DNA of 58,260 nt, filler included, from Porpidia crustulata (lineage: Eukaryota), in assembly GCA_964255105.1 (NCBI GenBank). It is 2 parts of 2 records of this genome, joined end to end, with 100 filler letters (N's around TTAATTAATTAA, not from the genome) between each part and the next. Parts side by side here need not be neighbours in the genome. Positions count along the whole stretch, not along the records: positions 1 to 29,270 come from CAXUWE010000027.1; 1 more part is not named here. One strand, given 5' to 3'. Both the position numbers and the translations under genes were made by a program. The notes under the pieces are model-generated. The model did no database searches and was not told the DNA's origin. It saw only the letters and a list, made by a program, of their open reading frames with translations. The first letter of the stretch is position 1. Each line of letters opens with the position of its first letter. Shown here piece after piece: positions 1-58,260 of the stretch.

Positions 1-272
1 ATGTTGGGGTGCGGGTGACTTGTATGCGATTTCATGCGGGATCGGGTCGGGGTTTTGTGGTCGAGAGAGGTTTCGACAAAGGTTGCGGTGGTGGGATTCG
101 ATGTATTCGCGCCCGTGGGCGTTTCGCATGAGGGAATGGAGATATTCTATTCGCTATATACACTCTTTGATGACTTGGGAGGTTTCGTTATCGACGTTTG
201 CTGGTTGTTTCTCTAGGACCCAAAATCCGTCGTTCGTTTCTATCGTATCCCTCAATCACACCACACACACAA

Positions 273-2794
273 TCACCACGCCGGGTAATTCAAATCCTCC
301 TGGCCAGGCCCTTCCGTTCCCCTCCCATTCTGTTCCGTTTCGTAATCCCGCATAAACTCATCCCAATCCGTCCAATCGATCGGATCCAACATGTTAGCAT
401 CCCCAACCCCGGCCCCAACCACGGGCGTACCCAGCATACCTACGATGCTGGGTTGAGGTGGCATGTTCGGCAGGTACTGTTGGTTTGGGTCAAAGGTATA
501 AGGAGGGAGGCCGAGCTGAAGGGTTCCGTCCGGTAACAAATCGCCCACGGTGGAAAAGTCGCTGAATGGACAGTTGGGGACGTCTGGGATGCGGAGGGTG
601 GAAAGTGAGGGCATTTGAAGGGGCATGGGCTGGGTTTTGGCGCAGGGGAAGCTGATCGCGTCGTTCGCCATCGAAACGTTCCCGTTCGTGAGCGCGCCGC
701 TGCGTCGGTTTGTCTGGGCTTTTCCCATGAGTTTCTTGATGGGCCGCCATAGCATTCCTCTGGATGAATCGGCAACACGCACGGCCCAGAACTCGTAGAC
801 GAGGTCGACAATTTTCCATGCTCTGTCCACCAGCGGGCCTTGGTTCTGCACGCATAATGTGGCGAGAGTGACGGCTATGGCGTGCCATTGAACCCATGTA
901 GCGAAGAGCCATCTCCACTGAGCGAGAGCAGGTTCGGACTCGAGGAGATACGCGTACTCGAGGACTTCGACGGCGATTTGGAGGATGTGATCTCTTGTCA
1001 CACCTCGTTGCGGATGAGGACGAACGCCTTGTGGAAATGGATGGTAAAGGCCTAACCACATTCGTGACAGGATTAAGCGAGCCACGGCGCTGGCGGTAAA
1101 AGCTATGGGGTTGGTTATGTCACAGTGTATCAGGTAATTATTCTCAATGTGCTGGTGACACTGCATGAGCATGCGTGACCTCTCTTCGAAACTTAGCGAC
1201 ACTGGTTGTTCTTCAACACCTATCTCCAAACGAGAGTGATTGAATTTTCGAATAAAGATAGACACGTCGTGGCTGATTAGGGAGAAAGTCATCTCTGTAA
1301 AGCCTGTCCTTTCGGTGATGACTTGACTCTCCGGATCCATGTCCTCATCATAAATATTTGCCGGCTTCCGAGTATTGAACGTTCCTTCGAAAATCATGGT
1401 TCCCGAGCCACGATCCTCCGCCGATCGTATGTCTAACATGGCGATCATCCACCAAAGCCGTCGTCGCATCTCCTGTGTGAAAGGCGAGTAGGCCTTGTTG
1501 GCACTTTCTCGATTTAGCCCGAGAGCATGAGCTATTCGTATAGCTAGACTGGTGAGTGTCCAACAAAACCTTGTATCGTCATGTGCACGAACACAGACCT
1601 AGTTTTCTCCAGGTCAGAACTTCTTGCACTTATAAAACGCAAGGAACCGAAATCCTAAACAAGAAATAGCACGCAAATCTTGGTGTCTAAACAAAACACT
1701 TACAAGGAAGGTGACTAGAGCCTGCAGTGTGACGAGGTCCGTACTATTCAAAAAATCCGCCTTTCCAAGAGCAATTTCAACCCCTCTTCTGTACCTGCTT
1801 AACAACGCGACCTTTTCAGACTGAAACATCTGTACGCACTGCTCCGTTGTGAGTGAAGTAATTGCAAAGTAGTATATAGCAAATAATAATGCTTGCATAC
1901 TTCGCCCACCCGGAGGATCATCCGGATTAGCAGAGACTGCCAGGACTTGTCTTTGAAGTGTTGGTCTGTGGACGACTTTGTAGATTGGATCACAATTCCG
2001 TAAGTATATTGTACACAGGGAAGGTATCTCAGATGGGCTAGGTTGCAACTGGTCGAGGGATTGCACTTCTGACGAGGAGCCAAACATCCAGTTTTGGCGA
2101 GAAGCATCGGAGTCTGGGGTATGTCTGGTATCATCTTCCTCGTCCGATTCATCGTCCAGTGTCTTTCTGAGTCCCTCAACCTAGATCACGAGTTCAGTAC
2201 AACCTGCATCGACCGAATCGTAATCATGTACTCCATCCTACGCACTTCGTTGCTTAGATTGTCCCAAAAATGGCCAGCGAGATATCTGTCCAAACCCCCA
2301 GCACCGTCCTGGCCAACAGGCAATTTTTTTTCCTCAGCAACCCTGGTTCCACTAGATCCGACTTGAGATCCCTCAGAACTTTTATGGCTGCCTGCATCTG
2401 GGCTCTTTTGCACCGGTTCCGTCGTTTGTGTTTCTGGCCCAATTCCTTCTTCTTGTATAGCATTGCTCTGGGCCAGAAGCTCCTCCAGCTTATTGAGCCT
2501 CTTCAGGATCTCTCCATTCGTGGCCTTGGATCCACGCTTCCTACCCCTAGGGAGACGCGCACGGTCCGGAAAGGTACACGACAGACCCGAGCGGTCACAG
2601 GCCACACAAGGATGGGTTTTGCTACATTTCACCTTGCGCTGCCGGCAATTTACGCAGGTTATGCGGTATTCTGCACTTTGGCTGGCAATCGATTTGCTGG
2701 TGGTCATTTCTTTATTTAGACCAAGGGTAGCATCATTTGATGGGTCTTGAATCCGAGTCTGAGTCTGAGTAGGAGAGGTGGTGCTGCCTGTCAT
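273..2794 (-). CDS. Zn(II)2Cys6 fungal transcription factor with fungal-specific TF (middle homology) domain; 3 exons (2794-2246, 2180-1704, 1598-273)
   Basis: CVNCRQRKVKCSKTHPCVACDRSGLSC binuclear cluster. Middle-domain motifs WTLTSLAIRIAHALGL and EMRRRLWW. GT-AG introns 2245-2181 and 1703-1599 join the ORF pieces in frame. Confidence 0.92.
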
Positions 2795-3368
2795 GGCTCC
2801 AGGAATGGCTGCAGTAATGGCCAAAGTTGCTGCCTAGAATGACTTCTGGAAGTACAATAATCCAACCATCCGGCTCGAAGCTGGATGAGGGTGTACACTG
2901 TCTTGTGGGATGGTTAATTCGTCTGATTGACGTGTGAGAAACCCAACGGAAGGAATTCATCAGTGGGACACATGCTGAGTCTTTCGATTGCGAAGTCATC
3001 CGTCATTATTGTTCATGAAGATCGATTCACGCTAGGCTTGGAAGGTTTACGATATCTAGCCGCTATCTAGGGCTGACTGTTGATTAAGGGTAACTTCCCA
3101 CCATCTACTTCGACTTCGCGAACTGGATCGTAGGATTGTCCTCGCCAGTTTTCGGGATAGAAGTTACTTGAACGCCGTACAGGCAGGTCTGTGTATTTCA
3201 CACTGGGCCGTCCAGCTTGAAATAGAGTGGCATCATAGGAGAATCGAAAGTCCGAGGTAACAGCCCGTCTACGATAAATCCCACATGTGTGGCACTTTTA
3301 TTGTTTCAGTCCATCGTCTCAAGATCATTGCGTCTTACTGTACACCTGTGACCAAGTAACCACTCATT

Positions 3369-5561
3369 TCACATCACAACTGCCACATGATCATCCATGT
3401 ACTGATCAATGTTCCCCAAGAAACACGCCGCAATGATGCTGACCGCGCCAAACGCAATACTCGTCAGATAGACCCATTTGTAGCTCTCCGCAAAGGCAAT
3501 CTGACCCGCTCCAACCACCATGGCGTAGGCCGTCTCGTTGCCCTTAATGCCGGGGATGAGCTTGAGGTCTTCCAGGAGAGAAGCCCCCGTGAACGCGATG
3601 GCTTCGCCGATGTAAGTGGTGTTTTTGATGCCGAGCTTGAGTATCATGGTGCCGCCGATGAAATGTTTGGCATTAGGGACGAATTTGTTGATGAAGACGT
3701 TGTAGTAAGTGGTGTAGCCGATAGAGCCGCCAATGACTCGGATCGAGAGGGTGAGGGCCGCGACAGTAGCGATGAGATCCTATATCGACGGATTAATTAA
3801 TATAATCTTATAACGCGTATTACTCTGAAAAACCTACATCAGGACATATGATAGTTGTAATGATCGATGCAGGAACAACAATACCACCAATGCCGATACC
3901 TGCAAGTACAAGGAGGCCCCACACTTGATAGATATTGTCCACACGCGCAACGGCAAGGCCCCCGCATCCTAGAAGACAGTCAGTCTTGCTATCTCGCGTA
4001 TAGATAGAGCAGGAGATCAATAAATTACCTGCTGTCATTAGAATAGAAGATACGACCAGCAACTCTCTGTTATGACCTCTGAAAACACTCAGGAGCCAGA
4101 GAACTACAAAAGCACCCGCCAAGATGCTGAAGCCAATTGGCAAACCTCGTATTCCGACACCGACGGGGTCTTGACCGTAAACATTGAACGCCTGTGTGGG
4201 CCAGAAAAGTAAGACGGAGAAGAAATTGGCTCCAGAAATGAAGGTGATGATAAGGGTTAGGATGAAAATGCGAGGATTCTGCTTTAGTCGAGCGGGGAAC
4301 ATTGGAAACTTGGCGAATTTCCATTCCCAAATGAAAAAAGCGGCTATAAGGGCTACGCCGAGGAGCAAAGGGACCAGGACATGCGCGGATTTCCAAGGGT
4401 ACTGCGTCCGGGATTAGTAGCTTTAGAACGTTTTGTAGGGACGCACACACCTGGTAACCTCCCCATTGTAGCCCGGCCATGAAAAGGATCATTCCCGAGA
4501 TACTCAGGAAGCCTCCAACAAAATCAATCTGCTTGATTACTTCCATTTTGGTCATACCTAGAGAGTTTACTCTCGGCGGTGGGTGATAGAAGATCACGGT
4601 CATGGCAAGGCCCACGAAATTCCAGAGACCACACAACAAACCACAGTACCTCCAACCTGCAGACGAAGCAATAAGCTGACCCCATAATACCGATGGGCAG
4701 AAAGGGATGATGGTGAAGACCAGGATCGCAACGTATTTGCCGCGCTTCCGAGTAGGAGCTAGCTCGGACGTGACAGCCAACGCCGTGAGTTCTAGGATAC
4801 CAGCACCAATACCGGCTAAGGTCATGCCACCTGTTGTTCACTTAGTGGTGACTCCTCAGTTTGACCAGGTTGACTGACCGATGAACGAATTCATTACTTT
4901 TGCCGTCGAAGACACAATCATCCCCAGAACGACAAATACTGCACCCGTGATAGCCACCCAGCGGCGGCCCATGATGTCTGACATGGATCCGACGAATGGG
5001 CAAATTCCTGCAAGAGACAGAAGGTAGGCAAGGACCTTATCAAGGATGAGCACGTAAACGATACAGCGTGGGCTTTGTGACCCCATCTTACAAACCAGAT
5101 CCATCGGTCTGCTCCACCAATATCTCTGTAGATGTACGGAGGGATGCCACCTAGAAGCTCTCAGCTATGGCCACACGAAGCATGCTACGGCTTTGGCATA
5201 CCGAAGGTGTAGACAGGGATCTGTGAGCCAGTCCAGAGGAAAGCCATGGCGATCAAGGACATGATTCTCTTGAAGGACATCTGAATTATCCATTAGCTAC
5301 TCTTCTCTGCCGATGGTGCGAACAAAGTACCGGTGGCTCATGCTCGTGGTCTTCACCATCGACAAATGTGCCTGTAATGCGATTCTATCAGTAACTTGTC
5401 TTTTGTCTTGCCACAGAAGACTTACGCAGGCCATTCTTTTCGTAGTAGTTGTTATGCCCGGGCACCCGTTCATTTGTGTGTACGGTTTCTACATGAGCGC
5501 CCACCACGTCCTTCTCCAAGTCGGCTGGCGAATGCGCCGAGCCATCAGAACTGGTTTTCAT
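3369..5561 (-). CDS. MFS transporter, TRI12 / fungal trichothecene efflux pump-like family (multi-exon)
   Basis: Pieces read MKTSSDGS..HNNYYEKNGL, MSFKRIMSLIAMAFLWTGSQIP, GSMSDIMGRRW (MFS motif A), ELAPTRKRG, LTLSIRVIGGSIG and YKWVYLTSIAFG. Many hydrophobic helices separated by GT-AG introns. Confidence 0.88.
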
Positions 5562-6962
5562 CGCTCGACGTGGATTACCGTCGTTGGCTAAATTGCTTCA
5601 CAAGACCCTCAAGTCCACAAGGAATTCCTAGATGCACGCGAAACGGGCCAAAGAAGAATATCAGAGGCGATTGGCGGCTAATTGACCTGAAGTCTCACGT
5701 CCTTTAATTTCAGATGAAGCCCAGGCGTATACATAACGCATGGAACAATGAGAAATACCTGCATATATATGCAGCCTGAGGTTCTTTCGACGCAGCTAAG
5801 GTGGAAGGATTAGGAAGACATTATTGGCTGAATGATAGAGATCATCTTCCAGACTATGCAGCATTAGATGAAGAGGGATGAAACTAGTCAGGGCGTTTGC
5901 AAATGCTCGGACAGACCATCTTCACGGCAGCAGTAGTGTTATGAGGCGGATAATTGGTTGGTCGCAAGGTCTACAGCGCCACTCATGCTACGTGCACGAT
6001 CTGTTCATCAGTCCACTCGATGACATTTTGGGCTCCATAAAGCGTGGTTGAGCATGGTTGAGCGTGGTCGAGACAGACGGTGGCCCTTGGTGGCTCTTGG
6101 TGGCTTCTGTCATGCGTGCGACGGGATTGATGTCGAGATGCGCCTTGCCGTCTTCGGGTTCTTACAGCCGTTTGCCGCAATGGAATGCGGGGAAACCGAG
6201 GCTCGAGTGTCTGCAAGAGGAAATATCGAGGAGGTAGGAGAGTAATGGGGGGATCGGATGGGACGGTCGGGAAACGACGTCTATGTTTTTGCCACGATAT
6301 GTGGGTATCAACAAATAACGCTCATTTGTGCTTGGGATGTGAATAGGTTGCAAAATAAATGAGGTGTGCAGAAAGTCGAGTGGAGTGGTTGCGTAGTGCG
6401 GGGTTATCAATCTGCGTGGTTTTCACCACTACCCATCAAATAGGCCTGACTGGCCGACAATGGCCTGCCTTGACGCAGAGTAGATGTATTCAATTCACTC
6501 TGAAATGCTCACAGTACGCAGTAATTGGGCCTCTTCTCACGTGCAGCATGCTTATAGCTTCAATCATCGATGTTGATGTCGTCCATGTCGAAAGATATTA
6601 CCCAATGCGTTTTTTTCTCCAACGGCCGGCAATTGAGGACTACAGTTGGACTGCTTGATGACCAGGAAGACGCAGCAACCCAAAACCCTGGTTGCAAATC
6701 GTACAGCAATCGTGCATCTGTACCGACCGTCAGTGATTGGACGATACTGAGACCACCCTCAGCGGCGATTAATTATTGAGATATCGTCCACTCGAACCGT
6801 TGATAAGGACATGCAGTCGTCGAGGCGATGGTGATCTGGGCCGAAGGGGTGGTGTGTAGAACGATGCATGTGACCTAGCGAACGATGGTGCAGGAGTGCT
6901 AATCCATATATAAGTGAAGAACAAGTCAATTGCTCGTCATCTTCAGCACCAACCATCAACGG

Positions 6963-10679
<3,717 letters not shown>

Positions 10680-10927
10680 TCACAAGCGGACGCGGATATT
10701 CTGTGTGCGGGTGAGAACGCGCCCACCGATACCAAGCTAACAATAGTAATTAGTAAGGTGACTTTCAACACGAGTTTAAGATTGTAGGAACCGCTGCCTG
10801 AACGTTTTGAGCCAAAATTCAAACATGACTGAGCTACCTTTACCGTAGTTAGCCAATTCTTATTTAAGCCAAGCTGTCTGAGAAATATGCGCTCGGAATC
10901 CTGCAGTCCGGAAATGGAAAATGTTGC

Positions 10928-10934
10928 AAAAAAA
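10928..10934 (-). terminator. RNA polymerase III terminator (T7) of the tRNA gene
   Basis: Run of 7 T on the minus strand beginning 4 nt after C73. Confidence 0.8.
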
Positions 10935-10973
10935 CATGGGCTGAACTGGGATTTGAACCCAGGACCTCTTACA

Positions 10974-10986
10974 TACAAGTAAAGTA
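10974..10986 (-). other. Canonical tRNA intron at position 37/38
   Basis: TACTTTACTTGTA lies one base 3' of the TGG anticodon; its removal restores a 7-nt loop. Confidence 0.85.
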
Positions 10987-10999
10987 CCCAAAGCAAGAA

Positions 11000-11062
11000 C
11001 TGCAAGTTGTTATTAGCCATTATGCAATTGGCAGACTTTCAAATGTTTGTGATGTAACTTAC
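11000..11062 (-). other. Spliceosomal-type intron inside the tRNA-Pro D-stem
   Basis: GTAAGT donor at 11062-11057, GCTAAT branch motif at 11017-11012 and TTGCAG acceptor ending at 11000. Length 63 nt, in the size class of the mRNA introns in this window. Confidence 0.8.
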
Positions 11063-11827
11063 TTCTGCCACTGAACTATCCAGCCAACTATTCCATAGAA
11101 TACCCAATATAATAGTATAAAATTTATTTTAAAATACCCATAGCCAAATAGATTGTACAGAAGTGCGCGAGGGTCGACAGTATTAGGTACCCGTACACAC
11201 CCATAGTTCGGATCCCAACCCTTGCCCAAAATGACCGAACTAGGGGTTTGACCTAACCAGGGGTGTATGATAGTAGGTAAAACAATAGATTTCCTACCTC
11301 AACGAGCCACGAGCTCGAAGCGGCTAGAACGATTCTTACCCAGTATTCGTGTAATGTTTCTCATCAATAATCCACAAGCCAATAATTCTCTTTAACCAAG
11401 AATCAGAGATTGTCCAAGAACCTGACTATCTTACCCTATAATTAAAGTAGATACGCTCATCAACAGTCTTCGACCGGAACGTGATCGATCACATTTTCTT
11501 CGTCGATATCCTCAACGCGAAGTAGTCCTCGACGGTGATCGCGAAAGCTGTCGGCAGAGAATGGCCTGCTTGAGGCGAAGGAGTCGTCAGAATCAAGCTG
11601 CATGAAGAGGGAATGATTGTTTGCATCGATAGAGAACCGGGTCTTCCAATGCCTGCTTTTTTGAAAAATTCAAAAGTGGTCTTCCCTATTGTGTCTCTGG
11701 ATTTTACGTGTAGCAGTGTTTATATTCCCGTGCACAGTAACAGTTTCATCATTCTTCGCGCAAAATAAGTACCTGTAAAGCTTTAAAATTTTGTGTATAT
11801 AGATGACGGTTGTCAAATCGCTTCCTT

Positions 11828-12737
11828 TCAACTCCATCTCTCCGTCAGCCAGTCAGTCCTCTCTCTTCCCTCTACCGACTCCCTCAGCACCCGCGCCACT
11901 TCCTTATTTCCATACGTTTCCGCCAGACTAAGCGCATCATGATCCCCCCAACAATCCTTGACCGTCGGGTCCGCGCCCCTATCGAGCAACCACGTAACTA
12001 CATCCTCGCCACCCCTTCCCTTCGCCGCGTACGCAATCGGCGTCCCCCAATGGTTCGGCAGCTGCCCGTCCGTGTCCATCTGGTTAACTTCCAGCCGCTC
12101 CTCCTCAACCAGGAATCGCAGCATCGCCATCCTCTCGGGCTCGTCAGCCGCGTCGCAGGTGGCTGCGCCCTCCGCTGCCTGGTGTAGCGTCCTCCGACCT
12201 ATCTGCGCGTTGTTCTCACGGAGCAGCTTGAAGCTGGACACCGTGCCTACGGCGGCGACCTTCTCCGTGAGTGGTAGATATTTGAGGGTGTCTTCGTCGT
12301 CTAACCCATCGGAGACCTGGGCCCCGTGCTCGAGGCACCATCTCACCAAATCTTCGTCCCAGGTCACCAGATCCAACAGTCTCGGCCCCTTGCCCGCCCC
12401 CATGTCAGAGCTACGTTGGTTTAGATCCCACCCCATCGAGACCACGGTGTCAAGAAGCTCAGTAGAGGGCTCGGTGGCGACGATGAGCGGGGTCAGCGTG
12501 TCGACGGGCGCGTGCTCAGTGGCGAGCAGGTATGAGGTCAGTGGGATGGAGCCTTTGGAGACAGCACTGGAAAGAGCAAAGGGGAGGAGCGAGTGGTCGA
12601 GCTGGAGCCCGCGGGATATCTTGCGGGTGGAGCAATTTCTAATGCCATCGGTAATCAGACGGCGCGGTGAGGGACTTTTCGTAATTTGTGAGGCGGGTGA
12701 GACGTCTTGGGCAGCGTTTGTTTGGGTCCGCGGCCAT
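11828..12737 (-). CDS. Ankyrin-repeat protein; the 5' ATG (12737) is out of frame with the main ORF (frameshift or pseudogene)
   Basis: VRWCLEHGA, GRRTLHQAA and WGTPIAYAA..VVTWLLDRGADP are ankyrin motifs. The reading frame is open back to ~12750 but has no ATG upstream of ~12440. Confidence 0.7.
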
Positions 12738-13799
12738 TGTATTGATTCCGTTTAGCTAAGTTTGGTATATTTAGACGGGGAGAGATTTTAACGTTGCATT
12801 CTGGTTCTGATATTGTGTGGTGCCAATGTGTGGTGCAGAGCAGGGAAGAATGAAACTACCAGGGAACAATCGACATGACGGCTGTGCCAAAAGGCTGAGC
12901 CGCCTATTAGCTAGGCAGACAAGTCGCTACTTCGCCATGTCAACTGCGCATCATGACAGAATACTTGTGATCATGAAATCACGGATACCATCTCGGTTGA
13001 GATGTTACGCTGATTAAAAAAAATGGATTGAGAAACTGTTTTACGCGGTTCGAACCTGGTGCAAAACCGCGTTCAATACGATAAAAATATACGTTCTTTA
13101 ATCAGTTAACTCAAAATAGTAACTTGCGTAAAAAAAAGTGTTACAATCGTAAAGTGTTTCACTATTCTAATGCTATTGGTAGAGTCGGGAAAAGAGTGAG
13201 AGCCGCGTGAAAGGGCTGAAGAAAAAAATACAAAAGCTGATATTGAGCGAGCGAAGGAGACAAAGGCATTTGGTCGCACCCCTCGGGCCACTATGCTCTT
13301 GTTCGAGGAGGAAATGGTAATGCGTGATTCCAAGTCCGGGGTCAGCACAATATGTATATATGTGGTAAATTCCACTGAAAAGTGCAAGTCCTGTCGCTCA
13401 TGCTCTCTATTTGATTCTGGAATTGCACGTCATCATTGTTCACCACCCCTCCCCCCGCGGATAACCAGCTCTCGCCCCGTTCATTGCTAATTCGAAAAAC
13501 ACTCGGATGGCCACGGATACCATTAACACAATCTTACCCGGGTATGATTCGAAACAAGGGTACTGTAATAATGGTTCTCAAAGATCTATCAATCATCAGC
13601 TGAACCGCTGGGATGCACAACGATTTAGATCGAGAAAGACTTACGAGGAATGATCGTTTTGGTCCCTAATTTTCTTCGGTTGGGAGGTTGTGATGTCAAG
13701 CTGCATCTCAATTTGATTCTCTCCGCAAACGTATTGGAACTTGCGTTCACGTAATCATTATAGGCCTTATGCGTCCTTGCCGCAATTGGTCTTCATCGA

Positions 13800-16395
13800 T
13801 CACCCATTTGGTCGGGAATCGATCAATGTCACTTTAGACGCTGAGGCGCTGTGTAAATGACGGTTGAACGAGCGGAAGGTACGTCTATATTTGGACGCCC
13901 AGTTTCCGCCGATCTTATTTAAAGGCTTGGCCAACCTTGCACTCCTCTTGCGGCGAGTTGCGGCGGGCAATTTCTCATTGTCAGTAGTATGGCAGGATGA
14001 GGTTGGAGATCCAGCTGACTGGTACTCAATGGCATCTTTGAACACATCTTGATCGTTATCAGAATGTCTAACAAAAGCTCCTTCTACCTGTACCGTTTGC
14101 TTGGCACTTTCTATAGCTTCGATCATGGCTGTGAACGCTTTAAGGAGCTCAGCAGATGGGTCCACTGTTTGAAGCCGCTGTTTGGCCGTTCTGCCCGAAT
14201 TGTCATTCCCATTGATGTTGATGTTACGAATTGCATATCGTTTTTCAGCAAGGAGTCTAATAGTGGAAACATCTCGTGACAGCGCTGCACGGTGCAGTAA
14301 AGTTTGCGATTCGTGATCCACTGCAAGCACATCGCATTGGCTCTCAAGTAATATTTCTGCCGCCTAAATTGCTGCATATTGTATAGCTCGAAGGAGCGGA
14401 GTTGCACCAAAGATATCCCGGATCTCTCTGTTCGCTCCTCGATCGAGCAGGCACGCCACACCGCGGGCGTTATTACGCCAAGCAGCTAAGGCGAGGGGGC
14501 AACGTTGAAACACATCTTGCTCATTCACATTAAGATTGTGTTCTAAGAGTAGCTGGACGAACGTAGCGTCCGTTTGTTGGCAGGCGCGATGCAAGGCCGT
14601 CATCCCATATCCGTTCTTGTAGTCAGTATACCCATTGACAGAAGGGTAGCCGTGCAATCAAGTCTTGAATGGTTGACAGTAGCATATAATGCGTTCTAGC
14701 CATTGTTATTCCTGAAATCGATGCTGGCCCCGTGTTTGTGGAGCTCCTGCAAACCTTCGGTGTCACCTCTTGTAGCCGCCCAGATCAGTGGCGTATTACC
14801 ACGAGTATCTGGACAGTTGGAGAGATTGGACTGCTCTTTCAGAGCTTCTGCCAACTTTCGGCCGTTCAAGCCTAGCACGATGTGATGCGCGAGATTAAAG
14901 TTTTGGTCGTTGAGAAAATCTCGATCACTAAATTTTGCGCGAAGAAAATCGATAATTTTCTTATTCATCGAGTTACCAAGGCTGATGTCCCAGGCATATG
15001 AGGCCGGGCTCCTACCAAATCGTGAGTAAGCGTGGTCAGGGGTTTGCGATTCGCGGCTTACTCGAAATGAGTTTTCAATGCATAACGGTCTGCATCAGTC
15101 TTGATTATAAAGTCAATGACTTCAACGCTTCCATGCTCCACAGCGAACTTTCAAACTTTTAGTCAGTGCTTGGTCAACATTTCCAACGGCGATACTTACG
15201 TGAAGTGGCGTACATCCATCCAGATGGCCTGCATCTTACGGTGCAGCCAAGCCTTGCGGGAACAAGGATTGGATCCCGACCAAGTCTTTGTTATGTGTGT
15301 ACTTGAACAACAGAGCGCCATTTAAAACAATACTGGCCATCTTGATCGAGAGTTGGGACCCACCAAGAGGCATAGAGCGGAACGTAAGCTCGATTTTCTT
15401 CTCAACGAACCAAGCTGGGAAGTAATAGGATATGCCAAACCTCAGGCCCCGCCGCCTACGGCAGGTTGTGACATCGCAGCGTTTTTTTGCAATTGGAAGA
15501 CCGCAATAACCCCAAAACAGGATTCCTAGAAATCGATCAAGCGGTTTTGGGCTTCGACCATGCGTAGCTTCATGGCAAAGACAATGACAGGAGGTGTCGC
15601 ATACCCAGGACGGTCTCTATATCACCTGAACCTCTAGTCCACGTCTTCCCTCAAGTAAGGCGTCTGCGCCCTTGATAGGGTCTCCTGAGTACAAAGTTAG
15701 AATACTCGGCTGGAGGAGGGACGGCGAGGCTACCTCAGAGGAAACCCCGCTTAATCTTGAATCGACAAGTTGTCGTAGGTCCTGGATCTCCTCCTGAAGT
15801 TCATGCGTATCAGTAGCTTGAGCTTGATGCAAGATTTTAGAACGGTCACTCGAGGCCACGACGTTGGCCACGCTCAATTCAATCCGTGCGCCGGTGGACC
15901 TTCACGAACAATCCACCATCGAAGCTCGTAGTACCTTCGCAACATGACATCTTCAGCAACTCGCCGGCAGTCCTCACAAATTAGCAATGCAAAGCGCATA
16001 CGACAATTCTAGCTTGATCGCAAGTAGTTGCCGTTGATACTTTGACACTTGCGGTTTCTCCCGTAGCCATGCCGTTCGAGAGATTCTCGCATTTCTAAGG
16101 AAGCTCTCTTCTTTCATGAGGACATTGCTGACGAAAGTATGTAGATGGTTGGGCGTAGTGTTTGCTTTGGAAAGGACTGTGTGGAGACTAGTAACACCCG
16201 TACTCTTTACGTTCAACCTCTTGTTGTAGCGCAGAGTTTGTTCGACATCTTTGATAGTCGCACTAATGTCGAATATCTCGTTGACCAAGGCTTGGACCTC
16301 GTCAGACGCGCCATGAATCTTTAGAATGACTTTCAGGCTCGCAGAAGTGAAAATGGCAATGGTAAGAACACTTGCGATGATTGAAAGAGATCCAT
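13800..16395 (-). pseudogene. Fungal N-terminal (HeLo-like) domain plus ankyrin-repeat protein, disrupted
   Basis: ATG GAT CT CTT TCA ATC ATC reads as MD(P)LSIIAS with a 1-nt loss. Ankyrin repeats GNTPLIWAA, GMTALHRAC and GATPLLRAI are split by in-frame stops at 14696 and 14364 and by frameshifts. Confidence 0.8.
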
Positions 16396-17000
16396 GGCCA
16401 TACAATAGAGAGCAAAATCATCGTCGTCTGTGGAAGTTGCGAAACTTCGTCCAGCTTGATAAACTGAACCTCAGCCTCTCAAGCTCTCGTATAGAAATAT
16501 TAATGGAGTCTCGCTATCGTATTTGATTGGTTGGGCGTCCACTCCTCTGGTTCGGTAGAGCGATGAGATGAAAGAAAGTAATGCGACCAGTCAGGCATCG
16601 CCTTGGCCAGATTATTGTATCACCAATCCACAATCTGTTTCATTCAAGAGCCACGTCTCAGCCACCAGAGTAACACATTGGAGACCCCGTCCTACATATC
16701 TTTGGTATGCGAGTAAGGTATGTAGGTGGTAAGTGACAAGTGAGGAAACGGTAGAACGGTATTGTTCCGCAGAGCCGCATCAATCTCATGGTGCGGTTCT
16801 TTCCGCTCTGTCTGGATCATCCCCCTTTCTGTCTACATGCCTTGCCTGCTTACGAGCACCTAAGTAAGTAGAGGTATGAGTCACACCATTATCGATTGTT
16901 TCGAATGTACATGAATAAGAACTCCGCTCGTTACATTAAATCATTCCTTCGCCCTGTTCCATTGGTGAAATTTTTTGTTGATCCCACAATTCTACGCTCC

Positions 17001-17703
17001 ATGGCTTTCCACATCAAAGATCGATGCTTTGCGTATGGGGAACCGCTGTTCTATCTCGCAATTGCGTTTTACGGTCTGTCCAATCTTGTCTAGCCCCGAA
17101 TCCCAACCTCTGAGATGATATGTCTAGGTTCCTTATACGCCTTGATCCGAATAACCTTGCAAAACCCTAGTGACTTGTTCAGTGTCTCGAAAGTGAAGGA
17201 TATTGTGTTTGCCCAATTTTGGCTACGGATGGGTAAGGTGATTAGCGCTTCTATGTTTACTTTTGACCAATCATGATCTTTGCATAGGACCTATGTTTGC
17301 CAAAGAGGATGAAGAAACCGCTATTCCGAGGCTGGTCTCAAAGGCCTCGGAAGTAGTTGTCGAGCTTGGCCCTGGGATTGGCAGTCAGTTGCCACGATAC
17401 GACACTTCCAAGATCACGAAGGTGTATGGCGTGGAGCCGAATGTTGATCTACACAAGTCTTTAGGGGAGAAGGTCAAGGCGAGCGGGCTAACCAATATAT
17501 ATGAGATAGTTCCTTGTGGCATTGAGGATATTGCCAAGCTCGAGAAGCACGGCATATTGCTCGGGAGTGCTGATACTGTACTTAGTGTACAGGTGTTGTG
17601 CTCTGTGCCAAATCCTGATGAAACACTTCGACACTTGTACGCTTTCATGAAGCCCGGGAGCCAATTAATCGTTTATGAGCATGTGAAGAGCAAAGTATGG
17701 TAA
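17001..17703 (+). pseudogene. SAM-dependent methyltransferase (type 11 / METTL7-like), apparently lacking its 3' exon
   Basis: VVELGPGIG, YGVEPN, DTVLSVQVLCSVP and LIVYEHV motifs. GT-AG introns ~17074-17128 and ~17233-17288. No recognisable C-terminal exon after 17695. Confidence 0.65.
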
Positions 17704-18401
17704 GAAGTCGCTTGCATGAATCTGAACTTCGCCATTCTTCTACCGTGTGCTTGACAAGATTGGGCATCCTGAAACACTGTTGTATTCTTCCTCGATTACC
17801 TAGAAAGGTAATGACTAGTGAAGATCTTCCTTCACCAAAGGCCTCCATTTATTATCATTGACACTTCCCTGGGCTTTTGAGATCGCGCAGAGAACTCTAT
17901 ATGCCTGTGTCAGAGATTATCGATGGTACCGTTCTTGTTTGAAGATTCACTAGCAAAGACCTCGTTCCAAGGCGTAACAGTCAGATGATGGAAGGTAGTT
18001 GTTTGAGCTCGCAAATTTCCCCTGACTTATATTGAGTGAACTTTAAGATATTTGATAATGACGATAGTTAAAAATCGACAGCTTCTAGAATTTAATAGGC
18101 GGTGAGGGATAGGCTGGCTGCTACGGCATACTTTACACCCTCGGCGGACTTATCAATCTGGTGCTTGGGCTGGTTAAGGGGACCGGGTTTTTTGACCTGC
18201 TGAAGATTTGGTTCGGTGAGTGGGCTTGAGCTAGGCACTCGAGATCGACTGCTCTTAAGGTTGCCAGATGAATCCAGATGAGCCGACTTCTGGGGCTCAA
18301 AATATTCAAGTATGGGTAGAGCAAACTCTCACAATAAAAATTTCTCGAGTATCTTATCTATGTGTTCCTCGTAGAGATCCAACCTCATATTCTCGTCTAC
18401 C

Positions 18402-20028
18402 TCAGACCTGCTCAACACTCTGGGTGATTCTCCTATCGACCTGAATCTCGCTCATTGGAACCCGGCCGACATGATGCCCATGTTCGACATCGCCCTGAAC
18501 GTGCGTCACGACCACGTCCCCGTCTCGGTTCCCGGGCCCCACGAAGCCCGTCTTGTTTGCAAGAGGCAGCCTCGGTCCCAGCTCAAAGCTCCCCGACTTA
18601 CTTTTCTGCTCGTAAGAGCCCCTCGATTCTTTTATCTGCAAGGAGCTAAGTGAAGCGATCGAGATTCTGCTGCGAAGACTGTTAATGACGCTTTCGGGGG
18701 AGAAGCCGCGGAACATAGAGCATAGGGTGGGCAGGCAGGCTACGGGGACGGCGACGCCGGTTTCGATCATGGACCAGAAGATACCGAGGCTTGCGAGGCC
18801 TGGAGGAATCATCAGAAGATCCGGTTAGCAAAGAAAGTAAGAGAGGGGTAAGCTTAGAAGAGACGGACCTAGTTGGTCGGTACTTGGAAGCCCGAATAAA
18901 GTGGGGTGGGAGAGGACTTTGAAGGTTAGCTGAATGGCGTTGGTGGACTAAAGATGACTACGTACATGATGATGTCAGGTTTTGGAAAACAAAACCATGT
19001 GGAAGATACTAGCGGTAACAGCTCTATTGAAACGTCAGTCTACCTTGGGTGGTGTTGAAAGCGAAGTTTATATGGGCTCGCAATACGTACAACGACCCTA
19101 GAAGCAGAATACCCGAAATGTCGAATTTCTGTCGAATTCGCATTTGCAATGTCCAAACCTTCGGTGCTATCAGTACCTAGGCTCTTAAAACATAAAACAC
19201 AAATGCGAGACGGGATACACTGACCAATGGTATGGGTAGCACCAATGTTGCCGGATCGGTAAAAGCATCTGTGGCCGCGAATCCGACTTGACGTGCGTTC
19301 GCATCACTACAAGGCTCCTGGCTCTCTGCAATTAATCCCTAATTGGCCTGAAAGGTCGTTCCGTAGCGAAAGATGAGGAGAAATCCGAATACCACTGTCC
19401 ATACTGCGGTGATACCAATCATCGTCCAACTCAATACATTGAACACGTTGCCTCGGAAAATTCGTCGGTAAAAGAATAGGATAGAGAGCTTTGTGAAGCC
19501 TAGAGCTGGTTATTGCAGCAAGAGAATCGCATATATGCGCTGTATAATGACGATTTAGCCCCAGTTAAGGGCATCCATTGCTCCCAGCCCAGGAATCTGC
19601 AGTGTCGCCAGAGAAGGTCATTATACTCGCCTTGCACTGTAGAACTGCCTTGCTGATCCCGTTTAGGAAAAATTGCGCGGGGTTTGGTGGCGACGAGTGA
19701 GCTCCTATAGCATGCCCGGCGGCGCCTGTACGAACGATTAGATTTCAACATTGGCTGTAGAATCAAAGTACATACCAACAATGGCTGTAATAACAATTGC
19801 GACCATGAATATCTGAAATACGACGTTTCCTCTGTTAGCCATTGCTCGAATCCGAATGCCAACCTTTTCGGATGAGCATGCAAGACCTAAAAGTATCAAT
19901 CAGTCATCCAGGCCCAGCTCGAGGTTTTTATCACGCCTGGCCTTGAATCGCAAAGCCACTGCAAGTATACCAAGGATAATGAATATAACCGCAGTGGCTA
20001 TAACGCTTCTTTCATTGACATAAGTCAT
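18402..20028 (-). pseudogene. PTH11-like (fungal rhodopsin-domain) integral membrane protein, disrupted
   Basis: LAVALRFKARR..LGLDD* has a stop at 19900 where W is expected. Also GFTKLSILFFYRRIF, a second stop at 19339-19341 and WSMIETGVAVPVACLPTL. Confidence 0.8.
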
Positions 20029-21071
20029 TTCTTGATGTATATTTCTGAGAGTATGTTGTAGTATAACGAAAGGAGGCCAGTAATCTAAAATCAAGCCTAG
20101 AGAACTAGATGGGTACGTTTCCACAGAAAGCACAAAAAGCTACACTTAAAATACTTCAGAGACGAAGCTGTCAGAATCTCCACTAGTAAGAGATCAGCAG
20201 CAGTGGGATAATGATTGGACTACACGATCATTCAGGAGCAATAATTGATCCCAGTGAGCACGAAGGATCAACAAGTATGTTATGCAAATAAATAGGTAGC
20301 TCACCCGATATCGTAATTGACTCAAATGGTTAACAGATGCTGAAGGATTCAAGGTAAGAATCACAATACGCTGCCGCTTAATGATCATCTTTGTGATACG
20401 GTCGGTCCTCGCATTCCTTCCCCGCTGCATCCTTCGTGACAAAGCATGCTCGATGACGTTTCTCCAGGGTTGTGCATCATACCTTTAGGCAAAAATTTAA
20501 CGGCTGCTCATCTCTCGACCCACACTTCTTGCGTGGCACCATGGCTGCAGCCTTTGGTCGAGTGTCGTGTAATTTAAATTTGGATCGACTTCCGAGATTT
20601 TGGGCGGTTTCTTTGTGGTCCGCCATCGAAAGCAAAGACAGGGCAAATCTATCGTACGGAAGCCTATCATTTCCGCAGAATCACCGCGATGCTAATTTGC
20701 TCGTTTTCTGGTAGACTTGTCGCCCAGTTGGCGAGGCTGAGGCTACGATAACGTTTGATTTCCATGTGCCGTGTCAATCCATCTTTTCTTTAGCCGAGCA
20801 CGCCCAGCAAGTGTAGCGGCCTTGGATTGCAGCCCAAGAGATCTGAACAGGTTGTCCGCAGGGGCTATTCAATTGCCTCGTGAAACACAATCAAGGGTGC
20901 AACGGGATCCAGATGGTTGGCTCTCCATATCAATGCAGTGCTTTCTGTACCTAATTAGAATTAGGTATACTAAGGCGGCGCCTAAGCAGAAGTTTCCGTC
21001 GCTTCAGCCGCTTAAGTTCTACATGTTTAGCTACCGCTTTGATTGAATTGCGCTTATTCGTATATCTGTAG

Positions 21072-22010
21072 TTTCGACATGGTAGGACCAATGTACCAAG
21101 AACTCCCAGCATTCCTAGCAGAGACCAAATATCAGAATATAACCGACAATGATAAAACGGTCCACCACAGGGCGTGGAACATGGACGTTTCAGCATTCGC
21201 ATGGCTATCGCAGCATCCAGAGAATTTTACTAGCTTCAATCAATACATGGCAGCTCGGCGTCATACAGGGAATACATGGTTATCTGTGTATCCAATCTTA
21301 AAGGAAATTCAAGGATGGCAACCTGACGAACCAGTCTTCGTCAACATTGGTGTAGGTTGGCCATCAATGCGCGGAGCTCAAATCTAGACATCCGGACCTT
21401 CCAGGGCGGATGATTTTACAAGATCTTGCTCATTGCATTAATGGCGCAATGTTGGCGGATCAGGTATGGAATTAATGGCATTGGTATTGATGTTGTTATT
21501 AGGAAGTGGGTGGAACAGGAAATATAGGAGATTCTCCACTAGCGTCCCCAGCCCCATGTGGCGGAATAAACCTCCAAATTCCAACACGCAATACCGACAC
21601 CTGGTGTAGAAAACATGATCTATGATCTGTTCGAACCGCAACCGATTCGAGGTACCAATCAAGTCGGCATCTGATATCATGGATCCATCTAATTTCTACC
21701 AGGAGCCAAATTTTACTACACGCGAGCTATGCTACATGGCTTTCCCCGACGACAAGTGTCGCTCGCTCCTCGAAAATATCATTCGGTGATTTTGATCGAC
21801 GATATGGTTTTCCCAGATAAATATGTTCAGTGGCAGGTGGCGCAGTTCGATCTGACGATAATGTGCGCTCATGCGTCTATGGAGCGCACACTGCCTCAGT
21901 AGAGCGATTTACTGCACTCGGTGGGGCTAAGAATAAGGGATATCTATGTGTATAACCAAGTATGCCAAGAGAGTATCATGGCGGTTTTGCCTATGGCGGT
22001 TTTGCCTATG
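21072..22010 (+). pseudogene. O-methyltransferase (family 2) pseudogene interrupted by a solo LTR
   Basis: YQELPAFLAETKYQN, FNQYM, VFVNIG (frameshift) GHQC, ILQDL, PQPIRG|AKFYY, LIDDMV and SMERT..* motifs. N-terminal exons not found. Confidence 0.85.
21450..21586. mobile_element. 137-bp solo LTR-like insertion
   Basis: Ends TGTTGG...CCAACA (perfect 6-bp inverted, TG..CA). Flanked by the 5-bp direct repeat CGCAA (21445-21449, 21587-21591). Excision restores the OMT frame NGAIPTPGVENM. Confidence 0.85.
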
Positions 22011-22816
22011 GCAAGGCTTGATTCAGCGCTTCAGAATCCATGGCCGGGCAAGGCAATATATTGCACGACCAACTATCTTGGCTATCTTTTGCCTCTACAA
22101 TAGAAGAGCAGGTAACAGTTCAGTTCACCTGGCAGTCGGTGCGCCACCAGGATTACCAGGCATCATACCCAGACGGGTAATCACTACACCTATAACAGCT
22201 ACTCTTATGAATGAGCGCTTGCCATTATAGGCGTAGTCCCAGGGTTAGGGCAAGCCTGTATAGGTATGGTGCCCGATAATCCTAGTGACACACCGACTGC
22301 CAGCTGAAGGGCACAAGGGATAGCCATAAGTGATCTATCGGGACCGTAAGGGTTTAATCTGTCTACGACATTCCATATCGATCGATGGTTTGCCAAATTA
22401 TTTCATCGAGATATTAATTGATGACACCTAAGGCAAGCGGAAAAGCGATGGATTCTCGTCGTGATCGACAAGAACTGCCTCGCTGTCCCGGCATAACTGC
22501 ATTGAGCCTGGAGATCTACTCATGTTCGAAGACAGATGTTCTGCGAAGGATTCGATCCAAATTCACTCACCACTTACCTACCACGTCATTATGCAGTAAC
22601 AGAGGTTACACGCAGTGAGTTGGGGTGGTAATTGCAGGGCACATGTCATTTGTTCCCTTGCAGTCGGGTCGTTCGGAACGGACTTCGATATCACACCTTT
22701 ATCGTTGCCTGGACATATATCATCCAAGACCGCAGCATTCCTTTGAAAGAATCTACATCATCATCTTCGCCGTCCTGCACTCCTATTATTCTTTCCGGCT
22801 TTCACAAACTCACACA

Positions 22817-24499
22817 ATGTCCAACCCTAACCTTACCCCTACTCATGCCCCGACCTCGCGTATCCTCGAGCTCTCCACGCTCATCTCCTCGTCCACCCAG
22901 AAGATCAACGAAGTCCTAACAGCCTCAGACTTGCCGCTTCCCTCCTTCGAAATCGACCCCACCCTCACTCTTCCGTCGGAGCTAGACTCAGCTCGGGATA
23001 CACTCCTGGATGCCACTTCCGAGCTCCATGATCTGTTGTACGGATTTCAAAATATTCTGAGCCAATATGGTAGTGTGCGTGTGTGCAGCTAGACGAAACC
23101 ACTACCCCCGGCTACGAACGTATTAGGTTTGTTGTTTGCTAAGAATTCTATGTGTGGGTATATAGCATAACAACATGGTATCCTTGCACTCCATCTACCG
23201 CTTCCACATCGCCTCCAGCCTCTCTTCCCTCTCCCAAACCGCCCACGATCCAGACTCCCCTGTCCCGTACGCTCAACTGGCCCACGCAACAGGTCTGGAA
23301 CCCACTCTCTTGAAGCGGTTAATACGACATGCCATCTCCCAGCGTGTATTCTGCGAGCCGAAAAAGGGCTTTGTGGCCCATACTGCTACGTCGAGGTTAC
23401 TGGCGGAGGAGAATGCGAATGATTGGATGGGGGCCAGGTGCGAGGAGGTGTGGCCTGCTGCGTTGAAAGTGAGCCCCTCTGCACTGGAATAGGATACCAG
23501 CCTATGAAAGCAAGTGATTGGAGATAGCGATGTAGGCTGACGAGAAGCAGACTGTAGACGCGTTGGAAAAGTGGCCCGGGAGCCAGGAACCTAACGAGAC
23601 TGTATGTCATGTCCACTTTTTCTCTGAATTTTTACTCACATCTTTTTCGATAACCTCGCGTCGATTGGTTTTTGAGAGAGCTAGCTTACAATGCCACCTC
23701 ACAGGGATTTGCCCTCGCCAACAACACCCACGAATCAATGTACCAAGTACTTGAATCCGAACCTGACCGCGCCAAACGTTTCGCTGGCGCAATGTCTCTC
23801 ATCGCCTCCAGTAAAGGCATGGAAGCCTCTCACATCCTGGATAACTACCCCTGGGACTCCATTGTCGGTTCCGGTCTGGTTGTTGACCTTGGTGGCAGCA
23901 GAGGACCGATAGCCATCAAGCTTGCTGAGCGATTCCCCACCATAAATGTCCTGGTGCAAGACCTAGACAATGCAGTTGCTGGCGCAGACAAGCTAGTTCC
24001 GGAAAAGTTGAGGGGGAGGGTGAGGTTCATGGCGCACGATTTCTTCGCAGAGCAGAGTGTCCAGGCGGATGTTTATTATGTGAGGTGGGTATTCCACAAT
24101 TGGTCGGATAAGTACAGCGTCAAAATCTTGAGGTGCTTGATTCCAGCCCTTCGAGACGGGGCGAGGGTACTGATTCATGATTCTTGTTTGCCGGACACGG
24201 AGGACATGCCGAGGTGGAGGGAGAGAGAGGTGAGGTGAGTAATATCTCAATATCTTCTTTTTGGCTGCTAATAGCAGAATCCTGAAACACTGATTCAATT
24301 TTACTCTATCAGGGCCCTGGATTTGAATATGCTCTCAATTCTGAACGCACGAGAGCGGGACGCTGACGAATGGCGCTGGCTCTTCGAAGAAGCGGACCCA
24401 CGATTTACGTTTCTAGGAGTGAAGAGACCAAAGGGCTCGGATCTTGCAATCATAGAGGCAGTTTGGAACGAGAAGGAGGAGCATGCGAAAGGTTCATAG
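22817..24499 (+). CDS. O-methyltransferase (family 2, secondary-metabolite type), intact, 5 exons
   Basis: EPKKGFVAHTATS, VVDLGGSRG, VLVQDL, FMAHDFF, VYYVRWVFHNWSD and ALDLNML..NARER motifs. All four introns are GT-AG and in frame; stop at 24497-24499. Confidence 0.92.
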
Positions 24500-24614
24500 G
24501 AATATTAGCAGCAGACTTACTCACTTCTAGAACGACCCAAAGATTTTCAGATCTCAGCGTTTTGAAGCACTCTGCATTGTAGGTGTACCAAGCAGTTTCA
24601 TAAGGTATACAGAG

Positions 24615-25825
24615 CTAGAATCTTCCATTTTTGACACTGCCGTTTGGTGGATCACCATTGCGGAAAGGTAAACCGCTCTCAACCCTGACGGCTCCGTAAA
24701 TACCCAAGATATCGTACTCCGGTCCCGCATGATTCTCAGCAGTCGCTAAGCGCTCCATGGCCACCTCATACGACTTGAGCGACGTCTCACAAGCTGCTGC
24801 AAGCCCGATGATCTGGGAAGTCAGGGCTCTTGCCTCGGCTACTTCTACCATTGCCTATGATGTTCTTTATCAGCAGTAGCCCCCAGCTTGCATTATTTGA
24901 ACAGCGCTCTTTATACCTCTCCTTTGTAATATTCTCCAGTAACCATTTTGCCGGAATATACAGTATGAGGTGGCTGAGGAAACATAGTCTCGATCAAACG
25001 GATCATAGGCCCTGTCCCGAGGCCGGATTATTCGGCGAACGCGTAGGCTTCTGCTATGGTTTCGATGGTAGTCATGATCAGGACATTACCAATACATTTT
25101 AGCAGAGACGCTTCAGCAGGTTCTTCGCCGCTAAGATCGACGATCGCTCTTCCAACGCTTGCTCCAGTCATTTTCTAATCAAGATACATCAAGGGAGTCT
25201 AGGAAGCGCTTACACGCCTATCAGGTACGGTTTGATACGCTCTACCGAGCTAGCGGCGCCTGCTGAGACACATATCAGCAGGCCTTTACGAGCCATCTCT
25301 GGTTCGCCGAATACTGCTTTTGTCAGACTGGCTTCTCACCCAACCCAGGGCGTCCACGAGTAAATTGGGTGCCTGGCATCGCGACATACTCCGCTCCATG
25401 ATCCAAGACTCGCTGCCCAAACTGACTCGTAACCTCTGGTAGTACAGTGGAGCAGTCAAGAAACAGCTTTCCCTTAATATCAAGACCCGGGGCTAAGATG
25501 CGTTCGAACGTTTCTAGGACGGCTTCTTGGTCTCGTAAACAGGTCCAGATGATATTAGACTGAGATACAGCCTCCTCGACTGTAGAGACTATAATGAAAT
25601 GTCCGATCTTAGAGCTGTGTTCGGCTGCGCGTCGTCGATTCCGGTTATATAGGATCAAGGGATTCGACAGATGAGCTTTGGACACCAAGTTGGCGGACAT
25701 GGCCTTGATCGATAGAGCGTTAGCATTGCTCGAGGCCGGTTGACGTAGCTCTGAGTGGGGAAAAAACGTACTTGGCCCATTCGGCCCATTCTGCCCATAC
25801 CCAAGAAGGCCAATTGGGTGTCCAT
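24615..25825 (-). pseudogene. NAD-binding 6-phosphogluconate / 3-hydroxyisobutyrate dehydrogenase-like protein with a premature stop
   Basis: LAFLGMGRMG Rossmann start, LYNRN, FLDCSTV, LLKCIGN and YGAVRVESGLPF motifs. In-frame TAA at 25030-25028 (FAE*SG). Confidence 0.75.
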
Positions 25826-26879
25826 GTTCGCGGGCAATAGCCAACTATACAGGTTTGATCTAATGAATCAATGTGACTGAGCGTGATCGGCCGCTTGGAT
25901 TGAAAGGCAGTTCTATGACAGATGCTACGTAGCAGCTTATCATAGGGATGATCTGAGACGGCTCATACTACCACTCTATTCCAGGTCGCTATCTCGTCAC
26001 TTAAAGGATCCACAGATACTAGACCTTACCGAAATGCCTCCCTTGTACGCCTGACTGTATTCGAGGCAAATAAAGGCAGACAGAGACCACCATGTTAGAA
26101 AGAACGCCGCTGATCTATATAGCTATTTGCCTAAACCTCAATGGACGGGTTATTTAGACTGTGCCACTAACCAGCAGGAGGATTGCAGGAGCATGAAAGT
26201 TTCTACCAGGACGTAAAGCGGCATTAAGGCTTGCATCTTGCAATTGTTCTGCACTGCATATGCAGCGTAACCAGCCCGCGCGGTGAATGGAGAACTAACG
26301 TGCAAGCAAAACTCCTGCAAGGCGTCTACCGAACACTGCTCTTCAATGCGCCATCAAGTCTCTGAAATCCTCCGTAGACAACCACCTCTTGCTAGACCTC
26401 GCTCAACATCGGAGGCTCTTACCTAGGTCGATGATTCGCCTCTTTTGTGCATACATCAAAATAGCCGATCTATGCGTCCAGAACTATGCCTCCCAGAAAC
26501 TAAACTTGCACAACCCGTCCTTCCAATCCTAGTCAGCTCATATGACGTATTTCTCATGATCAACGCTTGAGCATAGATTATGTCCATTGTGTTAGGTCCG
26601 AGCTGCTTGGAATTAGGCATCCAAAAGCATCTCTGCAGTATCCTGAGGATAGCCAATTCTATTTCCGTTTGTATCGTATCCAATACATACAATCTTATTT
26701 CCGCTTCGAAAGAATTCTCCTCAAATTCCAGATACAAGCCGTACTCCATCGTGTTATGACAACGATTTCTTCTCTAGCAATCGTTGAATAATTCTATGAT
26801 GACGTTTGATAATTATTCAATGCTCGGATACTTCTCTATCTTGAACTCTCCTTTTAGCTTTGCACGGCGAAATCTATCC

Positions 26880-28819
26880 ATGCTATTGAAAAAGCCGCTG
26901 GAGGACTTGAAATCCCTTTTGGAGTCAATGGCAGATAGACTGCTGTTCGACACATCATTGTATATCCCCTTGGTAACACCGAAACTGGCCAGAAAATCAA
27001 GTATAGTGAATTACAAGTCCAGGCTCGAAGCAACGCTTCGCTCTTGCGCACTATCAATTGCTTTAGGAAGGACCGCATTGTTTTACTGCACTTCAAGAAT
27101 CATCTCGTCAACATCATATAGTTCTAGTCCGCAGTATATGCAGAATGTATCTCTGTCATATCGACTTCGTTCATGAATAATTCGGAACAGCGTGAGAAGC
27201 ACATTCGTCATCTTCATGCTTTACTCAAAGATCCGCTTTGCTTAACGCGCTCTGACTTGTTTGTGGAATTTTCTGGACAAGACACCCTACACCCTGTGGC
27301 AGTCGAAAGCCTAAGTTGTCCAAACATAGCGAGTAACGTCACCCAAGGAGAAAGTGGCCCAAAACCTGTGGTGCCCAATATGGCAATGCTAATGCTCACC
27401 TCCGGGAGCTCTGGAAACGCGAAAGCCGTCTGTTTGAGTTACGGGCAGGTACTCGCTACCGTTGAAGGCAAAGCCTCTGTTATCAAATTACAAGAGAGGC
27501 ATTCTCTTCTCGAATGGGTCGGTCTCGATCATGTGGCCGGGCTGATAGAAATACATTTACAGGCTATGTATTTGGGCATGGATCAGATCCACGTTCAGCC
27601 TGCAGACTTGATTGCCGAACCGTCACTGTTCTTAAATCTTATAAACAGATATCGGGTATCCCGAACATTTGCCCCTAATTTCTTTCTAGCGAAATTGAGA
27701 CAAACGATGGAGCCCTGTCTTTCCAACGAGGTAAACAAAGGACTGGATTTGAGCTGTCACTCATTTTTGGCTTCTGGTGGAGAGGCCAATCTTGTTGACA
27801 CCGTTGACGCCGTATCGAGGTTACTATGTAAGTATGGTGCTCCGGATAATGTAATTGTTCCAGGCTTCGGTATGACAGAAACCTGCGCCGGTGCCATCTT
27901 CAATATCAAATCTCCGGACTATGACCTTCAAAGACGGTACGATTTTGCGTCTGCCGGTACCTGCATGCCCGGCATCAAGATGCAAACCACTTTATCATCT
28001 GAAGGTGCGCAGCTAGCTGCCCCCGGCGAGCCTGGGAACTTGGAAGTCAGCGGGCCCGTCGTCTTCACAAGCTATTACAACAACGTATTCTCCGACGACG
28101 GTTGGTTCTAAACCGGAGATCAAGCTATCATCGATTCTGCTGGAAATCTCAGTCTAGTAGGTCGGACAAAGGAGACGATGATCATCAATGGACTTAAGTA
28201 TCTTCCGCATGAGCTTGAGACTTCGATTGAAGAAGCGTCTATTGCTAGACTTACGCCAAGCTATACCGTCTACTTCTCGCACCGTACAAAGGGCTCGGAA
28301 ACAAAACAACTCTGCGTAGTCCACTTACCGACTTACGAGTCCGAGGACGTAGAGGCTCGAATTCGTGCTCTCGGCGCCGTTATTAAAATTGTCATGCTTC
28401 AAACTAGCGTCAGACCGTACGTGTTACCTTTGGATAGAGCCGCTCTTCAAAAGTCGACATTAGGCAAAATATCGAGAAAGAAGATTCGAGCAGCTTTCGA
28501 ATCTGGCGGCTACCGAACATATCTGGAGTTAAATGATAAGATGGTAAATTCCTACAAGAAGGTCAGCGCTACGAGTGGTTCGAAGCCCGAAAACGACATG
28601 GAGTCATTTCTCATGATTGAAGTCTGTGAGGTCTTGGGACTTTGTGAAGAGACGTTGCATGTTCAGCGACTCGCAACTCTCCTCATCTCTCCCTCATGGC
28701 CCGCCTACCTCTGCGGTGAAACATCAGATTTGAAAAGAATATCGTTGCCTTTGCACGTGACGGTAGAAGAGAGACTCAAAGCATCATCTTCTTGTCAATC
28801 ATTAAAAAGTCAGATCTAA
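26880..28819 (+). pseudogene. NRPS-like enzyme relic (adenylation domain plus start of T domain; resembles A-T-TE alpha-keto-acid-dimerising synthetases)
   Basis: LMLTSGSSGNAKAV, WVGLDHVAGLIEIHL, FAPNFFLAKL, PGFGMTETCAG, GWF*TGD and KSTLGKISR motifs. 5' frameshift; stops at 27119, 27125 and 28109; similarity ends near 28660. Confidence 0.85.
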
Positions 28820-29270
28820 AGAGCGGATGGCGAAGGAAGTGCGGCACGCAAAAAGACTACCATGCTGGTTCATTGACAGGAGTGAGAGATTGGCATACGT
28901 AGTAGTGGCGACAGCATGACGCTATGCAGCCCGGTAGGAACCCCATCTCTCTCAAGCAATTCGTCATTCACTACCTACCTCTCGATTCGCTATTCCCTGC
29001 TCTTGAAGCAAACACCGCGATATGCTATCCCGGTATGGTAAGCCTGAGAAACAACCTTGTATTGGGCCTGCGGCAGAATTTGTCCTTTACACCAACGGTG
29101 AGATACCTCGGGTTTATACAGTGCGTTTTAGATACTTTAGATATCTCACGAGATCATAGATAGCAGGCAACAAAAGCCATCATGAAAAGAACACGCATTT
29201 TGAATCCCTGTCCGGACACTCGGAGTTGTCATTCATTGTCCCTAGGCTAGCATCAGCAGCAAATATCATC

Positions 29271-29370
29271 NNNNNNNNNNNNNNNNNNNNNNNNNNNNNN
29301 NNNNNNNNNNNNNNTTAATTAATTAANNNNNNNNNNNNNNNNNNNNNNNNNNNNNNNNNNNNNNNNNNNN
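29271..29370. other. Assembly gap / artificial contig spacer
   Basis: 44 N + TTAATTAATTAA (stop codons in all six frames) + 44 N. Confidence 0.97.
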
Positions 29371-29769
29371 TCTCTTAGATCCCTTCTTTACCAGAGTGTG
29401 CTCGTGTCGACGCTCAGAGTGTACCTATACCAGAAACTTCTTTCCGCTTTCAGCTAATGACTGCAAGAAAGGAGTTGAACCCCCAAAAGGTGTAGAATTG
29501 GTATTAACGATATGTCTTTGAGGCCGGTATTAACGATTCGTCTCTGGTAGCTTTTACCGGCCTTCCAACGCTATGCCTAGCCCCCAGCCGATGACTGTAT
29601 AGATGAACTTGAACCATCAGGGGTATTGCAAAAAACGCGTTCTAGCCCTTTGAGTCTCTTAACCGACGTGATGTAGAGTCTAACATGATAAGCTAATGCG
29701 TCTTCTGCCTTATCTAGACGCGTATATAATGGCCCCATCCGTGGTGAGGACTTCAGTCGTCACTGCGAG

Positions 29770-29812
29770 GAGGTTGTAGGGAGGAGCGCGAAGAGGTTGT
29801 AGGGAGGAGCGC
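29770..29812 (+). repeat. 20-bp direct repeat, two copies
   Basis: GAGGTTGTAGGGAGGAGCGC at 29770-29789 and 29793-29812. Confidence 0.85.
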
Positions 29813-30209
29813 TGAAGCACTAGCTTGATTTCGTGTTTTGCAAGGAAAAGATAAACAAAAGACTAAACAGTGCTGTATGATCGCTACCGTGTGAAAATGA
29901 CGCGATTTATTGCTTTTAGATTGATGTTTGCTTGTGATTTAGCAGTATTTGACGCGTACTGTACGAAAAACAGATGAAAATTGACTTTGTTTCGATAAAA
30001 TTTGTGATTTTGCGACGAATTGCGGCCGGATTGCGCCCGATGCTTGGGCGACAACACTCTTTGCTTCACCACCTGCTCAATTTTTGGTCCTAATTGATAA
30101 ATAAGGGCTTGATTTGCTCGGGTAAATGAGCTCTTTAATTTGATGTGAGTTTTGTCTTAATATCTACTTTGGTTCATGGTTGGTATCGATCGCTCCCCAG
30201 TGAACATCA

Positions 30210-30463
30210 GCAGTAAATAAAATATAAAAAATATTTATTGAATAAAGGAATAAAAACGAAAAATAAAAAATAAAAAATATAAAACATTAATAAAAACGTT
30301 TATTAAATATTTTATTAAAACATCGATTACTAAATAAATAAATAATAATGTAATTTAAAAATTTAAAGTAATTCGTAATTAAGTTAAATTTTTAATAAAT
30401 GTTCGTTAATGAAGAGTAAATTTTAACGTTATTGAGATAGGGACGTTATTGAGCTGAAACCCA
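30210..30463. repeat. Very AT-rich tract, probable degenerate (RIP-like mutated) transposon remnant
   Basis: Abrupt AT-rich composition near the contig start, ending in a repeated ACGTTATTGAG motif. Confidence 0.45.
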
Positions 30464-30710
30464 CCTACCGAAGGTAGGTGCCCACGATTAGGTGTAGGTA
30501 GAGTAGCTCACCTGTGAGGTTGCCTGGACTGCAGGTAGTCTTAGCTTAACGAAAACCCCTGAGGCGCCCAATAATTAGCTAAAGTTGGAACACTTCTTAA
30601 CTAAATATCACCCCTCAACGTAACCCTAGATACCCATTTCCATCACTAGATACTCCAAGCTCATCATCTACGTGATATTCAGAAGGAAATCAAAAGCTTC
30701 AAAACTTGAG

Positions 30711-32088
30711 ATGGCGCGACCAAAGAAAGAGGAGAAGTCGAAAGACTCTGCAAGTTTGCAAGTCAGTATCGAGGACTTCGTCCGCACCAGGGACTCGGTA
30801 AGCCAAATCTATTTCATTTCGCCGAGCTTTGTCGCGACTTTCCCCTCAACACATTGTCGTCGCGTTCCATCACAACATGGCCGTAAACCTCCTCACAATT
30901 GCCTTTGTCAAACAACCTACAACAATGCCTGATCAGCACTACATGACGCGACCGCAGCTAACCGCTGCCTTACACTCTGTCAATCTCCTCACCAACCCGT
31001 GCGAAGTCGTTGGCGAGGTGGTTTACAGGCTTGCGCACAACATTGTATACGGGGCCTCTCATCCGAAGCAAAGTCAGCTAATTTTCACACCCCAGGTTGT
31101 TACTGGCCTTGCGACTCTCCAGTCTGCAGTTCAAGATCTTTCACGCGCCTACATCGCCCATACCAACACTGTCATCGGCAAAGGCTCTGGATCTGCTCTG
31201 GAGCTCATGAATGTCGCGAATCCTCTTGGCCCGGGCGAGAATACTCTTTTCGCTGGACGTACCGCTACTCCTGGTCCAAACGTAGAGGGTGGAGACAACA
31301 AGAAGAGGAAGAGAGCCCCCCATGACAAGAATGCGCCCAAACGTCCTGTCACTCCATATTTCTTATACATGCAGACCGCGAGGTCTGAAATTGCTAGCGA
31401 GATGCCAGCAGGGCACACCGCAAAGCAGGTGGCCGATGAAGGGACAAAGAGGTGGCTGGAAATGCCAAAAGAGCAGAAGGAGGTCGGCTAAACCCTCCTC
31501 ATGACATGACAAATTGAAAAACACTTCTAATGACAATGTGGTCTGTAGAAGTGGAGCCATAAGTACGGTATTAACTTCGCGCGATATAGAGAGAAGGTGA
31601 AGGCCTATAAAGAGGGAAAGCCAATCCCAGAGATTAGCGATGCAGAAGCCAAGAAGCTCTACGATCAGCGACGGAAAGACGATGGATTTCCAGACCTACC
31701 TCTTGACGATCCCACTGTCGAAGACGAGGTCGACAGTGACACCTCCGATGCCTCTACCTCTGACGATGAGTCGCCGGAGCCTGTCAAAGCTCGTTCGCCT
31801 CCACGATCGAGTAAGCGTAGCAAGAAGGACAAGGAACTGCCGGTCAAGCCAACACGTTCCAAACCGAGCGAAAATGTCGCGAGTCCAGTGGTCCAGCGAG
31901 GATCGAAGTCTCCCGAAAACGAGAGGAAGAAACAGGCACGGAAAAATGCCAAGATTAGCGAAAATGTGTTGGAGACCAAAAAGGAAGCGGTCGAGATCGC
32001 AAGCTCACCAATATTGGCAAATCAAGACAATTCACAGAAGAAGAAGACGAAGGGCAGGAAGCGCAAGAGTGAGGCAATTCAGGCTTAG
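30711..32088 (+). CDS. HMG-box chromatin protein, Hmo1-like; 3 exons (30711-30797, 31096-31482, 31549-32088)
   Basis: HDKNAPKRPVTPYFLYM..RWLEMPKEQKE|KW HMG box, followed by an acidic region and a Lys-rich tail. GT-AG introns. Confidence 0.88.
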
Positions 32089-32588
32089 GTGTTGTGCGTG
32101 ACGACTGGAAAGAACTTACGGATCAGTGATCATGACATTATTATCTCTGACTTCTGCAATGTTGTTCTTGAATGGAAATCAAAGAATGTTTCCGTTATCA
32201 GGGACTGTATTTCGCAGGATTTATGAGGCCAGTCATTCTCGGTTCATGTATGCGCCAAAGTTGTTCTGTATCAAAGAGAAATGCCGAGATTTGTTAGTAC
32301 TTCTTCTTAGTTTGTCTCGTGGCTGAATATTAGCTGAAGTAGAAAAGAAAGTGTAAATTATTGTTCTGAACGTGTACACGTAGATCAAGGAATATCTTAT
32401 CTATATGGTGTATATTATAATATGATACTTCCTGCACTTGTAAACTCGGCAATCGCCAATGCAAACCCCGCAACCCTCGATGTTGGTTATCCACCTCTCA
32501 CATATCCTACTTGCTTCAATACCACGAACACGTATCTGAAGACGGTCAATTCATTGCACTTACTCGCACCGGGATTAGTAAATCCAAG

Positions 32589-35531
32589 ATGCATCTTATT
32601 CCCAAAGAAGTACAGTCATTTTCAGTCGGTCCTTTATCTAAATAACAGCTAAGATAGCTTGTACAGGTCGACAAACTAGCCACTTCGCAGCTTGGAATTC
32701 TTGCCCAACGTCGTCTTGCGAGAGGTGTCAGGCTGAATCACGCAGAAGCCACCGTAGGTCCTTGTCCTGCCTGTATCCCCGAGGATGCCTAATGAGCGGA
32801 GTGAAAGGCATTAATAGCAAATAACCTGCAAGAAGTATGTCTTCAAAACGGACGTGGAAGAAGGACCTGCTGAACTAGGTCCTTAAGCTCATTCGCGATG
32901 GCAATCACTCTGTGTCAGACCTCATGTCTATTGGGAAGAGCATGCTTGGAAGACGCCATGTCCTTCCATCAGTAACCTCATCCTTGGCTGAGCTCATGGT
33001 TGAGGGCACGTTTCCGACTGGCACATACCTCGTGACCGTTCATCATCCAATTAGCTCCGATGACGGTGATTTGGAAAAGGCGTTATATGGCAGCTTCCTT
33101 CCTATACCGTCAGAGGACCTTTTTCCCATTCAGGATGCAGCACAATATGAAGCAAAGAATATGCCAGGCGCTGTAGTGCCAATCCAGGAAGATAAAATTG
33201 TGCTTCGCGATGGCAGGAAGAGAATGTGGCTCAAAGTCACTAGTAAGGGTGACCGACCGATACAGGTAGGCTCGCTGCATCTTTGTGCATTCAAAACTTT
33301 GAGACAACATACAGATCGGATCCCACTATCACTTGATTGAAGCAAACCCACAGTTGGACTTTGATCGGCTTCGTGCTTATGGCTACTTTCTAGACATAGC
33401 AGCAGGCACATCCATAAGGTTCGAGCCCGGGGATACCAAAACGGTTAGTCTTGTCGAGATCGGTGGACGTAAAATTATTGAAGGCGGCCATGGCATAGCC
33501 TCAGGCCGTGTCGATACGTCGCGTGCAGAAGAAATTCGAAGACGTTTACAGGAGGGAGGCTTTGCTCATACACCAGAACCAGCCGGCGACAGGGCTATCA
33601 CCAGGCCATTTTCCATGACTCGCCATGCTTACATAGGAATGTTTGGCCCTACCGTTGGCGATGCTGTACGATTGGGTTCAACAGATCTGTGGATCACGGT
33701 GGAAAAGGATTATACCATTTACGGAGATGAGTGCAAGTTCGGGGGCGGGAAGACCCTTCGAGAAGGAATGGGCCAGGCCAGTGGTCGCCCTGACGCCGAA
33801 GTGTTGGATACGGTGATAACAAACGCAATAATCGTGGATTGGAGTGGCATCTTTAAAGCAGACATTGGTATCAAAGATGGAATGATTGTTGGCATTGGTA
33901 AGGCAGGCAACCCTGATACCATGGATGGTGTCAGCCAAGCGATGGTTGTAGGCGCTTGTACAGATGTCATTGCAAGTGAGGGAAGCATCATCACCGCTGG
34001 CGGCCTCGACTCGCACATTCATCTCATTTGTCCACAACAAGCGTATGAGGCTATAGCGTCAGGCATTACAACAATGCTTGGCGGCGGTACTGGGCCAAGC
34101 ACAGGCACCAGTGCAACTACATGCACCCCCGGAAAGGTACATATGCGGCAAATGTTGCAGGCGTGCGATGAATTACCTCTCAACTTCGGCATCACAGGAA
34201 AGGGAAATGACAGTAGACCAATAGCATTACAAGAGCAATGTATCGCTGGTGCTGCTGGCCTGAAGCTGCACGAGGACTGGGGAACAACCCCATCAGCCAT
34301 TGATGCATGTCTAGATGTCTGTGACGAATACGATGTCCAGTGCCTTATCCACACGGATACTCTCAATGAATCCGGTTTTGTTGAGCAAACCATAGCTGCT
34401 TTCAAGAATCGCACTATTCACACCTACCACACCGAAGGTGCCGGAGGGGGCCATGCTCCAGATATTATCTCCGTCGTCGAACATAGCAATGTCCTCCCGA
34501 GCAGTACCAATCCAACCCGTCCATTTACTCTCAACACTCTGGACGAACACCTCGATATGCTGATGGTCTGTCACCACTTATCAAAAAAGATCCCCGAAGA
34601 CGTCGCCTTCGCTGAATCCCGCATTCGGGCTGAGACTATCGCAGCTGAAGACGTCCTGCATGATCTTGGCGCTATCAGTATGATGTCCTCAGATTCGCAG
34701 GCCATGGGTCGTTGTGGAGAAGTTATTCTTCGGACCTGGAACACCGCTCACAAGAACAAATTACAGCGAGGGACATTGAAAGAAGATGAGGGCAGCGGGG
34801 TCGATAATTATAGAGTAAAGAGATATATTAGTAAATACACCATTAATCCTGCAATCGCGCAAGGTATGAGTCACATACTTGGGAGTGTAGAGGTAGGAAA
34901 GCTGGCAGATCTGGTTATGTGGAATCCTGCTAGTTTTGGGACGAAGCCGGATATGGTTATCAAGAGTGGGATGATATCTTATGCACAGATGGTGGGTGTG
35001 CCTCCCAACACTGTGAGATGTACTCATAATAGTCAGGGCGACCCCAACGCCTCGATCCCTACTGTCGAGCCAATTATTATGCGTCCTATGTTCGCTGTAA
35101 GCTTTTCCCTTGTGCCTGTTGATCATCCAACATCCGGGTTGAACCACTATTGACTTACCTGCCCTTATAGGCCTTTGTGCCACAAACCTCTGTGACATTC
35201 GTCTCTCAGGCTTCTGTCGCCACTGGCACCATTAAGAGTTACAACCTACGGAAGAGGATCGAGGTAGTGAAGAATTGTAGGAATATCGGGAAGAAAGATA
35301 TGAAGTTTAACGATGTCATGCCGAAGATGAGGGTCGACCCTGAAAGCTACGTAAGTGCTCTCGTTCCATTCATGGGCAATTGGGTAGTCGGGGTTTTGCC
35401 AGGGAATCTACAGAGGAATCTGTACTGACCAAGACCTCTCGCATGACTAGGTCGTCGAGGCAGATGGGATGGTCTGTAAAGCAGAGCCAGCGACGGCACT
35501 ACCCTTGACCCAGGCACACTATGTCTTTTAG
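32589..35531 (+). CDS. URE1: Urease (single-chain eukaryotic type, multi-exon)
   Basis: [65 protein letters not shown] and SDSQAMGR motifs; ends PLTQAHYVF*. Confidence 0.97.
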
Positions 35532-36231
35532 GGAGTGAAATAGTTAGGGGTCAGGGTAGGATGTACGTAAGTACGTATGAACTTTTATGCAGTGATGATG
35601 ATAATTAGCAGATGTTTTGACGAGTGTCTTGTCTATATCGCAAATCTGGTACTGCTCAAGCGTCTTGTACATGGGTCACTTCACATATGATACAGCAACA
35701 GAATTGCCACTACTGCCCTCCTGTGTATTTTAGTATGGATTGAGGCCTGACGTTGCTATCTACGCGTCGAAAGAAATCATTGTATTGTAATCTCGAGTAC
35801 CCCTCCTATTTTGCCCATCTCGAGATTGCCCACCTTTGAGGCAATGGCCATGATCTCTTATCATTTCGACATTTATGCATATCTTGCAGCAGCAGTAAGT
35901 CTCAATTGGTGTGAGGGAGGCGACATCGAATACTCGCTCGTTTGTCCATACAGTGCTGGAGTCTTATCATGCTTCCAGCACAATCTTGACCGGCTCTCTG
36001 TTCTCAACGGCTATCCGACGTTTATATTGCACATACTTTAATGAGCCTTCTGCAATATTATGTGAATAGTCCTCTACTGAATTCCAAGAGGACGGACTGG
36101 AGCGCCGCATTTTCTAAGACTGTTTTTCCGCTCAAGTATAACCATGCTAATATAGCTATATATAACGGACGAACAAAGAAATTCTTTACAGAAATTCCAC
36201 ACCGTGGTACCCAGATACCCTTTCCCAAGCA

Positions 36232-39127
36232 TCATAATTCCAGCTCGCACTCCCCATGGCCTCCCTTCGAGGTCACTAAATCCACCTCACTCCACCCTGA
36301 GCCTTTTACCCCCTTCGCGGCTCGATAGGCTGCTTTTCTGTGCTTCATTGACGAGGACTGAGCCTCTACATTCAAGCGATAATATTTAGCATCGTCTTCT
36401 TGGTCCCCTGTTTGAGTTTGAGGGGGCTCTTGAGATTCGAAGGCGGAGGTGGGAAGGGAGAGCTGGGAGTCTTGCGAGTTGTGAGCGATCCCGGTGCTGG
36501 ATTCGGATCCGAGGCCATCAGGTCGGGGCGGTGTTTGGGGAACTAGCGAAGAAGATGGGGCGGAGGCAGTTGTCTCTTGTGACGAGAAGGAGAGGGGATA
36601 CGCTTGTGTGCCCGAGAGAGATGGTCTTACATCTGGATGGAGCTTTTTGTCTTTGCCTCTAATATCGGTACAAGACCTGGCTTCAGGAATCTGAAATGGT
36701 GTGCTGTCGCTTCTATCATGTTCAATTATTTTCTCGACCATTTTGTGCAAGCCATGAGCTTTGTGTAGATGATATTTCCAAGATGATTTGGATTCGAAGG
36801 CTGGTGCTTTCAGCATTGAACACCTGCCCCAAAGGCATTTGTATCTTGGAGACCCGCTCGTAGTAATGAGACTCCGGTGATCTAAAATTATGTGCTGCCG
36901 AAGGCCGGCGAGCAAATCAAAGACCTTATTGCACGTCTGCCATCTACATTGGAAGTCTTTTCGTTCGTCATTACCTTGTAGAGGGGGCTCAGCGTGGAAT
37001 CTGGATTCTTGGGGTTCGTCGGCAAGATCCGTCGTGGATGTGGATGCTATAACGGACGGTTCACCCGCGATATATATACTGCGGTCATCGTCTCCTGGAG
37101 CAAGCGGCTCAACTTGAGACTTGGGACTTGTAAGCCACCCTTCAAAGGAGCTTTTAATGTTGTCCGACGGCGTCCGAAAAAAGGTAGCACTGGGAGCAAC
37201 ACTCTTTGAAGTAATTCCTTTCTTGGATATATTAGGGCAATGGCGGCTGACATAGTCGCCTTTCAAGGGCGCTTTTTTAGGTGATGTCGTGAGTTGACTA
37301 GGACTCTGATTTGCTCTTCCGATTGGTTCTCGGGTAGTCCGAGATCTCTTTCGAGGCAGTTGTCGAGGGTCGCTGGCTATTTGCATATTAATGTGGATTT
37401 CATTCGTTCTCACGAATCTAGCTAGAATGGCATCTTGCTCGTGCTTTTGATCCGAGTCTATGTTTCCTGTTGGTTGACTACAGATATCATCTTGCGGATT
37501 GAGCTTTACTATTTGCCGCTTCGTGGTATGTGATCCTATTTCTTCGCCTTTGAGAAGGCTCATCTCTTTATCATGAGAGAAGATGTTGCCAGAGCACAAA
37601 TGGCCAAATAGAGAACAGATACTTACCTCCCAATTCCAACCATCATCGTCAACAGTACAGGGATATACATCCACTGGCTTAAAGGCTGCTACAAGGTCGC
37701 AGAGCTCGTTATAGGACGAGTGCCGCGAGTAGGGGAATTGCTTTGCAGATAGTTAGAATCAAAATTTCTTCAAGCATATGCACATGCCTCACAATACTCG
37801 TTGGAAGCTTTTGAGATGAACCATATGATTTCCTGCTCTTCATGGCTTTGGATCCAGTAGCCATGTTGTGCGCATCTCTTACTTTCCAATCGAAACTCTT
37901 CTCTCTATCTGCAAGTTCCGCCAAAAGAGCTGTAAGCCTCTCCAATGGTATAGAATCATCACAATCGGCTAGTCCGAGGAGGTCCAGAGAGATTGACTTT
38001 TTATGTGAGGATAGAGTAGACGACAGAAAGCTGAGTGTCTTCTCTCGCGCTAGCGTGTCAGGTATAGTACTCAAACATAGCCTCATTAGTTCAAGAGCAG
38101 CTCTTGGGTCACTGAGCTCTAGCTCATGCGCTTGCGTGAGATCCCCTTCCCCACCGTCTGCGCCAACCTCTAGTATAATGGCACCCTCTGAGCGCGATAT
38201 AATCGGCGTAATCCATACAACATCGGACTGCTCGAGAGTTGGACAGAGCGTACCAAGCTCGCAGCTGTGTATTCTGACTGCGTGTTTACTAGTCAGACAG
38301 CCCTCCTGCGCTCGGTTTCCATATTTGAAACCGCACAACACTTGACCCTCTGATGATGAAATTGTGCCACTAGGAGCTGGAGCAAGAGATCCATAGAGTT
38401 CCTTTTTGTAGCGATCGACGTGGATCTGAGATCGGAGGGCCAATGCAAGAGCAATCCACACCTCCTCGTAGCCCGGAGTCCACGCGTGAAAATGGAAGAC
38501 GGTCTCTTTCGGATACCTCATGACCTTCGTTAGTAGCTCTTTCAGTCCCTCGGCCTTTGTTGGAAAGGCTCGGAAATATTCGTTCTTGGCAGCAAACGTG
38601 GTATCGAGATAGATCTTATCTAATTTTCGATGGCCGTGAGTATACGGTATGACGACAGGATTGCGGATCAAAGCATTCACGAACCAAGGTTCGGCGCGAA
38701 TATCACCTGTATACAATACAGCTTGCACAGCATCTTCGATCAGGAACATCACAGCCCCCACACAATGATTAGCATCCAGCAGCGTTACTCGAATCGAGCT
38801 TCCTAGCCGTAGCTCTATCTCCGTTGGAGCATTCAGAGGGATAGGTTTGAGTAGATTTCGAAGATGTTTGTAATGTTGTTTTCTCGTCTCTAGGATCCCT
38901 TCTGCAAAGTTCATCCTATGAGGGTACTTCTCGAGCCGCAGTAAAAGCTCTCTGGTAGCTGATGAACAGTAGACGAAGGGCGCTTTCAAAGCCTCAAGTC
39001 CTGTTAGATGATCACTGTGTACATGACTCAAGAACACTGCCAGCGGTGGTGTCCGACCAGCGATAGTTCGGAAGTAATCCACTCGTATCTCTGGGAATTC
39101 TTTCACTATACCCTTGAAGGTAGACAT
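36232..39127 (-). CDS. Artemis/SNM1-family metallo-beta-lactamase (beta-CASP) nuclease with C-terminal C2H2-like fingers
   Basis: FLSHVHSDH, DANHCVGAVMFL, LYTGDIR and YLDTT motifs. Intron ~37790-37741 gives FPYSRHSSY. Long disordered tail. Confidence 0.9.
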
Positions 39128-39863
39128 TATCACCGCTTGAGCACTTGCGAATGGAGCTACATTCAGCCATATGGCTTATGCACCACGCAAAAGAAGCGTA
39201 CGACCGCTTTATCAACACAATCCTCAATAGATGTCGTTTTTGACGAAGACAATTTGGAAAGTGGGATAATAAAATTGATAGTAGAGAAATGAAATAATTG
39301 GCAAAGTTGCGACTCATAGGATCGCTGGCAATTTAGGTTCGGCCGCTGCCCTGAAAACACCACTTGTCAGCTGAGGCCTTTGCATAGCTATGGAAAGTTG
39401 ACGGTTTTTACACTGTGAGACGAGATTAATGAAAGAGCCGTGTACAATAATGTGAGAGAATGGTGAATAAATGTAGCGATGGACACTGTCCCGACGTGCT
39501 AAACACTATGAATAAAGGTGAGGCATGAGATACGTACGATACGCTCACCATCCCGCCAGAATTCAGTCAGTCTGGTGATCACGCAAGCATTCTTTCCTAA
39601 AATTCCTGCCTGTGCGAGATGCTTTAGCGGCGAGGTCTTTTTGGCCATTCAGAAGCATCCAACGGAGTATATCAGGGCAAACCCTCCGTGACACCCTGGA
39701 CTACCGTGTGACAACAAACATAATCAAGAACGAAGAAAAGCGCCACTTACTCCAAGACTTGAGCTAACCTATTAATCTTCATTTCCCGATCGTGGAAACC
39801 ACAAGACATACAGATATATACAGAAGGTGACTAGGTAGATACTTATTGACCAACCAAGCCAAG

Positions 39864-39893
39864 CTACTACTACTACTACTACTACTACTACTA
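39864..39893 (+). repeat. (CTA)10 microsatellite
   Basis: Perfect CTA x10. Confidence 0.95.
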
Positions 39894-40769
39894 AATGCAG
39901 ACCACGAGCACAGCGGTGTGATTCACTTGCTAGGCACTTATTTATCTGCCTACCTGCCTACCTAAAGTACTTATTTATCTACTACTTACTCCTCGATTCC
40001 CTTGCCGTAATCAGGTGAAGGAAGGCAATTGATGCAGATATATTATTATTAGAGTAGTGGATCGTGACATAAAGCCAGCGCCCCCTCCATCCTTCCAGCC
40101 TTGACACCTCATCCATGACTCTGTCCTGGACAAAATTCGGAATCTTTGCTATCATCAGTTGCGCGTCTCTATTCCTTGCCAACACATACAACGAACCTAG
40201 TTCCAACTGGCCTCTCCGGTTCTAGCAGCTGCAACTGACTTCGGGTACCTGAAGTTAGCTTCCCTTACCCACAGGTCAACATTCGGGTGCAATTCTTGAA
40301 ACCGCGGCGACAAATAGCGAGCCAACAGAACCTGTGAGATTCCCAACCCGCCGATAACTTGCCCCGAAGCCCTTCGTACCTGCTCTTGTCGGCTACAGGT
40401 TCCACATAGATTCCCTTGTCTGTCTGACCGTGGGAACGCCCTCACCTGCCGTTGGACTAGAGTCACATCCGCTTGAGAATTCCTCCCTTCCTCAATCATT
40501 TACCACGAGAACTGAGAACCAGGACCGTCCTAAAAGCGTTGTGTACAAGCAAGCGAAAGTTCTGGCGCGGGATCTCGGAGAATGTGCTCGATTCCAGCCA
40601 GCTCCGATATCTCGTGCTAATAACACATGTTGTCTTTGAGGTCTTGAGGAAATACAAGTCAATTTAGCACTTAATATACTGAGCACGAGAACCACCTCTT
40701 GCCTTCTTGTACGCCAGCGTTGTCCGGTTTGTGGGACACTAAATCCACAACAGCTTTTCATACCTCAAG

Positions 40770-41684
40770 ATGCACAAACCAGCAGTAGCTCCACTCGTCT
40801 TCTCGAGGCTCTTTCCGAATCCTAAGGCAAGCGACCCCACTAGCTTCCAAGCCCACGTTACTCGCAACCTGATACCGGAAGTCCGTTCCGAGACTGTTTG
40901 CTTCTATGGACCCATTGATTGCCTCGAAGCTCAATATCCTGGTTTAGATTACAATACGACTGCTCACCGAACTCGACTTGGTCGTTTTCCTTGGCATCGG
41001 AGACTCTTCCGCGCTTTCGATGAGTTGAGATTGACTGACTATGAAATTCAAATACTCTGCAAGTGGGAAGGCACTCGATGGGCGCGGGAGAGGTACGAGA
41101 AAGATGAGCGTGTCAAGATCCGAGACACTACTTGGGATGATGTGGAATCGGCTGTGCACACGCGACCAACAGCTACGAAGACAAATCTGCGGGATGGGCA
41201 TGAATCTATAGTGGAGCATAACGAAATGAGCGAAATGGACGAGGCATCCGAAGACGAGGACGAGGAGATGGAAGATTCCGAAGACGGGGGAGAAACCGTC
41301 GAGGAAGAGAGCGATGACGAGCTGCAGCAAAGCGTTGGTGTAGATCTCCATCAGAGACTTATCGCCGGGGCAGAAGCAAGAGCTCGAGGTGAAGAAGCCA
41401 TCCTGGACGCTGATTGGGAGCAGTGGCTCAAGGAAGCCGCTGAGCGAGGAGCGATGCCAGAGGCTTCGTATTTACTACGAGGTTCTAGCGAAGCACAAGA
41501 AGTCTCCGGGCAACCAGGACCTTACGGACAATTGATCCCCGAGATATTTCGCAACAACGTACGACCTCGTATCGCGGCTTTGGCAGCTCGATTACCACCA
41601 CCGCCACCGTTTGTGCCTCTTGCTCAACCCAACGCCATCCTTGGTTCAGCTCCGTCAGCTCCGTCTGCTGAGCCTACGATATAG
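40770..41684 (+). CDS. Hypothetical protein (304 aa, single ORF)
   Basis: Globular-looking N-terminus (EAQYPGLDY, FPWHRRLFRAFDELRLT, WEGTRWARERY), acidic stretch and WEQWLKEA motif. Confidence 0.8.
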   Translation: MHKPAVAPLVFSRLFPNPKASDPTSFQAHVTRNLIPEVRSETVCFYGPIDCLEAQYPGLDYNTTAHRTRLGRFPWHRRLFRAFDELRLTDYEIQILCKWEGTRWARERYEKDERVKIRDTTWDDVESAVHTRPTATKTNLRDGHESIVEHNEMSEMDEASEDEDEEMEDSEDGGETVEEESDDELQQSVGVDLHQRLIAGAEARARGEEAILDADWEQWLKEAAERGAMPEASYLLRGSSEAQEVSGQPGPYGQLIPEIFRNNVRPRIAALAARLPPPPPFVPLAQPNAILGSAPSAPSAEPTI

Positions 41685-42199
41685 GGTCATACCTGTATCA
41701 GTTCTTTTGGGTTGACAGTGCATCTCATCCAATCACATTCCTGGCATTGATACTCTGTTCATTCCCGAATTTATTCATAGATCTTTCGCCTCGCTTTCAT
41801 CTTCCGTGGGTTCTTGTTCTCAGAATGTTGGATCTCTATCCTCCAAGACTGGCTTCAAGGCGGAGCGGCGTTGGTGCTTAGGAACCACTTGATAGTCAAC
41901 AGGGGCACGAACTCAGGGTCGTGCCGTTGTGAAAACGTTGTGCCATAGCGGCAGTGATCTTCGCTAATGGGATCGTCTCCCGTTCTTTGGCTTTGCACGC
42001 TCTCATCAGTTATGAGCTTACTCAATTCTAGATATTCCCATGACGTTTCTTATTACTAGAGCGCATTGCGCGCAATCAAGGATGAGACCCTGTTTCACGT
42101 TGCATTCTTGAAATACGATCAGAGGACCTGTAAACGTGTTCTATGAATACCTTGCTGACTCTTCTGTTCAACAAGATTTCACACACGTCATCTCGCACG

Positions 42200-43473
42200 T
42201 CACCCAAACCTCCCTCCCACCTCCTTACAGAAATCCCCAAACGTCACCTCCCTCCCCGCCCTCACGTCCACTACCTCCCCCAAATTCGGCTGTGTGAACA
42301 CAGCTAGAGTATTTCTTGCCACTCTTCCCCCACCCAAATCACCAGTAAACCCTCCGATTCGTACAAAATGGGGCACGGCCCTAAATTTCCCCCCGGTAAT
42401 CAATTGCAATGCCTCACCTGTTTGGAAAGCGAGACAGGAGGGAGGGATGGAAACTTTCGTCACGTCATTGGTGCGGGACCGTATGTAGAGGCCTGTTGTC
42501 GCTGAAGGAGGGTTCGGTAGGTACGGGAGTGACGGAAGGTGTGCAGAGCGACTATGGGCGAACGGATTATCAGTATGATGGGGTTGCTGTTGGGATTCAT
42601 CGATGTAGAGGGCGGAGGTAAGGCCTGTGAGACAGCCATGGTCAATGTGGGCTGCACACCAGGAATCGTCTGATTCTTCTTCGGGGACGTGCGCATTTAC
42701 AGTCGGATTCTGGACGGAGCTGGTAGGATTAGGTGGGAAATAATGAAGCAACCGTGCTTTGGTCGTCATGCTTGTTTTCACCACATGCTCCAAGTATCCC
42801 TCCTTATACCCATCTACGTGCACTAATGCATACCTATCACATGCTTTCGCAACCACCACCGCCGTGTCAATGATTAAGGTACACAACTCCTCGAATGTTT
42901 CCCGAAAACCCGGCAAGGAGGTTTCGCTTGGCCAGATATTGGAAGCAGTGTACTCGGGGAAATTGGGAAAATTGGAGGCTGGGGCGCCCTGGAGAGTGGG
43001 GTCTTGGTAGAAGGCGCAGCTGACGTAGTAGGAGCCTTTGAGTGTGTCGTAAGCGCCGGACTTGAGGGATTCTTTGCCATGAGACCAGCCGGTCAGGTAT
43101 TTCGCAGAAGGAACCGAAAGACGATCTACAGAGTGTTTAGTATGGGATCGTTCTGGGCAGGGAATGTAGAGGGAAGCAGACGAAAATTCTCGTACTGAGT
43201 TCTTTGGGTGGCAGATTGGCAAGGTAAGTGGAATAAGAAAGGAGTTTATGGCGCAACTCGATGAATTTGTGCGGGAGGTCCTTCACGATTATGATACCGA
43301 GAGATGATGGCCCGAAAGCTTCTTCCAGTGTGCTGAATGGTACGGCTACTATACAAGTGGTTAGATGCAAAGTGTAGGGGACAAGGAATTCCCCAAAGCC
43401 GACATTCTTTAAGGTCTATGAGACTGACTGTCACAGCCTCCTGGGTATTGTTATTAAGATCGGTCTGAGCCAT
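42200..43473 (-). CDS. 2-oxoglutarate/Fe(II)-dependent oxygenase (clavaminate synthase-like fold), multi-exon
   Basis: AFGPSSLGIIIV, GWSHGKE, KARLLHYFP, WCAAHIDHG (HxD), FQTGEALQ, AVPHFV and RNTLAVFTQP motifs. Confidence 0.85.
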
Positions 43474-43781
43474 AGCAGTTGAATAAATGACGCAATCGTG
43501 TATCAATCGCGAACCCTCCTGCGCTCAGCAGTACCTCTGTGATGAGTATGGTGAAGGAATCTCGAAAGCTCGCACTCCAGATGTCAGATACCTCACGAGT
43601 TTACTCAAACAATAGTACTATTTCTACCCCGGCTCCGTTACATCCTACGTGCTTGCCACCTAGGGACGTTTGACTGCCCGGTTTGATGGATTAGGGCCAC
43701 GCTAGGCGACGGGCCGCAGCCGGGAGCTTTGATCAACTTCTTTCCTGTTAAGCTCTGATGAGCAGACTAATTGTCATTGTC

Positions 43782-44648
43782 ATGGTCAAACCACTATCAT
43801 TCAAAGGAGAGAAAAAGTCGAGAAAGCGCAAAGCTCCGAGTGGCGATCACGAACTAGTTCATAGCTCTTCTCAAACCCTTGAGCTTTCGAACCGTGCTGC
43901 GGCTACTGAGGGGGATGATAGCTGGGTCTCGGCAGAAACCTCGTCGGACATCATCGGTCCAATAATATTCGTTCTGCCGTCAGCGAAGCCAACATGTATT
44001 GCCTGTGATGCGAACGGCAAAGTTTTCATAAGCGAGCTTGAGAACCTATTCGAAGAAGACCCAACAACTGCAGAACCCCACGATGTTAGACAAGTCTGGG
44101 TTGCAAGTAGAATTGCAGGAACGCTTAAAATTAGCTTTAAGGGGTATCATGGGCGGTTCGTAGTACCCAATGTATCTTGGAGCTGCTGATTTTCTGGTGC
44201 TGATGAGTGCTATCCTTACAATAGCTATTTAAGCGTCGATAAGACTGGCATTCTCTCGGCGACCAATGAAGCCGTTTCCCCCGAAGAGACCTTTACCTGT
44301 GTAGAATCCCCTGACACGCCTGGAACTTTCAGTGTCCAGACAGGGCGTGACAATTTCCTTGCGGTTTCCGATAATAAAGTTGTTCCTGAAGTGCGCGGTG
44401 ACGCGGAGTCAATTTCATTCAATACCACCATCCGCATCCGGATGCAAGGACGTTTTAAACCAAAGTTGAAGGCCAGCAAAGAATCGAAAGCAAAGGAGAA
44501 AATAAGTCGAAAGGAATTAGAAGAGGTAGTAGGACTACGATTAGGCGACGACGAGGTAAAGAGATTGAAGAAGGCGAGAGTACAAGGCAACTACCACGAG
44601 GCTATCTTAGACGTCAGAGTCAAAGGAAAGCACGATAAATACTCTTGA
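43782..44648 (+). CDS. FRG1: FRG1-like protein; 2 exons
   Basis: MVKPLSFKGEKK, AEPHDVRQVW, SFKGYHG|YLS, EAVSPEETF, IRIRMQ and RVKGKHDKY motifs. Confidence 0.88.
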
Positions 44649-45452
44649 TTAATGAAACGCAATAAAGGTCTCAGAAGGCTAGCGAAAGGTGGGGTAAACT
44701 GAGGTTGATCTCCGTGAGAGCCATATGATACACGGTGTAGAAAGACTTGGACCAGCTCTCTTTTGGAGACATTGCTAAAATATGCATGGTCTTATGCATA
44801 CCCTGTAGAAAAGAAGTTGTTCAAGGCTCAACCTAAAGTGTCAGGCTACTTGGAGAAGAAAAATATTCCAGACCTGTCATAGTGCTATGATAACTTCTTG
44901 TCAAACTTGACCTCCAGAGGCTACTCGATTGTATACCCTTGTCACCCTAGTTGTATTATGTTTGCTCTTCTGATCGCGAAGGATGAGCACTTCGTTAGAG
45001 ATAGGTCCGCACCACTTATTCTTACTCTCGCCCCTCCTAGTATCCGAGAGTCCCAGCTTTTACTTATGTACTATTCATGGGAGTAGATTAACAATCAAAA
45101 CATAATCAGAGAGATTTATTAAAGATGCTGCACGCTGCATCTAGGAAGCTTACGATTCGTTCTGTGTCTCAAGATGATATTAGTGCTAGTATGATAACCT
45201 GCCATTTCAGTCTCTCGTGTTCATCTGATTAAGGTACCTATGACTTTCAAATGTCATGATTCTTCGTTCCGCTGATCAAGACTTGATCACAACCAATACT
45301 TAGGTTGTTTAAACAGGTATGGACTAGTTCATGTAGCGAGAAGACTTTCTACTCTTCTATGGCAACGTTGGTGGGTCTGATCCGGAAGATGGGTAAAGAC
45401 GAGTTGTACCTCCTTACCCTTGTTTATCCAGGAATTCAGATACTAGTAAAAA

Positions 45453-46887
45453 CTACCTAGTCGGACAGGCCTGAAAATTTATATCCAAAGCCAAAAGAGA
45501 TGCACGCTCAAAGTACTCGTCATATGGTTGCCCGTTTCTCTCCTCCCACCAGATTTTGTGCCGTTCCGTCGTCAGCAATGCACTCCAATACATCCGAGAA
45601 TTTGCATCCGCAATACTTATCAACAAAGCGATGTTTTTGGGACGGAGGTTGAGACATGACCTAAGCTCTGCACGTACATCCTTGAAGCAGCCAACAAGGC
45701 CGAGTCTCAGTCCCTTCTGCAACAGTACCATGGCCAATAAGTAATGGCTCCAAATGAGTACATCGTTGTTTGCGCTAATGACTTCGAGTACTCCTCGCTG
45801 GTACGGACTCAGGGAATATCTTGCTGCTTTCTCCGCCCGCTCCAATAAGTCCAGGTGAAGATAAGCAACCACCAGTGCATGGAGGCATTTTGAGATCTCA
45901 ACGTATTTAGCATAGTAGATTGATCTTCCTGTGTATGGAGCAGCGCTCGCTGTCAATCGCCTGGATAAGAAAGTGCTATTCCAGTGAGAGGTAATCAGTA
46001 AGAGTAAGGGCTTGTTCATATCTTACGGCACTACCGAAGTAGTTGTGCAGACCCAGCTGCCTAGCCCCTTCGCCTCGGAGACCTATTACTCGCTCGATCA
46101 CTGACTCAGGAGAATTGAATTGGTTGTTTACCAGATATTGCCCGAGACCGGTGGCAAGATCTGCATCAACTGCGCCGTCGAACTTCGCACGATATAAATT
46201 TCCCAGTTGTCGGAACGGTTCGAGAAGAGCAATCTGTTCAGATCTTGAGGGATGAGGCTTCCTCTGAAGTCGCACTCGCAAGTTCAAACACTTGAAACCC
46301 GCACTGGCGCTGTGAGGTTTCCCACGGTCCAGAAGCCATAATGCAGCGCAGAAGTCCTGGAGGTCCTCTGCCGCAAACCAATAACGGGTCCGTAGTTCTT
46401 GTCTGATACATCCAAATATCAAACCGATTATGATGTCGGGGTTTCTCAGCTTCTCCATCAAGCGTGTGCCACCTCTGAGCGTGATCTCGTCGTGAGAGAC
46501 GATGTACGGAAGGCCTAATATTGTGAGCTGTCTTGGGAGATCCTGACAGTTGGTAAAAACCTCGACAAAGCTGTTCTCCTCGTACCAAATATCCTTCGTC
46601 TCTTGGTAGAGTTGACGACAGCTGAGAAGAAGGCCCAGCGGAACGCCAAATGGAGCACAAAGCTTGCAGGCGATAGCGCGCGGGTTGTGTTTGGCTAACG
46701 AAGCAAATCGATAGACTTTGTTTCGAATCTCCCCCGGCAGGTCCAGGAAGCCAGTCCTACTGGGGTCCAGCTTGAGCGTCACACCTCTGACTGGCCTCCG
46801 TGGGACTCTCGTTGAAGCCTCCTCCATGACACTCAGCGTATGAAACTCGGCTTTGCCATGCGCACTGATGACGACGGTATCTTTCAT
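45453..46887 (-). CDS. Hypothetical protein with F-box-like N-terminal motif and helical C-terminus, split into two overlapping ORFs (probable frameshift near 45990)
   Basis: FLDLPGEIRNKVY and GLLLSCRQLYQE motifs. ORFs 45976-46887 and 45453-46019 overlap in different frames. Confidence 0.6.
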
Positions 46888-47791
46888 CGAAGAGCTGGTC
46901 CTGATTGGCGGCGCTCAGAAGGTTCCGTGCTCGATGGACTGGTTGTGATCTTCAAGGAAGCCAAGAATAACCAGGAAGATGTTTAGCAGGCAGATTGATT
47001 GCAGCAAAGAAAAGGTGTGGGTATTGGCAGGTCATGAATAAAAACACGATTTGTCACAAAAGAAAAAACAATGACGAGAGTGGTGCTGATTGTCCTTTTT
47101 GGATCGACACACCTGTTGCGAAGTGATGAATTCTGCCGTGCCGTAGTGTCACAGAATAATCTATTACATTTTTCATCTGGATGTCCAATAGTGTTAGCTC
47201 AATGCAAACGCATATAATTCTCTTGACTTATTGCTGCAGACGAGAGGCATAACATGATCGAGTGAACAATGTGTAGACTCAACATCTGAAAGGTTCTCAA
47301 CATGATGTTGCGAATACGGAGGCGCTGTCAAACATGGTATCATTGATGTGAAGGCATATGTGATCATGTTGTGAACACTGGGAAGTACCATCTCCTACTC
47401 GGGTTTTACTCTGAAGATGGCGTACAACTCCAGAATATTGCGGCATGTTTGCCTATCCTGGCCTTAAGCATCGTAGAAGGGATCTACTTCTTGGCACGTG
47501 CTGGTATCTAGAGATACACGACTCTTTAATCATAGAGAATGCTAAACGCCACCTTAGTGCCAAAGATGGATTTCTCTTCGAACAACTAGATGATTTTTGT
47601 AACTACTGTACGCATTACCGGAGACTCCAGAGGGTATCGTAGGCCGTGAAATGTGTACTCCAGTAGAAGTCATGCAAATGCTCCAGACGCCCTCCAGCCG
47701 GATGTGGACACTTTGGGTTCTTTCTAGATCCCGACTACAAATCCGAAGAAGCTTAAAGAATCGGATGTGTAAGTAGATCACAGCTTCACGT

Positions 47792-49358
47792 TCAACTGCC
47801 CGTGCTGACGCCTGTTTGTAACCCCGGCTGCGCTCCACCTGTGACGTGTCTCTTCTTCTCTTTCTTGGCCCATCGTACTGTGTTCTAGCATCAGTGTCTA
47901 TCGACACAGAACAGAGATTCCGATGCACTTACAACCACAAGCATTACATAATGTCTTCGGCCCATTGGGCCCTTTTCTCCATTCCGGGCTGTCCAACGTC
48001 CCACAATCAGTACATACATACTCATCCGCCACCTTCAATTTCTTTTTCTTGTCACCCCCCCTGTTCTCCTTGTCAACAGGAATTGTGATGCCAGCATCTC
48101 CCCTGATCAGTGCTGGACTAGCATCTCCAGTACTGATTCCCTGCGAGCGCTCGCCATCGCGGTAGCGAAGACCGGTAAGCATCTCGATGGTTTCGATATG
48201 TGTAGCGCCTTCATACCGAGCCATTTTGTCATTGATACTGTCGGGCTTGGAACTAGCGTTCGCTTCGTCGAGATTTTGTTGCGTGAGTGCGGTATTAGAA
48301 ACACTGGGTTTTGCTGGCGGGGGCATGCCATTATAATCGTAGGATTGCGTGGACAAGGAGTTTGAGCCCGGGGTTTCGCTTTCCGTCCGCTGAGTATCTG
48401 AGGGAGTAATACTTCCATGGCCTTCTTGTTTTTTGAGCCAGTGACGTTGCTGCGCTTCGACTTCCTCTTGTTCCTCTTTGCGAAGGTCGGCAATGCGTTT
48501 TGTAAGCCTTTCGTTTTCAATTTTGTGCTCTAGAAAGGAATCAAGAAGATTGGCATTCTTAGTTGGATATGGTCGGGCCATCATGAAGAAACCCCTACAA
48601 AAACCCGCGGCATGGTTTGGACCAAACGCAGTAGCATCCGAGGTGAGGTGCGGATGGCCGTGAGATTCAAAGATAGTATATGTATTATCTGCTTTTCGGA
48701 AGCGATAGAAGAAGCGGAGGGGGTTCCCGGAAGCAATTGATTCGTTGAACTCGCGGACGAAAATGCCGCTGTCATCAGGGTGGATGAAGTCAACGATGAA
48801 CTTGCCACTAAGTTCTTCTTGGTTATAGCCGGTAAGATGCTTGCCAGAAGGGGAGACATAGAGAATCCGACCGTCTGGAGTGAGAATGTGGAGGAAATCT
48901 TTGAGCTCCTCTAGAACTCTCTGTGACCAATTCCGTCGTTTTGTGAAATCAGTTAAAGTACTGCCTCCATTCACGTTCGTTTGAGTGCCAAAGCCTGTTG
49001 GTAATGGACCTGCACCCGCACCACTCAATGATTGATTGATCATGCCAGAGCCATCGCTAGCCTCAATTGCCTGCTGTTGTTGCTGTTGATCTAGCCGTGC
49101 TTCGGCTCCAACATAATTCTGAGGATCGTTCATGGATGTTAGGTCCAAAGTCATCGGGAGCATGTCCACGTCCAGTCCCTCCATCATATCCCCACCCTGC
49201 TCGAGCATGTCTGTCATCGATGTGTCCCCTCCGCCCATGCCACCCATCTACAATAAAATTTAGTCATAAGCGCGTGCTGGTTGGTTGAATCGATACAAAC
49301 CCACCTCAGGCCGAAGTACGGAGGACATACGATCGGGACCGTTTTCAAACATTGACAT
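47792..49358 (-). CDS. wc-2: White collar-2 (PAS plus GATA zinc finger) blue-light regulator; 3 exons
   Basis: [24 protein letters not shown] (IHPDD), [20 protein letters not shown] and [32 protein letters not shown]. Introns 49304-49248 and ~47931-47878. Confidence 0.95.
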
Positions 49359-49716
49359 TGCTAGCTCTCGGTCCTGAAGCCTTTGGACATCTGTGCTTGT
49401 GAACGAGTTGAGCAGAAACCGGGTGTTCTTAATTGATCACGTGCAAGCGCGCGAGATAAGGTAGATGTATATGCATAGCCCGGCGGTTTGGCTCTGACGC
49501 GCTGTAGATATCTCATTGCGGACATAAATGCTATCAATGCACCTTTTCTATAAAACGGAATGCCTCATCGCTCAGTATCCGTATGATTGGACACCTCTAG
49601 TACTCTATCCGAATTCATGTTCCCCGATCTTCCCATTATTCCGATAATCTTCAAGCCTCATTCCTATGCCCACGGCATAATCTCCTTAATATAATTGAGA
49701 AATCCTCGTAACAGCT

Positions 49717-52700
49717 ATGTGAGCTTCCCCTTAGTACTTGATGTCTCCGGCGTAGCGAGTTAACATTTACACAGGTGTGAGTACCCTATTTAACGAGTTG
49801 CAAATTTGTAGGCGTCTTAGCTAAACGTACCGAAGCCAAAATCGACAAACTCCAGATAAGAGGGTAGCGTTCTCTCGGTCGCAAGATCTATTTCTACGTA
49901 GCTAATATCATCCAGCATTCGGTCATTCGACGTCAATGATCCCGAGACCATACAATTCCACACTCCTTTGACGCTCATAGTAGGAATGAATGGCTCTGGG
50001 AAGACAGCAAGTCTAACGAGATGTCCAACAAGCTTTTCGATTCAGACTAACGAGCCTTAGACGATCATCGAGTGCCTCAAGTATGCTACCACTGGAGAAC
50101 TGCCCCCAAATAGCAAAGGAGGTGCTTTCATCCATGACCCGAAAGTACGAACATTACCATAACGTACCATGATATGCTGATGGCTCTCGCAGTTATGTGG
50201 CGAGAAGGAGGTCATGGCACAAGTAAAATTATCTTTCAGAGGCATGAATGGAGCTAGAATAGTTGCGACACGGAGCCTGCTACTCACCGTGAAAAAAACC
50301 ACAAGGACTCAAAAAACACTCGAAGGTCAATTACACATGAGTAAGGATGGAGAGAGAACAGCTAAATCAGCTCGAGTTGCTCAACTGGATCAACTTATAC
50401 CGCAATACCTTGGCGTTTCAACTGCTATACTAGACTCGGTCATCTTCTGTCACCAAGATGACAGCTTATGGCCCATGAGTGAACCTGGAGTTCTCAAAAA
50501 GAAGTTTGATGAAATATTTGAAGCTCTGAAGTACACGAGAGCCATCGCTAATATCAAAGATATGGTAAAGAAGCAAAAGGGCGATCTTGCACTTTACAAA
50601 GAAAGAGAGGGTCACACTAAGGAAACCAAAAACAGAGCCGAACGTGTGAGTTGCTAAGTCTGGATTTCAACATTTTTTCTGACCATAGAATAGGCAGAAA
50701 AAAGGTCTCAAGAACTCTCCCGCGATATCGAGCAGCTTCGAGGGGAAACTCAAGCTCTCAACATGGAATATAAAGAAGCGACTGCGAAGGCTATCGAGTC
50801 CTGGGAGAAGGGGAAAAAGTATGAGCATGTGGTACAATCGCTTGAGCTGAATCGGAAGAAGCAAAGCTGGCTGGAAGGCACTCTAAAAAAACAGAGCCAG
50901 AATCTTCAGAAACGCACCGAAACGGACGACTGGCTGCAGACAGAGATTGACCAGTATGAACAACGTATGGCCGTTCGTGAAGAGCATAAGCAAAGGCAAA
51001 CGAAAAACTATGAAGCTCTTAGACAAGAGATTGAGCAAGTTCGAACAGCGTTACGCAACAAACACACAGAAGTGGGCAGATATGAAGAGCAAAAGGCTGC
51101 TCATGAAAAGCAGGTGGAAAGCCGGAAAGGTTTGATTAGAGACACTGCTCGGCGTCACCATATTCATGGGTTCGAGACGGATCTGGACGATATGCACATT
51201 TCAGAATACATGGTGAAGATTTCAAAGCTTCTCAAAGATCAGAACGCTTCGGTCGATCGAGTCCGCCAAGAGACTGAAAGAGAAATGCAAAAAGTACAAG
51301 ACGTCCTTAGTGAGCTTGGCGAACGGAAATCCGTACTGAATGAGGGCAAGAACTTTGCAAGGCAGCAATCAGCAGCGAATGACAAGAAAATAGCATACTA
51401 TCACTCTGAGCTTACTACCATCGAGGTAGATGAGGGACACATAGCCTTGATGGAAGCTAACGTTGAGGATTTGGATAGCCGACTCCAATCGTCCACGACG
51501 GAGTTCAAGGCTAGCTCCTGGGATAGTAAGGTAGAGGATGGTAATGTGAAGCTACGTTCATTGGAGGACGACGTTGAACGACTAAATAAAGACTTGATTC
51601 AAGGGACGCGGCAAGCTGGTGACCTCGCTAGATTAGATCATCTCAAGAAGGATCTCAAAGATCGCAAGCGTGGCCTTGATACAATGGTCGGCGCCCATGG
51701 CGACAGGCTATCGAGAACTGTGGGATCGTCCTGGAAACCTTCTAGCCTCGAAACTGAATTCAAAAAAATTGTCGACTTGGAGACGCGCAGATTGAAGGAG
51801 GCAGAACGAGAAAGGGAGGGAGGATCTCGAGAACTTGAGCAACTTGAATTCAAACTTAACAGCAGTCGAGCAGAGCTGAAAAAGAGCGAGAACGAGCTGA
51901 ATGCTTGCGTGCAGCACATCAAAACAAGTACTCAGGGCCAACCCGAAGACTATATTAAAGACCTCCAAGGGATGCAAAAGGATCGCGATATTGTCAAGGC
52001 CGACGCTGACAATTCTTCCTTCTTAAAAGAGTGGTATAAGGAGAGTCTGAAGATTGCTGGAAGTAAGGAGATTTGCCGGTTGTGTACAAGGTCTTTTCGT
52101 GGAGAACAGGAACGACAAGCTTTTACCGTTAGGATAGAGAAACTCATTGATCGAGATCAAGAAGGTTTGCTGAAGGAGTTGAAAGACATTGAAGAAGATA
52201 TACAACGGGGAAAAGACGCAGCCCACAGCTTTGAATCATGGGTACGTTTAACAAATAAGGAGCTACCAAGATTACAGGCGGATGTCAAGCAACTGGATGA
52301 AGGCCGAGAGAAACTGCTCCGACGCATGGAAGAGCATGACCGCAGAGTCAGTGATCAAGAGGAAGTCAGAAGAGATGCAGAGACACTTAGCAAACCAGTC
52401 GCAAATATACTCAAGTATAGCCAAGAAATCTCTGAATTTGACCGGCAAATTCAGGAAATATCGTCAAAGCGACATGACACTAGCTTATCTTGTACGCTCG
52501 AGGACATTCAACAGAAACTCGAGATTCTTGGGGCCAAGACTCGGGATTCGAGGGCTAGCATAAACAAGCTTATAACGGATAAAGAACGAGCGAGATCCTT
52601 TTTGAGCACTTTGGAATTGGACTTGAGTAAGGCAAAGAACAACCTCACCACGGCTAATTACCAGCTTGAGAAGAAAGCCAATGTCTTCAGGCAGATCGAA

Positions 52701-54042
52701 GACCTCAGGAGGATCAACCAGGAGCACCGCAATACTGTTAGTCGATTGGTTGCAGAGATCCAGGAAGTAGTGCCTAAGATCGCAGAAGAAGAAACTAAGC
52801 TTGATGACATCAGAGAGCGTGGCTCAAGCAAAGAGAAGGAGTTGCAACAAGAAGCTTTTAAATTAGCAGATGGTGTCCATAAGCTGAATCTCGCGGATCA
52901 GAGCATCCAAGCGTATGTTCGCGGAGGCGGCTCCGCAATGGTAGAAACGTGTCACGAGGAAATCAACAGTGCTCAGAAAGAGATTGCCAAGAAAGAAGAG
53001 AACCAGAAACACATCATAGTCGAGATCAATAAACTCACCGAAGAATTGAGGAATCATGATGAGACAAAGCGAACGATTACAGACAACATCAATTATCGTC
53101 AAAGCCAGCGAGAGCTGGAGGCTATTCAAGCTGAAGGGGAACGGCTGAGCGAGCAGAATGCCGAAGCTGACCTGGAACATCACACGAAACAAGCAGAATA
53201 CTGGGATCAGCAGAAAAAAAAATTGTCAACAGCGGAAGCGAGTAAGATGGCGGTAATGGCGGAGAAAGATAGCCGGCTATTAGTTGAACTCAAGGATTGG
53301 GAAACGGACTACAAAGACGCTGCAAAAGAGTATAAGGAGGCCCACATTCTGGTTGAGGTAATTTGTTCCTGGAGATTTAGCTATGATTGTATAATGACGG
53401 TATCAGACAAGAAAGGCGGCGATAGAAGATCTCGGGCGATATGGGGGTGCACTTGACAAGTATGATCTTGGCTTAGAATGACGCTTGGTCATAAGTATGG
53501 GCTAAAATTCTGGCAGGGCAATCATGAGATACCATAGCATCAAGATGGAAGAGATTAATCGGATCATTGAAGAATTATGGAAGAAAACGTATCAGGGAAC
53601 TGACGTGGATACGATCCTGATACGGTCGGACAACGAAACGGCGAAAGGCAACCGATCGTATAATTATCGGGTGTGCATGATCAAACAAGACGCCGAGATG
53701 GACATGCGAGGCCGATGCAGTGCTGGTCAGAAGGTGCTTGCCTGTATTATCATCCGTCTCGCGCTGGCGGAGTGCTTTGGTGTCACCTGCGGGCTCATTG
53801 CTTTGGACGAGCCGACGACGAATCTCGACCATGACAACATCCGGTCTCTTGCCGAGTCTCTTCACGACATCATTCAGGCACGACGGCAGCAGACGAATTT
53901 CCAATTGATTGTCATCACTCACGACGAAGAATTTCTAAAGTATATGAAATGCGCCGATTTTGCCGACAATTACTACCGAGTTTCGAGGAACGATCGACAG
54001 AAGTCGCAAATAGAGCGACAATCTCTTATGGATATGCTGTGA
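49717..54042 (+). CDS. RAD50: DNA repair protein RAD50 (multi-exon)
   Basis: [15 protein letters not shown], Walker [28 protein letters not shown], zinc hook [24 protein letters not shown] and IVITHDE motifs. Confidence 0.97.
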
Positions 54043-54066
54043 ATTACGACATTACGAGTTATCGTT

Positions 54067-54363
54067 CACCAGGGGGTGACAAAAGTCAGTGGACTCAGCC
54101 CTACCACCACCAGAGCATCTCCCGCCCCACCAAAACATCGAATTTTGCTAATTACATGAGCCATCACCATAAATCCGATTCCATGGGTTTATCATCAAAT
54201 TCAATTAGGTGATCACAGCGCTATGATATTTCCTGAATGCGCGCCCGTATTTCCTCCATAGGTAGGTTGTGGGTGGGAACTGAAAGAACTTGATCAGTTA
54301 AAATAAATGTTTTGGTAGGGCCTCGGTAGGGCTGAGTCTACTGACTTTTGTCACCCCCTGGTG
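54067..54363. mobile_element. MITE-like non-autonomous DNA element (~297 bp)
   Basis: 39-bp terminal inverted repeats CACCAGGGGGTGACAAAAGTCAGTRGACTCAGCCCTACC (54067-54105 / 54325-54363, one mismatch), an inner inverted segment CCAAAACAT/ATGTTTTGG, and no coding capacity. Confidence 0.8.
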
Positions 54364-56038
54364 GTTCGTTTTCACAACCCCAAGCCAGGAGCAACGCTGG
54401 ATAATGAGGGACAGTGTCTAGTTGGACCGCAAAAACTGACTCGTTACGCCTCAGAGATTTCGGCTGAAACAAGTGGAATTGACTCGGCTGGGAAATGAGT
54501 GGCGTATAGTATCTGCCTTTCCCTCGATTGTGGTTCAATTATTTAGTACTTGACTATCTAATTGTAGACGCGGATACTTTATATGCAGATGAGAACGCGT
54601 CCGATTTGAGATAATCTTCTTACTTGTTATTAACATCTTAAATGTGAAATCGATCTAACACTGCTGAACGATAACTTCTAACCTTTTTCGAAATAACTGT
54701 CTAAATGACTATCTAGACTGCATACGTTTCAAACAAACTCTGATGAATGAACAAGTTATCGCTACAGATAGCGACAGCGAGTCTTTGCCAACCTAAGGAC
54801 GGAATGATAACGGAGATCATGCTGGCTTAAGTGACTGGCGATGGCTTTTTCGCTGGCATGAAAGTCTGTAACTCTGGCCAGGCGCACTCAGGCACATTAA
54901 CAATAAGAGTGGCATTTTTTAACCGAAAATCTCTCACCAAAACAACTACCATTCAACTTGTCAACTTAAGAGAGCGCCCTGCACTCCGATCTCGTCACCA
55001 GCGCTTACTAATGGCGCTGGTCGAACGGCAGCGAATGGTCCCTCGACGGTTCACGGGATTCTACGTTTGCGATGCACTATCACTGTTTCCTTCCCTACAC
55101 GTAATCACACGAAAGCCAGCTTTTAGATAGTCAGAACGAACAGTGAATGATTTGCTGCTAGACCGCCACTCATCTCTTAAGGCTTTCCACGTTTGGCAGA
55201 CTAGCATGAAACTCAATCACTACGGAACAGGAACCCAATTTTCGGGCAAACCCAATTCTACAGATCTGGGAACACATCCCGTATAGGTGTTGAAGGTGCA
55301 AGGGTCGATACATGAGGATTCCCCCAAGTTCATTGCTCAACGGTACACCAGAGAGATGGCGCCCCACGCTGTTGAAAGAAAAAATAAGGAGGGCAGCTGG
55401 ACCTACCCGTGAACTCCGCCCAGGAGTACCTAAGCCCCCCAAGACACACCCGAAATTGGTGACTCTTGGCTAGCTCTAGGGGCCGTCCTTGTCGTCGTTT
55501 ATTTTTTCAACATCTTGCCCCCTTTGGATGAAGCTTGGTCAGGACGGTTCGGGGAAATCCTTAGCATTACTGCGTCTTTCGTTAAGCCGTTAGACTCATC
55601 TCATGTTGCAAAGGATAACTCTAAAAACCAAAGCGATGCTCTTGTAGCCTACTAGCAGGGCACGATGGGCGAATGTCCTCATCTGGACGAAGGTGTACTG
55701 TATGCGCTATTGCAAACGATGCCTAGTGTGAGTCTTGAGGCGTTAAAATTGAGCGACTAAGTAGCTAATATAACAGTATGGCTTAAAGACACTTTATTGT
55801 CAATTAAGGTGTCTCTACAACTATCATCCAAATTGGTCTCAACTTAAATGTAATCCTCCTTGACCGTTCCAAATCGAGAAAAGGCTTCTGAAAGCATGAA
55901 TGCTACTCTAAAAAGGCCGACGAATTTTTCAATTCTATATAACAGCGGCCTCGGCACCGATGCTTCCACACCAACTGGTCGATAACTGCAATTGCTTGAC
56001 TGATTCCCATTCGACTATTCACAATTATCATTTACAAG

Positions 56039-57082
56039 ATGCTTTCTATATCAGCGACGATTTTGGTGGCGCTCGCAGCCTTGGCTGACCCTATTCTCGC
56101 TGGATGGTGCGTCTTTGTCCGCTTGCTATGCCATGGTATCCACATCCAACTAATGTGCTTCAAGTAACCAAGATAACTGTCTCGTATGTATTGCGTCGAT
56201 ATTGAAAAATGATACTCCCTGACAATCGTGCAGAGAGCGCTCAGCCAGGCTCCATCAGCCAATTCAGCCTTCTGCCAAAGCTATACCACTGGTCCCTACT
56301 ATGGCACTACCAATACAGAGGTTGCACTCCAGTGCTCCAGCACTGCGTCCTCTATTTCATCTGCCTGTTCGTGCTTCGTGACTCCCACCACGACAGCTAC
56401 ATCGACCACCTTGACGACACCTACCTCAATGTCGACGTCTACTACGTCCACCTCCACGTCTACCACTTCCAGCACCACAAGCTCGTCGACGCCAAGTGCT
56501 ACCCCGTGTGCCAAGAACGTATGCTTCTCTACCCATTTCAACAGCCAGTCAGTCCCTGTCGGCGACGTTCTCTACCTTAGCGCTGCATTCAAGCCCAAAT
56601 TTTCCACCAGTACTGCTGACGTCGCTTTCATCAACTCTCGAGTCACGATCAACGGTGCGGTCAGCCCGGTCGTACCCCCCAATTCATACATCCATTTGGA
56701 TTCCAGTCTGCAAAGCTGCAGCACCGCAGCCTACGCCAACGGCATGTACGAAACTACCGCCCCTCTCCCTGGCTCCGGCAACACCTTCTTGGCGGCCGTC
56801 AATATCCCCGTTCCTGCCGGGCAGAACTACGCCAATGCGGCCGTCACTTGGTGTGGAGATGTCGTCGCACCCGGCGAGATCGACGTCCAAATCGCCGCGG
56901 CGGTTTACACGTCCTGTTCCGACGCGATGGCCATGCCCGAAGCTTGCGAGACACACACACAATATCACGCTGGGGTCCCGACAGGCTGTTTGTCTTACTT
57001 GGTTCCGGGGGGTACAGGAGGAGGAGGAAGCAACTATTCGGGCTCGTTGTCTGCTACCTATCCGGTTTGCAAGACTGCTTAG
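56039..57082 (+). CDS. Secreted protein: signal peptide, Cys-rich fungal module, Ser/Thr linker and beta-rich C-terminal domain; 3 exons
   Basis: MLSISATILVALAALADPILAG|CNQDNCL|RALSQ..FC..C..SSACSC assembled across two GT-AG introns, then a S/T-rich stalk and a C-terminal domain ending GGTGGGGSNYSGSLSAT. Confidence 0.85.
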
Positions 57083-58260
57083 ATGGGGGACAATTTACAC
57101 TTGGCCAATAATGGAAGTGGATTGTACGGTAGGGAGTTCTTTTCGCATGCTAGTTCGCCAGCCAGGGGTAAGAAAGTTTAATTATTGTCGCTTATCTACA
57201 TGCCTTCAGCTGTGATCATCTCTGGGCCCAAATCAAGTTTCTCTTGTTGGAACCCCATTCGCGTGTTAGGTAATGAATCCTACTAATCAGGTATTGGACT
57301 GTAATGCTCTCAGCACCTTACGTTGTAGTCGTGCCGCCGAACAGTACTTCAAACATGAATTATACCTTATGTTGCGGGCTCTTTGCTAAGCTAAAACTAA
57401 ACCCGGGACTAGTAAAACGTTTCAACTCTAGATTGTAAACAGTATCGTGATGTCATTAGAAATCGGTCAGTAAGACCGAATCTAAGATATTCGATCCATA
57501 TTAAGCGACGGCATGAAAGATCTCTGTGCGTCTAACGACATTCAAATGACAATTGTCGCCGCGAATAGTCAGCCTCATCTCTTACTCAAATCTTCAGCCA
57601 TGCGTCAGTCTGCGATACCTTAGTGCTTTATCATCATGTGACTCGGTTCTCTGAGAACGAGCTTGAGGTCATTAAAGCTCTCGTCGTTAAGTTTGAATCC
57701 ACGTATCCAATACGATGGTTACGGGCCCGCCATTTTATTTGTGAGAAACTGCTTTCGTTTTCAGATAGAAACAATGCACAGCTCCTTGTTACCTAGCTAC
57801 TTCAAAACAATCGGAATAGACTTGGCTCTTAGGCTCATAGGCACTCTGTAACTATTGCCGGCCACATCGTCCCTTCACCCAGAGATGCATTCGGACTTCT
57901 CAGCAGCTAAATAGACACGAACGCAAATAGACTTCAAGCATTGGTACTCAGAGAACAAGGGCCAACTTTGTGCCCAGTTCAGCAGTGGGAAATCGGCTTC
58001 ATGATATCAAAACAAAGCCGTATGTTCAAGAGCTAATCAGTCAAAATAGAAACCAGCATCGAAGAGCATCGAAGCCGAACAAAAGCCCATTTGAATCCCA
58101 GTCTGACGAAACACCTGATGACCTCACTATTTCCATCATTGGCGTTGAAAGCTGCACATAGAAAATTTACATTAGAAATTTTTGAATCGATGTTAAAATT
58201 CGTCTATTCTGTTAGGGGCCTCCTAACTACCTAGCTATGGGGGTAAATCAACGAAGAAAT

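Follow-up and report, generated by a model that had tools for sequence, protein, structure and literature searches.

A tRNA-Pro(TGG) gene with a spliceosomal-type intron in the D-arm and a canonical tRNA intron at position 37/38

A tRNA-Pro(TGG) gene in the genome of Porpidia crustulata was found to be interrupted twice, by a 63-nt insert carrying the signals of an mRNA intron in the D-arm and by a short intron of the ordinary tRNA kind in the anticodon loop. The gene lies in the window, which is the whole analysed stretch of 58,260 nucleotides, joined from two records of assembly GCA_964255105.1. Inserts bounded by the same signals were present at the same place in related genes, whose exons are invariant. 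The D-arm insert is probably an mRNA-type intron maintained by selection in a functional tRNA gene, and the spliceosome would remove it before or after ordinary tRNA splicing. A literature search, with most subscription journals outside its coverage, found no description of a spliceosomal intron in a tRNA gene, in agreement with the initial annotation, which had known of no such case. If the reading is correct, spliceosome-dependent maturation would be known for the first time in a tRNA, and translation capacity would be coupled to splicing capacity. The spliceosome would also gain a new class of substrate in tRNA genes with conserved introns of the mRNA type, and spliceosomal splicing of a presumed Pol III transcript would have a second natural example. 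The case would further bear on intron gain in RNAs away from the catalytic centre of the spliceosome.

Anatomy and detection of the interrupted gene

The whole gene, with its two intervening sequences, occupies 10938..11085 on the minus strand (148 nt, with a mature body of 72 nt; Rfam RF00005 and ARAGORN), and all features below are on that strand. Exon 1 (11063..11085, 23 nt) comprises the 5' strand of the acceptor stem, the 5' strand of the D-stem, the D-loop and positions 22-24, and its A box was placed at 11078..11068 by the A-box consensus. The 63-nt spliceosomal-type intron follows between tRNA positions 24 and 25 (11000..11062), as delimited by the sequence, in-silico deletion and homologous inserts. 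It reads GTAAGT...GCTAAT...TTGCAG (11062..11000), with a GTAAGT donor, a CTAAT branch-site motif at 11012..11016 and a CAG acceptor; the putative branch A (11013) lies 13 nt upstream of the 3' splice site. Exon 2 (10987..10999, 13 nt) spans positions 25-37, that is, the last D-stem base, the 5' strand of the anticodon stem, the TGG anticodon and G37. The canonical 13-nt tRNA intron at 37/38 was located by ARAGORN at 10974..10986, with a placement that is ambiguous by one T. Exon 3 (10938..10973, 36 nt) spans positions 38-73 with the 3' strand of the anticodon stem, the variable loop, the T-arm, which contains the B box (10959..10949), the 3' strand of the acceptor stem and C73. Three bases (ATG) after C73 there is a T7 run (10928..10934), a Pol III-type terminator. 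The initial annotation had described a tRNA-Pro(TGG) gene split by a 63-nt insert with these donor, branch-point and acceptor signals and by a 13-nt 37/38 intron, and the minus-strand sequence is exactly as it described.

The gene is poorly visible to standard tRNA finders, as the initial annotation had anticipated. The Rfam tRNA model aligned to 10938-11085(-) with a score of 32.5 bits against a gathering score of 29, leaving 78 nt unaligned, and the tRNA was the sole match in an Rfam scan of 10700-11300. ARAGORN found no tRNA in the window and mis-called the gene as Gln(ttg) when anticodon-loop introns were allowed. After in-silico deletion of 11062..11000, ARAGORN reported tRNA-Pro(tgg) of 72 bases with a 13-nt intron and a clean cloverleaf, which bears out the proposal that excision exactly at GT/AG rebuilds the D-stem. 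With both intervening sequences gone, the cloverleaf is complete with anticodon TGG, G37 and C73. As a control for chance, every GTNNGY..YAG candidate of 38-133 nt on both strands of the window was deleted in turn (n = 1,948), and a single deletion, that of the 11062..11000 insert, gave a tRNA call across the junction. Because tRNA finders miss or mis-type such genes, the catalogue of tRNA genes is probably incomplete for the affected fungi.

One long anticodon-loop intron, as reported by ARAGORN on the intact sequences, was also considered. It was rejected because the resulting identities were inconsistent among genes with identical exons, which were called Gln, Lys, Pro(ggg), Glu, Cys, Gly or Pro(tgg), with Pro(tgg) in only 8 of 25. 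The only public sequencing run found to contain the stretch is DNA-like; the one contig assembled from it matched the window exactly, and neither a paralogous nor a joined form appeared.

The size and T-runs of the insert were compared with those of crude candidate mRNA introns from the window, a noisy set of 83 sequences with at least 70 open codons on each side. Plausible candidates (e.g. 9252..9203, 4450..4402, 3837..3780 and 50646..50693) were 48-58 nt long and others reached about 74 nt. The set shows that 63 nt is an ordinary intron size for this genome, as had been claimed for the insert, and nothing more. The claim that the insert lacks a T-run able to stop Pol III also holds, the longest run in it being at most three. 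No T-run longer than four occurs in any of the inserts described below; the internal A and B boxes are intact and the T7 run lies 3' of the window gene. The absence of long T-runs carries little weight, however, and does not discriminate, because only 3 of the 83 candidate mRNA introns have a T-run of at least 5.

Presence, absence and conservation of the insert at related loci

A metagenome scan, in which the last 29 nt of the gene (the 3' part of exon 3) served as the search pattern, recovered 37 loci. The gene is interrupted at the same place in 24 of them and intact and uninterrupted in 11, and two copies (L002 and L036) are degenerate. All but one of the interrupted loci (23/24) belong to 14 assemblies whose accession prefixes run consecutively and which may stem from a single project. 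Together with the window they provided 16 distinct inserts in five flank contexts. When the insert was removed in silico, all 25 genes yielded an ARAGORN tRNA call that spans the junction, and 21 of these calls were Pro(tgg); the other four calls differed only in the placement of the 37/38 intron. The search of relatives suggested by the initial annotation, for insert-split genes and for an uninterrupted Pro(TGG) gene, found both.

Between the tRNA gene and the start codon of SMC5, alignments identified conserved non-coding blocks (10690..10915, minus strand) that mark the orthologous locus. They are shared by the window and the interrupted loci L034, L003, L008, L014 and L032. The same blocks are present in L006 and L029, where the insert is exactly absent and GCAGAA is directly joined to TTCTTG; nine further intact uninterrupted genes also read GCAGAA directly followed by TTCTTG. 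The uninterrupted gene of L006 scored 51.6 bits with the Rfam model versus 32.5 for the window gene. Orthology of the window locus rests on the non-coding blocks and not on protein synteny, as tblastn searches with the N-terminus of SMC5 and the upstream ankyrin ORF against the related loci gave no match. The five flank contexts have no detectable similarity to one another, and the insert occupies the same tRNA position in each. In L035 it is displaced 3' by a single base, to 25/26, and still starts with GT and ends with AG.

Alignment of the 16 distinct inserts (45-63 nt) showed that +1G, +2T, +4A, +5G, -2A and -1G are present in all 16 and +6T in 14, and that position -3 is always a pyrimidine (C in 10, T in 6). 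Every other position is variable. The fungal branch-site consensus is CTRAY/YTRAY, and 14 of the 16 inserts contain a YTRAY motif whose A lies 10-13 nt from the 3' end; L013 and L026 have CTTAC at the expected place. Donors are weak in L035 (GTTAGG) and imperfect in L025 (GTCAGC), and these departures speak against a spliceosomal intron. The interiors are saturated: mean identity between the six insert families was 0.552 versus 0.538 +/- 0.055 for shuffled interiors. Spliceosomal signals are selectively retained in these 16 diverged introns, and the preset refutation test of the initial annotation, loss of the GT, branch and AG signals at orthologous loci, came out in favour of its claim. The candidate 5' splice site, branch motif, 3' YAG and precise presence or absence of the inserts correspond to the hallmarks of U2-type GT-AG introns.

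The exons behave differently from both the inserts and the flanks. The search pattern fixed 29 of the 72 exon bases in advance; the 43 exon bases outside it are invariant in the 16 aligned genes. The sole exon difference among all 24 interrupted loci is one extra A in the D-loop of L028. At the window's own locus, exon identity is 1.00, whereas comparison of the window with L034 and L003/L008, and of these with each other, gives 0.59-0.69 for the D-arm intron, and flank identity falls to 0.65-0.69; the D-arm introns of the close pair L003 and L008 are 0.76 identical. Over all pairs compared, identity was 1.00 for exons versus 0.59-0.94 for the D-arm insert and 0.62-0.96 for the flanks. The 37/38 intron of the relatives is variable in sequence and 9-21 nt long. 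The pattern argues for purifying selection on the exons relative to introns and flanks.

These data bear on the possibility, raised in the initial annotation, that the interrupted genes are dead copies, in which foreign DNA or a stray intron sits in a redundant Pro(TGG) gene and no splicing takes place. Insertions in the D- or T-arm of eukaryotic tRNA genes are usually taken as pseudogenes, according to the available text of PMC4090602, and both the uninterrupted copies at 11 of the 37 loci and the degenerate copies L002 and L036 are in line with such decay. The dead-copy reading is nevertheless highly improbable because the exons are invariant, against the 0.65-0.69 identity of the flanks and 0.59-0.69 of the insert. 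The splice signals are kept in 16 of 16 inserts despite saturated interiors, and the T-run terminators and the A and B boxes are retained as well. Gene conversion from intron-less copies would be expected to erase the insert, not to keep its boundaries. Interrupted copies might be dispensable in some genomes, because the 11 intact uninterrupted genes have the same exons and some occur in the same assemblies as interrupted ones (e.g. JAABUK, JAABUO and JAABUZ).

Routes of intron removal and comparison with known systems

A second explanation would assign the D-arm insert to the tRNA splicing endonuclease, as a non-canonical intron whose likeness to an mRNA intron is incidental. Eukaryotic tRNA introns are described as residing at 37/38 and being removed by endonuclease and ligase, not by the spliceosome, in the available text of PMC10275265; the 13-nt intron at 10986..10974 is of this canonical kind and the 63-nt insert at 24/25 differs from it. 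The insert position (24/25, or 25/26 in L035) lies outside the N37/N38 site of endonuclease introns. Extra introns outside 37/38, including D-arm introns that are excised, do exist in the nuclear tRNA genes of Cyanidioschyzon merolae (PMC3728597) and of cryptophyte and chlorarachniophyte nucleomorphs (PMC4090602), as far as the accessible parts of these papers describe, and they sometimes stand beside a canonical intron, as here. According to the same part of PMC4090602, a bulge-helix-bulge motif has a 4-bp helix with a 3-nt bulge on either side, and the splice sites lie in these bulges. In the window gene and in family C (L009, L017 and L030), the four exon bases before the junction can indeed pair with the four bases before the last two of the intron.

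This geometry was checked in all 16 genes. The 4-bp central helix was present in only 4 and missing in the other 12, and the complete set of outer, central and inner helices was present in none. RNAalifold applied to the inserts gave no conserved structure and no consensus pairing within the insert. The GT.AGT, YTRAY and YAG motifs, which the endonuclease does not need, are the sole conserved positions, and the shifted insert of L035 is still GT-AG. The inserts (45-63 nt) also exceed the 3-24 nt reported for nucleomorph introns in the accessible part of PMC4090602. The C. merolae and nucleomorph introns are described there and in PMC3728597 as short and dependent on a bulge-helix-bulge-like motif, whereas in the present genes that motif is unconserved and the spliceosomal features are conserved. 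Removal of the insert by the endonuclease is very unlikely on this evidence.

Self-splicing was considered separately. Group I and group II introns have a conserved catalytic secondary structure and hundreds of nucleotides, and this identity was rejected for inserts of only 45-63 nt without conserved pairing.

The preferred reading, a selected mRNA-type intron in a working gene, suggests the following route. A nuclear tRNA-Pro(UGG) gene of a filamentous-fungus-like genome would contain two kinds of intron, a U2-type GT-AG intron at 24/25, within the 3' strand of the D-stem, and a tRNA intron at 37/38. It would most likely be transcribed by Pol III, directed by the intact A and B boxes and ending at the T7 run. 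GTAAGT, CTAAT and CAG would be recognised by the spliceosome, and the D-arm intron would leave as a lariat. Joining of GCAGAA to TTCTTG would complete the D-stem, the tRNA splicing endonuclease and ligase would take out the 13-nt intron, and end processing and CCA addition would follow. The participation of the spliceosome, which of the two introns leaves first and the type of polymerase are inferred; that the precursor is a Pol III transcript is suggested only by the A and B boxes and the T-run terminators. For the spliceosome, an uncapped Pol III transcript with a 5' exon of 23 nt would be an unusual substrate, which counts against this route.

Spliceosomal processing of a Pol III transcript has a precedent in U6 of Schizosaccharomyces pombe, whose Pol III-transcribed snRNA gene contains an mRNA-type intron, as do those of other fungi (Tani and Ohshima 1989, 1991; Canzler et al. 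2016, as cited in the available text of PMC5855946). To the extent described in that text, the U6 introns resemble the present ones in being short and, apart from a canonical 5' splice site, branch site and 3' splice site, unconserved, in residing in a small non-coding RNA with an internal Pol III promoter and in their presence or absence among related species. The host here is instead a tRNA, and its transcript also needs the tRNA endonuclease pathway. As a tRNA is not a component of the spliceosome, the origin usually proposed, reverse splicing into an RNA that sits at the catalytic centre, is not obviously applicable. The non-coding RNA hosts of spliceosomal introns listed in the available text of PMC5855946 are U6, U2, U5, U1 and rRNA, and tRNA is absent from that list.

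We lean, by a small degree, towards a broader picture in which the supply of tRNA-Pro(UGG) would depend on the spliceosome throughout a fungal clade. The pre-tRNA would be spliced twice, and the intron would be either ancient and selected or the product of repeated gains at a single hot spot, through reverse splicing into an abundant tRNA. The second option is hinted at by L035, whose insert is displaced by one base. Spliceosomal introns in ascomycete rDNA were reportedly described by Bhattacharya et al. 2000. They would share with the present inserts the GT-AG type and a non-coding RNA gene outside the Pol II class; rDNA genes are Pol I genes, unlike tRNA genes.

Transcription context and neighbourhood of the locus

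The initial annotation had also named an intron of an overlapping Pol II transcript as a reading that would refute its claim. Spliceosomal splicing would then occur only on Pol II read-through, such as a long SMC5 5' leader or a non-coding host RNA, and the tRNA would be released from it or the Pol III product of the locus would be useless. Recruitment of the spliceosome is normally coupled to Pol II. The SMC5 gene, on the same strand as the tRNA gene, has its ATG (10634..10632) 303 nt downstream, and an AT-rich, putatively TATA-like stretch is located 21-35 nt upstream of the mature 5' end (11106..11120). This reading is unlikely, because the insert tracks the tRNA gene through five unrelated flank contexts. 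A T7 or other T-run lies directly 3' of the gene, and the conserved non-coding blocks, which are likely the SMC5 promoter or leader, lie downstream of it. With no T-run longer than four, the inserts would permit Pol III to read through, a point of little weight. Splicing of a working tRNA precursor by the spliceosome remains the preferred reading.

A Pfam search of four neighbouring ORFs identified ankyrin repeats only, and two of the four ORFs had no match. The downstream conserved block was also considered as a structured RNA gene; this was unsupported, with an RNAalifold consensus of only -6.8 kcal/mol and no Rfam match. T-runs are present 3' of the gene at related loci as well, with only T4 in the family C genes, a point against the preferred reading. 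AT-rich stretches comparable to that upstream of the window gene precede the related genes.

Structure and detection of the tRNA-Pro(TGG) gene

The tRNA-Pro(TGG) gene (11085..10938, minus strand) was described in the initial annotation as split at two places, and every detail of that description was confirmed, including the branch A at 11013. Exon 1 (23 nt) carries the acceptor 5' strand, the D-stem 5' strand, the D-loop and G22 A23 A24, and is followed by a 63-nt insert (11062..11000) with GTAAGT at its start, GCTAAT inside and TTGCAG at its end. Exon 2 (13 nt) holds U25, N26, the anticodon stem 5' strand, the anticodon TGG and G37, and a 13-nt intron at 37/38, read from the sequence, separates it from exon 3 (36 nt), which contains the rest of the anticodon stem, the variable loop, the T-arm and the acceptor stem and ends with C73 at 10938. 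ATG and then T7 lie directly after C73; an A box was read in exon 1, a B box in exon 3 and a terminator in the T7.

The 148-nt gene scored 32.5 bits with the Rfam tRNA model (gathering score 29), leaving 78 nt unaligned. ARAGORN reported no tRNA genes in the window, and when anticodon-loop introns were allowed its call for the intact gene was Gln(ttg), implausible in that the intron was 62 nt and the extra arm long. The in-silico deletion of 11062..11000, which the initial annotation had proposed, resulted in an ARAGORN call of tRNA-Pro(tgg) of 72 bases with a 13-nt intron. As a chance control, each GTNNGY..YAG candidate of 38-133 nt on both strands of the window was deleted singly (n = 1,948), and only one deletion, that of the 11062..11000 insert, produced a tRNA call on the same strand that spans the junction.

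Distribution of the insert among related loci

Metagenome contigs of up to 2.47 Mb were scanned for exact matches to the gene's 3'-terminal 29 nt, and 37 loci (given L numbers here) were found, comprising 24 with an interrupted D-arm, 11 intact uninterrupted genes and two defective ones. Both defective loci are degenerate: L002 is without the 5' acceptor strand and matches Rfam model positions 7-64 (35.9 bits), and L036 misses five bases around the anticodon, yet reaches 49.5 bits. The interrupted loci carry 15 assembly prefixes, 14 of which are consecutive (JAABU*) and may represent one project.

Of the 24 interrupted loci, 23 have the insert at the site seen in the window (GCAGAA / TTCTTGC). 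At the remaining one, L035 (601-728, minus strand), the insert is shifted one base 3' (GCAGAAT / GT...AG / TCTTGC), and a 72-nt tRNA results only under that GT-AG reading. Its D-arm intron stands at 25/26, unlike all other loci; the donor (GTTAGG) is weak and the branch (GCTAAC) strong. This position arose either by sliding of the intron or by a separate gain very close to the shared site.

Including that of the window, 16 distinct inserts of 45-63 nt were found. Flank similarity placed the interrupted genes in five contexts, namely the window's own locus (window, L034, L003, L008, L014 and L032), family A (12 loci), family C (4 loci), family D (2 loci) and L035 alone. That the insert belongs to an overlapping Pol II gene is unlikely: it tracks the tRNA gene through all five contexts, and the conserved non-coding blocks at the window locus, probably the promoter or leader of SMC5, lie downstream of the tRNA gene.

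With the inserts deleted, all 25 interrupted genes gave an ARAGORN tRNA call that spans the junction, and 21 of them were called Pro(tgg). The other calls (L013 and L026, Ile; L031, Ala; L034, Ser) arose solely because ARAGORN puts the 37/38 intron elsewhere, a misplacement also seen for three uninterrupted genes. Among 20 loci submitted to Rfam, the six uninterrupted genes scored 51.6-54.0 bits (L006, 51.6), and nine of the 12 interrupted genes scored 29.9-31.4 bits; the interrupted L004, L013 and L035 gave no match at E <= 0.1.

Two loci, L006 and L029, possess the downstream conserved non-coding blocks of the window, identical exons and the 13-nt 37/38 intron; the D-arm insert is absent and GCAGAA directly joins TTCTTG. 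At the sequence level, their comparison with the window is a precise presence/absence pattern, as expected for a true intron, and the two loci show by nature what the spliced product would look like.

Conservation of exons and splice signals

All exon columns were invariant in the alignment of the 16 distinct genes, where 43 of the 72 exon bases are free of the search pattern; the sole exon difference in the 24 interrupted loci is one extra A in the D-loop of L028. Within the 16 inserts, donor positions +1G, +2T, +4A and +5G and acceptor positions -3 (C/T), -2A and -1G were each conserved in 16/16, and +6T in 14/16, with every other aligned position variable. YTRAY, the A lying 10-13 nt before the 3' end, was present in 14/16, and CTTAC stands there in L013 and L026. 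The mean identity of insert interiors between six families (0.552, 15 pairs) was indistinguishable from that of shuffled interiors (0.538 ± 0.055, 750 shuffles). Invariant exons and saturated interiors with fixed signals therefore indicate that selection kept only three signals in the insert, those read by the spliceosome. Judged from the aligned genes, the three stand exactly at the boundaries demanded by the tRNA fold. This comparative evidence supports the interpretation of the initial annotation, and a spliceosomal-type intron in a tRNA gene is considered the likely reading.

PMC4090602 regards tRNA genes with an insertion in the D or T arm as likely pseudogenes, with nucleomorphs and C. 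merolae excepted. Were the interrupted genes such dead copies, the invariant exons and the terminators and splice signals kept across saturated divergence would be hard to account for. Removal by the tRNA splicing endonuclease was assessed with the bulge-helix-bulge geometry given in PMC4090602: the 4-bp central helix was possible in only 4/16 genes (window, L009, L017 and L030), all three helices together in 0/16, and no pairing inside the insert was predicted by RNAalifold. Furthermore, GT.AGT, the branch motif and YAG are needless for an endonuclease. A self-splicing intron does not fit, the insert being far too short and without conserved structure.

Identity between the window and L034 was 1.00 in the exons, 0.92 in the downstream flank, 0.79 in the 37/38 intron, 0.69 in the upstream flank and 0.63 in the D-arm insert. 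Among members of one family, divergence of the D-arm intron often exceeds that of the flanks (L003/L008, L009/L017, window/L034), as in L003 versus L008 (intron 0.76; flanks 0.91 and 0.94). Raised transcription-linked mutation has been reported around active tRNA genes, and the excess divergence would fit it.

Proposed maturation and gene neighbourhood

In the best-supported account, for which we infer the splicing, lariat, step order and polymerase, two machineries would act on one precursor. Transcription would probably be by Pol III, given the A box, B box and T7 terminator; the longest T-run in any insert is not above 4. TFIIIC would tolerate the longer spacing between A box and B box in this gene. 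The spliceosome would take out the 24/25 intron, completing the D-stem (G10-U25), and endonuclease and ligase would take out the 37/38 intron. Synthesis of the tRNA precursor itself by Pol II is a possible variant. One DNA-like sequencing run reproduced the window sequence only.

Eukaryotic tRNA introns are placed between N37 and N38, and their enzymology is contrasted with the spliceosome, in PMC10275265. PMC5855946 lists U6, U2, U5, U1 and rRNA as non-coding RNAs with spliceosomal introns, and its example of the S. pombe U6 gene shows that a Pol III transcript can be a substrate of the spliceosome. The insert would belong with the mRNA-type introns of small non-coding RNA genes, here with a tRNA as host. 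The full-text literature searched, which includes only a minority of subscription journals, contained no description of a tRNA gene with a spliceosomal intron; this does not amount to proof of absence.

The G+C content of the window is 44-51%, and its gene structure and short GT-AG introns point to a fungus. An ankyrin-repeat ORF lies upstream of the tRNA gene. The first gene downstream is SMC5, which shares the tRNA gene's strand (ATG at 10634..10632, 303 nt from the tRNA 3' end); the ATPase head at its N-terminus matched SMC5 chains of solved structure (E = 1.7e-19). The non-coding blocks in the interval from the tRNA gene to the SMC5 start (10690-10915, minus strand) are also found downstream of L034, L003, L008, L014, L032, L006 and L029, and exceed the upstream flank and both introns in conservation (0.92 versus 0.69 upstream, window versus L034). 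They are common even to the intron-less orthologue, and because their consensus fold is weak (-6.8 kcal/mol) they are probably the SMC5 promoter or leader and not an RNA gene.

The first intron of SMC5 (10168-10223, minus strand) reads as an apparent 56-nt GC-AG intron with donor GCAAGC, branch-like CTGAC and acceptor TAG, and this candidate joins ...GWSPQ to HLGRAKD... in frame. A further match, to the Rfam 5_ureB_sRNA model, was observed at 33755-34050 (minus strand, 94.3 bits). The RNA that this model describes is antisense to a urease gene of bacteria, and in a eukaryotic window the match most likely marks a conserved urease coding region, not a small RNA.
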